NCBI GenBank assembly: GCA_015233615.1
Contig: JADFXJ010000002.1
Location: 10,667 to 74,666 of the forward strand
DNA from: Nitrospirota bacterium
GTDB lineage: Bacteria; Nitrospirota; Thermodesulfovibrionia; Thermodesulfovibrionales; Magnetobacteriaceae
DNA length: 64,000 nt
Reading direction: 5' to 3'
Shown: piece after piece, positions 1 to 64,000 of the stretch
Position numbering within the stretch: the stretch's first letter is position 1
Layout of the letters: every line of letters begins with the position of its first letter
Position numbers and translations under genes: made by a program
The notes under the pieces: generated by a model
The model's database searches: none
Seen by the model: only the letters and a program-made list of their open reading frames with translations
What the model was told of the DNA's origin: nothing

Positions 1-387
1 TATTACAAGACTGCCGGCACGTCCCTTTACGGCAGGCTCATTGATATATACGGGAAATACGGCTTTTACTCAGAATCGCTCAAGTCGGTGACGATGAAGG
101 GTATCGACGGGGCCAAAAAGATCGAGACGCTCATGGCTTCTTACAGGGACGGACATATGAGGCCGGAGGGCTTTGAGGTACTCGACTATCAATCCGGGCT
201 TAAAGGACTTCCGCCATCCAACGTGGTATCCTTTGTCGCCGCCGACGGCTCAAGGGCCACGGTGCGCCCATCCGGTACCGAACCAAAGATAAAATACTAT
301 TTTTCGGCTAAGGGCAAAAGTTTGGATGAGGCGCAGGGCAGGCTAAAAGAGCTGGAAGAACGATTCGCTTTCCATGAAAGCAACTGA
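1..387 (+). CDS. alpha-D-phosphohexomutase (phosphoglucomutase/phosphomannomutase family), C-terminal part; 5' end lies outside the window
   Basis: Frame 1 is open from base 1 into ORF 88..387. It contains RPSGTEPKIKYYF, the conserved domain-IV loop of phosphohexomutases. Confidence 0.8.
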   Translation, partial: YYKTAGTSLYGRLIDIYGKYGFYSESLKSVTMKGIDGAKKIETLMASYRDGHMRPEGFEVLDYQSGLKGLPPSNVVSFVAADGSRATVRPSGTEPKIKYYFSAKGKSLDEAQGRLKELEERFAFHESN

Positions 388-430
388 AGCGTCCACTAAG
401 GGAAAAAAGAAAAGAACAAAAGATTTTTTT

Positions 431-470
431 AACCACGAAATACACGAAAATCACGAAAAAGGACGAAGAA
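431..470. repeat. interspersed CACGAAA-type repeat (family A), copy 1
   Basis: Sequence aaccacgaaatacacgaaaatcacgaaaaaggacgaagaa. Related copies lie at 1518-1560 (inverted), 26641-26673, 26732-26768 and 41560-41602. Confidence 0.8.
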
Positions 471-503
471 AAATGGCGTAAGATGTGCTATGACATAACC
501 GAA

Positions 504-1439
504 TCACTCACTCGACGACATTATGGTTGCCTGTGCTTTTTCCCCCTGGACGACGTGTCTGCTTTTGAACAGGTTATCTATGTCCCTGATTATCTCCTGC
601 CTCGTCTTACTCCATCTGGGGGCGATGAGTATGTCGTCCGGAGAGAGCGCAAACATCCGCTGGACAACTATGCGGGGGGAAAGCCTTTCTACGAACTCGG
701 CGATAAAATCGAGGTACTCCTCGTATCCAAATACATGAAATGGAGAGTTTTCGTACATGACGGCGAGCCGGGTGTTCTTAACGACCTGAAGCTGGTGTAT
801 CTTCAAAAAATCGATAGGCAGCGCAGAAAGTTCGTAAGCCATACACTGCATCTCTTCAATGGTTTCGGTAGGAAAACCGGCTATAATGTGCGCCCCTATG
901 TGAATACCCCTGCCCTTTGTAAGGTTAAGAGTGTTTAAAAAACAGTTGTAGTCGTGTCCCCTGTTTATGAAGACGAGGCTTTTGTCGTAAATAGACTGGA
1001 TTCCGTACTCTACCAGGACAAAGTAATCCTTTGCCAGGTCTTCGAGGAGGGAAATCTTGTCTTCGTCCACGCAGTCCGGCCTGGTTCCGATAGCCAGTCC
1101 AACGACGGCAGGATGATCGAGAGCCTCGCGGTAGAGCTTTTCGAGTTCGGCAACGTCGGCATAGGTATTAGTATAAGGTTGGAAGTAAACGATGAATTTT
1201 TTGGACTTGTACCTCCTGGTGAGGTACGTTATTCCCCGTTGGACCTGTGCCTTTATGCCAAGGGCGGGAGTACAGGCGGAAGGCCTGAAGCTGTCATTAT
1301 TACAATAGATGCACCCACCATAACCGATGGTGCCGTCCCTATTGGGACACGTAAAACCGGCATCGACGTTGACTTTGTAAACGATTTCCCCGAAACTCCT
1401 CCTCATGTAGGAGCCAAAGGCGTTGCAATAACTTTCCAT
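504..1439 (-). CDS. TIGR01212-family radical SAM protein (YhcC-like)
   Basis: 311-aa ORF with the FTCPNRDGTIGYGGCIYCNN cysteine cluster near the N-terminus, and a length typical of this family. The plus-strand ORFs 483..938 and 954..1655 are antisense shadows. Confidence 0.85.
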   Translation of the reverse strand: MESYCNAFGSYMRRSFGEIVYKVNVDAGFTCPNRDGTIGYGGCIYCNNDSFRPSACTPALGIKAQVQRGITYLTRRYKSKKFIVYFQPYTNTYADVAELEKLYREALDHPAVVGLAIGTRPDCVDEDKISLLEDLAKDYFVLVEYGIQSIYDKSLVFINRGHDYNCFLNTLNLTKGRGIHIGAHIIAGFPTETIEEMQCMAYELSALPIDFLKIHQLQVVKNTRLAVMYENSPFHVFGYEEYLDFIAEFVERLSPRIVVQRMFALSPDDILIAPRWSKTRQEIIRDIDNLFKSRHVVQGEKAQATIMSSSE

Positions 1440-1517
1440 TGTCGATTCTATTATCCTACTTTTACATGGCCGATGTCAAACTTGGAAACGCGGGACAAAC
1501 GCATTTCATTAGCAGCT

Positions 1518-1560
1518 CTTTTTCGTGGCCCTTCTTCGTGCCCCTTCGTGTTCTTCGTGG
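1518..1560. repeat. family A repeat, copy 2 (TTCGTG orientation)
   Basis: Sequence ctttttcgtggcccttcttcgtgccccttcgtgttcttcgtgg. It is inverted relative to copy 1, so the two copies bracket the radical SAM gene. Confidence 0.75.
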
Positions 1561-1651
1561 ATAAACAGTCTTTATCCTTTACCGCGATTATTCGAAAATT
1601 AATCGAAAAAGGGTTTCATGAAAGGCTTTTAGTGAGTTATACTATTGGCGA

Positions 1652-2644
1652 GTGAAAGATTTTCGTAAAATACTCGTAATAAAACCCAGCTCTCTCGGAG
1701 ACGTGATACACTCCATGCCTTTCCTGAAAGCCCTGAAGGACGCCTACCCCGGGGCAAAGGTACACTGGGTAATATCCAGGGGGCTCTATCCTCTCCTGGA
1801 GGGACACCCGCTGATAGACGTTCTTTGGCCGATAGACAAGGATAAGTGGAAAAAGCTTTCTAACGCCTACCCGACTTACAAGGAGCTATCGCGTCTGAGG
1901 CTCATGCTAAAGGCGGAGCACTTCGATCTGGCCGTGGACCTTCAAGGGCTTTTCCGAAGCGGGCTCATAGCCTTCCTATCCGGCGCGCCACAAGTCATAG
2001 GCTTTAAAGAAGCGAGAGAAGGCAGCACCCTATTCTATACAAAAACGGTTGATTGCGGCAAAAAAGTACACGCAGTAGACAGATACCTCTCAATCGCCGC
2101 CGCGCTGCAATGCCAAACCGGCAATCCTGCTTTCGTACTCCCGGAGATAAAAGCGAGCGAATCCTTCCATGGGCCCGTGCGGGGCTACGTGGTCATGGTA
2201 CCCGGAGCAAGGTGGGAGACAAAACGGTGGGAAGCGGAGAAGTTCGGCGAGGTTGCCAGGCGTCTGCCCTTGCCCTCCGTGGTAGTGGGCGGGGTAGAGG
2301 ACGTCGGTCTTGGCCGGACGGTAGTCGCCCACTCCGGCGGCAAGGCCGTAAACCTGGCCGGTAAAACTTCCTTTAACGAGCTTGCCGGGATAATCGGCAA
2401 CGCAAAGCTAATGCTGACTAACGACACAGGCCCGATGCACGTAGGAGCGGCAGTAGGCACCCCCGTTTTTGCCATATTCGGCCCAACCTCACCGGCACTC
2501 ACCGGCCCTTACGGCCTTAACCATCGGGTTATCACCGCCGGATTAAGCTGTGCCCCGTGCTTCAGGAAAAAATGTTCCACAAAAAACTGCACGAGGGATT
2601 TATCTTTTCAATCGGTTTATGAAATAATATCTCAGGCTATCTGA
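1652..2644 (+). CDS. glycosyltransferase family 9 (LPS heptosyltransferase-like)
   Basis: The KILVIKPSSLGDVIHSMPFLKALK N-terminus and the C-terminal NDTGPMHVGAAVGTP motif are GT9 hallmarks. GTG start. Confidence 0.85.
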   Translation: MKDFRKILVIKPSSLGDVIHSMPFLKALKDAYPGAKVHWVISRGLYPLLEGHPLIDVLWPIDKDKWKKLSNAYPTYKELSRLRLMLKAEHFDLAVDLQGLFRSGLIAFLSGAPQVIGFKEAREGSTLFYTKTVDCGKKVHAVDRYLSIAAALQCQTGNPAFVLPEIKASESFHGPVRGYVVMVPGARWETKRWEAEKFGEVARRLPLPSVVVGGVEDVGLGRTVVAHSGGKAVNLAGKTSFNELAGIIGNAKLMLTNDTGPMHVGAAVGTPVFAIFGPTSPALTGPYGLNHRVITAGLSCAPCFRKKCSTKNCTRDLSFQSVYEIISQAI

Positions 2645-2779
2645 TTAAACTTACCGAATAGTCGGATCGGTATAAAAGTTCGGTAATATCAAGTAGCTTG
2701 TTTTAGGAATAAATGGCTTTTATTTTTAATATTTCACTTTACCGGAGAAAACATAATCAAGTTTAAGGAGAGACACTTT

Positions 2780-4042
2780 ATGAAGGTAATGAGACACATT
2801 GTAATAGCTACGGTTTTCGTATTTGCCTTATACGCGGTAATGTACGCAACAGCCGCCCATGCCCATGAGTTGCCCAAAGGCGCGAAACCTCTGGCCGATT
2901 CACAAAAGTGCGCCAAGTGCCATCAAACTATCTACGATGAATGGAGGGCCTCCATGCACGCCAATTCTTCCATCCATTCCGATAGTGCACACGCCGCGAT
3001 TTACAAGGCATTCGTATCCGACATGGAAAAGATGGGCAAGAAGGGCACATATCACTGTGCCTCATGCCACATGCCGATGGCAGCCAATTTAAAAGAACTG
3101 ATTGCGGGCAACGCCAATCCTGATCCTAAAAACCCCATGGAACTGGAGGGTACCGGATGCGCTTTTTGCCACCGGATAGAAAAGGTAATCGAAGGCAAGA
3201 GCTGGAACGAGTACAAGCTAAAAGGCGCGGAGACTTACGGAACTGCCAATGCCGCAACAGTTGGTAAGGCTCCACATAAAACATTTGGCAGCAAACTATT
3301 CCTGGACGGCTCCTTGTGCCTGGGCTGCCACGGCCGCCTCGTAAATCCCCACCAGATCCCCGTATGCTCCATGAAAGAAGAGGGGCAGGGCAATTGCGTA
3401 TCCTGCCACATGGAAAAAACCGATGGAGCACCGGCCACCGGTTCCGCGAGAAATACCCACAGCGGACATTCCTTGTTTGGCGGGCACAATGAAGATACAC
3501 TGAAAAAAGCCGCCTCGCTGGAAGCTACGGTAACGGGCGGTGTCGAGGGAAAAACTCTGAACATAACGGTTAAAAACGAAATATCCCATGTCTTTCCCTC
3601 CACAATGCCCTTGCGCATGGCCTTTATCAAGGTCGTGTATTACGATGCGTCTGACAAAACCGGTTCGGGCGATTCCAAAGATAACGCAACCAACCAATGC
3701 TCCACCGGCTGCCGGTCCGACAAAGCAGTTTGGAGCAATTTCAAAGATAACCCCATGGAAGACAAAAACGCGGTCTTCATGAAATCCTTCAAGGCCGGCG
3801 ACAAAACCGGCGTACCGGCGTGGAGAGCCGAAGGAGTGGACTTCGACACCAGGCTGAAAGCCGGCGAAAGCCGCTTACTCTCTTACCCAATACCAAAGGA
3901 AGGTGTAAGCAGAATCGAGATAACCTTAAACTACAGGCTTTTCCCTCCCCAGGCCTCAGACGCACTTGGCATACCGAAAGATAACGTCAACGATAATGTT
4001 ACGGTCGTAGCCAGGAAAGAATTTCTTATAGGGTACAGATAG
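2780..4042 (+). CDS. periplasmic multihaem c-type cytochrome (five CXXCH sites)
   Basis: Hydrophobic signal peptide and five haem-binding motifs (CAKCH, CASCH, CAFCH, CLGCH, CVSCH). An aaggaga SD lies upstream of the ATG. Confidence 0.85.
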   Translation: MKVMRHIVIATVFVFALYAVMYATAAHAHELPKGAKPLADSQKCAKCHQTIYDEWRASMHANSSIHSDSAHAAIYKAFVSDMEKMGKKGTYHCASCHMPMAANLKELIAGNANPDPKNPMELEGTGCAFCHRIEKVIEGKSWNEYKLKGAETYGTANAATVGKAPHKTFGSKLFLDGSLCLGCHGRLVNPHQIPVCSMKEEGQGNCVSCHMEKTDGAPATGSARNTHSGHSLFGGHNEDTLKKAASLEATVTGGVEGKTLNITVKNEISHVFPSTMPLRMAFIKVVYYDASDKTGSGDSKDNATNQCSTGCRSDKAVWSNFKDNPMEDKNAVFMKSFKAGDKTGVPAWRAEGVDFDTRLKAGESRLLSYPIPKEGVSRIEITLNYRLFPPQASDALGIPKDNVNDNVTVVARKEFLIGYR

Positions 4043-4803
4043 TGAAAAGGATACTGATTATATTTTTAAGCACCTTGTTGTTTGCCTGCATTTGCGAGGC
4101 GACGGACACAAAGGTAACCGTCAGGGTACTGGCAAAGGACGCCAAGTACGTTGGTACGTCTATGGGTGGAGCTCTCATAATATTAAGGGACAGCCTCAGC
4201 GGAGAGATACTGGCCAGGGGTGTAACTAAAGGAGAAACCGGCAACACCAGGGCGATCGTGGCCGAACCGCGCAAAAGACACGCCGCCATATACGACGACA
4301 CCTCGGCGAAGTTCGTCGCCACGGTTAACGTAAAGGAGCCGACCCTTATAGACGTAGAGGCCACCGGGCCGCTTGCCCAAAAGCAATCTGCAGTTAAAAG
4401 CACCACCCAGGTATGGCTCATCCCGGGCAAAGACATTACCGGCAATGGCGTAACCCTGGAACTGCCCGGTTTTTCCGTAAGATTACTCCAGCCACTGCCA
4501 CACGAGACTATCGCTCTTAACGGAAAAACCTCCGTTGCCATCAAAGCCAACGTGGTAATGATGTGCGGATGTCCTACAGAGCCCGGCGGGGTTTGGGATT
4601 CAAGCAAGTACGAGATAAAGGCCATCGTAAAGCACAACGGCGAAATGCTGTCGGCCATGCCGCTTTCCTTTGCCGGCAAAACCAGCACTTACTCGGGAAA
4701 TCTTGAAGTGTCAAAGCCCGGTGCTTATGAAATAATCCTTTATGCCTACGACCCCGAAACCGGCAACTCGGGAGTGGACTCAACCACGTTTAACGCAAGA
4801 TAA
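4042..4803 (+). CDS. secreted protein of unknown function, translationally coupled to the cytochrome
   Basis: The GTG start overlaps the cytochrome stop. Signal-peptide-like N-terminus (MKRILIIFLSTLLFACICEA). Beta-rich composition with no family motif I recognise. Confidence 0.6.
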   Translation: MKRILIIFLSTLLFACICEATDTKVTVRVLAKDAKYVGTSMGGALIILRDSLSGEILARGVTKGETGNTRAIVAEPRKRHAAIYDDTSAKFVATVNVKEPTLIDVEATGPLAQKQSAVKSTTQVWLIPGKDITGNGVTLELPGFSVRLLQPLPHETIALNGKTSVAIKANVVMMCGCPTEPGGVWDSSKYEIKAIVKHNGEMLSAMPLSFAGKTSTYSGNLEVSKPGAYEIILYAYDPETGNSGVDSTTFNAR

Positions 4804-4936
4804 TTACTCGTCAATTGGTCATTGCGTGGGCCTGAAGTTTTGTAAATAACACTGTATTGCATTGTAAACAGTATTGTAAAGGGCATTATAAAAAGCATTA
4901 TAAACAACGTTAAACCTAACTAAACAGGAGGACAAA

Positions 4937-5239
4937 ATGAAAATAGGTTTGCTCGTAACCAGAGACAGCTTTAAGGACGACATAATTGGCCTTACGAATG
5001 CCGCCTTGAAAAAGGGCAATGAGGTTATCATCTTCTTGATGGATGACGGCACCAGGCACTCGCAGGACAGTGATATCGTCGCACTGAAAGACAAGGAAGG
5101 CGTTACCATGAGCCTTTGCGACCACAGCGCAAAACTCAGGGGTATTACCGAGGACATGATTCCCAAGGGAGTAGCTGCAGGCAGCCAGTACCAGAACTCA
5201 ATTATGAACCAGGACGCAGATAGAGTTGTATTAATCTGA
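4937..5239 (+). CDS. small DsrE/DsrF-like protein
   Basis: SD aggagga precedes the start. Pattern MKIGLLV...VIIFLMDDG...LCDHSAKLRGI...ADRVVLI resembles the DsrE/DsrF fold. At 100 aa it is shorter than canonical members. Confidence 0.6.
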   Translation: MKIGLLVTRDSFKDDIIGLTNAALKKGNEVIIFLMDDGTRHSQDSDIVALKDKEGVTMSLCDHSAKLRGITEDMIPKGVAAGSQYQNSIMNQDADRVVLI

Positions 5240-5277
5240 TAGTGGCAGTAATCCGATAATAGAAGGAGAAGACCAAC

Positions 5278-5550
5278 ATGGCCAAACACATTGCAGTACT
5301 CGTTAGAGACAGACAGGGAGAGGCCCTGAGAATGAGCATAGGCATAACCGTTATGGACGACATCATCGACGTATTCATACTGGACAAAAAAGTTGTGGAA
5401 AACGAGGAGAACTCCATGAACCTCGAAATGATAAAGGACATGGGGATGAACCTCTGCACAAACGTCGAAAACTACGACGATATACCATACGCATCCACAG
5501 AGGAAATAGCCAAAAAGCTGCTCGAATACGACAACATCCTTGCTTACTAG
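5278..5550 (+). CDS. small DsrE/DsrF-like protein (second paralogue)
   Basis: SD aaggaga precedes the start. 90 aa, with HIAVLVRD...DVFILDKKV resembling the same fold. It sits 38 bp after the previous gene. Confidence 0.5.
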   Translation: MAKHIAVLVRDRQGEALRMSIGITVMDDIIDVFILDKKVVENEENSMNLEMIKDMGMNLCTNVENYDDIPYASTEEIAKKLLEYDNILAY

Positions 5551-5573
5551 AGCCAAAATGGAGGGTTAACTAA

Positions 5574-5741
5574 ATGAAAGTACTTTGCCTGTTAAAGCAA
5601 ACGCCTGACGCAACGGGCGCAAAAATAATCGAAACGCAGAAACAAAATGCCGAAGTAACTGTCGTCGACATGAGAACCAACAAAAACTACGACGAAATCA
5701 TCGATCTCATCACTTCAAGCGACAAAGTCATGACCTGGTAA
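5574..5741 (+). CDS. 55-aa ORF, possibly DsrH/TusB-like (below the length cut-off of the ORF track)
   Basis: SD ggaggg lies 8 nt upstream of the ATG at 5574. Translation is MKVLCLLKQTPDATGAKIIETQKQNAEVTVVDMRTNKNYDEIIDLITSSDKVMTW. The C-terminal ...DKVMTW end resembles DsrH/TusB. Confidence 0.4.
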   Translation: MKVLCLLKQTPDATGAKIIETQKQNAEVTVVDMRTNKNYDEIIDLITSSDKVMTW

Positions 5742-6049
5742 ATAAACGGGGTGCAGGGAGCAGCAGTTCGGAGTGCCGGAGGAAGCCGCAAAGGATGCCG
5801 CCAAAGGTGGCAAAAACCTGTAACGGCAGACGCTTCGAACGATATTCATAGCGATATATATGGCCTTGAACGATGTTCATGTCCATATGCAATTTAATCC
5901 GCCCCCAATTGCCCACTTACCATGAGCACACCCGGGGGCGCTGCCGCCTGGCAGCGTCCCCTCACTGCCCTTGTTGTCATTGTCGCGAAAGCGGGAATCC
6001 ACGCCCTTACCTTATATGCAATTTAACCGCGAAAGACTGGATCATCGCT

Positions 6050-6973
6050 TTACTTATGGCTTTTGATGAAAGTTCCGTTTTGGTATTCCTCGAAGGCGAC
6101 CCGTAGCTCCTCCTGAGTATTCATGACTATCGGCCCGTACCAGGCCACGGGTTCACCTATGGGCTTTCCCGATACGAGCAGAAAACGTACCGGTTCGTTA
6201 CCGGCGGTTACCATCACCTCATCACCGTCGTCATAGACAACCAGGTGACGGGAGCTGACCCTGCACTCCCGGTTGAGTTCGAACCACTTTTCCCCCCCCA
6301 CCTCGTAGGAAAATGCGTCGCGTCCCTGATCGAAGTAGCCCTCCCCTTGTACTACATAAGCAAACACCTTGTGGCCTCGCCGCACCGGGTGGGAAAATAC
6401 ACCGCCAGGGGGTACCGTCACATCCAGAAACTCGGGGTCTATGACGACGTCCTGCACCGGTCCTTTAACCCCGTCGATCTCTCCACAGACGATCTTCACC
6501 TCGATACCAGACTGGAGGGTGACCACCGGAATCTGACCGCTATCAACTCCCCGGTAACGAGGGTCCATCATCTTGTGGGAAGCGGGAAGGTTGGCCCAGA
6601 GCTGAAAGCCCCACATCAGGCCGGAGGCATCCCCCTTTGGCATTTCCTGGTGGATTATGCCGCTGCCTGCGGTCATCCACTGCGCGTCCCCGGAGGCGAT
6701 CACTCCCTTGTTGCCCATGCTGTCGCCATGCTCCACGTTGCCATGCAACACGTAGGTGATCGTCTCTATACCCCTGTGCGGGTGCCACGGAAACCCCGGA
6801 AGATAATCGTCCGGATTGGCGGAATGGAAATTATCGAGAAGCAGGAACGGGTCGAGCTCCGGCACCTGGTAATAACCAAAGGCCCGCTGCAAATGCACCC
6901 CCGCCCCCTCGATGGTCGGTTTGCTCTGCCATACCTTCTTGATTTTACGTATCTTTATTTGTTCTTTTACCAT
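6050..6973 (-). CDS. pirin family protein
   Basis: HPHRGIETITYVLHGNVEHGDSMGN is the pirin metal-binding signature. The 307-aa bicupin length also fits. Confidence 0.9.
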   Translation of the reverse strand: MVKEQIKIRKIKKVWQSKPTIEGAGVHLQRAFGYYQVPELDPFLLLDNFHSANPDDYLPGFPWHPHRGIETITYVLHGNVEHGDSMGNKGVIASGDAQWMTAGSGIIHQEMPKGDASGLMWGFQLWANLPASHKMMDPRYRGVDSGQIPVVTLQSGIEVKIVCGEIDGVKGPVQDVVIDPEFLDVTVPPGGVFSHPVRRGHKVFAYVVQGEGYFDQGRDAFSYEVGGEKWFELNRECRVSSRHLVVYDDGDEVMVTAGNEPVRFLLVSGKPIGEPVAWYGPIVMNTQEELRVAFEEYQNGTFIKSHK

Positions 6974-7025
6974 GAAACACCTCCTGGTTAAACGCCTGTG
7001 CTGCTAAATCATGTATAGTGTATTA

Positions 7026-7460
7026 TCACCTCTTTTGTTTTTTTGCGTCGATACCAATAATTTCCCAAAAACCACCTGTAAAACCTCCATGGAAGAATGA
7101 GAATATAAACGCCGCGATTATAGGAAGAAAGGCGTATATCCCACCTTTGGAAAACAGATCGTTGATCTCGTGCTGCCTTTCGAAAAGCACCACGTAAAGC
7201 GACAAGCTGATAAGACCCAGGATAAGCGTCTTACTATAAGGCTTCTTCTTTAACCTGGCATAATTGTCTGTCAGGGTTTCCTTTCTCCATTCGCTCGCTT
7301 TCTGATTTCCTGCCGTTAACGTATCCGCCTTAGCGCCCTGCAAAGCTGGAGTGACCTGCTTTCCTTCATTGAGCATATCCCTGGCAGTGTCGAATTCACC
7401 AGCTTCGGCGAATGTTATTGCCGAGAATTGCTTGTCAAGTTCGTCCGATAACTTACTCAT
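7026..7460 (-). CDS. membrane protein of unknown function
   Basis: A strong SD (gaggagg) precedes the ATG. Soluble N-terminal half followed by hydrophobic segments (LILGLISLSLYVVLF, IYAFLPIIAAFIFSFF). Confidence 0.65.
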   Translation of the reverse strand: MSKLSDELDKQFSAITFAEAGEFDTARDMLNEGKQVTPALQGAKADTLTAGNQKASEWRKETLTDNYARLKKKPYSKTLILGLISLSLYVVLFERQHEINDLFSKGGIYAFLPIIAAFIFSFFHGGFTGGFWEIIGIDAKKQKR

Positions 7461-7601
7461 AGTGTTGCCTCCTCAATTAATCTGTTAAATTTAGTCTGTC
7501 TTGCTTCAAGTTGTTTTCATATTTGCAATTACCATGCCATACTATAAGTCAGTGATATTATTAGAAACATAAGATTTGCCTACTCTAAAAGAAGTTAATC
7601 G

Positions 7602-7695
7602 ACGTTGCTATATGCAACATAAAATAACGCGATACCTTATTTATTGGAATTTATTGGCGTTTCTTAAATGCAATGCTACGTTGTAGTATGCAACA
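7602..7695. promoter_or_regulatory. pair of near-identical 18-nt palindromic motifs in an AT-rich spacer
   Basis: acgttgctatatgcaaca (7602-7619) and acgttgtagtatgcaaca (7678-7695). Each has a GTTG...CAAC palindromic core, and the starts are 76 bp apart. Confidence 0.4.
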
Positions 7696-7910
7696 CATGG
7701 TGTGCCTTATACGCCGCAGTTGAGACTTGTATTGTTACGGCAAGGAAAATAATTATCGTAGAATATAATCTGGCTTAATACTGATTTAATGGAAGCCGCT
7801 CCGGCACTTGCTTATGGAGCCAAACCTGTTACTTAATAACTTAACTTCAGTAGTATCAAGTACGTAGTTGTCTTATTATGTTTTATAATCAATGACATAG
7901 CTGGATTTAG

Positions 7911-8129
7911 CTATGAGCCATTCGCACACACCGCTTTTAGAATGTCCGGTAAGTTAATTTCAATTTTATTAAGCACTTTTTCTGCAAGCCCCACTGGTCT
8001 AACAACCCTTGTTACTTTCACATCCGCGATAACTTCATCTATACAAACAACTTCGTTTAATGCCGAGATTAACTCGCCAACAGATTCTTCCATGTCTTCA
8101 ACCTTCTTAATAAACTCGTTTAATAACAC
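7911..8129 (-). CDS. hypothetical small protein (weak call)
   Basis: 72-aa ORF with a GTG start and no clear SD, in an AT-rich region. No recognisable motif. Confidence 0.3.
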   Translation of the reverse strand: MLLNEFIKKVEDMEESVGELISALNEVVCIDEVIADVKVTRVVRPVGLAEKVLNKIEINLPDILKAVCANGS

Positions 8130-8253
8130 TACAACGACATAATATCATAATTTCAAATTTCCTGGGATATGTTGCATGCTTTTTTTATGGGAGAGATAAG
8201 CGCGATAATTTCTTGTTTGAATCCACTTTGTTATTTCAATTGCCATCTGGATA

Positions 8254-8517
8254 GTGAGATTAATGATGGGTAGTACCGTCTTTATTTGTCAGGTAGGAGT
8301 GTTTATGGCTTATGCATCGAGGCATGGCTATGCTTTTTTGGATAAGAGGCTTTTTATCCCTGAAAAGTGGTTTACTGAGGATTACGCAGCCAGGAGAGAA
8401 AAGAATAACTTGCCGGAATCTGTCGTTTTTAAGACAAAACCCCAACTTGCCACCGAAATGTTTAAAGAGTTATCTACGGTGGACCCTCATACTCGTAAAA
8501 TCTTCCATATACCGTAG
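8254..8517 (+). pseudogene. IS701-like DDE transposase fragment
   Basis: GVFMAYASRHGYAFLDKRLFIPEKWFTEDYAARREKNNLPESVVFKTKPQLATEM matches the central region of IS701/IS4-type transposases. Only about 80 codons remain. Confidence 0.6.
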
Positions 8518-8530
8518 ATGCCGCATCATC

Positions 8531-8870
8531 TTACGATATAAGCACACATTTCGGGCCTCTGCCTTCAAACCAATCATGACGGGACCCATCCATCTGTATC
8601 ATTGCCCCCTCATTGCCCTTCCGTGGCCGCCACCTCCGATGTTCTCTGCTCTTGCGTATCTTTTCCCATTCACCCATCTCTATTAGCCACCGCCGTAACG
8701 TCTCATCGCTTATGGCTATTCCTTCTATCTCCTTAAACTTCTCCGCCGCTAAGGTTGGGCCAAATCCTTTATACTTCTCCTGATATATAACTTTTACCCT
8801 TGCTTTCATTTCCGCCGAATAGCTCCTGCCGGATTCCCGGCCTCTCAGCTTATGGGCTATCCCAGAGGCG
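8531..8870 (-). pseudogene. ISNCY-like transposase fragment
   Basis: HKLRGRESGRS...YKGFGPTLAAEKFKEIEGIAISDETLRRWL...IQMDGSRHDWFEGRGPKCVL matches the N-proximal part of ISNCY-family transposases. It lacks both the HTH start and the catalytic C-terminal part. Confidence 0.6.
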
Positions 8871-8873
8871 CCA

Positions 8874-10235
8874 ATGAGTGTACCTATACCTATCGTTTTC
8901 CTTTCGTATTCACACGATACCGACGCACACAAAGAGTGGGTCTTGAAGCTTGCCACCGATCTGATGGCAAACGGCGTGGATGCCGAGCTTGATCAGTGGG
9001 ATTTGGTTCCGGGTCAGGACATTGTCGCATTCATGGAAAAGGGTATTTCGGATTCCGACCGGGTGTTGATGATATGCTCCGAATCTTATGTGAAAAAAGC
9101 CGATAAAGGCTCCGGAGGTGTTGGTTACGAGGGGCTCATTGTCACGTCAGAGGTCGCGCAGAACATCGATACCATGAAATTCATTCCGCTTATTCGAAAT
9201 AACCCATCGAGTTCAAAGCTTCCCAGGTTTCTCGGTCATCGTCTCTATGTCGATTTTTCCAACGAAGAGCAGTACGACACGAAGCTGCAAGAACTACTGC
9301 GGGCGATACATCGGGTAAAAGTTAAGCCACGGCCCGGTCCAAACCCATTTTCCACTACTACTGCAGCCCGCGAGGATATATATACAGAAACTCAGAGTGC
9401 TATATATACCGATCCGGTAACGGGTACCGAATTAGTCCTGGTAAAGGGCGGGTGCTATCGGATGGGCAATGTGTTCGAAGCTGATGGGGATGGGTATGAA
9501 GACGAAAAGCCTGTCCACGAGGTTTGTGTGGATGATTTTTATCTGGGGAAATATGAGGTGACTGTCGGTGAATTCAAGACATTCGTGGATGAAGCAGGAT
9601 ACAAGACCGAGGCGGAAAAAGGTGATGGTTCTTATATTTGGACAGACAAAGGATGGAGAAAAGACAAAAACGCGAACTGGAGTAATCCCGGGTTTAAGCA
9701 GGATGATAAGCACCCTGTAGTCTGCGTATCGTGGAATGACGCGATAGCTTATATAGAGTGGCTATCCGCAAAGACCGGAAGGAAGTATCGTTTGCCAACT
9801 GAGGCCGAGTGGGAGTATGCGGCACGAAGTGGAGGAAAGGACTACAAGTATAGTTGGGGGAACGGAACACCTTCAGGCAATATCGCAGATGAAACTTTAA
9901 AAAGGCAGTTCCCGGATTGGTCCTGGCCTATTTGGGAGGGTTATGAGAGCGGCTATATATATACGGCACCTGTTGGAAATTTCATGCCAAATGAGATTGG
10001 TATATATGACATGAGTGGTAACGTGTGGGAGTGGTGTCAGGATGTTTATGCTTCGGATGCTTACAAGAAACACGCACGGAACAACCCTATATATACGGGG
10101 GATAGTGCCAGTAGTGTTATACGCGGTGGCAGTTGGTACACCTTACCGCGCTATGTGCGGGTCTTCCGCCGCGGCGACGGCGCGCGCGATGGCCGCAACT
10201 GCTACGTCGGGTTCCGCCTCGCAGGAATAAAATAA
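8874..10235 (+). CDS. TIR/SEFIR-like domain fused to an FGE-sulfatase (SUMF1-fold) domain
   Basis: N-terminal IVFLSYSHDTDAHKEWVLKLATDL..GVDAELDQWDLVPGQDIVAFMEKGISDSDRVLMICSESYVKKA is TIR-like. C-terminal HPVVCVSWNDAIAYIEWLS..YRLPTEAEWEYAARSGG..NVWEWCQD..RGGSW..GFRLAG is the FGE-sulfatase fold. Confidence 0.85.
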   Translation: MSVPIPIVFLSYSHDTDAHKEWVLKLATDLMANGVDAELDQWDLVPGQDIVAFMEKGISDSDRVLMICSESYVKKADKGSGGVGYEGLIVTSEVAQNIDTMKFIPLIRNNPSSSKLPRFLGHRLYVDFSNEEQYDTKLQELLRAIHRVKVKPRPGPNPFSTTTAAREDIYTETQSAIYTDPVTGTELVLVKGGCYRMGNVFEADGDGYEDEKPVHEVCVDDFYLGKYEVTVGEFKTFVDEAGYKTEAEKGDGSYIWTDKGWRKDKNANWSNPGFKQDDKHPVVCVSWNDAIAYIEWLSAKTGRKYRLPTEAEWEYAARSGGKDYKYSWGNGTPSGNIADETLKRQFPDWSWPIWEGYESGYIYTAPVGNFMPNEIGIYDMSGNVWEWCQDVYASDAYKKHARNNPIYTGDSASSVIRGGSWYTLPRYVRVFRRGDGARDGRNCYVGFRLAGIK

Positions 10236-10316
10236 CATTTTTGGTTTTTACCTTTTTACCTTTTGGAAAGCCTCACTATACGCAAGTATAGTAACAGAAT
10301 CTTTGGTATTTTGGTA

Positions 10317-10357
10317 GTGGAGGGCACCTTCGGTGCCCTCCACCGAAAATTTTTTTA
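10317..10357 (+). terminator. candidate rho-independent terminator after the TIR-FGE gene
   Basis: Perfect 12-bp GC-rich stem gtggagggcacc / ggtgccctccac with a ttcg loop. It is followed by cgaaaattttttt. Confidence 0.6.
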
Positions 10358-10433
10358 GTATTCTCGTATAACTGCTACCTTGTTTTGTATATATACCATA
10401 TATATAAATAGTAGCGGTGGAGGATTATCATTA

Positions 10434-10728
10434 ATGTCTGCAAATGTGTCTGCAACAAAGATAAACCAATTCAAACCGGACTACGCCGTCTCACCGGGGG
10501 GAAATCCTTGAATAAACATTGGAAGCCCGCGGAATAAAGAAAGAAGCTTTTTGCCGCCATGTGTGGCCTTCCGGTTAAAACCGTCATTCAAATTATACAG
10601 GGAAAGGAGCCTGTTACTCCGGAAACTGCAATACTATTTGAGCGAGTACTGGAGTTCCCGATTACGTGTGGAATAATATCGAGTCTTCATACCGTATTCA
10701 CTTAGCCAGGGTATTATCCGCTACATAA
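10434..10728 (+). pseudogene. higA: decayed HigA/VapI-type HTH antitoxin gene
   Basis: Pieces FKPDYAVSPG / EILE*TLEARGIKKEAF / CGLPVKTVIQIIQGKEPVTPETAILFERVL / GVPDYVWNNIESSYRIHLAR occur in three different frames with an in-frame stop. No higB partner lies upstream. Confidence 0.55.
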
Positions 10729-10749
10729 CTTTGCAATCGAAGAGAGTTA

Positions 10750-11256
10750 TTACAACGCTCCAACATGCTTAAGCTCTTCTTTTGAAAATGTTTCCTGCTC
10801 TTCCTTCTGCAACTCTTCGATAACTCGTTTCTTCTTATCTTCACTTAATGCATCTGGATTCTCATAAATTAACTGCAACAGATTGTGAGGCTCCATGGCT
10901 GATTTCAGTTCCTTGTCATGTTCAGCAGTCTGAAGTGAACCGTTTTCATAACGGTGTAACGTAGCCACACCCCATCCCAAAATCTCACTCAACTCAGATT
11001 GAGTCAAGTTATATTTTATTCTGAATCTCTTCAGTTCATCAGGCTGAACCATTCCGTGCCTTCTGCGGTATTCCCTGTAAGCTTTGCTAACGGAGTCATC
11101 ATCAGCAAGAGGATCATCAAAAATAGAGTTACAGGTTAAACATTTCAGACATGAAGACTCTACTTCGATGTCCTCCCCACGGATTTTAAACACTTCCGGA
11201 AAAACTATATTTACTATTTCTCTTTTGGCTTCACAAATTGGGCATATATCTTTCAT
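10750..11256 (-). CDS. mqsA: MqsA-family antitoxin (zinc-ribbon plus XRE HTH)
   Basis: CPICEAK...CLKCLTCNS zinc ribbon followed by the HTH YNLTQSELSEILGWGVATLHRYENG. The ATG at 11256 overlaps the toxin stop as ATGA. An alternative ATG lies at 11271. Confidence 0.8.
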   Translation of the reverse strand: MKDICPICEAKREIVNIVFPEVFKIRGEDIEVESSCLKCLTCNSIFDDPLADDDSVSKAYREYRRRHGMVQPDELKRFRIKYNLTQSELSEILGWGVATLHRYENGSLQTAEHDKELKSAMEPHNLLQLIYENPDALSEDKKKRVIEELQKEEQETFSKEELKHVGAL

Positions 11257-11618
11257 TTTGCTCCCATGCAAGGAAACTTTAGGGGGTGTTTTGCCTCATG
11301 AAAAGAGATGCATTTTGCAATATGCGGCTTCTCTTCAATCTCGGCTATCTTAAGTTTGATATAGATTGTCACGTTTTCAATACTCTTGCCAAAGACCCAT
11401 ACTTCACCTTTCATCCCGCTATCATCTACCAAGGGCCCCCTACAATAGTCTTGAACAGACAGAGACAATATTTCATAATAGCGGTTCTTCTTAGTCAGAC
11501 CAATGTCGGCTAATGTTTGGTTATTGACCCGCCTCGGTACGACGTCTATTCCTCTTCTATCTGCTATTTGCTTAAACACCATAAGAAATTCCCGTACCCG
11601 TTTTGTCGTTTCATTCAA
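11253..11618 (-). CDS. mqsR: MqsR-family toxin
   Basis: LSLSVQDYCRGP...GEVWVFGKSIENVTIYIKLKI...AKCISFHEAKHP matches the MqsR family. It sits upstream of its antitoxin, as in mqsRA. The start is uncertain: TTG at 11618 or the internal ATG at MVFKQ. Confidence 0.7.
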   Translation of the reverse strand: MNETTKRVREFLMVFKQIADRRGIDVVPRRVNNQTLADIGLTKKNRYYEILSLSVQDYCRGPLVDDSGMKGEVWVFGKSIENVTIYIKLKIAEIEEKPHIAKCISFHEAKHPLKFPCMGAK

Positions 11619-11989
11619 CTATAAAACTGCTGAGAGAATAACGTGTGCAATTCTCAGCTTTATTATAATATCAATTGATAAGAATCTCAACATAAATTAT
11701 CGATTGAGCCGGATGTCCTCCTTCTATTGTAAAGCCATGCGTGAGACACTACACTAACGCAAGGACAGGGCAAGGACAGGGCAGAGTGTTGCGCCTTGCC
11801 GGATTGACAGAAAAAAGTTGAGCATAGCGTTTAGTTGCGGCCAGGGCGGCAAACCAGTGTGAATCGATGAAAAAATAAAAAATAATTAGCTTTTAATGTT
11901 GCATTTTTATATATGATATATAATATAATATACGTTTACCGTATTTATAGCACATTGCACATTATAGTATTGCACATTACAATAATAGT

Positions 11990-12781
11990 ATGGTGAACAG
12001 TTTAATGAATGGCATAATGAATGGTGAGTGTGAGATCGAGGTTAAGGGGCTCAGTTTTTATTACAAGAGAGATCTGTGCGCTCTGAAGGGTATCAACCTG
12101 ACTATACGTAAGAACCAGGTGACTGCTCTGATCGGGCCTTCCGGATGTGGGAAGACTACCCTCTTGCGATGCTTTAACAGGATGCACGACAACTTTTCCG
12201 GTTGCAGGTACGAGGGAGAAATATTCTTTAATAACTGCAACATATTGTCTGAATCTATTGATCTCATCGACCTAAGGAGCCGGATAGGTATGGTTTTTCA
12301 GAGGCCGACTCCATTTCCAATGACCGTGTTTGAAAACGTAGCTTACGGCCTCAGGCTCCGGGGGATTAAAAACAAGAACGAGCTTTATGAGTACGTAGAA
12401 AACGCACTGAAGCAGGCAGCCCTCTGGGACGAGGTAAAAGACAGGCTTCACGCCAATGCCTACAACATGTCCATCGGACAGCAACAGAGACTCGTTATCG
12501 CAAGGAGTCTGGCCGTAAACCCTGAAGTTATACTCTTCGACGAACCCACCTCCGCTCTTGACCCAATATCCACGGCCAAGATAGAGGATTTGGCCTCCAA
12601 CCTCAAGTCTAAGTACACTATCGTCATAGTTACGCACAACATGCAGCAGGCAGCGAGGATCTCCGACTATACCGGCTTCCTGATGCTCGGTGAACTAATA
12701 GAGTACGATAGCACCGATAAAATATTTACCAATCCTTCCAACACTATGACGGAGGACTACATATCGGGCAGGTTTGGTTAA
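11990..12781 (+). CDS. pstB: phosphate ABC transporter ATP-binding protein PstB
   Basis: [22 protein letters not shown], the PstB-typical Walker A context, plus the [16 protein letters not shown] signature and [12 protein letters not shown]. Confidence 0.95.
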
Positions 12782-13459
12782 ATGTCGTTTAAAACGGAGG
12801 AACTGAAGAGGCTCAAGGAGACCATCCTCAAAATGGCGTCCCTCGTTGAGGTTGCCATAAGGGATTCCGTGAAATCTCTCGTGGAAAGGGAAGCTCAGCT
12901 ATCTGATGCCGTCATAAAAAACGACCACGTAATAAACACCCTGGACGTACAAATAGACGAAGAGTGCATAAGGCTGATTGCCAGAAGGCAGCCCGTGGCC
13001 AGGGACCTGCGCTTCATCACCACGGGTATGAAGATAACCACCGACCTGGAGAGAATCGCGGATCACGCCGTAAATATCGCCGAAAAGTCCAGGGATTTGA
13101 ACGACATGCCCGTTACGCGGGCGTATAACGACATATCTAAAATGCGCGAGGTCGTCCAGCGCATGGTAAAAGACGCTATCGACTCCTTCGTAAACGAGGA
13201 TAGAAAATTGGCAAAAGACGTCATTATAAGAGATGACGAGGTCGATGACCTGAATGCTTCCATAATCGACGACCTGATCTCCACGATGATCGAAAACTCC
13301 GCGAGCGTGATACAGTCCACGAAGTTAACGTACATATCGAGGAACCTGGAAAGAATCGCGGACCTTGCCGTAAATATCTCCGAGATGGTCATATACATGG
13401 TAGAAGGACGTATTATCAGACACATGGCAAATCTTAACGAACTAAACGGCAAGCTCTGA
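12782..13459 (+). CDS. phoU: phosphate signalling complex protein PhoU
   Basis: Two PhoU repeats with the motifs DLERIADHAVNIAE and NLERIADLAVNISE. The start follows the pstB stop directly (taaatg). Confidence 0.95.
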   Translation: MSFKTEELKRLKETILKMASLVEVAIRDSVKSLVEREAQLSDAVIKNDHVINTLDVQIDEECIRLIARRQPVARDLRFITTGMKITTDLERIADHAVNIAEKSRDLNDMPVTRAYNDISKMREVVQRMVKDAIDSFVNEDRKLAKDVIIRDDEVDDLNASIIDDLISTMIENSASVIQSTKLTYISRNLERIADLAVNISEMVIYMVEGRIIRHMANLNELNGKL

Positions 13460-13510
13460 TGTATCACCGACTCCGCTGAACTGCCGTTATAAACGCACGT
13501 GCCACCCATA

Positions 13511-14305
13511 TCAGAAGAATTTGGTTACGTCTTCAAGTGAAAGCTGGCCCGGTGCAGTCCTGGTATTTAGCGAGGCAAAGGTAAACAGTGAGCCTATCAG
13601 CGGGAAAAACAGGCGCGAACTCATCGCCATCTCACCCATGGCTATAACTACTATGTCATTTATGCCGCTGCCGCTATGGTCGAGTATAAAGCGCGTTAAC
13701 ACCCTAAGGTCATCCATCGTGCGGGCCATGGCTGCTATCTTGATTATATCTGCGCCGAGAGACTTACCCTTTTCATAGACCTCGATTAACGTGCTCATTT
13801 GCGGCGTTTTTTCGAAATCGTGGTAAGACAGCACGATTGTGGCAGCCGTATCGGTAACAACCGCAGCCGTATCGGTAACGGCCGCCGACGTATCGGTAAC
13901 GGTCTTCGCAGTTGAAGCCCTGAGCGCAGACACCACCAACGGAGCAATTGCCGAATTGATTTCGACGTCTATGGCGTCGGCTTTATGCGATGCCGATATC
14001 AATATGTCCTTTCTCGAAGAGTCCGGTACATAATGGCTGCCCCCTTCCTCTTTGGCCCTGCATGTGGCCAGAACGGGTAACCCAAACTTTTCTTTGCACG
14101 TGGAAATGATATGGTCTACGTAATAGGAGTCCAGAAGGCGGTTCAGGGAAGAGAACATGTCCAGCCTGAGTTCTGCAATGTGTGCTCCTTCAAGGGATTG
14201 GACGGCTTCTACGTCACTGTCGGTTAGCGGCACTGCTATGAGAGGTTTATAGCCTGAGCGACCACCCCGGGTAAAAATGTTAAACGGTTGTTTGCCTGAT
14301 AGCAA
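13511..14305 (-). CDS. aroD: type I 3-dehydroquinate dehydratase with an internal heptapeptide repeat
   Basis: AELRLDMF, LATCRAKEEGG, IDVEINS, LSYHDFEKTP and ADIIKIAAMA are AroD motifs. A VTDTxAA x3 insertion precedes LSYHDF. Confidence 0.85.
   Translation of the reverse strand: MLSGKQPFNIFTRGGRSGYKPLIAVPLTDSDVEAVQSLEGAHIAELRLDMFSSLNRLLDSYYVDHIISTCKEKFGLPVLATCRAKEEGGSHYVPDSSRKDILISASHKADAIDVEINSAIAPLVVSALRASTAKTVTDTSAAVTDTAAVVTDTAATIVLSYHDFEKTPQMSTLIEVYEKGKSLGADIIKIAAMARTMDDLRVLTRFILDHSGSGINDIVVIAMGEMAMSSRLFFPLIGSLFTFASLNTRTAPGQLSLEDVTKFF
13845..13907. repeat. 21-bp x3 in-frame tandem repeat inside aroD
   Basis: Units are gccgtatcggtaacaaccgca / gccgtatcggtaacggccgcc / gacgtatcggtaacggtcttc. 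Confidence 0.9.
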
Positions 14306-15566
14306 GGTAATCGTCCTGTGCCCTTACCTGGATTCCCAGGCGGACGTCATTCATTTCGCTTATGCAGTTTGCAGCTACGCGTACGACGTCTTTATCGAGG
14401 GCGTTGTTGTTGCCCAGCACCTCTATGAGTAAAAGAGCCTCTTTCTCGCTCAGGCCTTTTCTGTAAGGACGGTCTTCGGACACTGCGGTAAAGACATCGG
14501 CAACTGCCATTATACGGGATCCGAGGGGGATGTCGTTGCCCGTCAGCCGAAAGGGGTATCCCTTGCCGTCCATCCTCTCGTGGTGCAGTGCAGCCCAAAG
14601 AGTGATGGTATCGAGCCCTTTTACGGAACTTAATATTCTGTAGGAGTGGTAAACGTGGCTTTTCATTACGTTAAACTCTTCGTCTGTCAGCTTTGCAGGC
14701 TTTTCCAATAATTCCGTGGCAACCGAAAGCTTGCCAACATCGTGAAGATAACCGGCTATCCCCATCATACGACGTTCCACTTCGGAAAATCCTATCAGTT
14801 GGGCCAGCAAACCCGCCACGGCACTTACACCGGCTGAGTGCACTGCGGTAAAATTACTGCGATAATCTATTATGTGGCTGAAGAGCTTCGCTATTTCGGC
14901 CAGTTCGTGTACGCTGACTTCCTGCTGTGGCAGTATACACAGGTCCGACACGGTTTCGTCTATTTCGGGAGAAGATACGTCAAACCAAAAATACTCCTTC
15001 TGAGCTATTTCGCAGAAAGCCTCTACGATTTCAGGGATATAGCAGGAGTTCAAACGGCTTTTGATGGCCTTAACGATGGAATCCTTTTGCTTCAGTATCT
15101 CCGTCTGCCTGTTTATCAGTGTATCTATCCTGTCTGCCAAGTGAATGACGTGGGAGCCGATGGGAATCGGACATCCTTCGGCGAACTGGCCGCTGCCTTC
15201 GTCCCAGTTGACGTGGTGGTAGCGTATGACGTCGGCAACCTCGGTAAACATACTGAAGTCTTTCATTAGCAGGTACCCTCTCTCGGCGTGCTCACGGGTG
15301 TTTATGAAGTCACATTCGGAAAGTTGCAGTTTTTCGCTTAAAGTAAATACGCCGACGTCGTGCAAAGCGGCGGCCATGAAAATGGTTACCCTGTCGTTTC
15401 TAGTCAGGTTTAGTGTCTCTGCGATTCTGTCGGCTATAACCGCTACTCTCAAATGATGGTTGGCAACGGTGCGGTCTACATAATCCAGAGCCTTGGAAAA
15501 GGCGATTATGAGGTCACCCAGCATAACTCTGCTTATTTTACCGTACATGATAAATTTATTATACAT
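14280..15566 (-). CDS. tandem HD / HD-GYP domain protein (probable c-di-GMP phosphodiesterase)
   Basis: The first HD domain (HHLRVAV..ALHDVG..RYHHVNWDEGSG) is degenerate. The second is canonical (HSAGVS..YLHDVGKLSV..HHERMDGKGYPF). Confidence 0.85.
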   Translation of the reverse strand: MYNKFIMYGKISRVMLGDLIIAFSKALDYVDRTVANHHLRVAVIADRIAETLNLTRNDRVTIFMAAALHDVGVFTLSEKLQLSECDFINTREHAERGYLLMKDFSMFTEVADVIRYHHVNWDEGSGQFAEGCPIPIGSHVIHLADRIDTLINRQTEILKQKDSIVKAIKSRLNSCYIPEIVEAFCEIAQKEYFWFDVSSPEIDETVSDLCILPQQEVSVHELAEIAKLFSHIIDYRSNFTAVHSAGVSAVAGLLAQLIGFSEVERRMMGIAGYLHDVGKLSVATELLEKPAKLTDEEFNVMKSHVYHSYRILSSVKGLDTITLWAALHHERMDGKGYPFRLTGNDIPLGSRIMAVADVFTAVSEDRPYRKGLSEKEALLLIEVLGNNNALDKDVVRVAANCISEMNDVRLGIQVRAQDDYLAIRQTTV

Positions 15567-15794
15567 TCATTCCGATAAAAATGTAATATATTTTTATAAA
15601 CCCGGTGTGTGGCCCCCTCGCACAGAACCCGGTGGTTAGAAAATGCTTTTTTCATTTTGTATAATCCGCTATAATATATCTCGTATAGATTTATTCTATT
15701 AATAATTTACATGGGTAATAGCTTATATGGGTTAGAATTTCGAAACCTGTAATAGCTAACGTTGTACCTAATGAAAATCGATTATGGAGGAGCC

Positions 15795-16190
15795 ATGAAA
15801 AAAATAGTCTCTACCGAAACTTTTTCGGACGGGCAGGTGATAATCAAGCAGGGTTCATTCGGAGAAGGTACATTTGTCATTCTTTCTGGCAGAGTGGCAA
15901 TTAACGTAAAGGACAACGGCGTGAACATTAACGTCGGGTACCTGGAAACGGGCGATATCATCGGCCATATGAGTCTTATAGACAGGCAGCCCCGTTCTGC
16001 TTCGGCCATAGCCGTGGGTGAGGTCAAGGTTGGTCTTTTCGACAAGGATTACCTGGATACGGAAATAAATAAGACGTCCGAGGATTTTCAGATCATACTG
16101 AGGGCCATGACGGAAAGGCTAAGGGACACGACGTCCCGCCTGGTAAACCTGTCCATAAAATATTACAAGCTCACGGGTTCTCTCGAATAA
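15795..16190 (+). CDS. cyclic nucleotide-binding domain protein
   Basis: GDIIGHMSLIDRQPRSASAIA fits the CAP-effector phosphate-binding cassette. A ggagga SD lies before the ATG at 15795, while the ORF track starts at 15762. Confidence 0.8.
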   Translation: MKKIVSTETFSDGQVIIKQGSFGEGTFVILSGRVAINVKDNGVNINVGYLETGDIIGHMSLIDRQPRSASAIAVGEVKVGLFDKDYLDTEINKTSEDFQIILRAMTERLRDTTSRLVNLSIKYYKLTGSLE

Positions 16191-16348
16191 AGCCCTGCCG
16201 AATAAGGCCACGATGTGCCATAGTGTCGTGTCAAGGATGATTCGACGCATTCCGGCTCGTGAATCCACTGTCAGCACTTAGCTTTGGAGGGCGGTATATC
16301 TTTTGGAGATGACGCAGTAAGTGCCCCACGGGCACCGTAGGCGCTGCC

Positions 16349-16639
16349 TCACAGAAGAGCTCTGGACAATATAAACGAGGAACCCTCTTCTTTTTCTACC
16401 TTTTTGAAAAAATCACAAAACATGCACGATATAAGATTTCCATAAGCGGTACAGGTGTTTTTCCCGGAAAATGATCCGGCCATAGTCCAGCAGTTGCGTC
16501 CGCCATTGTCACCGTTATTGACGCCGTCGGTTTTTTCGTTGGCAGCGGCTGGACAAACGTCATGTGATTTCACGTTATGGCCGCCGGGCTCTCTGCCGCA
16601 CCGCTTGAACTGCCAACAGTTTTCCTTCATATAGGACAT
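16349..16639 (-). CDS. small Cys/Trp-motif protein (two-CW type)
   Basis: NCWQFKRCGREPGG...VCPAA...NGGRNCW...CMFCDFFKKV gives two CW motifs and 8 Cys in 96 aa. It resembles what I recall as two-CW domain proteins. Confidence 0.6.
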   Translation of the reverse strand: MSYMKENCWQFKRCGREPGGHNVKSHDVCPAAANEKTDGVNNGDNGGRNCWTMAGSFSGKNTCTAYGNLISCMFCDFFKKVEKEEGSSFILSRALL

Positions 16640-16816
16640 ATGGCAACAACCCTCTCACGTTAAATAACTTATACGACGTATATAATGCCGGAGACTTCGT
16701 TAGAAACCCGATATACCAAAACATGCTGCAAGACATGATATAACATGATATGATATAATCCTGTGATATATGCGATGTAAAACATCGTAGCATAGATTCC
16801 AGGTAATGTCAAATCG

Positions 16817-17446
16817 ATGGAGAAAATTGATGGAGAAAACACAATGAGAGACGATACACGGTTAGCAGAACCGGTTAGATGTCCATGGCCGGGGGAGGAC
16901 TCCCTGTATGTTGCCTATCACGACTTCGAGTGGGGAGTTCCTGCTTATAACGACGGAATCCTCTTTGAGTTTCTCGCCCTCGAGACGGCCCAGGCGGGGC
17001 TGAGCTGGATAACCATCCTGAGAAAACGTCAAAACTATCGCAGGGCATTCGATGGTTTTGACCCGGAAAGGATAGCCGCATACGGCGAGGGTAAAATCGC
17101 GGAACTTATGGAGGACTCCGGTATAGTCAGGAATCGGCGTAAGATAGAATCGGTCGTTGCAAACGCCAGGTCCTTTTTGAAGGTACGTGACGAATTCGGG
17201 AGTTTCAGCGTGTATGCCTGGCAGTTTGTCGGAGGCCGCCCGATTATTAATGCATGGAAAGGGGTAACGGAAATCCCCGTTTACACGCCTGAGGCACGGC
17301 AGATGAGTAAAGATCTCATTGGGCGTGGTTTTAAGTTCGTCGGCCCAACCATTTGCTATGCCTTCATGCAGGCCACCGGAATGGTGAACGATCACGTGGT
17401 AAACTGTTTCAGGCACGGTGAATTAGCAGACGGAGGGCAGCGGTAA
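16817..17446 (+). CDS. tag: DNA-3-methyladenine glycosylase I
   Basis: CPWPGEDSLYVAYHDFEWGVP...FEFLALETAQAGLSWITILRKRQNYRRAF is the Tag signature. Confidence 0.9.
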   Translation: MEKIDGENTMRDDTRLAEPVRCPWPGEDSLYVAYHDFEWGVPAYNDGILFEFLALETAQAGLSWITILRKRQNYRRAFDGFDPERIAAYGEGKIAELMEDSGIVRNRRKIESVVANARSFLKVRDEFGSFSVYAWQFVGGRPIINAWKGVTEIPVYTPEARQMSKDLIGRGFKFVGPTICYAFMQATGMVNDHVVNCFRHGELADGGQR

Positions 17447-17681
17447 GCACGCAACGGATAGCGATTAATCGGGCAATTAATTATAGAGTATCGGGTTATC
17501 GTATAAATAGAGATATACATAACCGGCGTCTTTGTTGTATCATTCCATGTATTATAAGTAACGGGGGTTTTCCGGGAATAATAAACAGGCCGGAAATAAT
17601 AGACGGGAACGCCAGAAAAGCAGGCTATAAAAATTATTTCTAAATAATTTTCGAAAAATATTAATAAAGAGGGAACAAATT

Positions 17682-18875
17682 ATGATATCAGAACGTGCCG
17701 GTAAAATAAAGCCTTCGGCTACGTTGTCCATAGACAGCAAGGCAAAAGAGATGAAGGCCATGGGAGTGGACGTCATAAGCTTTGCCGTTGGAGAGCCCGA
17801 CTTCGATACACCCGACAACGTCAAGGCCGCCGCAGTGAAGGCATTGAACGACGGTTTCACCAAGTATACCCCCGTTGGCGGAATACCTCAGCTTAAGGAC
17901 GCCATAATAGAGAAACTCCGGAGGGATAATTCCTTAGAATATATGAGAGACGAGGTCGTGGTATCGTGCGGGGCGAAACATTCCCTGTACAACGTGGCAC
18001 AGGCCCTGTACTCTCCGCAGGACGAGGTTATAGTGCCGGCACCGTACTGGGTGTCTTACCCTGACCAGGTGCTGCTAAACGACGGCATCCCGGTATTTAT
18101 CGAGACCGGCGAGGATAACAAGTTTTTGGCAACACCCGAGGCTATATCCGAAAAAATCACGTCCAGGACGAAAGCCATAATCTTAAACTACCCGTCTAAC
18201 CCTACCGGATTTACTTATGGCCGCAATAACCTCGAAGGAATTGCCGAACTTGCGGTTAAGCACAACCTTTACGTCATTTCTGACGAGATTTACGAAAAGC
18301 TCCTTTACAACGGCGTGAAGCACGTAAGCATCGCGTCCCTTGACCCAGAGATTAAGAAGAGGACCGTCGTCATAAACGGCTTTTCCAAGGCTTATGCCAT
18401 GACCGGCTGGAGACTCGGATACGCTGCCGGGCCGGCCGACGTCATGAAGGCCGTCGAAAACATACAGAGCCAGTCCACGTCCAATCCTACGTCTTTCGCA
18501 CAGAAGGCCGCGGTGGAGGCTCTCGAAGGCCCACAGGAATTTATCGGCCGGATGCTTGCCGAGTTCGACAAAAGGAGGAAGTTTCTCGTATCCGGGTTAA
18601 ACGCCATAGACGGCGTATCGTGCATAATGCCGGAGGGTGCCTTCTACGCATTCCCGAACGTGAAAAAATACGTTGGTACAGGCACTGGAAAGTGGCGGAT
18701 ACAAGGCTCCTCCGACATGGCGATGTATCTGCTCGAAGAGGCACACGTGGCATTGGTGCCGGGGAGTGCGTTCGGGGCCGAGGGGTATATAAGGATGTCT
18801 TATGCCACGTCGATGGAAAATCTGCGTGAGGGCACAAGCCGGATAAAGGAAGCGCTGAGTAAACTCTCCCGATAA
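17682..18875 (+). CDS. class I PLP-dependent (aspartate-type) aminotransferase
   Basis: KPSATLSIDSKAKEMKAMGVDVISFAVGEPDFDTP, NYPSNPTG, and the FSKAYAMTGWRLGY PLP-lysine motif. Confidence 0.9.
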   Translation: MISERAGKIKPSATLSIDSKAKEMKAMGVDVISFAVGEPDFDTPDNVKAAAVKALNDGFTKYTPVGGIPQLKDAIIEKLRRDNSLEYMRDEVVVSCGAKHSLYNVAQALYSPQDEVIVPAPYWVSYPDQVLLNDGIPVFIETGEDNKFLATPEAISEKITSRTKAIILNYPSNPTGFTYGRNNLEGIAELAVKHNLYVISDEIYEKLLYNGVKHVSIASLDPEIKKRTVVINGFSKAYAMTGWRLGYAAGPADVMKAVENIQSQSTSNPTSFAQKAAVEALEGPQEFIGRMLAEFDKRRKFLVSGLNAIDGVSCIMPEGAFYAFPNVKKYVGTGTGKWRIQGSSDMAMYLLEEAHVALVPGSAFGAEGYIRMSYATSMENLREGTSRIKEALSKLSR

Positions 18876-18927
18876 ACCGGCTTAAAAACCGGCGTAAGAG
18901 GATGTTGGATGAGCACGTTGGAGGTGA

Positions 18928-19839
18928 ATGTTGGAGGAGAGTGTTGGCCGTTGTGGTTTTATATCCGTCGTCGGGAAGCCTAACGTTGGCAAGTCGTCCA
19001 TCGTAAACAGGATAATCGGCCAGAAAGTATCTATAGTCACGCCGAAGCCGCAGACTACGAGGTACAGGGCCCTGGGAATAAAGACCACGCAGTCGGGGCA
19101 GATCATATTCGTCGACACCCCCGGCTTTCACGAGCCTAAGAACATGCTTGGCGAGCTGATACTCAAAACTTCCAGGGAAGTGCTCAAAGAAGGCGACCTC
19201 GTATACTTCGTCGCAGAGCCCGGGATGCCCGGCCCGGACGACCTTTCTATCCTAAAATTGCTGCACAGGGAAGGCAAGACGGCTATTGCCGTAATAAACA
19301 AGGTGGACACCGTGAAAAAGGAGCTTTTATTGCCCGTCATCGAAGATTACGGCAGTCGTTATCCTTTTGTACTCATAATTCCGGTGAGTGCCTCAACCGG
19401 CGACGGCATAGACGAACTGGTACGAAAAACCATGGAATATCTGCCGGAGGGCCCCAAGTACTATCCGGACGACGTTTATACCGACCAGGCGGCGCGGGAC
19501 ATGGCCTCGGAGCTGATAAGAGAGAAACTGATGCTATACACCCGGGAGGAAGTTCCGCACTCGGTAGCCGTCGACGTATATGAGTGGAAGGGGAGTAACA
19601 AAGGAATTATATCGATAGCGGCAAATATTTATGTTGAAAAAGACAGCCAAAAGGGTATAATAATAGGGAGAAACGGCACGATGTTAAAAAAGGTTGGCAC
19701 TAAAGCCAGGAGAGAGATAGAACTGCTGATAGGGGAAAAAGTGTTTTTAAGCATATTTGTGAAGGTAAGGAAGGACTGGCGCAAAGATTTAAACGTGTTA
19801 AAAGACTTGGGGTTCAGCCGGAAGGCCATAAAATGGTGA
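18928..19839 (+). CDS. era: GTPase Era
   Basis: G1 GKPNVGKSS, PQTTR, DTPG, NKVD, and a C-terminal KH domain (VEKDSQKGIIIGRNGTMLKKVG). Confidence 0.95.
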   Translation: MLEESVGRCGFISVVGKPNVGKSSIVNRIIGQKVSIVTPKPQTTRYRALGIKTTQSGQIIFVDTPGFHEPKNMLGELILKTSREVLKEGDLVYFVAEPGMPGPDDLSILKLLHREGKTAIAVINKVDTVKKELLLPVIEDYGSRYPFVLIIPVSASTGDGIDELVRKTMEYLPEGPKYYPDDVYTDQAARDMASELIREKLMLYTREEVPHSVAVDVYEWKGSNKGIISIAANIYVEKDSQKGIIIGRNGTMLKKVGTKARREIELLIGEKVFLSIFVKVRKDWRKDLNVLKDLGFSRKAIKW

Positions 19840-20285
19840 TAAGGATGAAAGTCGACGGGCTTCTTTTCGATCCCCGCAGCGGGATGTATATTTTGCTATT
19901 GAAGGCGATAGAAGGAGAGGAGACTTTGCCAATATGGATAGGCAAGCCCGAAGCCGATTCAATCGCTCTGGCATTAGGCCGCGTGGTAACGCCTCGCCCG
20001 CTGACTCACGATCTGGTAAAGAATATCGTGGAAGAGTTACACATGAACATATCCAAAGTAGTGGTCAGAGAGATAATAGACAACACCTATTACGCGACTC
20101 TGTTCGTATCGGACGGCAAGCATGAAAAGCTTATCGACTCAAGGCCCAGTGACGCGGTAGCGGTAGCCCTGAGGACTAACTCTCCCATATTCGTTGACGA
20201 GAGCGTTATAGAGCGGCGTAACACGGACGAACTCGAAGAATGGCTCAAAAACCTTAAGCCCGAAGATTTTGGCAACATCATGTAA
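19833..20285 (+). CDS. bifunctional nuclease family protein (DUF151-like)
   Basis: LPIWIGKPEADSIALAL..PRPLTHDL..YYATLFV...IDSRPSDAVAVALR matches this family. It overlaps the era stop. Confidence 0.8.
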   Translation: MVIRMKVDGLLFDPRSGMYILLLKAIEGEETLPIWIGKPEADSIALALGRVVTPRPLTHDLVKNIVEELHMNISKVVVREIIDNTYYATLFVSDGKHEKLIDSRPSDAVAVALRTNSPIFVDESVIERRNTDELEEWLKNLKPEDFGNIM

Positions 20286-21190
20286 TGCTTCGCCGCACCG
20301 AAGGTATCGTCGTCAAGAGTTTTCCCTATGGCGACGCAGATTTGATAGTCTCTTTCTTTACGTTGGATTTTGGCATGCTGAAGGTCTTCGCAAAAAGTCC
20401 GCGCAAGATTAAAAGCCGTTTCGGTAGTTCCCTCGAGCCTTTCAGCCGCGACACGGTATCCTTCCTTGGAAAAGAGCACGCGTCTTTACCACGCCTCACC
20501 CAAGCCGACATCGTATATTCTTTCCAGGGCCTGAGGGAGGATTTTGGAACTTTCGTCAGGGCCACGGAACTCCTCGAGATAACCGCCGGCCTGATTCCGG
20601 AGATGGAACCCCACCGCGAGCTATACGCCATGCTCCTGGACACGATGAGGCAATTCGAAAACGGCGGGATTCAATCCGGCAAAGGACAGACCGGCAGAGT
20701 GCAACCAAATGCAGTTGCACCCAATGCCGGATATTCCAATAGAGTACACGTCAATGGAGCACAGGCCAACGGAGGAGCCAACGGGGTGCAGTCGAGGTGG
20801 AAGTTATTTTATAAAGTGAAGTTGCTTTCCATAGCCGGCTTTTCGCCCCGTCTGGATGGCTGCCTCAAATGCGGCAAAAAGGGCAGTGTGTTCCACGTCA
20901 ACGAGGGGGCCATCATCTGTCCCGGGTGTTCGGCAGACCACTCGGCAGTCAATGCGATGCCGTCAAATAAGAACTACATCCTGCTGTCACAAGGCGCCAT
21001 AAACCTGTACGAACACATAACGAGATGGCGATGGAACAAGCTTGGCCGTATCGTGCCTCCCCAGCAACTTGTGGACGAGCTGGACGCCCTGATGAACGAG
21101 CACATCAGGTTCAGAACCGAAAGAGAGATCAGAACAAGAGCCTTCATGGAAAAATGCCCTCCTGCCACAACCCGGGTACCGGGGCTATAG
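20285..21190 (+). CDS. recO: DNA repair protein RecO, with a low-complexity insertion
   Basis: TEGIVVKSFPYGDADLIVSFFT OB-fold start and a CLKCGK...CPGC zinc motif. The insertion of about 40 aa lies at 20672-20794. Confidence 0.85.
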   Translation: MLRRTEGIVVKSFPYGDADLIVSFFTLDFGMLKVFAKSPRKIKSRFGSSLEPFSRDTVSFLGKEHASLPRLTQADIVYSFQGLREDFGTFVRATELLEITAGLIPEMEPHRELYAMLLDTMRQFENGGIQSGKGQTGRVQPNAVAPNAGYSNRVHVNGAQANGGANGVQSRWKLFYKVKLLSIAGFSPRLDGCLKCGKKGSVFHVNEGAIICPGCSADHSAVNAMPSNKNYILLSQGAINLYEHITRWRWNKLGRIVPPQQLVDELDALMNEHIRFRTEREIRTRAFMEKCPPATTRVPGL

Positions 21191-21376
21191 GCACGCAGAC
21201 ACGTGGGGAGCGTCAACAAATGGGCCGTCTTCTTGCTTATCCGCGTATTCCGTTGATATCGGCCACTTATTCCGGGTATTAACCTCACACCGGTATTATT
21301 CTATACCATAGCCGTCAAGTTAGAAGCTCCGTATTACGTCACTGCCGGTTAGTGTCCTGTCAACGGTAATATGGCG

Positions 21377-21511
21377 CATTCCGGATAGAGCTGAGTCGTC
21401 ATCCGAATTTGCGGGATTTGCGGACCAGCAGTCTGTTCTTGTTCTGTCCTTTGCAGACGGACAAGGGCAGATTCCGGTCCGCGAATGCGGCTGACGGCTC
21501 TAACCGGAATG
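21377..21511. repeat. family B palindromic element (GGCTGACGGCTCT type)
   Basis: The ends cattccggatagagc...gctctaaccggaatg form an imperfect palindrome. The core is ccgcgaatgcggctgacggctct. Related copies lie at 26586-26629, 36423-36610, 41135-41163, 43067-43114 and 56791-56869. Confidence 0.75.
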
Positions 21512-21717
21512 ACGTATGGGCGGGAGATGACGGTATGAGGGTGGAATGACGGGCAAGGACGATAAAAGAGTTGAGCATCGCGTAAATAATATTATAAATT
21601 TTTTAAAATTTAAAAGAGGACTAATCTAATCTTCATTATTCCTTCATAATTAAATGCTATATTAAGTATAAGAATGAAAACGAACAAAAGATAAAAAAAT
21701 GAAACAAGGAGGTCACA

Positions 21718-22092
21718 ATGGTAAAAACTATATTAGCATCGGTAGCAGTGCTTTTACTGGCTTTTGCAGTTGTCGGCTCGGTTTCTCAAGTCGGCATGTC
21801 AGAGGATATGTTATCTTTCTCACCCGTCCATACTGAAGACTACGTTAACCTTGCTTTGCCGGCAGGCCCGGCTTTGGAAGCCACCGGGGGAGATAATATC
21901 CCATCGTATACTCCGATGTTTATGTTATCTTTCTCACCCGTGTACACGGGCCCGGCTTTGCAGACCGGCTCAATCTCGGTAGCAGGCATTAATGAGGCTA
22001 TGTCATCGTATGCTGCGGAAATCGAGCTGCCTTTTTCACCCAAAAATGCAGATGACAATGACGCGCTTATTGGTACCAATTGCCATTGCTGA
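21718..22092 (+). CDS. small secreted protein with internal LSFSPV(H/Y)T repeats
   Basis: Strong SD aaggagg and a signal peptide (MVKTILASVAVLLLAFAVVG). The 22-nt block atgttatctttctcacccgt(c/g)(c/t) is repeated at 21808 and 21922. The protein ends ...GTNCHC. Confidence 0.55.
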   Translation: MVKTILASVAVLLLAFAVVGSVSQVGMSEDMLSFSPVHTEDYVNLALPAGPALEATGGDNIPSYTPMFMLSFSPVYTGPALQTGSISVAGINEAMSSYAAEIELPFSPKNADDNDALIGTNCHC

Positions 22093-22148
22093 TGACTTTC
22101 GGCAAACTATTGCCCGGTAGGCCATTACAATTATTCGGAGTTAAGAAA

Positions 22149-22182
22149 AGCTCCTTCCACCTGATAGGTAGAGGGAGCTTTT
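22149..22182 (+). terminator. candidate terminator hairpin
   Basis: Imperfect stem agctccttccacct / aggtagagggagct, followed by tttt. Confidence 0.45.
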
Positions 22183-22409
22183 AACGTTTATATTACGTAA
22201 CATTCCGCAACATCCTACATCATTACGCAACAGGCCTAATCATACATATTTCATCCGGCTTTCCCGTGCCTGAACAACACCACGCCAGCCGCTAAAGGCA
22301 GCGCCTGAGCCCGCTTTAGCCGTCAGGGTTACATTCGATCATAGTAGCCTCTTAGCCATGCTTTATGGCACACTTGCCCTTTGCCCGGGGTGAATGTTAT
22401 ATTATTCTA

Positions 22410-22667
22410 ATGCTTGCGGTATTGTTCGATACATTAAAGGTAGTCGAATCGTTAACGTCCTCCGGTTTTACCGAAGAACAAGCTAAAGGCTCGTCTGAAG
22501 CCCTTAAAACCGCCCGTGGAACAAGCGTAGAAGATTTAGCGACAAAATCAGACTTGCAAATCCTGGAAGCCGGAATTAATGGTGAACTAAAACCTCTTAA
22601 ATGGATGACGGGTATCGTGTTAGCCGGGGTACTGTCGCTCATCATGAAAGCCTTCTTCATGCAATAA
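22410..22667 (+). CDS. DUF1640-like coiled-coil/TM protein
   Basis: MLAVLFDTLKVVESLTSSGFTEEQAKG...DLATKSDL... followed by a C-terminal TM segment (IVLAGVLSLIMKAFF). The ORF track starts earlier, at 22365. Confidence 0.6.
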   Translation: MLAVLFDTLKVVESLTSSGFTEEQAKGSSEALKTARGTSVEDLATKSDLQILEAGINGELKPLKWMTGIVLAGVLSLIMKAFFMQ

Positions 22668-22680
22668 CGACTTGGTATAC

Positions 22681-22833
22681 TGTCAACCCAAATTCCGAGA
22701 TAGAAACAGGAGACATTATATTTTATTGTCATTGCGAGCACCTGAAAGGTGCGCGGCAATCTCATGGAAAACACGAGATTGCTTCGCTTCGCTCGCAATG
22801 ACATTTTTCTATGTCGGGATTTGGGTGTCAACA
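22681..22833. repeat. nested palindromic element (GTCATTGCGAGC...GCTCGCAATGAC type)
   Basis: Outer arms are acccaaattccgagata / tatgtcgggatttgggt. The 12-bp perfect arms gtcattgcgagc (22728) and gctcgcaatgac (22791) enclose an inner pair gcaatctc / gagattgc. Confidence 0.75.
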
Positions 22834-22864
22834 CATATGTTGCGTTTTTATGTTATAATTATAC

Positions 22865-23296
22865 ATGAAAAGTTTGCTTATACTCTTTTTTCTGCTGTTT
22901 TGCATGGCCGTTGGTACGGCAGGAACTCTTAACTCGGCCGATTCTTCTTTCACGCAAGAGGACAGAGAGCGGATTATAAGGCTTGAAGAAGGGTTAAAAG
23001 CCACCAACCAGAGAATCACCGACCTGAAAGAATCGGTGAATAACGACGTTAAGACATTAAGGGAATCGGTGAATAACGACATTAAGTCATTAAGAGACTT
23101 ATCATACGTAATATTAGGCGGTATATTTGTTCTTATTACGTTTGTGCTATGGGACAGGCGCACAACACTTGCGCCGGTCGTCAGAACGACAAGAGAACTC
23201 GAAGAACGTACTACGAAAATAGAACACGTGATAAAAGGGAAGGCCGAGAAAGACCCGGAATTGAAGAAAGCTTTAAAACACGCCGGCTTGTTGTAA
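22865..23296 (+). CDS. secreted/membrane coiled-coil protein of unknown function
   Basis: Signal peptide MKSLLILFFLLFCMAVG, the repeat DLKESVNNDVKTLRESVNNDIKSLRD, and one TM segment (ILGGIFVLITFVLW). Confidence 0.5.
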   Translation: MKSLLILFFLLFCMAVGTAGTLNSADSSFTQEDRERIIRLEEGLKATNQRITDLKESVNNDVKTLRESVNNDIKSLRDLSYVILGGIFVLITFVLWDRRTTLAPVVRTTRELEERTTKIEHVIKGKAEKDPELKKALKHAGLL

Positions 23297-23333
23297 CGGC
23301 TCCGGGCTGACAGATCAGTGGCACACGTGCGGG

Positions 23334-26300
23334 CTACGCGTTATCGACCTTATCAACCTCTCCGGCGTTTAAGTGTCTGCCTTTCCAGAGCAGGTAAATG
23401 GCGGGATATATAACGAGTTCGAGAATAGTCGATGTGACGACACCACCCAGCATTGGAGCGGCTATTCGTTTCATAACGTCGGAGCCGGGACCATGGCTGA
23501 ACATAACCGGTACCAGACCGGCGAGAATTACGCTCACGGTCATTATTTTTGGGCGTATCCTCTTCACGGCTCCGTACATAACAGCCTCTTTGAGATCGTC
23601 GGCAGAGTTTAACATCCTTTCGTTTTTCCACCGATCGTAGGCCAACTCCAGGTACAGAAGCATCACTACTCCCGTTTCGGCGTCTAAACCGGCCAGGGCA
23701 ATCATACCAACCCACACCGCGATGCTCATGTTGTATTTCAGAATGTAGAGGAACCAGAAAGAGCCCACAAGGGAAAAGGGCACGGCCAGGAGCACGATGA
23801 AGGTCTTGACTACGGACCGGGTATTTAAGTATACGAGCACGAAGATGACGAACGCCGTCAGGGGTATCACCATCTTAAGCCGCTCGTGGGTCTTTACGAG
23901 GTATTCGTATTCGCCGCTCCATACAAGCCTGTAACCATTAGGGAGCTTTAACGAGGCGATGCTTTTTTTCGCGTCGTCCACGAAACTGCCCACGTCTCTG
24001 CCCGAAAAATCGATATATACGTAAGAGGCAAGCAGCCCCTCCTCGCTCTTTATAACCGTAGGCCCCTTGCTAACTTTAATGTCCGCCAGCTCTCCTAGGG
24101 GAACCCCGGAAATAAACGACACCGTCCCCGGTACCGTACCGGACATATTTGACGAATTTATGGAGTCGCTTGCGGATGAGCTTTTCAATGAACCACCCAT
24201 AAGCGGTACGAGCACCCTCTTGATATCTTCGACGTCGTGGCGCAGATCCCGCTGATAGCGCACGTTTACGGGATAGCGCTCTCTACCCTCTACGGTGGTA
24301 GTCACGTTCATGCCCCCTATGGCGGATTGCACAATATCGAGTACGTCGTCTACGGTAAGGCCATACCGCGCGGCTTCTTCCCTTTTGACGACTATATCCA
24401 GAAAATACCCCGTAGTCACCCTTTCGGCGTACACGCTCCTCGTTCCGCGAACCCCTTTTATATTTTTTTCGATTTCCAGGCCGATTTGTTCGAGCTCTTC
24501 GAGACGCGGCCCCAGTATCTTAATTCCTACCGGAGTCCGTATGCCGGTAGCCAGCATGTCGATTCTTGCCTTTATGGGCATGGTAAAGGAATTGGCTACA
24601 CCGGGAATAGTAAGGGCGTCGTTCATTTCGTCCTTTATTTTATCGGGGGTCATTCCTTTGCGCCACTGATTTTCAGGCTTAAGGTTGACGACGGTCTCGA
24701 ACATCTCGATTGGAGCAGGGTCGGTGGCGGTCTCCGCGCGTCCTGCCTTGCCAAACACACTGGATACCTCCGGTATGGCCTTGATAATCCTGTCCTGAAG
24801 ATTAAGCAGCCTGGAGGCCTCCTGTATGGACGCCCCCGGCACGGTAACCGGCATGTAAAAAAGCGTGCCCTCGTATAAAGGCGGCATAAACTCCGTACCC
24901 AGCTTTCTGAAGGGATATATGGTAAGTGCCATCACTATCAGTGCCAGTATGATTACGCCCACCTTAAACCTCAGCGCCAACCGGGCCACGGGCTCGTAGA
25001 GACCGCGCAGCAACAGGCTTACGGGGTTTTTTTCCTCCGGCCTTATCTTACCCCTGATAAAAACTGACATGAGCACCGGCGTAATGGTAATTGCGAGGAA
25101 CGCCGAAAAGAGCATAGCAAAGGTTTTAGTGTAAGCCAGCGGTTTAAAGAGTCTCCCGGCCTGCTCCTGAAGCGTAAAAACCGGCAAAAAACCCACCGTT
25201 ATCACCAGCAGTGAGAAAAACAGAGACGGCCCAACCTCTTTTGCCGCCTCTATTATAACGTCGAGACGGCACCCCGGTTGTCTTCCATCGTTCTCCCACT
25301 GCTCAAGATTCTTGTGGGCGTTTTCGACCATTATTATAGAGGCGTCCACCATGGCTCCGATGGCTATGGCTATGCCGCTTAAGCTCATTATGTTCGCCGT
25401 CACTTTCAGGTAGTACATGCATATAAAAGACATGATTATGGCTATTGGAAGAGTCAATATAACCACGAGGGCACTCGGCAGGTGGAACAAAAACACTATG
25501 CACACCACGCTGACGGCCAGCGTGAGTTTTATGATCTCCTCTTTCAGCGTGCCTATGGCCCCCCGTATGAGATCCGACCTGTCATACGTAACCACCACCT
25601 TAACGCCCTCGGGTAAGGAGGGTTTAATGTCCTCGTCGATCTTTTTCTTTACCCTGTCTATGACGCTGAGGACGTTTTCGCCAAACCTTACTACCACTAT
25701 GCCGCCGGCGACCTCACCCTTTCCGTCGAGCTCGGCCAATCCCCTCCTGATTTCGGGCCCCAGCTCCACCCGGCCCACGTCCCTTATGAAAACTGGCGTA
25801 CCCACGCCATTGGTGCCCAGAACAATATCTTCGATGTCCTTTATATTCTTTATATACCCGCGTCCACGCACCATGTACTCGGCACCGGAAAACTCTATAA
25901 CCCTTCCCTCCACGTCCCTGTTACTCTTTCTTATGGCCTCCGCGACCTTTGTAATTGGAATGTTGTAGGCGGCGAGCCTGTTGGGGCTCAGTGTCACCTG
26001 ATATTGCTTGACAAATCCTCCGACGCTTGCCACCTGTGAAACACCCTGGACGCTTTCCAGGGCGAGCTTCAGGTTGTAATCCTCTAAAGAGCGCAACTGG
26101 GAAAGGTCGTGGCGGCCGGTTTCGTCTACGAGGGCATAGGAAAAACCCCATCCGAGACTGGTAGCGTCAGGGCCAAGGGTGGGATTTGCGTCGGCTGGAA
26201 GCTTGCTCCGTACCGACTGCAGATACTCCAGTATGCGGCTTCTTGCCCAATATATGTCGGTGCCCTCTTCGAATATCACGTAAACGAAGGAACTACCGAG

Positions 26301-26561
26301 AAAAGAAAACCCGCGTACAGCCGTAACCTTTGGGGCGGCCAGGAGAGTTGACGTTATCGGGTAGGTAACCTGATCTTCAACGAGATCCGGGCTTCTGCCG
26401 ATCCAATCGGTGTATACTATGACCTGCGTGTCGCTAAGGTCGGGAATGGCGTCGAGGGGAGTCTTCTTCAATGACCAATACCCCCAGATAAAGAGAAAAA
26501 TCACCAGAAGGGTAACGACAAAACGGTTGCGGGCACTGAATTCTATAATCCTGGAAATCAC
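23334..26561 (-). CDS. cusA: CusA-type heavy-metal efflux RND permease
   Basis: The N-terminus NRFVVTLLVIFLFIWGYWSLKKTPLDAIPDLSDTQVIVYTDWIGRSPDLVEDQVTYPI and GFSFLGSSFVYVIFEEGTDIYWARSRILEYL closely follow E. coli CusA as I recall it. 1075 aa. Confidence 0.9.
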   Translation of the reverse strand: MISRIIEFSARNRFVVTLLVIFLFIWGYWSLKKTPLDAIPDLSDTQVIVYTDWIGRSPDLVEDQVTYPITSTLLAAPKVTAVRGFSFLGSSFVYVIFEEGTDIYWARSRILEYLQSVRSKLPADANPTLGPDATSLGWGFSYALVDETGRHDLSQLRSLEDYNLKLALESVQGVSQVASVGGFVKQYQVTLSPNRLAAYNIPITKVAEAIRKSNRDVEGRVIEFSGAEYMVRGRGYIKNIKDIEDIVLGTNGVGTPVFIRDVGRVELGPEIRRGLAELDGKGEVAGGIVVVRFGENVLSVIDRVKKKIDEDIKPSLPEGVKVVVTYDRSDLIRGAIGTLKEEIIKLTLAVSVVCIVFLFHLPSALVVILTLPIAIIMSFICMYYLKVTANIMSLSGIAIAIGAMVDASIIMVENAHKNLEQWENDGRQPGCRLDVIIEAAKEVGPSLFFSLLVITVGFLPVFTLQEQAGRLFKPLAYTKTFAMLFSAFLAITITPVLMSVFIRGKIRPEEKNPVSLLLRGLYEPVARLALRFKVGVIILALIVMALTIYPFRKLGTEFMPPLYEGTLFYMPVTVPGASIQEASRLLNLQDRIIKAIPEVSSVFGKAGRAETATDPAPIEMFETVVNLKPENQWRKGMTPDKIKDEMNDALTIPGVANSFTMPIKARIDMLATGIRTPVGIKILGPRLEELEQIGLEIEKNIKGVRGTRSVYAERVTTGYFLDIVVKREEAARYGLTVDDVLDIVQSAIGGMNVTTTVEGRERYPVNVRYQRDLRHDVEDIKRVLVPLMGGSLKSSSASDSINSSNMSGTVPGTVSFISGVPLGELADIKVSKGPTVIKSEEGLLASYVYIDFSGRDVGSFVDDAKKSIASLKLPNGYRLVWSGEYEYLVKTHERLKMVIPLTAFVIFVLVYLNTRSVVKTFIVLLAVPFSLVGSFWFLYILKYNMSIAVWVGMIALAGLDAETGVVMLLYLELAYDRWKNERMLNSADDLKEAVMYGAVKRIRPKIMTVSVILAGLVPVMFSHGPGSDVMKRIAAPMLGGVVTSTILELVIYPAIYLLWKGRHLNAGEVDKVDNA

Positions 26562-26563
26562 CT

Positions 26564-26800
26564 TTAGACCTCTTTAACCACGAAAAACCCCGCGAATCCC
26601 GCAAATTCTGCAAATACGGCTAACGGCTCAAAAAAAAGATTTTTAACCACGAAACACACGAAAAGCACGAAAGAAAGACTATTTTCCTGTCGTTTTGGGC
26701 AAGTGATGGAATCCGTCCTTAAGTCCTTGTCCTTTTTCGTGCTTTTCGTGTGTTTCGTGGTTAAAAAATCCTTTTGTCCTTTGTAAGTTGGTATTAGCCC
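26564..26800. repeat. composite family A/B repeat element in the cusB-cusA spacer
   Basis: There is a family B-like core (cgcgaatcccgcaaattctgcaaatacggctaacggctc). There is also a perfect 30-bp inverted repeat, ttaaccacgaaacacacgaaaagcacgaaa (26643-26672) / tttcgtgcttttcgtgtgtttcgtggttaa (26735-26764). Confidence 0.85.
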
Positions 26801-26811
26801 TCGTTTCGATT

Positions 26812-28059
26812 TCATTTGTTCTTTTTCTCATTGGGGACAACGCCTTTAAGCTGGGATTCGGAGTCGATGAGAAATGCCGACGAAGCGGCAACCTTCTCTT
26901 TTTCCTTCAACCCCTCCCTGACCTCTACCATGCCGTCTGCCCTGATGCCCGTCTTTATAAGCCGCGGTTCGAAAAACCCGTCCCCCTTGTCCACGTAAAC
27001 CACCTGCCTGGTACCGGTGTCTATGACGGCCTCGCCCGGTATGATAAGGCGTTCGCCGAGGTTTATCTTTAACTCCACGTTTGTGAACATTTGTGGCTTG
27101 AGGGTGTTGCCATGGTTAGAAATCACGAATCTCACTTTAGCCGTCCTGGTTTCGTTGGACAAGGCGGGGTATATGTAATCCACCTTCGAGGTAAAAACCT
27201 TGTCGGGGTAGTAACTGAGGTTTATACTGGCGGCCTGGCCAATCTTTACCATAGGGAGTTCGTATTCGTAAACGTCGGCAATGACCCACAGCGTAGAGAG
27301 ATCCGCCAGATCGAAGAGCTTCTCCCCCGGCATTACTTTCATCCCCTGGACGGCCGTTTTCTGGACAACAAAGCCGCTCGCAGGGCTAAACAAGGTTAAA
27401 GTCCTCAGTGGCTCGCCTTTTTGTTCGATCTTCTTTATCTGGGCATCGGTAATGTCCCATCGTTTCAACCTCTGCCTGGCGGCATCGACGATGGTCTCTG
27501 CGTCCCGCTGGAGCATACCGGTAATAGCAGGGTCAGTAAGCGCATCATTAGGCGTCTTATCCTGTCCCGTTGCCCCGGCGGCTGGTTCGAAGGGTCGCTT
27601 TGCTCCTTTAAGCGTTTTGAGGAGGTTCAAAAACTCGATCTGTGTGGCTACAAGCTCAGGGCTGTAAATATCGGCCAGGGGTTCGCCTTTTTTCACGTAC
27701 CTGCCCGTGTAGTCGACGTAAAGACGCTCTATCCAGCCTTCCACCTTGGTGTTTACGGTAGCCAGCCGCCTTTCGTCGTACTCTACGCGGCCTACCGTCC
27801 TGATGGTCTTTGTGATCTGTTTTTTCACGGCCTCCGTGATTCTTACGCCTATTAATTGCTGTTTGTCCGGGGGGATCTCGACGGTGGGAGTATCGCTATC
27901 GTTCGCTTTATCGGCTCCCTGTGCCGGAGTTGGAGGCGCTTTTAGAGGCGCTTTTGGCCCGGCGTATGAAGGCCCGATGAACGTAAGAACCAATAAGGTT
28001 GAAATAATGAATGACGCACACATAATGAACGATGCGGATAAATACATTTTAGATTTCAT
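26812..28059 (-). CDS. cusB: efflux RND periplasmic adaptor subunit (CusB-like)
   Basis: VEGWIERLYVDYTGRYVKKGEPLADIYSPELVATQIEFL and the C-terminal beta-barrel region are typical of CusB/HlyD-type adaptors. It overlaps the upstream gene by 4 bp. Confidence 0.9.
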   Translation of the reverse strand: MKSKMYLSASFIMCASFIISTLLVLTFIGPSYAGPKAPLKAPPTPAQGADKANDSDTPTVEIPPDKQQLIGVRITEAVKKQITKTIRTVGRVEYDERRLATVNTKVEGWIERLYVDYTGRYVKKGEPLADIYSPELVATQIEFLNLLKTLKGAKRPFEPAAGATGQDKTPNDALTDPAITGMLQRDAETIVDAARQRLKRWDITDAQIKKIEQKGEPLRTLTLFSPASGFVVQKTAVQGMKVMPGEKLFDLADLSTLWVIADVYEYELPMVKIGQAASINLSYYPDKVFTSKVDYIYPALSNETRTAKVRFVISNHGNTLKPQMFTNVELKINLGERLIIPGEAVIDTGTRQVVYVDKGDGFFEPRLIKTGIRADGMVEVREGLKEKEKVAASSAFLIDSESQLKGVVPNEKKNK

Positions 28060-29432
28060 TTATCCTCTCCTGCTTTGGATATACCGTATTCGATACCGGT
28101 TAGCGCCTCTATCCTGGCTATAGCCTTTTCACGCTCTGCAAACTGCTTCCAGTAGAGGGTTTCATAATCCAGTAAGGCTTTTAACCTGGTTATTACCGTA
28201 AGGGCATCGGCTTTGCCCGTTACGTAACCGCTAAGAGACAAATTGAAGTCCTGATAAGTTTTGGCTATCAAGGCGGTCTTATACAAACTCATCAGTTTCT
28301 CCGAAGTCTTCACCATGGAGAAACTGTCCCGTAAACCGGAGGCTATTTCGAACTTAACTGATTCCAGATCGTGATCGGCCTCTCCAACCATGGAATCTGC
28401 TTCAAGCACAGCCATCCGTTGCTTGTTCTTGTAATAGATGGGTACGTTTACCGCGGCAGTGAGGCTCCACATGTCCTCGAACGGGCCGGCCCGTTTGGCG
28501 ACGGCTGCCGTTATGTTAAAGTCGGGATAGTAATCTTTTTTCGCCAGCTTAACCTTTACCTTTGCCGCTTCGATCATTAGTTCTTTAGCCCGTACCTCCG
28601 GGGACGCTGCATAGGCCATTTTTAGCAAATCTTCCATAGGAGTGGCAAAGGGGGTCTCCTTTACTGACGAGGATGGTCTTGACAACTGGGAAGTCGCCTC
28701 GCGGCCAAGGGTGGAGTTCAGCATACCCTCGAGTCGGTTAATCTGCTGTTTTTCCATCTCCACTTTTTCCAGCAGCATGTATTTCTCCGTCTGGGCCATG
28801 AGGACGTCGGCCTGAGATCCCATGCCGGAGGAGTAACGTGATAAAGCGGCATCCTCTATCCTGGAAAAGAGCGAGGTCTTCTCTCCGATAAGCCCAATGT
28901 CCTTATACGCAAAAAAGAGATCGTAGAAGAGTTCCTTAACTGTCTGCACGGTCTTAAGACGTGCGCTTTTCAGGGTTTCGCTTAAGCTGTCGTACTCTCT
29001 GGACAGGCTTTCTTCCCTGAGGGAAAGCTTCCCCGGATATGGAAACTGCTGAGATACGGAAAACATCACCTGGGTCCCATCCATTTGCCCCAGGGTAAAT
29101 CTATTCCACCCGGCATTCTGGTAGCCAAGCATAATAATTGGATCGGGCAGGGTAGTTACTTGCGGTATTCTAAACCCCGTAGTAGTGAGTTTCGACTCGG
29201 CCATCAGTACTATGTGATTGGACTCGAGGGCCTCCTGTATGAGGTCCCCGAGTTTCAACTCTTCTTCTGCCCGGGATTCGGTACAAAGTAATATCCATAC
29301 TGCACAAAAGGATAACATACAGCACAAAATATGTTTCAATCCACGCCACTGTACTGGGGACAACGCTAAGGCAGGATAGCTAAAGGTGATATGCCTTGAA
29401 GCAAAATTAAAAAACTTATTTGGCGTCCACAT
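28056..29432 (-). CDS. cusC: TolC-family outer membrane efflux protein (CusC-like)
   Basis: Two OEP repeats, and operon position upstream of the adaptor and RND genes. The start is uncertain: 29432, or the ATG at 29318 preceding the signal-like LSFCAVWILLC. Confidence 0.8.
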   Translation of the reverse strand: MWTPNKFFNFASRHITFSYPALALSPVQWRGLKHILCCMLSFCAVWILLCTESRAEEELKLGDLIQEALESNHIVLMAESKLTTTGFRIPQVTTLPDPIIMLGYQNAGWNRFTLGQMDGTQVMFSVSQQFPYPGKLSLREESLSREYDSLSETLKSARLKTVQTVKELFYDLFFAYKDIGLIGEKTSLFSRIEDAALSRYSSGMGSQADVLMAQTEKYMLLEKVEMEKQQINRLEGMLNSTLGREATSQLSRPSSSVKETPFATPMEDLLKMAYAASPEVRAKELMIEAAKVKVKLAKKDYYPDFNITAAVAKRAGPFEDMWSLTAAVNVPIYYKNKQRMAVLEADSMVGEADHDLESVKFEIASGLRDSFSMVKTSEKLMSLYKTALIAKTYQDFNLSLSGYVTGKADALTVITRLKALLDYETLYWKQFAEREKAIARIEALTGIEYGISKAGEDK

Positions 29433-29805
29433 TGACCTTAGCCACCACTGTTTTGTGGTTATGTGCCACTTTCACGGACACGTTCCAGGAACCGGCCATT
29501 GAAAGGGTCATCGTCGCCTTGTACCCGTCTCCGCTTTTCGGGGCGTTCGCTTTATAGTTCATGGCCGGCATTCCGGACATTGCCGGCATGGTGTAGTCCA
29601 CGGTTACCTTTGCGTCGTCGACATTCTTGCCGGACGGATCTTTGATCGCTATTGTGATTACGTTGTCGCCAACGATAGGCGGGTTATTGTCGATCTTGAT
29701 ATTGATCGTATAGCCACCGGCTTTCTTGTCAATCTCGAACTCCTTAGCCGATGCTATGCCGGCCATGAGGAGCACTGCAAATACTACTATTAACACTTTT
29801 TTCAT
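29416..29805 (-). CDS. FixH/YtkA-like periplasmic protein, Met-rich
   Basis: Signal peptide and the TMPAMSGMPAMNYKA...MTLSMAGSWNVSVKV pattern, as in YtkA/FixH-type domains. It is the first gene of the cus-like operon. Confidence 0.6.
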   Translation of the reverse strand: MKKVLIVVFAVLLMAGIASAKEFEIDKKAGGYTINIKIDNNPPIVGDNVITIAIKDPSGKNVDDAKVTVDYTMPAMSGMPAMNYKANAPKSGDGYKATMTLSMAGSWNVSVKVAHNHKTVVAKVNVDAK

Positions 29806-29986
29806 TTTGCTTACCTCCTGTATAGAAATTGGCGCCTTTTATCAGGCGCATTTGGTTTTCGATTATCGGGCATATGTTAAAGTTAGTACCTCGCTGGTAT
29901 CCTTAGCTGGTAACTCCGCTTTGGAGCATATGTCGGAGCATATACCTGAGCCGGATCACGTACGGTTATTATACAACATTCTCACC

Positions 29987-30031
29987 AGACTTTAACATTC
30001 CCGATAAAATCTGCTATCGGTGTTAAAGTCT
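29987..30031. other. hairpin/palindrome between the lipoprotein gene and the cus-like operon
   Basis: agactttaacattcccgata (8-nt loop aaatctgc) tatcggtgttaaagtct gives 11 + 6 bp of pairing with a 3-nt bulge. A further gttaaagt copy lies at about 29876. Confidence 0.5.
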
Positions 30032-30065
30032 AAATGAAAATAATGAAGGAATTATGAAGATTGTT

Positions 30066-30872
30066 CTACGTGGACTTGTATATTTGGATAAAATTATTCC
30101 ATGCCGTATCTATGCTCATTTCATAAACGCTACTAAATGAATCCTTGAAATTTTTGCTATCCTCCACCATGAGAAGAAATTTTTCGAATTTAGCATTATC
30201 GAGGTCTTTCAAGTAGGAAACAAACATCGAACTTTGGCGGTAAAACATTTGTGTAGTAAGGCCGTACGAGGCTGACGTCTTAGCAAACAATAAGCTTCCC
30301 TCGGTGTCGGGCTTAAAAGTTTTGCCCTGCGAGATTGCTTTTATCGCATCGGCCTGGCTTACGTTTTCCGCGCTTCTACCATTCGATACCATTGTGGCAA
30401 GCCCTTTCTGAAACCACGATGGCAGCAATACTTCATAATTATATGCTCCAAGTTGCTGCTGAAGGTGTACGTGAGATAACTCGTATGCCAGAATTCCGGG
30501 AATAGCATCCTGATACTCCCGCTTTTTGAGCTTGCCTGAAATAAACACCTTCCCTACGACCACCACACCGCGAGCCTGTTTCGCACCCGTATAATCGGTA
30601 AAGCTCGCCTCCGTGGCACAAACATACACAGACACGGGTTTTGGAAATGGACGGTATTGCCCTTTTTCTACCGCAGCTATCGCCTCGGGCAGTTGCGCCG
30701 CCACAACTTTGGCAAGATCCTCAGCCCCCTGCTCATAAAGAACACGACGGTCCGCCTCTAACGGTATAAAATCGGAAGTGGATTTTATCGTGTCCAACCC
30801 GGCCATAAAAAAAGAACAGCCGGACAAAATCACCAAACAAACCAGAATGGATAGTTTCATAACACCTCGCAT
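30066..30872 (-). CDS. lipoprotein with a degenerate MA-clan metallopeptidase-like motif
   Basis: Lipobox LSGC after MKLSILVCLVI. YELSHVH...LPSWFQKGLA resembles the HExxH...W.xEGlA pattern of the Peptidase_MA_2 type, with the first His and the Glu replaced. Confidence 0.55.
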   Translation of the reverse strand: MRGVMKLSILVCLVILSGCSFFMAGLDTIKSTSDFIPLEADRRVLYEQGAEDLAKVVAAQLPEAIAAVEKGQYRPFPKPVSVYVCATEASFTDYTGAKQARGVVVVGKVFISGKLKKREYQDAIPGILAYELSHVHLQQQLGAYNYEVLLPSWFQKGLATMVSNGRSAENVSQADAIKAISQGKTFKPDTEGSLLFAKTSASYGLTTQMFYRQSSMFVSYLKDLDNAKFEKFLLMVEDSKNFKDSFSSVYEMSIDTAWNNFIQIYKST

Positions 30873-31054
30873 ACGTCCTCCTTTGTAAACTTTTTAAGCA
30901 AAAATCTCTTTGATGATACTCTATAGTGGACCCTGTTGTCAAGAAAAAAAATTATTTGTCAAGCCAAAATAATCTGTATTAATGTAAAATATAATAAGTA
31001 AGTAGGTGTAAAGGAGAATCGGAAAAACTGCCGGAAATTAAAGGAGGTACTGCT

Positions 31055-31795
31055 ATGAAGAAGCGTCTGTTAATTTCGGTACTATCGTTAGTAGCGTTAG
31101 TAGTATTAATCAGTTTTCCATTAACCGCTTTAGCCGCAACGTACACGGTTAACGTGCAAAGTTTTAGCTTCACTCCACCCACTCTGAATATCAACGCCGG
31201 TGACACCGTTAAATGGGTATTCCAGTCCAGCGGACATACTACGACCAGCGGGTCGAACTGTACGCCCGATAACAAATGGGATTCCGGATTTATAGCATCG
31301 GGCGGTACCTTTCAGTTTACGTTCAATAGCGCGGGCACGTACCCATATTTCTGCACGGCCCACTGCGACCTGGGAATGACGGGGAACATAGTCGTATCTC
31401 CAACTGCGGCGGGTATTTCCGTGGCAATACAAGCCAACGGTTCAATATCCCAGTCAATCACTATCAAGAGCAGCGATACCCTGACGATTTCCATCAAACT
31501 CTCCTCCGGCTCCTACGCTGGAACCAATGCGGACTGGTGGTTTGTGGAGCAGACACCGGCCGGGACACTCCTGTCTTTCGACGTAAGCAAAACCCCCCCG
31601 ACTTTTGGAGTGCCCGGGTTGAAGGCTGTGGTGACTACTAACCTTTTTGACTTACCTTACACACCGGTCTATCAGGTATCGGGTTTGCAGCCCGGAAATT
31701 ACCTTTTCGCTTTTGGGGTCGATACAACACCAAACGGCAGCCTTGACGTCAATACTTTAACTCCTGCGGCTGTCCAGGTTACGGTAACCCAATAG
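31055..31795 (+). CDS. cupredoxin (plastocyanin/pseudoazurin-like) with a C-terminal extension module
   Basis: SD aaaggagg and a signal peptide. Type-1 Cu ligand pattern ...SGHTT... and YPYFCTAHCDLGMTG (C-x2-H-x4-M). About 120 further residues follow. Confidence 0.85.
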   Translation: MKKRLLISVLSLVALVVLISFPLTALAATYTVNVQSFSFTPPTLNINAGDTVKWVFQSSGHTTTSGSNCTPDNKWDSGFIASGGTFQFTFNSAGTYPYFCTAHCDLGMTGNIVVSPTAAGISVAIQANGSISQSITIKSSDTLTISIKLSSGSYAGTNADWWFVEQTPAGTLLSFDVSKTPPTFGVPGLKAVVTTNLFDLPYTPVYQVSGLQPGNYLFAFGVDTTPNGSLDVNTLTPAAVQVTVTQ

Positions 31796-31805
31796 CCGTG
31801 TTTGG

Positions 31806-32147
31806 TTGCTGCGCTGCAAAATATATGGCAAAATGGCAAGAATGAAAAAGACGGTTGCAACCGGTGATATGGTTCGTAAAAAGAGCCTGAAGATACCCGT
31901 CACTCTTGCCATTTTGGCTATTATCTTCGACCTGGTGCCGAATGTCCCCGTAGCGGGCTGGATAGAGGACATCTTTGTTACGGCAGCGGCCCTGCTGAAT
32001 ATTTTAGACCATGCGTTGCCGGACAGACTGGCATGGATTGCCAGGATAGTGCGGACAATAAAGTGGGCGCTTATAGTTTTAGGCGTAATGGTGCTTGCTT
32101 TGGGAGCTTTTGGCATTTACGGCATAATCCGGGCCATAAAGGGTTAG
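31806..32147 (+). CDS. membrane protein, DUF1232/YkvA-like (weak)
   Basis: FDLVPNVPVAGWIEDIF resembles the DliPDfiPvlGylDD motif, and there are two TM segments. The start codon is uncertain. Confidence 0.45.
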   Translation: MLRCKIYGKMARMKKTVATGDMVRKKSLKIPVTLAILAIIFDLVPNVPVAGWIEDIFVTAAALLNILDHALPDRLAWIARIVRTIKWALIVLGVMVLALGAFGIYGIIRAIKG

Positions 32148-32218
32148 CGAAAAAACAGGTAAAAGCTTGAAAGAACGCAAAATAAACAGGAAAAGTCAGA
32201 AAAGGAATTAAATACGGC

Positions 32219-32620
32219 ATGTATTTCCAGTTAATCGACTATTCCGACTACTTTTACCGTATGGTGAGACGTGGCGTCATTCCGACCGGAAGAGGAGGCA
32301 AGTTTGTCCAACTTAACTACGACGATACGGAGTTTGTGGTTATGTCCCCTATGGAGTTTTCCAGGTACCACGCCAACATAGTCGAGCGGTTTTGCATGGG
32401 CAGGCAGTTAAGTGGCTACTATAACGATAAACGCGACAAATACTACACCATCGATACCTCTCTGGAGATAATGGGGGGTGGAATGTGGAAAGTGGACGAT
32501 GAACTCAGTACCTTGCACCTTTGCGGCACGTCCCGGGCATATGGAGATTACGACGATACCGGGCTTAGGGAAAAAGTAAGCTCGGTACTCACCGGTTACA
32601 GTGTTATTTTGGGCAAGTGA
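32219..32620 (+). CDS. hypothetical protein
   Basis: 133-aa ORF with coding-like composition and no recognised motif. Confidence 0.45.
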   Translation: MYFQLIDYSDYFYRMVRRGVIPTGRGGKFVQLNYDDTEFVVMSPMEFSRYHANIVERFCMGRQLSGYYNDKRDKYYTIDTSLEIMGGGMWKVDDELSTLHLCGTSRAYGDYDDTGLREKVSSVLTGYSVILGK

Positions 32621-32792
32621 TATTGCAGGCTGGTAGGCATAGTGCACACGGGGAAATGCAAAGCCTCACGTGGGCATCTCCATCGGGAGCGCGTTATCAG
32701 GCAAGTTACCCGCCGGCTGTTTCGAAAAGACGAAAATCGAAAAAATATTTCAACCTTTATTGGAGAATCCTGTAAAATATAACGACAAGCCA

Positions 32793-35700
32793 ATGGAAAG
32801 GATAAGCGTACTTCTCATAGAACACGACAAGGCAGACAGCACGGCTTTTCTGCGTATGGCCAGGGACAGGGACTTGCCGTACGACTGCACCGTGGCCGGT
32901 AGTATTGGTGAAGGTAAGGCGTACCTGGATAGCGGCCGATTCGACGTAGTCATAATGGATTGCATCTTTAAAGACGGCACGGACTGCGATCTTTGTTCCA
33001 TGGCAAAAATAGCCACCGTCATATGCATGAGCGGCGAGGGGGACGAGGAGACCGCAGAGAAGGCGCTGAAAGCGGGGGCCTTCGATTACCTCGTAAAAGA
33101 CCCCGATCGCCACTACCTGAGCGTATTGCCCTCAATCGTCAATCACGTGGTGAAATCACGTAAGGCGGCATTTGACAACGTGCTCTTGTCTAATACCATA
33201 AAAAACATCAACGACGAGGACGCCCTCAGGGCGGCCCGCGAGTACGCCAGGAACATAATCAACAGTTCCATAGACATGATAATCACCGTTGACGAGAAGT
33301 TCAGGATTGTAGAGTTCAATCGCGCAGCCGAAGAGACCTTTGGCTACAAGGCCGAAGAGGTACTGGGTAAGAATGTGGATATGTTATTGTACGACACGGG
33401 CGATGGGAAAAGCGTGGGCTCGGCCCTGCGTGAGACCGGCAAGTACCAGGGCGTGATAACGAACCGCCGCAACAACAACGAGTTCTTCCAGTCCTTTATA
33501 TCCGCATCGGTACTCAGAAACGCCGAAGGCGCAATAGTAGGAGCCATGGGAATATCCAGGGATATAACCGAACAGAGGCGCGCCGAGGACGTCCTGATGA
33601 CCTCTGAAAAGCGCTACAGGAATCTCGTGGAGAACATGCACGACTTCGTCATGGAGATTGACCCCTACGGAAACTTCCTCTTCGTCAACAGGCCCTTTGC
33701 CGAAAATACAGGCTACCAAATGGAGCGCCTCATAGGTACGAATATAATAGCATACATTCATCCCGAGGACTCCGCATCCTTTTCCCTCCACTGTCCACTC
33801 TTCAAAGAAACCCCTGCCATAGTGCGGGACTTCGAGTACCGCTTCAGGAAAAACGACAACTCCTTCATACACCTCCTCACAAACGGAGATCCGGTGTACG
33901 ACTACGAGGGAAACCTCATCTCGTACCTCTTTGTCTCCTTTGACATTACGAAGAGGAAAGAGGCCGAAGAGGAACTGAAAAAGGCTAAAGAGGCGGCGGA
34001 GACGGCCAACTCCGCCAAAAGCGAGTTTTTGGCCAACATCAGCCACGAACTTCGCACTCCCATGAACGGTATCATCGGTATGACGGAACTTACGCTGGAC
34101 ACGCATCTGAGCGGCGAGCAGAGGAAATATCTTCATATGGTAAAGGAATCGGCAAACTCTCTCATGTCGCTATTGAACAGCATTCTCGATTTCTCTAAGA
34201 TAGAGTCGGGCAAACTCGAAATCGAAAAGATAGACTTCAACCTCAGGGAAACCATCGAAAACGCAGTCGAAACCCTCTTCTCCCAGGCTAACAAAAAGGG
34301 TCTTGACCTCCTGTGCTACGTCTCCCCTGACATACCGGATACTCTCGTAGGCGACGCAGTGCGGCTGAGACAGATAGTGGTAAATATTATAGGCAACGCC
34401 ATAAAGTTCGCAGACAAGGGCGAAATTGTCGTGGAAGTGGTGAGATACGGCACAACGAGCGGCGACGAAGCCACCGTAAATTTCTCCATCTCGGACGAAG
34501 GTATAGGTATACCGCGGGACAAGATAGACAAAGTGTTCGACAGCTTTACACAAGTAGACGGCTCGATAACCCGTAAGTACGGCGGCACCGGCCTGGGGCT
34601 GACTATATGCAGGCAACTCGTCCAGTTGATGAACGGACGTATTTGGGTGGAGAGCGAAGAGGGTACCGGCACGACATTCTACTTTACCATCCCATTGGCT
34701 ATATCGAAGTCGAAGCCAAAGGATAACGGCTCAAAAGTGACGGAGCTTTCGGGCAAGCGCGTACTCATTGCCGACGGGCACCCCACGGCCAGGAAGAGCC
34801 TGTCCCACTTGATGGCCGGCTGGAGCATCAAGACTTACGAGGCATTAGACTGTATGCAGGCACTCGGAGCTCTCAACCTGGGAGTCACCATGGGGGAGCC
34901 TTTCGATCTGCTCCTGCTGGACTCCAGGCTAAAGGGCCTGGACGTATGTGATTTCATAAGCCAGCTTAAGAGCAATCCAATGTACAACCGCACGGAGATA
35001 ATTCTCCTCATCGGCACCGGCGAAAAGAGAATTTCGACGCTCTGCAAGGACTCCGGCGTTTGGGGTTCCGTATACAAACCCGTAAGGAGCTCTACTTTTC
35101 TGGACTCCATCTACCTGGCACTCGGAGGCCAGTTGAGCGAGACCTCCCTCATCAAAAACCGCCAGACGGCAAAAGACGCCAGGCGTCCCCTGCACGTGCT
35201 CCTTGTTGAGGACAACTACATAAACCGGGAGCTGGCGTTAAAAATCATCGAAAAACACGGGCACACCACCTCCACGGCCTTTAACGGCAGGGAGGCACTC
35301 GCTGCCTTATCTAAAGAGTATTTCGACGTAATACTGATGGACGTTCAGATGCCGGAGATGGACGGCTTCGAAGCTACACGCCTCATAAGAAGCTCCACTT
35401 CGGGACAATTCGACCCCAATGTTCCTATAATCGCCATGACCGCCCACGCTATGAAAGGAGACTACGACCGGTGCATCGAAGCGGGGATGAACGGCTACGT
35501 ATCGAAGCCCATATCCGTCAACGAACTCCTGGAAGCCCTCGAGTTCTACGCCAAACCCTCCGATGCCAGACCCGATGCCAAACAAGAGAACCGAACGGAG
35601 GAAAATTTTTTGTCGCCGGCAAAGGTGGCTAACGTATATAAAGTCTTCGACATCGATGGAGTCCGAAGAAGGTTAAACAACGACGATGCCCTTATTAAAA

Positions 35701-35975
35701 AGATATGCGGGGCTTTCGTAGTCGATGCCGCCAAACAGTTGGAAGACCTGAAAAAGGCGCTCGACTCAAACGATGCCGTTACGGCCGAAAGACAGGCCCA
35801 TACAATAAAGGGCATGTCCGCCAACCTCGGTGGAGAACTCGCCAAAAACGAGGCTACCCGCATGGAACTGGCCGCACGAAAACTGGACCTCACCAAGGCT
35901 AAAAAACTGTTTCCAAACCTGGCAAGCGAATTAACCAAACTTGTTGACACGATTAGGGAACATGATCTAAAATGA
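32793..35975 (+). CDS. hybrid sensor histidine kinase (REC-PAS-PAS-HisKA-HATPase-REC-REC-HPt)
   Basis: H-box [17 protein letters not shown] boxes ([23 protein letters not shown]), receiver [16 protein letters not shown], and HPt [13 protein letters not shown]. The ORF opens at 32670, but the ATG at 32793 starts the N-terminal REC. Confidence 0.9.
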
Positions 35976-36003
35976 AATATGCGATAAAGTTTGGAGGAGC
36001 CAC

Positions 36004-36402
36004 ATGAGAGTTTTGATAGCAGAAGATGATTTTACGAGCCGAACGCTTTTACAGCATTTTTTGGCACCCTATGGAGATTGTGACGTCACGGTTAATGGTA
36101 CCGAAGCCGTCGAGGCATTTTTGCTCGCCATAGACGAAGGGCAGTCCTACGACCTCATCTGCCTGGATATAATGATGCCGGAGCTGGATGGACTTAAAGT
36201 ACTGAAAGCCATCAGGGACAAAGAAAAAGCGTTAGGCATAAGCCCAAAAGAGGAATCGAAGATTATCATGACCACCGCACTCGATTCGCCTAAAAACGTA
36301 ATAGAGGCGTACTACAGGGGAGGCTGTACCGACTACCTCACAAAGCCGATAGACACGCAAAAGCTCTTGTCGCTGCTGAGGGATTACGGGTTTGCCCATT
36401 AA
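36004..36402 (+). CDS. single-domain CheY-like response regulator
   Basis: SD ggagga precedes the start. MRVLIAEDD...LICLDIMMPELDG...IIMTTA...KP gives the receiver signature. Confidence 0.9.
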   Translation: MRVLIAEDDFTSRTLLQHFLAPYGDCDVTVNGTEAVEAFLLAIDEGQSYDLICLDIMMPELDGLKVLKAIRDKEKALGISPKEESKIIMTTALDSPKNVIEAYYRGGCTDYLTKPIDTQKLLSLLRDYGFAH

Positions 36403-36422
36403 GTAATTCCATAAGTAAAAGA

Positions 36423-36610
36423 ACTAGACTGCCGGCCCGCCAATGCGGCTTACGGCTCTATCCGGAAAATGACGTAAAAAGGAAAATGACCAGGCTGCCG
36501 GGCAAGCCGGAATAACGAAAATGGAAAAGGGCTAGGCTGCCGACCAGCGAATTCCGCCAATACTCCCTTCACGGGGGGTGGCGGCTGACGGCTCTGGCCG
36601 GCAGTAACGA
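36423..36610. repeat. two to three tandem family B elements
   Basis: actagactgccggcccgccaatgcggcttacggctct... and gctaggctgccgaccagcgaattccgccaatactcccttcacggggggtggcggctgacggctctggccggcagtaacg. The second closely parallels 56791-56869. Confidence 0.8.
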
Positions 36611-36750
36611 AAAAAATGAAGGGATTTATCCGTGGCTAACGTTACAATTGCAGCGATACCGCTTCGTTGCAGTATATTCAGAGTCTCCGGCAGAGCTTTT
36701 AGCAAAGCAACCGGAGTAGGTACCGGCATCGAAGCCCATAATGCGCAGGT

Positions 36751-37218
36751 GTGCCGATGCTGAAGGTTTTGTCGAAAACGGACAAAACCATGGCTCCCCT
36801 GATAATAAGGGTGGCTTTGGGTTTAGTGATGCTCGTCCATGGCACCCAAAAGGCTTTCGGATGGTTTGGAGGTCCGGGTTTTTTGAAGACATTCGAGGGT
36901 TTTACCAGGGATGCAGGTTTTTACCCCTGGGTACCTTCTTTTGTGATGATCACGGAGCTATTTGGCGCTTTTTTCCTGATCATAGGTTTTTTAACCAGGA
37001 TTTCGGCCCTTTGTACCGGGACGATGCTCTTTGCCTGTGCGTACCTGTACCACATAGACAACGGCTTTTTCATGAACTGGACAGGCAAGGCCCATGGCGA
37101 AGGCGTAGAGTACCACGTACTGGGCATTGCCATGGCCGTGGCACTGATAGTACAGGGGGGCGGATTTTTGTCCGTAGATAGTGCCATGGCAAAGAGAGAA
37201 AAGAAGTTCTTCATATAG
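36751..37218 (+). CDS. DoxX family membrane protein
   Basis: IIRVALGLVMLVHGTQKAFGWFGGPG and four hydrophobic segments typical of DoxX. Confidence 0.85.
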   Translation: MPMLKVLSKTDKTMAPLIIRVALGLVMLVHGTQKAFGWFGGPGFLKTFEGFTRDAGFYPWVPSFVMITELFGAFFLIIGFLTRISALCTGTMLFACAYLYHIDNGFFMNWTGKAHGEGVEYHVLGIAMAVALIVQGGGFLSVDSAMAKREKKFFI

Positions 37219-37275
37219 CACTCTTAAAATAATGCCCGGCCGCAACATATTTGAGCATAATAGGAGGTTAGCAAA

Positions 37276-38502
37276 ATGAAGGTTATCGGGTCGTTTTTTT
37301 TCTTATCGATGTTTCTCGGTGCCTTAACCGCGTGGAATACCCCGTTCGCCTATGGAGACGTAACCGCAAATTGCGACAATCTGACGAACACGGGACTGCC
37401 GGGCGTTTCGGTAGACGTGTTAAAGCTCCCGGACGGTACGTATCGCGCTTATTATATGGGCATGGGCGGTATGGTATCGGCCAGGTCTAACGACGGAATC
37501 GTTTGGACGCAGGAAACCGGACAGAGAATGGGCCCGGGCGGCGCGATTGTCTCGGTATCCAACCCCTGGGTATTTATCACGAAAGACAACCGCTACAGGA
37601 TGATATACGAGGGCCACGCCACGCCCGGCAACACCACCTCGAACGCTTACTTCTACAGTGCCGTTTCTACGGACGGCCTTAACTTCTCCAATGAAGGACA
37701 GGTTATGTCCGGAATCGCCGAAGACGTAATGTCTCAAACCGGTTTTTACTTCTTAAGCGTACCCGACGGGATACGTTTGAGCGATAACTCCCTCAGGATG
37801 TACTATGTCTCGGACGGGCTTGACACCCGGAGTGCCGTATCTAAAGACGACGGCCTTACCTGGACAAGAGACGGCGGCACCCGCGTCTATAACGGCGTCG
37901 ACCCCATGGTTGCCCGGCTTTCACCGGAGCGCTACGTCATGTTTTACACGGACTTTGCACTGCAGACGAGGACCAGGCAGTTATTTTTTGCCAATTCCAC
38001 CGACGGGTTAAACTTTACCGTCCAATCCCAGCCGGTTGTGAGCGCTACCGGCCAGAACACGGTCGTAGACCCCTTCGTCATAATGGCCGCCGGCAATCGG
38101 ATGAGGCTTTACTTCAGCGTGATGACGGGCCAAACCTCACAGAGTATCTACACCTGCCTCCTGCCGGCTTCATATAGTGCCGATAACTGCGCTTCCACTC
38201 TGTCTGCCGATTTGAAACTCCACGTGCCCGTAGTAGATTACGCCGGAGCATTTTACCGGGCCGACTTCGCACAGAGCCCGTCCCAGGACGGCTCGCTTAC
38301 GTTTACCATTACCTCCGCCGGGGCTATTGCGGATGCAGCCCCTTATGCCACCTGCGGGCACTGCACTCTCGACGCCTCTCTGAAGCTCTACATACCCGTG
38401 GTCTACTACGGCAACACTTCGTACCGGGCTACTTTACAAGGCATAATCTCTTCCGCCGGCACGCCTTCATTTAAGGTGAGCGATGCCGGGGTAAATCAGT
38501 AA
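37276..38502 (+). CDS. secreted BNR/Asp-box beta-propeller protein with two C-terminal repeats
   Basis: SD aggagg and a signal peptide. Asp-box-like SNDGIVWTQE, STDGLNFSNE, SKDDGLTWTRD and STDGLNFTVQ. The C-terminal duplicates are LKLHVPVVDYAGAFYRADF and LKLYIPVVYYGNTSYRATL. Confidence 0.65.
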   Translation: MKVIGSFFFLSMFLGALTAWNTPFAYGDVTANCDNLTNTGLPGVSVDVLKLPDGTYRAYYMGMGGMVSARSNDGIVWTQETGQRMGPGGAIVSVSNPWVFITKDNRYRMIYEGHATPGNTTSNAYFYSAVSTDGLNFSNEGQVMSGIAEDVMSQTGFYFLSVPDGIRLSDNSLRMYYVSDGLDTRSAVSKDDGLTWTRDGGTRVYNGVDPMVARLSPERYVMFYTDFALQTRTRQLFFANSTDGLNFTVQSQPVVSATGQNTVVDPFVIMAAGNRMRLYFSVMTGQTSQSIYTCLLPASYSADNCASTLSADLKLHVPVVDYAGAFYRADFAQSPSQDGSLTFTITSAGAIADAAPYATCGHCTLDASLKLYIPVVYYGNTSYRATLQGIISSAGTPSFKVSDAGVNQ

Positions 38503-38570
38503 TTTCGGCAGGCTTCACCGAAGCTAATGGTAATGGTAATGGCAAGAGTAAGGATGTCCGGGTAAAACAA

Positions 38571-38786
38571 ATGCTCAAGAGGCTCTATTTAAAAGTCGGC
38601 GACAAGGTACGGCACCTCAAACACGAGAGCTGGGGTGAGGGTGAAGTATTGGAGGAAAAACATTCCGACCTTCCCGGTGGCGGTTGCTTTGTGAGCGTAT
38701 CCTTCGATGACGGCGAAGATCGGTACTTCATCAACGACCTCGATCACCAGTGTTGCTGTTATTACTTTGGAATCAGGGTTCTGTGA
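38571..38786 (+). CDS. DUF3553-like small protein
   Basis: LKVGDKVRHLKHESWGEGEVLEE...VSVSFDDGEDRYF fits my recollection of DUF3553. Confidence 0.5.
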   Translation: MLKRLYLKVGDKVRHLKHESWGEGEVLEEKHSDLPGGGCFVSVSFDDGEDRYFINDLDHQCCCYYFGIRVL

Positions 38787-39409
38787 CTATTGTGGCTACG
38801 GTGACTCACTTTACCATACTCCGTAATACCCCGGTGGGACCGCTGTACTTCACCCACGCGGATGACACGCTGGTTGGGCTTTCCTTTAGCCGGCCGAATC
38901 CGGTTGCCCATGGCGATAAGGATACCGAATGCTCCGCTGAGGGCTTGGGTGAAGGCGTTGCCGATAAGCGTCTTTCCTCCGAATTTTCCACCGCGCTGGC
39001 CACCAAAATTTCCTCCGAATATGTTCCCGTACCTACTGCGGTCGGCAGGGAATTCGACGAGTATTTTGGGGGACTGCGAAAAACTTTTGGGGTAAAATAT
39101 TCACTCGAAGGCGTCACCTCCTTTGCGATGAACGTCTATAGGGTGCTTTTGGAAATCCCTTACGGGCAGACCAGGTCTTACAAGTGGGTGGCGGAAAGAG
39201 TAGGTTCACCAAAAGCGTCGAGAGCCGTAGGGCATGCTCTCAGTACCAACCCTCTGCCCATTATCGTGCCATGCCACAGGGTAGTGGCCTCGGACGGTTC
39301 GCTGGGCGGGTTTTCGCCTTCGATAGAAATAAAGATGATTCTTCTGGATATAGAAGCCGGACACTGGAAACCCGACCTTCTACTTACCAGGATCTTTCTT
39401 AGGGGTTAG
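38783..39409 (+). CDS. ogt: methylated-DNA--protein-cysteine methyltransferase
   Basis: IPYGQTRSYKWVAERVGSPKASRAVGHALSTNPLPIIVPCHRVV contains the PCHRV active site. The GTG at 38783 overlaps the previous stop, while the ORF track opens at 38750. Confidence 0.85.
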   Translation: MTIVATVTHFTILRNTPVGPLYFTHADDTLVGLSFSRPNPVAHGDKDTECSAEGLGEGVADKRLSSEFSTALATKISSEYVPVPTAVGREFDEYFGGLRKTFGVKYSLEGVTSFAMNVYRVLLEIPYGQTRSYKWVAERVGSPKASRAVGHALSTNPLPIIVPCHRVVASDGSLGGFSPSIEIKMILLDIEAGHWKPDLLLTRIFLRG

Positions 39410-39760
39410 AAGGAATTCCTTTTTCGGTTATCTGCGTAGAGTTTGGTCAAAGTTAACGCCAAACGGTAATCCGTCCCTCGTATGCGAGCACGTAGTGCGA
39501 TTAAGAAACTGCTTAGTCGTTGGCTATGAAGGACCGGCCGGGATAACGTGCCGCAAAAAACCGCAATTCATCGCAAATTTGCCGCAATTCGTCGCAATGT
39601 TATTGCCAACCCATTGTGCCTGCAATATGCTCCTTCACTGCTAACGATAAGTCGGCATTTTAATCGCACTACGTGTCCGCGAGCGGGGGATGGATTACCG
39701 TTTGACGTTAACTTTGACCGGATAGACATGGATAACCAAAAAAGGAATTCCTTCTAACCC
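39403..39760. repeat. MITE-like element: about 100-bp imperfect inverted repeats around a 155-bp core
   Basis: The left arm (39403-39504, gggttagaaggaattcc...cacgtagtgcgattaa) is the reverse complement of the right arm (39660-39760, ttaatcgcactacgtg...ggaattccttctaaccc). Most positions match. The left end overlaps the ogt stop. Confidence 0.8.
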
Positions 39761-40033
39761 TTAAGTAAGAGCATGGCCGGCAGAAGGACGTGGATGCTAA
39801 TACCAACTTGCATTCATTAGGTTAACTGCGAAGCCAATCGTCAAAAGCTCCCCGACGTAAGTAACAGCTGAGCAAGCTTGTGGCGGCAGAGCAAAATTAC
39901 CGTGCCGGCAGTGGCTGAATAACGGAAAAATATTCGGGAAAATGTTATTATAGCGTAAGGTTTTTTAAACGGGGTTTTCTGAGCAGTAAGGAAACATTTT
40001 ATCATCGTTTTAGGGTGTTTTTGGGAGTGAACT

Positions 40034-40977
40034 ATGAGCACGGGAAGTATTGAGGTTACACCAGAAGTTAAACGAGTACTGGTAAAGCTGGCCGAAGAGG
40101 CCAAAGGCGGGAAACGGGACGTCCTCTTCGACGGCGGTATATCCCACCCCGTAGATGACGCGGCACTTACCGTTCTGCTAAAACAAGCTACGCTTGAGCA
40201 ATGGAAGACGAAACCGGTTACTCGAAACCCGTTACACCGGGCGAACTATGGGATGCGTTAGCAGACCACAAGCCCCGGATGCTTTTTCTCTCCGGTTGCA
40301 ACACCGGCAAGGGGCATGGCGACGGTTCCACCGAGTCTTTCGCCTACCAGATGGTGGAAAAGGGTATACCCGTTGTCCTGGGATGGGGCCTGCAGGTGTC
40401 GGACAGTGGCGCAACTCTATTTACGGAGAAGCTTTACCGCGCCCTGGCCGCGGGCATCGGCATTGGCGATGCACTCCAGAGAGCACGTAAGGCTGTTGGC
40501 GATACATCATACCATCCATGGCCTTTGCTGAGGATATTTACCGACGGTACGGCCGCTAACGCCTATTGTCGATAAAGGCCAGGCGCTCAGGCAAGACACG
40601 GCAAGAGCGGCAACGGTTCGATACCTTAAGGGCGCGGCGGTTAAACTTCTCACCGAGGGCTTCATTGGCCGCAGAAGGGAAGTACAGCGCGGCATAAGAA
40701 CCATTAAGGGCATTGGCGGCAAATACGGTGCCATCATCCACGGCACGGCCGGAAACGGCAAGAGTTGCCAGCCTTAGGCGATCAGCACCCTGCCGTTGCG
40801 ACCTGGTATAACAACATCGGTGAAGCCTGGAGAGCTCTCGGAGAATACGACAAAGCGATCGGTTTTCACCAAAAGGCGCTCGATATAGGTTTGCCGGCCT
40901 TAGGCGACAAGCATCCAAGCACTCAAACAGTGAAAGAAAACCTCGAAATCGCCGTGCGCAAACTTAATTCGCAATAG
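40034..40977 (+). pseudogene. relic of a CHAT-(P-loop NTPase)-TPR gene
   Basis: CHAT-like ...KPRMLFLSGCNTGKG...GIPVVLGWGLQVSDSGATLFTEKLYRAL is in one frame and P-loop IIHGTAGNGKS in another. The P-loop is joined directly to the TPR ALGDQHPAVATWYNNIGEAWRALGEYDKAIGFHQKAL in a third. The NTPase body is missing. Confidence 0.65.
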
Positions 40978-41134
40978 CAATACGAAGTACCTGGGAGGGG
41001 AAAGCCTTCCCCTCGCTCCGGCCGCAAAGGGCGCGTCCTTACGCTACCCCTTCTTTTGCAAGCGGAGTACCCCATAAGTGCGAACTTGCCATCATTCCCA
41101 CCCCTTCCCGTCACTGCATGTCTTTTCCCGAAAT

Positions 41135-41163
41135 CAGAGCCGTCAGCCGAATTCGCGGGCCGC
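41135..41163. repeat. family B core, reverse orientation
   Basis: cagagccgtcagccgaattcgcgggccgc is the reverse complement of ...cccgcgaattcggctgacggctctg. Confidence 0.7.
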
Positions 41164-41276
41164 AACTCCGGGTTACTCCCATGGCGGCGGCGCGTTATCG
41201 ACTTCGTTCGGATTCACGGGAGTTACGGGGCCTTTCGTGGTTAAATTGTTTTACATTTGTAACTAATCGGATGTCT

Positions 41277-41371
41277 GAACTGTGATTTAAATGATTTATT
41301 GATTGACTATGATTCATAATGCGGAAAGCGGACATTTGTTGTTTATCATAGTCTTCATTTAATCACAGTTC
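41277..41371. repeat. 95-bp imperfect palindrome
   Basis: gaactgtgatttaaatga...gactatgat pairs with atcatagtc...tcatttaatcacagttc. Confidence 0.7.
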
Positions 41372-41462
41372 AAGACAATATCTGCCGCATTCCCGTTATT
41401 GAAACACCCGCCTTTTAACACTAACCTGAATAGTTACCGACATTGGTAAATTGACACGACAC

Positions 41463-41538
41463 TAGATCTCTATGGTGAATTCGGTACCGCCGTCTGCGTT
41501 GCTTACCGAAATCTTTCCATTACAGTTCCTTTCGATGA
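41463..41538. repeat. 76-bp relic copy of the 3' end of the histidine kinase gene
   Basis: 71 of 76 nt are identical to 41650-41725, the last 25 codons plus stop of the kinase, in direct orientation. A family A repeat lies between the copies. Confidence 0.85.
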
Positions 41539-41559
41539 AGGTGCAGAAGTGCATAGTCC

Positions 41560-41602
41560 TTGTTCGTGTGTTTCGTGCCCTTGTTCGTGCTTTTCGTGTT
41601 AA
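41560..41602. repeat. family A repeat, copy between the 76-bp duplicates
   Basis: ttgttcgtgtgtttcgtgcccttgttcgtgcttttcgtgttaa. Confidence 0.8.
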
Positions 41603-41648
41603 TCTTTTGTCCGTCCTTATCCTTTACTCGTTTGACCGCAACTTTTTA

Positions 41649-42866
41649 TTAGATCTCTATGGTGAATTCGGTACCGCAGTCTGTGTTTCTTACCGAAATC
41701 TTTCCGTTGCAGTTCCTTTCGATGATGTTTTTTACCATGTACAGGCCGATGCCCCTACCCTTGTCCCTGGTAGTTGAGCAAGGTTCAAAAAGCCGGACCA
41801 TTTGTTCCTCCGGTATGCCGCCACCGTTGTCCGATATTTTAAGACAACACCTTCCGCCGAAGAACGAGATTTCGATGCTGATTTCACCTGAATTCGAGAC
41901 ATTTTGGCCCCTTAGCCTGCTGCCCAAAATAGTGTCCTTCGAATTGTTTAGAAGGTTGAGCATAGCCTGCTTGAACTCGTTATAGTAACCTTCGATAACG
42001 TATGGCCCGTCGCCTTTGTGCTCTAACTTAACGTGTATGGAGTGCTTTTTGAACTGAGCCGAGATTATGGTGAGTACGTCCTTTATGGCGGCGAGGCAGT
42101 CGAAGGTAGTCTTTTCCTTCGAAGGCCTGAAGAAATTCCTGAAGTCGCTTATGGTGTCCGACATGAAGTTGACCTGCTTCATCATGTCGATTACGGATTT
42201 CTTAATATACTCTTTATCGAGCTCTCCAAAGTCATAGGCATCCTCGATGTCCTGTGCAATGAGGGCTATGGAGTTTAGGGGCTGGCGCCACTGGTGGGCT
42301 ATGGCGCCGATCATCTCGCCCATGGCAGCCATGTTGGACTGCTGGAGGGACATATACTCCTTTTGCCGGCACCGGGAAACTTCCAACGCAACCCTCTTTT
42401 CAATCTCGCCTTCGGGTGTCGGCTCTTCTTCGGGAAGCATACCGGCTGGTTTTATATCCGGCACGTCTATCCGGCTGGCGTCCGCCTTGTTATCGGCCAC
42501 CTTGAGACCGAATTCTACGGCCTGTAATGCGATTCCCAGTGCGCCAATAACCGTACCATTGCCATCCAACCCCGGCACGAGTGTACAGTGCAAGTGCTTA
42601 AGCTCTTTCCCTGATCCCATTTCCCAGTCATAAGACACGGCGGTCCCGCTTAGTGCGTCTTCCATCGCACTGACGTGAAGCCCAAAGGATTGACGATCCC
42701 ATATTTCTTCGGCCGGCCGGCCTATCAGTTCTTCCCTTGAAAACCAGTCCACTGCACACCACTTGCCAAAAACGGCAACGATCGTTCTCTGCGCATCGAG
42801 CAGGAAGACGAGACCATCGACTGAGTTTAAAAAATCTTCCAAACCCTGGTACCACGCGCCGATCAA
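41649..42866 (-). CDS. PAS sensor histidine kinase
   Basis: H-box IGAIAHQWRQPLNSI with HATPase N/G boxes (LLNNSKDT, DNGGGIP, GRGIGLYM). The N-terminal region is PAS-like. Confidence 0.85.
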   Translation of the reverse strand: MIGAWYQGLEDFLNSVDGLVFLLDAQRTIVAVFGKWCAVDWFSREELIGRPAEEIWDRQSFGLHVSAMEDALSGTAVSYDWEMGSGKELKHLHCTLVPGLDGNGTVIGALGIALQAVEFGLKVADNKADASRIDVPDIKPAGMLPEEEPTPEGEIEKRVALEVSRCRQKEYMSLQQSNMAAMGEMIGAIAHQWRQPLNSIALIAQDIEDAYDFGELDKEYIKKSVIDMMKQVNFMSDTISDFRNFFRPSKEKTTFDCLAAIKDVLTIISAQFKKHSIHVKLEHKGDGPYVIEGYYNEFKQAMLNLLNNSKDTILGSRLRGQNVSNSGEISIEISFFGGRCCLKISDNGGGIPEEQMVRLFEPCSTTRDKGRGIGLYMVKNIIERNCNGKISVRNTDCGTEFTIEI

Positions 42867-43066
42867 GGTATTAAACCTTTAAACGCAGGCATATTTATGG
42901 GACTTTTGCCGGCGGGACCTTTCTTAAACACCGATGGATCCCTATGAAAAATATGCATTGCATATTATATAAAAAACTACACCCTTTTTGCACTATTTCC
43001 GACAAGCCCAAACTCCGATCTCCGGTCGCAGACGGGACAGGCATAGAAAGTTGTGATTGCGAGCCA

Positions 43067-43114
43067 CGCGAATTCCGCTAATCCCGCGAATCCGGCTGAC
43101 GGCTCTGATGACGG
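43067..43114. repeat. family B core copy
   Basis: cgcgaattccgctaatcccgcgaatccggctgacggctctgatgacgg. Confidence 0.75.
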
Positions 43115-43230
43115 CCCGGCTGAACGGATCCTGAAAGGGGTCAGCGACCACCGAAAATGTAGACGAGATTGCAACGGCCACGCTTGCAACGACATTTTTT
43201 CTATACCAGAATTTGGGGGTTCAAATTATA

Positions 43231-43258
43231 TTGACAAAAAAGCGGGAAAAGTTATATT
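43231..43258 (+). promoter_or_regulatory. candidate sigma70-type promoter upstream of the FadL-like gene
   Basis: TTGACA (43231-43236), a 16-nt spacer, then TATATT (43253-58). It lies about 240 bp upstream of the ATG at 43501. Confidence 0.35.
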
Positions 43259-43500
43259 CTAAATATACTATATATATCATCGGAATTTACGGTTACTGCC
43301 GGAACGTCAATAACAACGAAGTACTATAAAGCAAAATTCGATAAAAATAAGTAACTGTATTGTAGCGGCCAGATGCTTATTAAGTTCAGGGGTACTATAG
43401 AGCCTGGTATTAGCGGGGCCTCTATGGGATAAAGCATTTGCCTGCAAGTAATGAGTGTTTTTTAAACACTCTATTTTTTGATTTCTCTCTGGGAGGTAGT

Positions 43501-44781
43501 ATGAAGAAGCTGATTTTGTTATTAATAACGTTATTGCTCGTTTTGACGTCGCTTGGAGTAGCCTTTGCCACAAACGGCGACAACCTTATCGGGATTGGGC
43601 CAATTTCAAGAGCAATGGGAGGAGTTGGTGTAGCGTCTCCCCAAGATGCGATAAGCGCGCTTTACGGCAACCCCTCTTCGTTAAACTGCAGCGGGTCATG
43701 TCCCGGCTCGGAAGTCGACTTTGGCGGTACGCTCTTTATACCAACACCAAGCACGTCCGTTAACGTGGGCACCAACGGTAACAGCGCCAATTCCGCGAGT
43801 AAAGTTTACCCCATACCCAGCTTTGGCCTGGCCGTTCCACTGGCCGATCAATGGAGATTTGGTATCGCCGCCTACGGCGTAGCCGGCTTGGGAGTCGATT
43901 ACAGGAATTCAGCAATCGACAGACCAAATTACTACGATTTTTCTACCTTGTACGGCAAACCTGCCGGTACGATCACCTATCCCCTGAGCGGCGCGCAATT
44001 TTCCCAGTTTTCGATGCTGCAGATTTCCCCTGCCGTGTCGTACTCACCGACAAAGGATTTCTCCATTGGCGTAGCCGCCAAGATAAACTATGGCACACTG
44101 GACTTTGGCGCGGGCAGCTCGACCGGTTACGGCCTTGGAGCACAGCTTGGCCTAACCTACCGCCCAATCGACATGGTGTCCCTCGGTTTGGTCTACACCT
44201 CACCTATTCCCACAACTTACAAGAGCCTCTATGACTTCAGCGGCACCGGTACAAAAAATGATATGAAACTGGAAGCTCCCCAGCAGATCGCCCTCGGCGT
44301 ATCGGTAGAGCCGGTTAAAGACACGTTCCTGCTGGAAACCGACGTGAAGTGGATAAATTGGGCGGATGCAGACGGCTACAAGGACTTCGACTGGAAAAAT
44401 CAGTGGGTCTTAGGAGTCGGTGCCCAGTTTAAGCCGGTTAAAGGCTTTGCTTTAAGGGCAGGCTATGATTACGGCAAAAACCCCGTTAATCTCCACAACA
44501 ACTTCGTAGGCGCCTCCATGGCCTCCTTACAAGGCCATAGCATGCCCGCTTACTACTTCGAAAATTTCAGGATAGTAGGATTCCCTGCATTAGTCGAACA
44601 CCATCTTACCCTGGGTTTCGGCTATGATTTTTCCACGAGGTTTGCCTTAAACGTTGGATACATGCACGCATTTTCCAATAGCCTCACGGAAAACGGCGTC
44701 AACATGATGGGTACTCCCGTTGCGCTGACATCCAAGCTAAGCGAGGATTCTATAGAATTCGGCCTGACCTGGAAATTTTAA
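43501..44781 (+). CDS. FadL/OmpP1/TodX-family outer membrane transport protein
   Basis: SD gggagg and signal peptide MKKLILLLITLLLVL...AFA. NGDNLIGIGPISRAMGG near the N-terminus and the terminal ...EFGLTWKF beta-strand ending in Phe are typical. Confidence 0.85.
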   Translation: MKKLILLLITLLLVLTSLGVAFATNGDNLIGIGPISRAMGGVGVASPQDAISALYGNPSSLNCSGSCPGSEVDFGGTLFIPTPSTSVNVGTNGNSANSASKVYPIPSFGLAVPLADQWRFGIAAYGVAGLGVDYRNSAIDRPNYYDFSTLYGKPAGTITYPLSGAQFSQFSMLQISPAVSYSPTKDFSIGVAAKINYGTLDFGAGSSTGYGLGAQLGLTYRPIDMVSLGLVYTSPIPTTYKSLYDFSGTGTKNDMKLEAPQQIALGVSVEPVKDTFLLETDVKWINWADADGYKDFDWKNQWVLGVGAQFKPVKGFALRAGYDYGKNPVNLHNNFVGASMASLQGHSMPAYYFENFRIVGFPALVEHHLTLGFGYDFSTRFALNVGYMHAFSNSLTENGVNMMGTPVALTSKLSEDSIEFGLTWKF

Positions 44782-44841
44782 AGGGCGGGTCCCCGGAAAT
44801 GATTTTTTAAGCCATAAATCTACAGGCTATAACGTAAACGG

Positions 44842-44904
44842 AGGGCGCTTTCTAACGCTTCAGGGCTGAAAACAAGCCGAAAGCGCGGGAAAGCGCCCTT
44901 TTTA
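44842..44904 (+). terminator. possible terminator (long-loop hairpin plus T run)
   Basis: agggcgctttc ... gaaagcgccct followed by ttttt. The 36-nt loop makes this uncertain. Confidence 0.4.
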
Positions 44905-44981
44905 ATATCGAAAATACGGGGCCTCAGACGGGGTCAATTCTATTCTACGATCTACAGGTAAAACCCGGCTCCTGCGAGCAA

Positions 44982-47297
44982 TTACACCATGACGCCGCCA
45001 ATCCTTCGCGGATACTGGTTGTCTTTAAATCTGAAAATAAAGGATGCACCTGCGTTAGTGCCAATCTCCACGCTTCCCCTTAGTTGAGACTCGATAAGTC
45101 CCTTGACGAGTTGCATACCAAGAGTCGGGGTCTCATCGAAATCAAAACCGTCGGGAAACCCCTCGCCGCTGTCCCGGTAGTGTAAGAATAGCTCGCCATT
45201 GTCCTGAGCGTTAAGGGTTATGTCTATCTCTAACGTCCCATTATCACGCACGGCGTACTTTAACGAGTTCGTCATGAGTTCGTTGATGATCAGTCCGCAG
45301 GGCAAAGCAACTTCTATAGAGAGGGGGATGCTCTCGACGTCGAACCTGACGGTGATTTTTTCGTTATGCATTCTGAAGTTTCTCACCAGGGTATTTGCCA
45401 GTTCCCTAATGTACTGTCCAATGTCGATAGACGACAGGTCCTTAGACCTGTAGAGCATTTCGTGAACGAGAGACATCGAAAAGATCCGGCTTTTGATCTC
45501 CTTAAACACGTACTGAAGCTTCTTGTCCTCTACATACTGAGACTGAAGTGTAACCAGGCTGTTTATTACCTGCATATTGTTCTTTGTGCGATGAAAAACT
45601 TCCCTAATCAATATCTCCTTTTCGTTGATTGACTTATTGAGCTGTTCCTCCACCATTTTGCGTTTCGTAATGTCTATCATCGACACAAAAACCCTTCCCC
45701 ACGAATCTTCATATCCCGGTGCTATGTTGGCACTCACAACTATCCATAGCCTCTCGCCCGTGAGTGTCTCGCAGTCCGATTCGCTATCGAATTCCGCCTT
45801 ACCCATGGCGAAGGTTGACAGTTCCTCCGCTAATACCCTGAGCGATGCATCCGTTAAAACCAACCGGAGACCGGGCTCTATGACCTCTTCGTATGAGGCT
45901 TTGAGCATGGAGAGCGTACTGTGGTTAACGTCGATAATTCTTACGAGCCCGGCACAGACGTTAACTTCATCCGGGTGCTCCCTGAAATACGACGAAAAAT
46001 CGTTTACCCCCCTTACCCGCAATTCATCCATGCGGGATTTGACCGCAGAAAAATCCTCTTCCCATAACGATATGGGAGAGTTTTCGAAGAGGCTCCTGAA
46101 TCGCGCTTCGTTTGTCACCAGGGCCTTTTCCGCGTTTATGCGGTCGGTAACGTTCAGAAGTGTGTGTATTAAACCAATGATCCGGCCTTTATCGTCCTTC
46201 ACCGGCACCAGGCTCCAGTCCCAGTACATGTTGGCACGTTCCTGGTGGTTTACGTACCCGAAGCGTTTGGCGAATTGGAATTGGGGCTCCCCTTTTTCGA
46301 CCGCGGTTCGAAAGATCTCCTCGTTTTCCCGGCCCGGATAAAGGTCGAAGTGGTTTTTCCCCACGAAATAAGAGGGCTCGCGCATGTCCGAAAGAGCATA
46401 TGCGCGGTTGACGCGTATAAAATTGAAGTCTCTGTCCAGGTAGGCAACCATCATGTGGGTGTGATCGAATATGGTTTCGAGCAGCCGATTGGCATTGCTT
46501 AGTTCCTCCGTCGCCCTCACGCGTCCCCGGATGTTCCTTTTCATGTTAAAGAAAGCAAATGCCATCAATAAAAAACCTATCGACCAGATTGCCACGTGTG
46601 AGAGAGCCAGTATTTTTATCCCCCTTTTTTCCATAGCGAAGTATTGTGCCATGGGCACGGAAACTCCAACACCTCCGCGAATGTCACCCACATTGTATCC
46701 CTGAAAGGCGTGGCACTTCAGGCAACCCTGAGTGGTAATCATCGGGCGCATAAGCCGAAGAAACGGCTTACCTTCGATGGTTGTGAGTTCAAAAACCTCT
46801 TTTGACCCGTTTTGAAAGGCGGTAAGAGCCTTTTGCTCCCACGTGTCGGGCTTGTTTGCGGGGTTGAGAGCTTTGAAACTGGTAATACGTCCGCGAATAC
46901 CGTAAAAATCTGCAAACTCGTTCATCAACTGACGCAGCATATAAGCGGGATTCATTAGAGTGAGGTGTTTGCCGGCGGTGGTAACTACGTCCCGGTCCGG
47001 TATATGGCTGAGGTAAGGGTTAGGCGGAGTCCTTTCATCGGGCGGTACGTATACGCCTCCATGTCTCGATGCCCAGATGCGAAAGGCATAATCCTTGTTA
47101 AAATTGGCTACCGCTTCATTTCTCGCTAATTCGAATGAGCGTCGGCGTTCGTTTACTATATTCCATCCCGCAGAGGCTGCGATGAGTAACGTCCAGGCGA
47201 TAACTATTACTCCCGTATATCGATAGAGCAGATTCATCACCTTACCCACACCTTTATAAAAGTACGGTAACGGTTGTTTTAATTTCTCGAGTCCCAA
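44982..47297 (-). CDS. sensor kinase: DUF3365 (Tll0287-like, CXXCH) - TM - PAS x2 - HisKA_2/HWE-type kinase
   Basis: The periplasmic domain carries GCLKCH. The H-box is FHRTKNNMQVINSLVTLQS, followed by an HATPase region (INELMTNSLKYA). An alternative start lies at 47237. Confidence 0.85.
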   Translation of the reverse strand: MGLEKLKQPLPYFYKGVGKVMNLLYRYTGVIVIAWTLLIAASAGWNIVNERRRSFELARNEAVANFNKDYAFRIWASRHGGVYVPPDERTPPNPYLSHIPDRDVVTTAGKHLTLMNPAYMLRQLMNEFADFYGIRGRITSFKALNPANKPDTWEQKALTAFQNGSKEVFELTTIEGKPFLRLMRPMITTQGCLKCHAFQGYNVGDIRGGVGVSVPMAQYFAMEKRGIKILALSHVAIWSIGFLLMAFAFFNMKRNIRGRVRATEELSNANRLLETIFDHTHMMVAYLDRDFNFIRVNRAYALSDMREPSYFVGKNHFDLYPGRENEEIFRTAVEKGEPQFQFAKRFGYVNHQERANMYWDWSLVPVKDDKGRIIGLIHTLLNVTDRINAEKALVTNEARFRSLFENSPISLWEEDFSAVKSRMDELRVRGVNDFSSYFREHPDEVNVCAGLVRIIDVNHSTLSMLKASYEEVIEPGLRLVLTDASLRVLAEELSTFAMGKAEFDSESDCETLTGERLWIVVSANIAPGYEDSWGRVFVSMIDITKRKMVEEQLNKSINEKEILIREVFHRTKNNMQVINSLVTLQSQYVEDKKLQYVFKEIKSRIFSMSLVHEMLYRSKDLSSIDIGQYIRELANTLVRNFRMHNEKITVRFDVESIPLSIEVALPCGLIINELMTNSLKYAVRDNGTLEIDITLNAQDNGELFLHYRDSGEGFPDGFDFDETPTLGMQLVKGLIESQLRGSVEIGTNAGASFIFRFKDNQYPRRIGGVMV

Positions 47298-47365
47298 TTC
47301 AGCAGGTTAACCCGCCACTAAGCCGAAAAACCACACGAGTGAAAAACGATTAAATTCTGCTCTTT

Positions 47366-47423
47366 ACTTATACTTTTGGGTTTATACTTTTCGGACTTAC
47401 TCTTTCGTACTTATACCTTTTGA
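47366..47423. repeat. 14-15 bp x4 tandem repeat upstream of the sensor kinase
   Basis: Units are acttatacttttggg / tttatacttttcgg / acttactctttcgt / acttataccttttga. Confidence 0.75.
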
Positions 47424-47612
47424 TCCGCCCTTCTTGACCCCATAGTATCTTCCCTTTCAATAGCCTTTTTTTTATTATATCCCATGTGCATGTCAAAAAG
47501 CAAAGAAAAAACGCCGGCGTTGAAGATTCAATTTCTCTCAAGACATATCTCTGAGTAGATTCGCACTTAGAGCGCGTTCAAAAATAAGTGAGCCATTAAA
47601 ACCTCAAATTCA

Positions 47613-47876
47613 TCAAGTGTCATAAACATCCTTTCTCAAACCAACTTTAATAATTGTAATTGTGCGTCTATCTTTATCGATTGAATATAGAACCCTGCAC
47701 TTTCCAAGTCTGTAACTATACAAACCGGTATGTTCACCCTTAAGAGGCTTACCTAACTCGAAAGGGGCAGAACAAAGGTATGACATCACTTTGTCATAAA
47801 CGGAGGCGGCAAGCCTTTTATCCATAGACTCTAGATCGTCAAGCGCATCTTCATGAAAGATAACTCTATAAAACAA
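47613..47876 (-). CDS. RelE/ParE-family toxin
   Basis: YRVIFHEDALDDL...YSYRLGKCRVLYSIDKDRRTITIIKVGLRKDVY is the RelE/ParE pattern. It overlaps the upstream small gene by 11 bp. Confidence 0.8.
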   Translation of the reverse strand: MFYRVIFHEDALDDLESMDKRLAASVYDKVMSYLCSAPFELGKPLKGEHTGLYSYRLGKCRVLYSIDKDRRTITIIKVGLRKDVYDT

Positions 47877-48033
47877 GACGTTTTTTTACCTCTTCCGCCG
47901 TGAAATATTTGCTTTCCTTATCATTCATACGTGCAATAGCCTCATCGGCATCTAACTGCTCATCGAGATAATCATCGACAACCCTTCTTATAAAAGTTTC
48001 AAGTTCATCAACATCCATATCGGCAACTTTCAT
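47866..48033 (-). CDS. putative cognate antitoxin
   Basis: SD gggagg precedes the ATG at 48033. It is a 55-aa acidic protein. The call rests on position and overlap with the toxin gene, with no family motif recognised. Confidence 0.55.
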   Translation of the reverse strand: MKVADMDVDELETFIRRVVDDYLDEQLDADEAIARMNDKESKYFTAEEVKKRLVL

Positions 48034-48264
48034 AACAAAACCTCCCATTCAACGATTAAATAAAATGTACAAGAGTTCTTTAAACCCACCGATTGACAAA
48101 CAGCCGCCAAGAACAATAACGGCCAACGCACGCGTCTCGATAGGATTTGATATACATACCACTATTATACATCCTGTCATGGTCATTATCAAGCAAAAAT
48201 CATCGGCGATGAAGAGTGAAGAGTGGAAGAAAACGGCAGTGCAAACGCATGCAGCTCCCTGACG

Positions 48265-51096
48265 TTACATCTGAAAAGTGAATCCCTTTTCGAAAACCTT
48301 CAGGCATGCATCCACTACGCTTGGGTCGTACAGTATGCCTCCGTTTCCGGATATTTCCTCCAGGGCCTTATCGGTTCCCAAAGCCGGACGGTAGGGCCGG
48401 TGGTTGGCCATGGCCTCCACTACGTCCGCAACGCATATAATCCTGGCCTCCAGGAGTATCTCCTGCCCCCGCAAGCCCATGGGATAACCGGTGCCGTTTA
48501 TCTTTTCGTGGTGCTGAAGCACTATACCGGCTACGGGATATGGGAACTCTATGCCCTTCAATATATCGTACCCTATTTGCGGGTGATCTTTTATTATACT
48601 GAATTCGTTGTCCCTTAGTTTGCCCGGCTTGCTCAGTATTTCAGCCGGCACGTATATCTTGCCGATGTCGTGGATGGAGGAGGCCACACGTATGCATTCG
48701 ACCTGCGTGTCGCCAAGGCCCATCTCGTGTGCTATGGCGCGGGCCAGGTCCGACACCCTTCGTTGGTGGCCTGCCGTGTAGGGGTCTTTTGCCTCCACAG
48801 CCGCCGACATGGCCTGAATTATTCCTCCGGTGAGTTTACGGAGCTTTTCGAGGCTCTGCTGAAGTTCGAGAATACCTCTGTTTCTCCTGGTCATGTCCCT
48901 GACGATGCCGGTGAAAAACGTGCCCTTTCGTGCCGTCCACCGCGCAATGGAAAGCTCGATGGGAAACTCCGTGCCGTCTTTCCTCCGACCTTGAAGCTCC
49001 ACGGTCTTACCCAGTATCGCGGAGTTTCCGGATTCGATGGTCTCTGCTATGCGCATCAATCCACCGGTGTGGGCATCCCTGTATCTTTCCGGCATGAGCA
49101 TGGTTATGGGGTTGCCTATCATCTCCATGGTAGTGTAGCCGAACATGGATGTAGCGGCGTTATTCCAAAGAACTGTTTTGCCTTCGCCGGTTACGGAGAT
49201 TATGGCGCTTTTGGCGGTCTGTACCACGCAGCGAAGGTGCTCTTCCTTTTCCGTAAGTATCTCCTCGGCCCGTTTTCTAACTATTATGCCCGCCAGTGTG
49301 TTGGCTATCGTCTTTAATATGCTCTCCTCGCCGTAGTCCCTCTTATGTCCTTCCCTAAGGTAAATGGTTAGCACGCCTATTACCAGATCGTTGTACTTGA
49401 TGGGTATAGCGTAATGGCCATGGGGCGGCATACCATCGTAGGAGAGAGTATGCATTTCGTCAATCCTGTCGTTAAAGATGATCTCGCCGCGTTGCGCCGC
49501 TACTCCACAGACGCACGTCCCGATAGCAACGGTGCCGCACAGAATAAGCTGCTGCGATGAAAAGTTGTGTACCTTTGCGCTTAGCGTATTATCGTCATCG
49601 TTTACGATAAATATGCAGCCACTGGCAAGGAGCGAAAGCCTGGGTATGGATAATATCAGCCGGAGGGCTTCTTTTAATTGCTCCTCAAACGGTATGGGCT
49701 CTAAGGATACCTGGAATATCTTATTTATGATGTCCTGAAGCTGGTATTGTTCGACGATTTTAGCCTCGGCCTTCCTGAACGGGGTGATGTCTTCCATTAT
49801 CTCCAGAAAGCTCACGGTGTTGCCGTTTTCATCGAACTCCGGTATTGTGGTTAACCGAATGTACCTGTCTCCCCAAAAGCACTCCGTTACTACGGGGATT
49901 CCCTCTTTTTCACATCTGTCTTTTGTGCAGCAACTGCATAATTTGTCCATTCCAACGAGGGTTTCGTCGTTGGCAAACTCTCCTATCTTGTCGTAGCACC
50001 GCTTACCCACCAGCTCTTCATGTTTGAGGCCGGTAATTTCCGATACAAACCGGTTTGCATCCAATATCCTGTAGTCATTGTCGAGATAAGCGACGCCAAT
50101 CGGCAGGTTATCGACAACGGTTTTAGTCTGAATTCCGAAGACGCCCGGCCTCTCCTGCGTCTGCTTCGATGCGCTTATTTCGTGGAAAACTCCTATAATG
50201 CCCGCTACTTTGCCGGTGATATCTCTGTAAATGCCCCTGCTGGCCATGAAAACGCCGACGGTGTTGCCAACGTTCAAAGTTTCCGTGCAGACGTAAGTAC
50301 CGCCGCCGGCAAGTACCTGCCCGTCTACTTCCATAATACTTTTGGCCAATTCTGGGGACAACAGTTCCATGTCCGTCTTACCGCGAAGCTCTTCCCTGGT
50401 TTTACCGAAGAAGGTGCAGAAGGCAGAGTTAAAGAGCACGTAGCGCCCCTCTGTATCTTTTAAGTAAGCGGGGTAATCGATTCCCTCTATAACCGAGCCG
50501 ACTACGGCGCTCTCGTTCCTGGATTGCTCAAGGAAAATTTTACTGCCGGTTATATCGGTTACGATTCCGCCATACCCGGTTACCGTCGAGTCCGCTGCGT
50601 AATCCACAAGAGGAGTGTTTTTCACCCACCGTAAGGAGCCGTCCTTACGGACGATACGATACTCGAAAGGCTCGTCGTTACCGGTCCTTATATATTCCAT
50701 GCGCTTCGAAACCCAGGGTCTGTCATCGTCGTGAATGATGCTGCTCCAGAGATCCGGCTCTATTGAGTAATCGGAGGACGTATAACCTGTAACCGCTTCG
50801 CATCCCGGCCCGTACGTCATCTTAGGGGACATGCTGCCGTTGAGTTCCCTTTCTAATACGTCATTGTCGCGAAACTTGTCCCCGTCGGCGATCGGGAAGC
50901 GGCAGTCCACTTCCATGCTATAGGCATATCCATTTATGGCAAGTACAAGCTTCTCATACCTATTTTGAAGTCTCTTGCTCTTTTCTTCAAGATTTTTAAC
51001 GTCACCCCTGAGTGCGAGGTTAGCCCTTTTAAGCTCTTCCGCTTTTTCTTTTAGTTTTAGTAAAACAACGTCTTCCGGCATATCGGTATTCCTCAT
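48265..51096 (-). CDS. multi-PAS/GAF HD-GYP domain protein
   Basis: N-terminal coiled coil, several PAS-like segments and a GAF-like segment. The C-terminal part reads TAGHQRRVSDLARAIA...SSIHDIGKIYVP...LQHHEKINGTGYPMG. Confidence 0.9.
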   Translation of the reverse strand: MRNTDMPEDVVLLKLKEKAEELKRANLALRGDVKNLEEKSKRLQNRYEKLVLAINGYAYSMEVDCRFPIADGDKFRDNDVLERELNGSMSPKMTYGPGCEAVTGYTSSDYSIEPDLWSSIIHDDDRPWVSKRMEYIRTGNDEPFEYRIVRKDGSLRWVKNTPLVDYAADSTVTGYGGIVTDITGSKIFLEQSRNESAVVGSVIEGIDYPAYLKDTEGRYVLFNSAFCTFFGKTREELRGKTDMELLSPELAKSIMEVDGQVLAGGGTYVCTETLNVGNTVGVFMASRGIYRDITGKVAGIIGVFHEISASKQTQERPGVFGIQTKTVVDNLPIGVAYLDNDYRILDANRFVSEITGLKHEELVGKRCYDKIGEFANDETLVGMDKLCSCCTKDRCEKEGIPVVTECFWGDRYIRLTTIPEFDENGNTVSFLEIMEDITPFRKAEAKIVEQYQLQDIINKIFQVSLEPIPFEEQLKEALRLILSIPRLSLLASGCIFIVNDDDNTLSAKVHNFSSQQLILCGTVAIGTCVCGVAAQRGEIIFNDRIDEMHTLSYDGMPPHGHYAIPIKYNDLVIGVLTIYLREGHKRDYGEESILKTIANTLAGIIVRKRAEEILTEKEEHLRCVVQTAKSAIISVTGEGKTVLWNNAATSMFGYTTMEMIGNPITMLMPERYRDAHTGGLMRIAETIESGNSAILGKTVELQGRRKDGTEFPIELSIARWTARKGTFFTGIVRDMTRRNRGILELQQSLEKLRKLTGGIIQAMSAAVEAKDPYTAGHQRRVSDLARAIAHEMGLGDTQVECIRVASSIHDIGKIYVPAEILSKPGKLRDNEFSIIKDHPQIGYDILKGIEFPYPVAGIVLQHHEKINGTGYPMGLRGQEILLEARIICVADVVEAMANHRPYRPALGTDKALEEISGNGGILYDPSVVDACLKVFEKGFTFQM

Positions 51097-51249
51097 CCTC
51101 TTTAATAAATGGCCTAAGCTTACACGAACACTATTTTATTACAATGGGCAGTTATTGTCAAACTGTAACCAAATTACAAGAAAAGCTCCTAATGGCTGCC
51201 GGCCATGGGAGCGACTGATTTATATGATTTGGAATGATTGGGCTGGCCG

Positions 51250-52914
51250 TCATGGCCGGGGCTGGCTATCATGGCCGGATTGGCCGGTATTAAACTGTTC
51301 TACGATTCCGAGAAGGCCGGAGGAAAGCTCCGACAGGCTGGAGGCGGACTCTGATATATGGCCGGAGCTCCGGGACGTGTCTTTCGAAACGCCGGCTATG
51401 GCGTCGATGTCATTTGTGATTTGTTCGGATACGGTGGACATCTCCTCCGTGGCAGTGGCTATCTGGTGGACCATGGAGTGTAAACTCTCTACGCTCGTGA
51501 CGATTTTGCTCAGGGCCATCCCGGCCTGCGTGGAGTAATCCACGCCGGTTTCAACCCGCCTGGTGGCCTCGTCCATGGAGGAAACGGCCTTGTCCACCTC
51601 GCTCTGTATAGAGCCTATCATGCCGCTTATCTCCGACGTAGCCTTAGACGTGCGCTCGGCGAGTTTCCTGACCTCGTCGGCCACTACGGCAAACCCGCGT
51701 CCCTGCTCTCCGGCCCTGGCAGCCTCTATGGCGGCGTTCAGAGCGAGCAGGTTTGTCTGGTCGGCTATATCTTTTATGACGTTGACGATCTCTCCGATCT
51801 CCTTTGACCGTACGCCAAGGGTAGCGATAAACCGGGCGGATTCGCTTACAGTGTCGGCTATCGCCTTTACCTCGTTAACGGACTTGGTTACTATTTTTTC
51901 GCCGTCTCTTGCGGTACCGGCCGTTGCTGCGGCTGAATTCGCTATTTCCGCCGCGTTTCTGGCCACGTCGGTTATAGTTTGAGACATCTCCTGGGCTGCT
52001 GCAGCTATTTGGGATGCACGTGATGACTGCTCCTCCACGCCACGTGAAGTTTGTCCCGAACTGACGCTAAGCTCCCGGCTGGCACCGGCTACATCGTTGG
52101 CAGCATTACGTAACTCCTCTACCAGCCTGCGCAGATTGCCGGCCATCCCATCGAGAGCCTTGAAGAGGCGCCCTATATCATCACCCCTCTCGACGTTGGT
52201 TTTTCCGCTCAGGTCGCCCTCAGCCACGGCTTTCGCGAACTCGACGCACTTATTTATTGGGTTGCCTATGAATTTCGAAGCGAACATCCCCATGGCTGTA
52301 GCCCCTATTACGGACAGGATGCTGAAGATTATCATGACGACCCTGGATTGGCCGGAGGAAGACATGTTTGCTTTGAGCAACACCTTCCCCTGGCTGTCAA
52401 TTTTTTCTATCAGATTTTCGATTGACAACTGGACATCATTCGCCGCCACGCGACCGTCGTTTTTAAACAGCATGGAGACCTCATCGGTTTTCCCTGCCCT
52501 GGCAAGGGATACGATCCGGTCGATTACCGATTGATACTTATCGTCGCTATTCTTGAATTGGTTGAAAAGGGAGCGTATTTCTTCATTCCTGATGTTTTTT
52601 TCGAATGCACCTGTATCACTTTCTATTATGCCCTTCATCTCGTTTATCCTGTCGACGTTTTTCCTGCGTTCCTCGTCGCTTGCGGCCTGCCATACGTAGT
52701 CCCTTATCTGGATCAATATTCTCTGGAAGGAAGTCTCTATTTCGTTTAACATCTCCAGTGGTTGAACCACCTCTTCATAGAGCCGTTTATCAGCTTCTTC
52801 CATTTTTATAAGACGCGTTATGCTGTATCCGCCTATTGCACCCATGGCAATGGCACCTGCCAGGAAGGCCGAGAATATTTTGCCGCTTATTTTCATGTCG
52901 ACTAACCATTTCAT
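51250..52914 (-). CDS. methyl-accepting chemotaxis protein (paralogue 1)
   Basis: TM - periplasmic 4HB-like - TM - HAMP - signalling domain, with the hairpin motif [39 protein letters not shown]. Confidence 0.95.
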
Positions 52915-52974
52915 AATTTACGAATCTCCCGTCATAATTTACGAATCTCCTGCGGAATCTCTTGCTGAATCTCC
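52912..52974 (-). promoter_or_regulatory. duplicated SD-ATG block and GAGATTC repeats at the 5' end of MCP paralogue 1
   Basis: On the minus strand, ggagattcgtaaattatg occurs twice, 21 bp apart (52950-52933 and 52929-52912). Two further (g/a)gagattc copies precede it. The upstream copy opens a 5-codon ORF, MTGDS. Confidence 0.7.
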
Positions 52975-53207
52975 TAAACCTACCTAAGTGATTCTATCCC
53001 CCACTTAAAATTCAAGATGGCGGCCGCCTATTAAGAAACACTCTTCCTCCTTTATTATACCACAACATACAACAACGCTATGAACCAATACTTTATGAAC
53101 CAATCCTTATAGTCCAGGTGTTATAACGGGGAATCCCGGACATCTGCGGAAATCGGAGAGCAAGATTAGAAACCAGGCAGCGATACGGACGACGATAAAA
53201 GATGAAA

Positions 53208-53274
53208 GTTACTTTACTAACGTTACTTTACCGATGTTACCCTGCCAATGTTACTTTACCAGGCAGTTTACCAC
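53208..53274. repeat. 14-bp x4.5 tandem repeat at the 3' end of the flavin reductase gene
   Basis: Units are gttactttactaac / gttactttaccgat / gttaccctgccaat / gttactttaccagg / cagtttaccac. Confidence 0.8.
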
Positions 53275-53757
53275 TTCACCTATGTACATACGGTGGTAAT
53301 CTTTTAAAGGATACTTGCTGTCAATCAAGGGGTCTGCAAAGTTTATTGGCGTTATGTCCTGGTAATAAATTTTTCGACACTCCATAACCAGGCGGGCCTC
53401 GTCGAAGTACACGCACCCGGAGGCGCCCCCGATGGGGGTAAGTCCGGTTTTTACCGGCTTGTCTACGTCTCTGCCGGAGTTTGTGCCGCAGAAGGTGAGC
53501 ACGTTCCTGAATTCGACGTTAAAAAAAGAGAGACTGAAGTAATCGCTCTGCTCCATGAAGCTATAGGTGTAGCGAGTGGGCCTGATGACGCAAAAACAAA
53601 CGTTCATGTCCCAAAGTACGCCCATGCCGCCCCAACTGCCGGTCATAGTATTGAAACCGTCTATTTTGCCGGCAGTAATGAGCATCCAGTCCGTACCTAC
53701 GAGCTTAAACACGTTATCGGCTATGGTCTGCGGATTAACTTTCCTGAATTCACTCAT
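53251..53757 (-). CDS. flavin reductase-like (FMN-binding split barrel) protein
   Basis: WMLITAGKIDGFNTMTGSWGGMGVLWDMNVCFCVIRPTRYTYSF is typical of the flavin reductase-like domain family. Confidence 0.8.
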   Translation of the reverse strand: MSEFRKVNPQTIADNVFKLVGTDWMLITAGKIDGFNTMTGSWGGMGVLWDMNVCFCVIRPTRYTYSFMEQSDYFSLSFFNVEFRNVLTFCGTNSGRDVDKPVKTGLTPIGGASGCVYFDEARLVMECRKIYYQDITPINFADPLIDSKYPLKDYHRMYIGEVVNCLVK

Positions 53758-53789
53758 TGGTACATACCTGCATAGTTATCATAGTCTCC

Positions 53790-55526
53790 TCATAATAGTC
53801 TCTTCTGGCTCCTCTGGCTACCGGCCATGGAAACTGCCGATTTATTATATAACCGGGGTTGGCCGTATTGGCCGCTCTGGCCGGATTGGCCTCTTTGGCC
53901 GGTATTAAACTGCTCTACGATTCTGAGAAGGTCTGAGGAAAGACCCGAAAGACTGGAGGCGGACTGTGATATATGGCCGGAGCTCTGGGACGTGTCTCTG
54001 GAAACGTTGGCTATGGTGTCGATGTCGTTGGTGATCTGTTCGGATACGGTGGACATCTCCTCCGTGGCAGTGGCAATCTGGTGTACCATGGAGTGGAGCC
54101 CTTCGACGCTCGAGACGATTTTGCTCAGGGCCATCCCGGCCTGCGTGGAGTAATCCACGCCGGTTTCAACCCGCCTGGTGGCCTCGTCCATGGAGGAAAC
54201 GGCCTTGTCCACCTCGCTCTGTATAGAGCCTATCATGCCGCTTATCTCCGACGTAGCCTTAGACGTGCGCTCGGCGAGTTTCCTGACCTCGTCGGCCACT
54301 ACGGCAAACCCGCGTCCCTGCTCTCCGGCCCTGGCAGCCTCTATGGCGGCGTTCAGAGCGAGCAGGTTTGTCTGGTCGGCTATATCTTTTATGACGTTGA
54401 CGATCTCTCCGATCTCCTTTGACCGTACGCCAAGGGTAGTAATGAACTGGGCGGATTCGCTGACGGTGTCTGCTATAGCCTTTACCTCGTTAACTGACCT
54501 GGATACGATATTTTCGCCGGCTTTTGCCGTAGTGGTCGTTTCTGCGGCTGAATTCGCTATCTCGGACGCGTTTCTGGCCACGTCGTTAACGGTCTGGGAC
54601 ATCTGTTCGGCTGCAGTAGCTATCTGGGACGCACGGGATGACTGCTCGTCCACGCCCCGGGACGTTTGTCCCGAACTGGCACTAAGCTGCTGGCTGGCAC
54701 CGGCTATGTGGTCGGCGGCGTTACGAATCTCCTCTATCAGCTTGCGGAGATGGTCGGTCATATCGTCGAGGGCGTTGAAAAGATGACCTACTTCGTCACC
54801 CCTGTTAATGTTGATTTTCACACTCAGATCACCACCGGCCACTGCTTTGGCAAATTCGACACACTTATTTATTGGGGCGCTTATGAGCCTGGATAGCACC
54901 ATAGCAACAAGTATCGCACCTGCTACTATCAGCAAGGTAAAGACTATCATGACTATCTTGGATTGGCTTGCCAAAGAGGTGTTCTCTTCGATAAAGGCCT
55001 TGCCCTGGACGTCTTTGCTTTCCGTAAGCTTTTCGATGAACGACTCGGTACTCCTTGCCGTCACACGCCCGTCGCCCTTAAGAAGCATGAAGGCCTCATC
55101 GTTTTTCCCTGACTTATCGATGAGTATGATCCGGTCCAATATGGATACATACTTATCGTAGTCGCTTTTAAACTTATTGTACAAGGAGCGGGTTTCTTCC
55201 CCCTTGATGGTTTTTTCGAACGTGCCGGCATCTTTTTCAATTATCCCCTTCAACTCATTTATCCTGTCTAAGAACTTCCTGCGCTCATCTTCGTTTGTGG
55301 TCCAGACTAAGTCCCTTATGTTAACGCGCAGCCTCTGGAAGGAATCGTCAATTTCGCTTAATAACTTCATTGGTTGTACAACTTCTTTGTAGAGCATTTT
55401 ATCCGCATCTTCCATTTTTATGAGATGAATTATGCTGTAACTGCCTATCATGCCAGCCAAAATAGCACCTGCCAGTAAAGCGGTGAGTATTTTAACACTT
55501 ATTTTTAAGTCGATGAACCATTTCAT
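53790..55526 (-). CDS. methyl-accepting chemotaxis protein (paralogue 2)
   Basis: Same architecture as paralogue 1. The signalling hairpin is identical. It has a C-terminal GQ(S/Y/R) repeat tail. Confidence 0.95.
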
Positions 55527-55801
55527 ACCCCGTAATCCTCCTGATACTTTATTTGATTAATTTTCCCTCTGCCATATAATAAACGGTTATGACCCATTTA
55601 GAAATACTTTGCAAATAGTAGCATACCCGATGTACTTAAGTCAATATTCGGAAGACGCTTTGTTCGGAAGACGCATATTCGTAAGAAACCCCTTTCCGGC
55701 AAACCCATTACACCGGTAAAGGAGCGATGTCGATTTTATAATTTGATTTTTTATACTGTTTCTTATTAAAATGGAATATAATAACTTAACAAGGGGGTTA
55801 G

Positions 55802-56134
55802 ATGGAAATAACCGAAAGGAAAGAAAACAACGTAATCGTGGTTTCAGTGGCCGGCCGGCTGGACGCTGTTACTGCAACCGGTTTCGAGAAGCACATGTCC
55901 ACCTTGATAAGTGGTGGAGAAAAGAAAGTAGTGGTGGACCTCGGTAGTCTGGAGTACATAAGCAGCGCAGGACTGAGGGGCATACTTTCTACCGCCAAGA
56001 AGCTTAAGGCCGAAAGCGGAGCTATGTATTTCGCCGGTCTGAGGGGCCCGGTAGCTGAGGTTTTCAAGATATCGGGGTTTTATTCCATATTTAAGATAGC
56101 CGATTCCGTGGAAACGGCTATAAAGCAAATATAA
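55802..56134 (+). CDS. STAS-domain anti-sigma-factor antagonist (SpoIIAA/RsbV-like)
   Basis: VVSVAGRLDAVTA...VVVDLGSLEYISSAGLRGIL includes the phosphorylatable Ser context (DLxxxxyISSaGL). Confidence 0.9.
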   Translation: MEITERKENNVIVVSVAGRLDAVTATGFEKHMSTLISGGEKKVVVDLGSLEYISSAGLRGILSTAKKLKAESGAMYFAGLRGPVAEVFKISGFYSIFKIADSVETAIKQI

Positions 56135-56144
56135 CGTTTGCGTT

Positions 56145-56579
56145 ATGGAAGCCCTTTTAAAAAAGCAAGTGCCGGCCAATCTGGAGAATCTTAACGACCT
56201 GATGGAGTTCATAGCTTCTTATGCGCTGGCTATGGGTTTTGAGAGAGACAGGATAGGCGAAATAGAGATCGCCGCGGAGGAAGCACTCGTAAACATCTTT
56301 AATTATGCTTATCAGAATAAGGACGGAGCGACGGAAACCGGTGACGTGGAGGTTGCTTGCGGCAAAGATGGTGAAAGTCTGATAGTCAGTATTACTGACG
56401 AGGGTTTGCCCTTTAACATTTTGGCGAAGGCCGATCCGGACATCTCCTCAACATTGGAAGAGCGTTCCATCGGTGGTTTAGGCATATATATGATAAAACA
56501 ATTTATGAATGGCGTACGGTACAACCGGGAAAACGGAAAAAACGTGCTCACACTGACGATAAATAAGCACCGCGGGTGA
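56145..56579 (+). CDS. anti-sigma regulatory factor, Ser/Thr kinase of the RsbW/SpoIIAB type
   Basis: GHKL ATPase motifs EEALVNIFNYAY (N box), ITDEGLPFN and GGLGIYMIKQFM. It lies adjacent to the STAS gene. Confidence 0.85.
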   Translation: MEALLKKQVPANLENLNDLMEFIASYALAMGFERDRIGEIEIAAEEALVNIFNYAYQNKDGATETGDVEVACGKDGESLIVSITDEGLPFNILAKADPDISSTLEERSIGGLGIYMIKQFMNGVRYNRENGKNVLTLTINKHRG

Positions 56580-56790
56580 TAATAAACACTATAGCGCGTC
56601 ATAGCGGAAACGTAACCGCTCACTATACGGAAACGTAACCTTTGGCTAAAGCGCAAACAATGGTATCAAAACGATAGTAACAGCGTTTCGACACGTAAAC
56701 GTTGAAACACATAAAAATCCTCTTGCTGCCACCGGCATTGAGCCCATAGGCTCAGAGACGGAGTGGTCCTTTAATTTTCTTCCTTAGAGG

Positions 56791-56869
56791 ACTAGACTGC
56801 CAACCCGCCAATACCACCCTCACGGGGGGTAGGAGGGTTGCGGCTGACGGCTCTAGCCGGCAGTGACGG
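56791..56869. repeat. family B element immediately upstream of the dual cNMP-binding gene
   Basis: actagactgccaacccgccaataccaccctcacggggggtaggagggttgcggctgacggctctagccggcagtgacgg. It ends about 20 nt before the SD/ATG at 56891. Confidence 0.8.
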
Positions 56870-56890
56870 ACTAAGGATAGGAGGTGTAAA

Positions 56891-58291
56891 ATGGAAAGAG
56901 TCTTTTCCTCGAATCTTTTCAACGAGCTGTACGTTACGATATCCAACGGCCAGTGGGAAGACGCCAACAACGCAGTCGAACTGATACTGGCCGGTTTTTT
57001 TTATCCCCAGCCGATACACGAGATTTTTAAAAGCTTTTGGGGCCGGGACATGACGGACGTGCTGAAGGATTTACAGTTACTTGAGGCTAAAGAAGGCCAG
57101 GTTATAGTAAAGGAAGGAGACGAAGGGGATTCGATGTTTATAATAGTAAAGGGGCGTGCAAGGGTGACCAGCAAGGCGGAAAAGGAGAAGCTGGGCATTC
57201 CCCTTCCCATATGCGTTATAAAGCACATGGTGGAAAACGTGGTGAGCGATGGCAAGGTAACCTTAGAAGAGATGGGGCCCGGTGAGATATTCGGCGAAAT
57301 GGCATTATTCGCTTCAGGCCACAGGATGGCAACGGTCACTGCGGTTACGGACATGGACCTGATAAGACTTCGGAGGTCCGCTCTGGACAAAATCTTCCAA
57401 AGAAGTCCCCGGTTCCACGAATACTTGTTGTCCCTGTATTCCGGGCATATTAACGATCTCGTGGAAAAATTGAAGCACGCGGCCTCCAACAGGGTTGGTT
57501 TACTGGGCACAATACTCGACTCCTTAAAGAGCGGCGGTAGTTCCCACCTCACGGATACCGTCGGCGTGGACAGACAAATAGCGGAGGACCCCGGCAATCC
57601 TCTCAATTATCTTATCAAGGCGGACCTGATGTTCAGGGAAAAGTTACACGGCGAGGCCGTAGACAACTATCTTAAGGCGGCATCCATGTTACGTGAGCAG
57701 GGTTTTTTCGGAAAGGCTCTTGCCATTTATAAGGTGGTGTCAAAGATAGACTACGGCAACGAGGCAGCAGCAACGGCCATTAGCGAAATGATCGCAGCCC
57801 ACCCTATCAGCAGAACTTCCACGCCGCTAAAATCCCTCGACAACAGCATCTTTTTGTCTCTCCTGTCACCCGAGGAGATACGGGATCTTTTAGAATCGAG
57901 CGAGGTGAAAACATTTTCCGCCGGCGGCAACGTCGTCAAAGAAGGGGATAGAGGAGATTGCGTTTACGTTGTCAAAAAGGGAACGGCCACGGTGGAGTCC
58001 ACCGTAATGGGTAAGAAGATTACTTACGCGCCGCTATCACCAGGGGATTTTTTCGGCGAAATAGCGCTTTTTACGAACGGCTTCAGAACGGCCTCGGTCA
58101 TAGCAGAAGGCGATCTCGAAGTGTACGAGATTACAAAACCACAGATAGAAAAACTGCTCGGTAAGAATCCCGAGGTGCTTTATTTCCTCGACAACCTCCA
58201 GCACCAGAGGCTTAACGAGACGATGAAGAACATAGACGAACTCAAGGGGGCCATGGCCGAGGCGGAAAAAGCATATAGGCACAAAGTTTAA
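56891..58291 (+). CDS. protein with two cyclic nucleotide-binding domains and a TPR-like linker
   Basis: Strong SD aggagg. The two cNMP cassettes are GEIFGEMALFASGHRMATVTA and GDFFGEIALFTNGFRTASVIA. Confidence 0.8.
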   Translation: MERVFSSNLFNELYVTISNGQWEDANNAVELILAGFFYPQPIHEIFKSFWGRDMTDVLKDLQLLEAKEGQVIVKEGDEGDSMFIIVKGRARVTSKAEKEKLGIPLPICVIKHMVENVVSDGKVTLEEMGPGEIFGEMALFASGHRMATVTAVTDMDLIRLRRSALDKIFQRSPRFHEYLLSLYSGHINDLVEKLKHAASNRVGLLGTILDSLKSGGSSHLTDTVGVDRQIAEDPGNPLNYLIKADLMFREKLHGEAVDNYLKAASMLREQGFFGKALAIYKVVSKIDYGNEAAATAISEMIAAHPISRTSTPLKSLDNSIFLSLLSPEEIRDLLESSEVKTFSAGGNVVKEGDRGDCVYVVKKGTATVESTVMGKKITYAPLSPGDFFGEIALFTNGFRTASVIAEGDLEVYEITKPQIEKLLGKNPEVLYFLDNLQHQRLNETMKNIDELKGAMAEAEKAYRHKV

Positions 58292-58397
58292 ATACGATAT
58301 CAAGTTTAAATACGATGGCAAGCCCGTTTACACAGAAAGAGGTTAGGCGGGTTCTGCATTTGACGCAAACTCTATATTTGGCACGGACTCTATAAAA

Positions 58398-59963
58398 ATG
58401 GATTCTAAACAAGTGGATTTCAGAAAAGAAGACGTAATATATAAAAATATATTGCAGAACATGACGGATGGTGTAATGACCGTCGATACCGAAGGACGGA
58501 TAATCACCTTTAACGAGGCCGCCGGGCGAATTCTTGAAATAAAGCCCGCCGACGCCTTAGACAGGAACTTTGGCGAGCTTTTTTTAGCCCGCGAGGGTAA
58601 CGACGACTTTACCGAAACCATCTTGTCGGCAGTGTACGAAAGCTCCGTTACCCACAAAAGAGTCGTCGACTATACTACCGGCACTACCGACGGTACCGGC
58701 ACCTACGGCACTACCGATACTACCGGCACTATCAACACCGACGGCTCTACCGACACCTCCGGCAACCTCGTCAAAACCCTCGCCATAACTACCTCTTACC
58801 TGATGGATCACTCGCACGGTGAAGCCTTGAAGCTGGGTGTCATAGCGGTCTTTAGCGACGTTACCGAGATAAACGAGTTGCGGGATGCCCTAAAAGCTAT
58901 GGAAATGATAAAACGTTTAAACGAAGAGCTCGGAAAGCGCAACAAGTTTATCCGCGAAGTCTTTGGCCGCTACGAAACGGACGCAGTGGTAGATCGCCTT
59001 ATCGAGACACCGGAGGGGCTTGACCTAGGTGGCAAAAAACAGGGGATAACCATCCTGATGAGCGACCTGAGGGGCTTTACCACCCTTTCGGAGCAACTTC
59101 GTCCGGAGATGGTGGTATCCATGATAAACAACTACCTGGGCGTAATGACCGACGTCATTCTACGGCACAACGGCACCATAAACGAGTTCATAGGCGATGC
59201 CATACTCATATTTTTCGGTGCTCCCGTCGAAACACCCGATCACGCAGAAAAGGCCATAGCCTGTGCCGTGGACATGCAGCTTGCGATGCGGCAGGTGAAT
59301 GAATGGAACAGGGTCCACGGTTTTCCGGAGCTGTCCATGGGAATCGGAATAAACACCGGTGACGTCGTAATAGGCAACATAGGCTCCAGCAGGCGGGCCA
59401 AGTACGGTGCCGTGGGCAAGAACATTAACCTGGCATCCCGTATAGAGTCTTACACGATAGGCGGGCAGATACTCGTGTCCGAAAGCACTCTCCAACACGC
59501 CGGTGAAGGCGTGAAAGTGAAGTCATTCAGCGTAGTGGAGCCAAAGGGGATTAAAAAGCCCATCACCATATACGACGTTTACGGCATAGGCGATTCTGTG
59601 CTGCCCATAGCCGTCGAACAACTACACCCTCTTACCGAAAGCCTCACGTTATATTTTAACGTCATCGAGGGCAAGCACAACGATACCGCCTCGGACTCCG
59701 GAGTGGTGCTGGAGATTGGCAAAACCGTGATGATTTTGCGCTCGCAATCGGTACTGGACAAGATGGACAACCTCAGAATGATGGTCGCAGACAGCCACCT
59801 TTCACTGGAGAACGAATACTTTTACGCGAAGGTAATCGAAGTGCTCGAAGCGCCGGGCACCGGCGGCAACGAGGGCGGCCGCTACAAGCTTGGCTACAGT
59901 TCCCTGCCCGGCAAAGTCAGGGAGTGCTTCGACAAGTATGCCGGTATGGTGGATCGGGGTTAG
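58398..59963 (+). CDS. PAS - class III nucleotidyl cyclase - uncharacterised C-terminal domain
   Basis: Cyclase motifs ILMSDLRGFTTLSE, INEFIGDAILIFFGAP, and GINTGDVVIGNIGSSRRAKYGAVGKNINLASRIES. The N-terminal region is PAS-like and interrupted by a Thr/Gly-rich repeat. Confidence 0.9.
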   Translation: MDSKQVDFRKEDVIYKNILQNMTDGVMTVDTEGRIITFNEAAGRILEIKPADALDRNFGELFLAREGNDDFTETILSAVYESSVTHKRVVDYTTGTTDGTGTYGTTDTTGTINTDGSTDTSGNLVKTLAITTSYLMDHSHGEALKLGVIAVFSDVTEINELRDALKAMEMIKRLNEELGKRNKFIREVFGRYETDAVVDRLIETPEGLDLGGKKQGITILMSDLRGFTTLSEQLRPEMVVSMINNYLGVMTDVILRHNGTINEFIGDAILIFFGAPVETPDHAEKAIACAVDMQLAMRQVNEWNRVHGFPELSMGIGINTGDVVIGNIGSSRRAKYGAVGKNINLASRIESYTIGGQILVSESTLQHAGEGVKVKSFSVVEPKGIKKPITIYDVYGIGDSVLPIAVEQLHPLTESLTLYFNVIEGKHNDTASDSGVVLEIGKTVMILRSQSVLDKMDNLRMMVADSHLSLENEYFYAKVIEVLEAPGTGGNEGGRYKLGYSSLPGKVRECFDKYAGMVDRG

Positions 59964-59991
59964 AACCTTCGAATACTCAAACATGGAAGGC

Positions 59992-60220
59992 TTAACGATA
60001 TAATTTAAAGAACTCTTCGACAGTTAACCCTGCTTTTTTGATTTCATGAAGCAATATAGGCTCTTTTATAGGCTTACCTTTATGGATAGGTAGAATGATA
60101 GTAGCTCCGTTTTTAGTAAGTTTTATATGGCTGCTTCTCCGTGATTTAAATACCCATCCTGCTTTCTTTTTGAAATGCCTTCAATACCCTATCCGGCTGT
60201 AAGTTGTTAAGTCCGGTCAT
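59992..60220 (-). pseudogene. hicA: hicA toxin gene with one frameshift
   Basis: MTGLNNLQPDRVLKAFQKE then, after a shift in the run caaaaagaaagc, AGWVFKSRRSSHIKLTKNGATIILPIHKGKPIKEPILLHEIKKAGLTVEEFFKL. The length of 229 nt is not a multiple of 3. Confidence 0.55.
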
Positions 60221-60234
60221 TAAGCTATATTTGA

Positions 60235-60450
60235 TTACGTGTTTTCCGTATCTTCAAGGTGAAGCTCCATTGCTTCCTTAATCATGTCAAGACTTTCCCC
60301 GACGGTATCACCCTGGGAAACAACGTCAAGCTCCGGACACTCTACCCAATAGCCACCGGCTTCCGTATCCGGATGTATAATAACCCCATATTGCCTGCCG
60401 TAAACGGTCACGGTATAATGTTTATCTTCAATCGTCATTGTTGTGGGCAT
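60235..60450 (-). CDS. hicB: HicB-family antitoxin (N-terminal domain type)
   Basis: YTVTVYGRQYGVIIHPDTEAGGYWVECPELDVVSQGDTVGESLDMIKEAMELHLE is the HicB fold pattern. The start is taken at the ATG at 60450. Confidence 0.7.
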   Translation of the reverse strand: MPTTMTIEDKHYTVTVYGRQYGVIIHPDTEAGGYWVECPELDVVSQGDTVGESLDMIKEAMELHLEDTENT

Positions 60451-60490
60451 AACATTAACTCCTTTCCTTGACTGTAACCGGTTTATCTTA

Positions 60491-61102
60491 TTATAACATA
60501 GGGGTGCGGCTTGAATCCACCCCATCTTTAAAATATAGAGTTGAAAGGGTGATGTCGAGTGATTGATTTTGCCCATTGAAAAAAACTTGATCATCGAGTT
60601 TTAGCTCTTTGAGGGGATCGAGTGGACTCACCCGGTAAACGTCAACAGGCGAGGACAGAAGAACGAGCATCTTAACCGGGGATAGAATGGGTTTCGGACT
60701 TTTATTCAGTGAAGACACGTCGCGAACTATGTTTATATTGTTTGATCGCAGCAGAAAGCCCGACTCGGTACCGTCTCTGTTCATTAACTCGAAGGGTACG
60801 TCATGAAGCCACTCTTCCTCCGAGTTGATTCTTATGGTAAGCAGGCCATGATTACCCACGTCAGCTATGAGCGATGCAAGATAACCCCGCCTCTTTTGCG
60901 TAGCAAAGACGTTGTCGTATATGTTCCTGCCTAACCTCTCAAGTTCGCCACGATCGAGGCTTTCGCCTTTTCGCAGCTTTTCCAGGTAGTGGTCAATGAA
61001 CTTAAATTGGGTCGGCTCATCGTCGATTCGTATACCGTGCGAATCTATGTATACGTCTATAATCTTATCGCTGCCGTTTCTCTCGCTCATCTGATTAGGC
61101 AT
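60491..61102 (-). pseudogene. N-terminal fragment of a CHAT-domain protein
   Basis: LLTIRINSEEEWLHDVPFELMNRDG..GFLLRSNNINIVRDV...PVKMLVLLSSPVD matches the region preceding and entering a CHAT domain. The ORF ends before any catalytic His/Cys and abuts hicB. Confidence 0.5.
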
Positions 61103-61313
61103 AGGATTAAGTGTATACTTTTCCAGAGCTTTAGGTCAATTGCCGATTTGCAAATCGTGTCTTTGCAAATCGGCCACTGTTGGCTGTAATACCAGGTTGC
61201 AATCAGTCCGATAATATTAATACCTATCAGGCATGAAGAATCGGCGAAGGAGATTAGCAACCCCCAATAATTATGGAGCATTTTGTTTCGAGCATAATTA
61301 ACGACAAAAGAGC

Positions 61314-63953
61314 CTAATTGCTTACGGTGACGGTTATCGTATTGGAAAAAAATGAGTCCGGGTCGACAACGCCGTTTGGATTTAAGTCGACTCCGAATGT
61401 AACGGTGTAGGTGCCGACGGGCAGTCCGCCGGTCTTAAGTACCTGCGTAGTTGGTATCGCAACCATGGGGCCCTGGTAGCTTACACCTGCACCCGCTATC
61501 CAGGCCACCCTGGCAGGATCGAAATGGTACGTGTTTCCGGAGCAGTCTTTCGCAAATAGCCACCAATCGGCCTTCATGTTGGTATAGATACCGGGAGACA
61601 GGCTGACCGTAAGGATAAGTACGTCCGACGATCTTATGGAGATGGAGGCATTGGTGCCGTTGGCATAGACCATCGGTATGGGATAGGGATTATTGCCGTA
61701 TATATTCAGCGTCCATGATTGAAACGTGCCGGTAAACCCCTGCGATCTATCCCTGACGGTAAGCGTCCAGGTGCCCCTGGTGTTTTCCCCTAAATGGCGT
61801 ACGGAGCCAAACTTCCAGTTGTTAAAGGCGTACGTGGATGGGCATGTAATGGTGTGTGACTCGGCCAGATTGCTTTTAGTTCCCGACGGAGACGTAAGAA
61901 TTACGTCAAGGTCCGCGAAACACTTGTGGTCGGGCGAGTTGAAGACTACTTCGACGAATTCCGCCATATAGGCGTTTGGCACGTAGATAGAGTCGGAAAC
62001 GCCGGTGGAGTTAAAATCCGGTATGGCCAGATTTGGATAAGAGGACAGTGACACTGTCGTTTCCGCGGGCAAGTTCTGCCATGTTTTTGCCACGTTTATG
62101 GCGTCGGCCACGTTTAACCTGCCAAAGCCGTACTTGTGGTTGACGTGTAGCCCGGCCGAGTTGGTGGTCCAATCCGTGTCGCCGGGGTCATTTTTTGTAG
62201 CAGAGGCCGCGACAATGAAACGCACGTCCCTGCGGGTAAGGTTGGGATTGGCCTCAAGCAGGAGTGCACCGGCACCGGCCGCAATGGGAGAGGCTGCCGA
62301 AGTACCGCCGAATTGGCTGGTATACTTGCCGTTCGATGTGAGTGTGGTAGTGGTTATGCCGAGGGTACCACCGCTCGATGGAGCGTTTACAAGTATGTTG
62401 GCGCCTTTTTCCGAGTAGTAGGCGTGGGTACCGTTGTTGGTAGTCGCCGATATGGCAAAGACGAAGCGGCTGTTGGCAAATCCGTCGTCATTCGAATTAT
62501 CGCCAACCACGTAGCCGTTGCCGCCGGCCCAAAAATAGAGGGATCCAAGGCCGCCCCTGCCGTTGGTAGCGCTTGACTCGAGTGCATCCAGGATGACGGG
62601 TGAGGGCCCTTCCAGGATGTCTCCGGTATCGTCCGGCCCCCAGCTATTGGTGTATATGTCTACAATGCCTGTGGCGCGGGTAAATGCGTCGGCTGCGTTG
62701 GAGTCGGTAAAGTTTTCCAGTAAGTTGTAAGCTACCAGGCCGGCCTCGGGCGCTACTCCGATAACGCCTATCCCGTTAAAACCTCGTGCCGCCGCTATGC
62801 CGCCACAGCTCGTACCGTGGGCGTCGCTTGAGTCGACGGCTGTTGGATCGCCGGTCATGGTAACGTAGTTGTAGCTTACGCCGGGGATTACGTTTGGTGA
62901 TAGATCTTCGTGGCCTATCTCCAGTCCGTCGTCAACTACGGCAATAACCTCTTTACCCGAAGCCCTGTACGTATCCCACACGGACTGGACGTCGATGTCC
63001 GCGCCTGTGGTGCCACCCCACTGGCCGGTATTATTAAGGTGCCATTCCTGGGAGTACTGAGGGTCGTTTGGAACGGCTTTTTCGGTTATACCGGAGGCTG
63101 TGGCGCCAATTATATTGCCGGTTGTATCTCTGGTTATATTGCCGGTTATATTGCCGGAAAATATCGTACCGTCTACCGTGCGTGCTTTTATGGGCCTTAG
63201 CCAGTTGGGATAGCAGTATTGCGTCTTACCCGTTGCGTAGATGGCGTTGGCAATACCAATAGGGTCGCCCGCTGTATCGTAAACGAAAACGCTTTCAATG
63301 CTTATGGCCGAATCCTCAAGCGCCTCCTCCCACGTGGTGTTTCCTGAAGCGCCTCCTTTCGAAATCGATGACAAGGGAGGCGCTTGTGGAAATGCCAGCC
63401 TCTTACCGGACAGATTGAAACGCTTCTCTATATCGCCGATGGCCCGTGCGGTTGTGCCGGCGCGGTACCTGACGATAATCTCACCCGTGAGCGCCATCCT
63501 TTGTGTCTTGTTTTTATTCGTGTAATAAACAGACGACAGGTATTTTACGCCTTCGAAACCTTGAAGGCCTTTAACCCGCCTGGAATGAGTTTGGGAAACG
63601 CCTTTGAGAAATATGGCGGAGGGGCGGCTTTCCGTTATCCCTGATCCGGGCCACAAGCTCGTTGTGGCCTTTTTTATGATTTCGTTGGCTTTGGACCGGG
63701 TGTTCTCCGCGCCATTGCCTTGCCCATAGGTGTCCAATATGAGAGCAACCTCGTCTTGTGAAGTCCAGGCCCGCATCAGAGTGTCTCCCTCATGCCAGGA
63801 TACGACTGCGTCAGTCGGGAGTGCCGGCACTTCCTTACCGCCGATCTGCCCTGCCATCGATATGCCTTCGCTAATAATAATGATAATGGCGGTAACAATG
63901 GCGATAATAATAATGGCAGCGAAAATCGATAAGACGATACGTGGTTTAGCCAT
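61314..63953 (-). CDS. membrane-anchored kexin/furin-like S8 serine protease with a P-domain and a C-terminal module
   Basis: Catalytic motifs VVDDGLEIGHEDL (D), DAHGTSCGGIAAA (H), NSWGPDDTG (N) and GGTSAASPIAAGAGALLLE (S). The P-domain-like segment is LDVILTSPSGT...TRGTWTLTVRD...SWTLNIYG. N-terminal TM segment. Confidence 0.9.
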   Translation of the reverse strand: MAKPRIVLSIFAAIIIIAIVTAIIIIISEGISMAGQIGGKEVPALPTDAVVSWHEGDTLMRAWTSQDEVALILDTYGQGNGAENTRSKANEIIKKATTSLWPGSGITESRPSAIFLKGVSQTHSRRVKGLQGFEGVKYLSSVYYTNKNKTQRMALTGEIIVRYRAGTTARAIGDIEKRFNLSGKRLAFPQAPPLSSISKGGASGNTTWEEALEDSAISIESVFVYDTAGDPIGIANAIYATGKTQYCYPNWLRPIKARTVDGTIFSGNITGNITRDTTGNIIGATASGITEKAVPNDPQYSQEWHLNNTGQWGGTTGADIDVQSVWDTYRASGKEVIAVVDDGLEIGHEDLSPNVIPGVSYNYVTMTGDPTAVDSSDAHGTSCGGIAAARGFNGIGVIGVAPEAGLVAYNLLENFTDSNAADAFTRATGIVDIYTNSWGPDDTGDILEGPSPVILDALESSATNGRGGLGSLYFWAGGNGYVVGDNSNDDGFANSRFVFAISATTNNGTHAYYSEKGANILVNAPSSGGTLGITTTTLTSNGKYTSQFGGTSAASPIAAGAGALLLEANPNLTRRDVRFIVAASATKNDPGDTDWTTNSAGLHVNHKYGFGRLNVADAINVAKTWQNLPAETTVSLSSYPNLAIPDFNSTGVSDSIYVPNAYMAEFVEVVFNSPDHKCFADLDVILTSPSGTKSNLAESHTITCPSTYAFNNWKFGSVRHLGENTRGTWTLTVRDRSQGFTGTFQSWTLNIYGNNPYPIPMVYANGTNASISIRSSDVLILTVSLSPGIYTNMKADWWLFAKDCSGNTYHFDPARVAWIAGAGVSYQGPMVAIPTTQVLKTGGLPVGTYTVTFGVDLNPNGVVDPDSFFSNTITVTVSN

Positions 63954-64000
63954 TAAGCCTCCGATGAATAGATTAAACCGTTTATGAATAGAACGTCGTA

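Follow-up and report, generated by a model that had tools for sequence, protein, structure and literature searches.

A SEFIR domain fused to a DGR-type FGE-fold lectin in a Nitrospirota protein: a candidate single-protein immune receptor

A Nitrospirota gene brings together two known parts, a SEFIR domain and a DGR-type lectin, in a combination without a second example in the searches made, and its product is probably a compact immune receptor. Our preferred reading, with a probability of about 0.6, is a bSEFIR-family immune receptor: a single cytoplasmic protein that acts by abortive infection or NAD+ depletion. On this sequence-based reading, the fusion would be a variant of a known defense family with a DGR-type lectin as its predicted sensor. 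In what follows, the window is the whole 64-kb stretch of DNA that was analyzed.

Two halves in one reading frame

The ORF has the coordinates and the ATG start given in the preliminary description, which saw in it a TIR/SEFIR-like domain joined to a complete FGE domain. Each half is indeed matched separately by Pfam, far above chance level.

8860-8864, upstream of the fusion ORF: Shine-Dalgarno-like site AGAGG
8874-10235, + strand: SEFIR-FGE/CLec fusion ORF, 453 aa, ATG start (NCBI MBF0563713.1)
8886-9353, + strand: SEFIR effector module, aa 5-160, including the conserved KP.LG.NPF tail
8991-8993, + strand: codon of invariant D40 in the SEFIR module
9129-9131, + strand: codon of invariant E86, in the GGVGYE motif of the SEFIR module
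9354-9401, + strand: unconserved linker and fusion junction, aa 161-176
9402-10223, + strand: FGE-sulfatase/C-type-lectin-fold domain, aa 177-450, noncatalytic

The linker had been put at about 50 aa. That length suits the gap between the two Pfam matches (43 aa) and not the unconserved stretch, which spans only about 16 aa (161-176), the SEFIR module running on to the conserved KP.LG.NPF motif; FGE homology begins at about aa 177. No other SEFIR-FGE fusion was found among the best 120 SEFIR and best 120 FGE homologues, among the best 150 matches from 1.84 billion representatives, among 106 FGE ORFs of the fetched reference loci, or in the phages and plasmids searched. A plasmid match (H47, "at least 80%") considered as a second fusion was rejected as an over-extended FGE match. 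The fusion is a singleton, confined to one contig of one MAG and forming its own 50% cluster.

The N-terminal half is a predicted SEFIR effector

The N-terminal module is an intact bacterial SEFIR domain, a SEFIR-class STIR. Pfam places TIR_2 at aa 8-142 (83.8 bits) and SEFIR at aa 8-141 (66.7 bits); the generic TIR_2 model matches all STIR subtypes (PMC13142454), and the SEFIR score exceeds that of TIR PF01582 (26.1 bits). Under the selection rule of Millman, which asks for an N-terminal SEFIR match that outscores the TIR match, the Pfam and PDB scores place the domain in the SEFIR class rather than with generic TIR domains. The Bacillus cereus BcSEFIR structure 5Y8E is matched with E values of 2.6e-25 (single sequence) and 6.8e-45 (family profile), compared with 4e-3 and 2e-4 for the Act1 SEFIR and 0.015 and 3.7e-7 for the best TIR structure. 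The PADLOC bSEFIR profile PDLC03957 is matched at E = 1.5e-70, at positions 38-212 of 412 only, which is the N-terminal 42% of the profile. There is no whole-protein match to this HMM, as its C-terminal half (213-412) has no counterpart in the fusion protein and is replaced. The effector is specifically a SEFIR, with predicted bSEFIR-like NAD+ depletion, and not a Thoeris-type TIR; the single-gene bSEFIR defense family has been validated by experiment.

All 22 of the 22 residues that are invariant in the family (38 homologues) are kept, D40 and E86 among them. A Bacillus SEFIR protein defends against phi29, and its D40A mutation abolishes defense (10.1101/2022.05.11.491447); D40 of the fusion protein is presumably the same Asp, an equivalence taken from numbering and not from an alignment to the Bacillus protein. 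SEFIR is described as a single-protein system in which NAD+ is depleted through the N-terminal SEFIR domain (10.1101/2024.02.11.579819). Invariance and position point to a catalytic role for E86; TIR NADase alignments (profile against PDB) end at profile position 73, before this residue.

SEFIR domains of this family are modular. The 38-homologue alignment contains at least five other, unrelated C-termini besides FGE, LuxR/GerE HTH domains on some homologues among them, and these are swapped right behind the conserved KP.LG.NPF joint. A SEFIR paralogue (P0121) has 83% identity to the fusion protein, ending at NPFS (aa 160). Besides the fusion, there are two SEFIR paralogues that end in other C-terminal modules; their accession numbers are close to its own, and the same MAG probably encodes them. 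MBF0564735 and MBF0564937, close in accession number to MBF0563713.1, are probably of the same MAG. SEFIR effectors thus pair with many alternative C-terminal modules, with probably three paralogues in one genome.

The 83%-identical paralogue also bears on whether MAG assembly joined halves of different loci at a repeated SEFIR sequence, which we consider highly improbable. The fusion protein is known from one contig only, and similarity to the paralogue, probably of the same MAG, stops exactly at the junction, as an assembly artifact would have it. However, the reading frame continues through the junction uninterrupted by a stop or frameshift, 83% amino acid identity is too low for assembler collapse, and the junction falls right after the NPF joint, the point at which all family members switch C-termini.

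The C-terminal half is a predicted noncatalytic lectin

The C-terminal module is a noncatalytic FGE-fold C-type lectin. The FGE-sulfatase domain PF03781 is matched at aa 185-450 over profile positions 3-254 of 255 (E = 5.3e-65), the Streptomyces coelicolor FGE structures 6MUJ/2Q17 at about 1e-33, and the DGR target TvpA (2Y3C) at 2e-11. Sequence matches to solved structures thereby establish both the SEFIR and the FGE fold of the fusion protein. Nearly all invariant FGE-core residues are kept. The sequence behind RGGSW is YTLPRYVRVFRR, as quoted in the preliminary description, which also held that the catalytic Cys pair was missing. Alignment to 6MUJ/2Q17 bears this out, with the catalytic LCHDSYC replaced by TLPRYV plus a three-residue deletion and both Cys absent. 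The accompanying proposal of a sensor-like module likewise gains support: the half lacks the Cys pair, and its clade serves as a sensor module in fusions with caspases, kinases, and trypsins. At 52-64% identity, its nearest FGE homologues have caspase, trypsin, kinase, or PEGA modules as fusion partners.

NCBI names the product a "SUMF1/EgtB/PvdO family nonheme iron enzyme," which would make it a genuine enzyme with formylglycine-generating or sulfoxide-synthase activity. The matches to FGE structures at about 1e-33 fit such a reading, but both catalytic Cys residues are gone, SEFIR occupies the N terminus and the DinB-like N-domain is absent, the NCBIfam scores fall far below every equivalog cut-off (PvdO, 145 versus 500; EgtB, 96.5 versus 360; OvoA, 69.5 versus 400), and there is no sulfatase gene within the 64-kb window. 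Such a reading is scarcely credible, and for FGE activity it is already effectively refuted; the annotation is misleading and is corrected here.

The lectin tip resembles a DGR variable region

The segment behind RGGSW had been taken as the site of a lost active site, which it is; it is also a predicted DGR-type variable region, and this had been missed. In base composition, codon pattern, and scaffold, and also in its 3' flank, the ligand-binding tip of the lectin matches such a region.

10104-10226, + strand: DGR-type variable-region-like segment, boundaries predicted by homology to verified variable regions
10137-10208, + strand: hypervariable core, Y422-V445
10236-10272, + strand: conserved noncoding motif after the stop codon, CATTTTTGGTTTTTACCTTTTTACCTTTTGGAAAGC
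10317-10356, + strand: 12-bp GC-rich hairpin GTGGAGGGCACC-TTC-GGTGCCCTCCAC, then AAAATTTTTTT; the hairpin itself is at 10317-10343

The last ~40 codons have an A content of 11% and a GC content of 70%, compared with 28% and 48%, respectively, for the remainder of the gene; only 0.4% of 84-nt ORF windows are equally A-poor. C occupies the third position in 21/32 codons of the variable segment versus 21% elsewhere. The variable codons are NNC or NNT and are set between fixed residues of the core scaffold, RGGSW-xxx-P-xx-xR-...-R-xxxx-GFRL. As expected of a DGR target, the protein has a C-type-lectin/FGE fold whose conserved scaffold carries a variable region at the C terminus. Across the FGE family alignment, hypervariability is restricted to the segment homologous to 10104-10226, and the near-identical relatives P0009 and P0014 have most of their differences in the C-terminal ~130 residues, at the highest density in the variable region.

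TR/VR pairs lie in the homologous segment in 6 of 80 reference loci, with mismatches that are 90-100% A-specific; the verified DGR loci used were L016, L032, L038, L064, L065, and L073. Close relatives of the lectin domain are targets of adenine-specific mutagenic retrohoming in this very segment. The TR AAC/AAA codons of L016, L032, L038, L065, and L073 coincide with variable codons of the fusion gene, the W-to-GFRL spacing is the same in the fusion and the verified loci, and in L032 a TR AAA became TTA in the VR at the position equivalent to a TTA codon of the fusion gene. Where at least 90% of the family has a scaffold Pro, the fusion protein has Arg (R438), a change that could be due to decay or to a variable codon of the TR, as seen in L038.

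The 3' motif is common to DGR-type FGE genes of other phyla, verified targets included, and occurs in 9/95 genes against a background of 1.2%. The 3' flank is nearly identical in the fusion gene and P0048, reading TAAC(A)TTTTTGG(C/T)TTTTTACCTTTTT. The hairpin lies ~80 nt past the stop codon. The gene had been credited with its own terminator, and the 12-bp GC-rich stem at 10317-10343 with a T-run directly 3' of it does resemble an intrinsic terminator; it might instead be a DGR target hairpin. Some verified targets also have a TTTTACC motif and a GC-rich hairpin downstream, and an IMH is definable only with a TR.

No diversification cassette lies in the window

A search of the 64-kb window for a TR by BLAST with relaxed scoring, by ungapped A-tolerant scans with 40-120-nt pieces, and by an IUPAC pattern returned only the variable region itself each time. 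The A-tolerant TR pattern, WAMAMMWWACCGCGCWAWRWRCGGRWMWWMMRMMRMRRMRAMRRMRMRMRMRAWRRMCGCAAMWRMWAMRWM, had 0 matches in GTDB genomes and JGI metagenomes, the variable region itself included; the source MAG is outside these collections. The window has no ORF with RT motifs, and none of its ORFs matched RVT_1 or bAvd. Among related loci, RT and Avd are present in L003, L016, L038, and L064, a caspase-FGE relative (P0029) adjoins bAvd and an RT remnant, and L001, L005, L006, and L008 have no TR or RT within reach. L003/L004 was considered as an intact DGR example and set aside, as it retains Avd but only a truncated RT of 213 aa and has lost its TR.

Because TR, RT, and Avd are all missing from the 64-kb window, the variable region must either be served by a DGR at another place in the genome or have become frozen. 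Published proposals hold that FGS/CLec domains sense invaders and are diversified by a DGR, which may lie close by or at another genomic locus (PMC7159879, PMC8195603, PMC10907252). It is possible, if doubtful, that a DGR at some other site of the Nitrospirota genome still rewrites the variable region of the fusion gene in trans, with the conserved TTTTACC element forming part of a previously undescribed target-recognition signal. The gene had been described as lacking a partner, and there is no conserved one among the ORFs of the 64-kb window; since the variable region is of the DGR type, a trans-acting DGR elsewhere could be the hidden "partner." Were this so, the protein would be a hypermutating receptor reduced to two domains and coupled straight to a kill switch that destroys NAD+, an antibody-like adaptive sensor and a suicide enzyme without an NTPase or adaptor between them.

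The gene lies among insertion sequence relics and toxin-antitoxin genes

The gene had been placed in an island of insertion sequences and toxin-antitoxin genes, and the surroundings match that account.

8281-8481, + strand: IS701-family transposase relic (NF033540, E = 6.4e-16; profile 114-178 of 363; DDE_5)
8534-8872, - strand: ISNCY-family transposase relic (NF033594, E = 7.1e-33; profile 38-150 of 368; HTH_32)
10753-11271, - strand: MqsA-family antitoxin (TIGR03830, E = 4.5e-23)
11256-11618, - strand: weak MqsR-like toxin (PF15723, E = 0.0016)

The ISNCY relic is truncated at both ends and abuts the start codon of the fusion gene, with homology that reaches nt 8872 and comes within 2 nt of the ATG. 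GC content is 39-44% over 7-9 and 10-12 kb versus about 48-55% in the flanks. The MqsA/MqsR-like pair (10753-11618) is a neighbor of the fusion gene, with no functional link to it shown. Scans for tRNAs and Rfam families that might mark an integration site or riboswitch found nothing. A CHAT fragment at 40.2 kb of the window is other conflict-gene debris.

There is no sigma70-like site within 600 nt upstream on the + strand. Expression of the fusion is uncertain because the insertion sequence relic replaced the native upstream region and no such site lies within that distance. These features raise the alternative that the gene is a frozen relic, which lost its DGR cassette and native promoter through insertion sequence activity and is poorly expressed or inactive in defense. 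The ISNCY relic at the ATG and the IS701 relic upstream fit this account, as do the lack of a promoter-like site close upstream, the absence of TR, RT, and Avd from the 64-kb window, the decay of this kind at L003 (Avd kept, RT of 213 aa, TR gone), the change of a near-invariant scaffold Pro to Arg, and the conflict-gene debris elsewhere in the window (the CHAT fragment at 40.2 kb). Yet the ORF is unbroken over its 453 codons, the SEFIR half keeps all 22 of its invariant residues and the FGE core nearly all of its own, the gene has a Shine-Dalgarno-like site and a putative terminator, and a frozen variable region can still work as a sensor of fixed specificity. We judge such a relic to be unlikely.

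A model for a one-protein receptor

DGR-diversified lectins have been proposed as bacterial "antigen receptors." If the fusion protein is a one-protein immune receptor, its variable lectin surface would bind an invader-derived molecule, for example, a phage protein or glycoconjugate. Binding would bring SEFIR domains together at the D40 interface and turn on hydrolysis of NAD+ at E86, and NAD+ would be depleted and phage replication halted, as reported for Bacillus bSEFIR. The binding specificity would once have been written by a DGR whose cassette is absent from the 64-kb window, and the variable region may now be retargeted in trans or may carry a frozen "orphan" specificity left by insertion sequence-mediated rearrangement.

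The protein could instead serve outside immunity, with SEFIR as a homotypic interaction adaptor and the lectin tuning a regulatory or cell-cell recognition pathway. Cyanobacterial DGR targets have been discussed as regulatory tuners, and the LuxR/GerE HTH C-termini of some SEFIR homologues suggest regulation. The earliest proposal for the bacterial SEFIR, too, was a general role in protein interaction (Yang et al. 2018, cited in 10.1101/2022.05.11.491447). Nevertheless, anti-phage defense and NAD+ depletion are the only experimental data for the SEFIR family, the Glu of GGVGYE is invariant across that family, and the surroundings consist of insertion sequences and toxin-antitoxin genes and contain no regulon; a nonimmune role is quite unlikely.

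As an immune receptor, the 453-aa protein would join the bSEFIR and DGR-lectin ideas in the simplest architecture, with no ATPase, adaptor, or partner. If active, it would offer a tractable model for whether lectins of the DGR type can gate effectors of immunity, for what such lectins recognize, and for reprogramming specificity by swapping or mutating about 12 variable codons.

Comparison with known systems

The closest known system is bSEFIR (Millman et al. 2022; PDLC03957; BcSEFIR 5Y8E/5Y8F), which has the same N-terminal SEFIR with D40 and GGVGxE and is likewise a single polypeptide with an N-terminal effector, a variable C-terminal part, and no partner gene. It differs in the part covered by profile positions 213-412, where the fusion protein has an FGE-fold lectin with a DGR-type variable region instead.

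On the lectin side, TvpA (Treponema, 2Y3C) and the DGR targets of Dore et al. 2024 and Kaur et al. 2020 and 2021 share the fold. DGR variable proteins of the FGE type have the same C-terminal variable region, with the RGGSW...GFRL scaffold and A-poor NNC codons, share the 3' flank motif in the case of verified targets, and likewise carry their effector N-terminal to the FGS domain, whereas the fusion gene has no cognate TR, RT, or Avd within 64 kb. In addition, immune-type DGR targets described so far mostly place STAND/NACHT or vWA between effector and lectin, whereas here SEFIR is fused directly. The caspase-, kinase-, trypsin-, and PEGA-FGE proteins (e.g., P0048, from another Nitrospirae MAG) belong to the same FGE clade and share the variable-region scaffold; their N-terminal module is a protease, kinase, or secreted module in place of SEFIR.

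FGE/SUMF1, EgtB, and PvdO have the overall PF03781 fold in common with the fusion protein, which lacks the Cys pair, the DinB iron domain, and a sulfatase or ergothioneine context. Finally, the DSR1/DSR2 SIR2 fusions and TIR-STAND Avs proteins also combine an N-terminal NAD+-consuming effector with a C-terminal phage sensor. The likeness is a mechanistic analogy only, as effector fold, sensor fold, and size all differ from those of the fusion protein and none of them has a DGR-type variable sensor.

A SEFIR-FGE fusion at a rearranged locus

The query is a 453-codon ORF with an ATG start, preceded by an AGAGG site 9 to 13 nt upstream. Checking its halves separately by HMM agrees with the two-domain fusion claimed in the preliminary description: Pfam TIR_2 and SEFIR match aa 8-142, and a full-length FGE-sulfatase domain occupies aa 185-450 (E=5.3e-65). 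Read straight from the sequence, the protein shows no N-terminal signal peptide or transmembrane segment. The surroundings are likewise as first described, with homology to an ISNCY transposase ending at nt 8872, 2 nt short of the ATG, low GC over 7-9 and 10-12 kb of the window, a terminator-like hairpin, a downstream MqsA/MqsR-like toxin-antitoxin pair, and no partner gene. As an IS relic abuts the start codon, the locus has undergone rearrangement; an IS701 relic lies further upstream.

Features of the window
7029-7460 (-): ORF in the AT-rich stretch upstream of the IS relics, C-terminal half hydrophobic
7911-8129 (-): ORF in the same stretch
8874-10235 (+): SEFIR-FGE fusion gene
10317-10356: probable terminator, 12-bp GC hairpin and T-run
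10434-10705 (+): two short ORFs out of frame, the second with a weak HTH_3 match (E=0.055)
40201-40977 (+): CHAT (caspase-like) fragment (Pfam CHAT positions 179-269 of 289, E=2e-13), then a TPR fragment

The two reverse-strand ORFs have no matches in Pfam, NCBIfam, or PADLOC, and the product of the first is possibly a membrane protein. Between the terminator-like hairpin and the MqsRA-like pair, the short ORFs at 10434-10705 resemble an Xre/HigA-type antitoxin pseudogene disrupted by a frameshift. The CHAT and TPR fragments appear to be what is left of a second gene of the conflict type; the nearest FGE relatives of the query are CHAT/caspase-FGE proteins.

The SEFIR effector half

The N-terminal half is a genuine, intact bacterial SEFIR domain. 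The PADLOC model for bSEFIR, a single-gene anti-phage family, matches aa 5-177 with E=1.5e-70, over profile positions 38-212 of 412 only. Among solved structures, the Bacillus cereus SEFIR (5Y8E/5Y8F) is by far the best match, with E=2.6e-25 for the single sequence and 6.8e-45 for a family profile of 38 sequences. The human Act1 SEFIR is the runner-up in the single-sequence search (4e-3), while the profile search also finds TIR NADases (1e-7 to 1e-4) and Act1 (2e-4).

All 22 columns invariant among 38 aligned homologues are retained in the query, including D40 and E86, the latter in a GGVGYE motif. A Bacillus SEFIR protein by itself is reported to protect against phi29, and defence is lost in its D40A mutant (discovery preprint, 10.1101/2022.05.11.491447), whose altered residue is equated with query D40 by numbering. 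Since E86 is invariant and lies ~80 residues into the domain, after the beta-C 'YVKK', it is the putative counterpart of the TIR catalytic Glu. The profile alignments to TIR NADases end just before it. An adaptor role outside immunity is an improbable reading of this protein.

The SEFIR module is a cassette with interchangeable C-termini. Its conservation extends to a KP.LG.NPF motif (aa ~150-160), beyond which homologues carry a zinc ribbon, a LuxR/GerE HTH, a 'WF..MELRFAL..TFGWP' domain, a winged-helix-like tail, or a beta-rich tail. The closest relative, P0121 (MBF0564937.1), is 83% identical as far as NPFS and then continues into the zinc ribbon. As the accession numbers of P0121 and another SEFIR protein, P0179 (MBF0564735.1), are ~1,000-1,200 from that of the query, the three are probably paralogues within one MAG, which points to one genome holding a paralogous SEFIR family with differing C-terminal modules.

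A putative variable region in the FGE half

The FGE half was described as apparently non-catalytic, and comparison with Streptomyces coelicolor FGE (6MUJ/2Q17, E ~1e-33) concurs: its catalytic 'LCHDSYC' is replaced by 'TLPRYV' and a three-residue gap. The domain is far from every NCBIfam equivalog cut-off, and the 64-kb window contains no sulfatase gene; that the protein is a true enzyme is scarcely credible. In the nearest homologues (52-64% identical), the domain is joined to caspases, trypsins, Ser/Thr kinases, PEGA, CsgG-like, or signal-peptide N-termini.

Overlooked in the preliminary description, the C-terminal segment of this half, at the tip of a lectin-fold domain, has the sequence character of a variable region of the diversity-generating retroelement (DGR) type. 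The 84 nt after GGSW contain 11% A and 70% GC, versus 28% and 48% in the remainder of the gene, and an A content as low is reached in just 0.4% of 84-nt windows drawn from the long ORFs of the whole window. C is the third base in 21 of 32 codons, versus 21% elsewhere. The variable codons (TAC ACC TTA / TAT / GTC TTC / GGC GAC GGC / GAT GGC / AAC TGC TAC GTC) are those predicted from adenine mutagenesis of AAC, AAT, and AAA template codons. Among 20 aligned homologues, strong conservation extends to RGGSW, after which fixed scaffold residues are interspersed with hypervariable ones. Homologue genes show the same jump in composition, and differences within the near-identical pairs P0009/P0014 and P0023/P0025 are densest after RGGSW.

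DGRs and a post-stop motif in relatives

Of 80 reference-genome loci encoding related FGE domains, six (L016, L032, L038, L064, L065, and L073) carry paired template and variable repeats (TR/VR) of 119-145 nt, with 90-100% of mismatches at TR adenines; L016, L038, and L064 have an RT ORF within the locus. Compared codon by codon, these VRs span the segment equivalent to that of the query, with the same W-to-GFRL spacing of 25 residues, and their AAC/AAA codons coincide with its variable positions. In L032, from a Methylococcaceae MAG, a TR AAA becomes a VR TTA at the position equivalent to the TTA codon of the query. Here a single TR is shared by three FGE-type target genes, each differing from it at 12-16 positions, of which 93-100% are TR adenines; no RT ORF was detected in the 17 kb covered.

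DGR features and post-stop motifs
L032 4009-4132, 6983-7106, 10131-10254: targets
L032 5632-5755: their TR
L003 12134-13040 (and L004): decayed DGR cassette beside two caspase-FGE genes
Window 10236-10272; L005 8240-8270; L008 8923-8960; L015; L016 4900-4940; L032 (three genes): motif directly after the stop codon

Such cassettes do decay, as L003 shows. L003/L004 retain an intact bAvd. Of the RT, only the C-terminal 213 aa persist, joined directly to the end of Avd; the TR is gone, and next to the cassette sits an inserted HepT/MNT toxin-antitoxin pair. Behind the caspase-FGE gene P0029 come bAvd and a truncated RT.

Directly 3' of the query stop codon lies a non-coding motif that reads ...TTTTTACCTTTTTACCTTTTGGAAAGC in the query, where the conserved sequence YTTTTACCYTTT is duplicated. 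It is almost identical in L005, a Nitrospirae caspase-FGE gene, and recurs in the verified DGR targets L016 and L032. We find it in 9/95 genes versus 1.2% of random windows, in Nitrospirota, Gammaproteobacteria, and an unclassified MAG (protein labelled Planctomycetes by NCBI), often followed by a GC-rich tetraloop hairpin. Possible roles for the motif are a target-side cis element in retrohoming and a terminator or regulatory signal common to these genes. To our knowledge, it has not been described.

Within the 64-kb window we found no TR, no RT-motif ORF, and no RVT_1 or bAvd match among its ORFs. Comparative-genomic studies have proposed FGS/CLec domains as invader sensors diversified by a DGR, which could be located 'elsewhere in the genome' (PMC7159879, PMC8195603, PMC10907252). 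That the query is a live hypervariable receptor, diversified in trans and fused to an NADase, is a tentative reading. A frozen or unexpressed relic, which overlaps in part with the reading we prefer, is unlikely.

Proposed function and comparison with known systems

With bSEFIR and one-protein NAD+ depleters such as DSR2 as analogues, we favor, at a probability of about 0.6, a bSEFIR-type receptor. The variable lectin surface would bind an invader molecule, binding would lead to SEFIR-SEFIR assembly via the D40 interface, and NAD+ hydrolysis at the E86 site would abort the infection.

No second SEFIR-FGE protein was found among the 120 best SEFIR and 120 best FGE matches, the best 150 matches from 1.84 billion representatives, 106 FGE ORFs of the fetched loci, or 50,697 phage and 72,556 plasmid records. 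Among those best 150, the query forms its own 50% cluster and the other matches are limited to residues ~150-453. The identical NCBI protein, MBF0563713.1 ('MAG: SUMF1/EgtB/PvdO family nonheme iron enzyme [Nitrospirae bacterium]'), is a singleton cluster encoded on an 81.5-kb contig, and the nearest FGE match among reference genomes is in a Thermodesulfovibrionia MAG (58%). We consider an assembly chimera highly improbable.

More distant TIR-lectin combinations have been published, usually with an intervening NTPase, and STAND proteins whose sensor is an FGE-sulfatase domain feature in a 2026 survey. Each part is of a kind already known, the bSEFIR defence family on one side and DGR-type FGS sensors on the other; their direct two-domain combination appears to be new and is unique in the databases searched.
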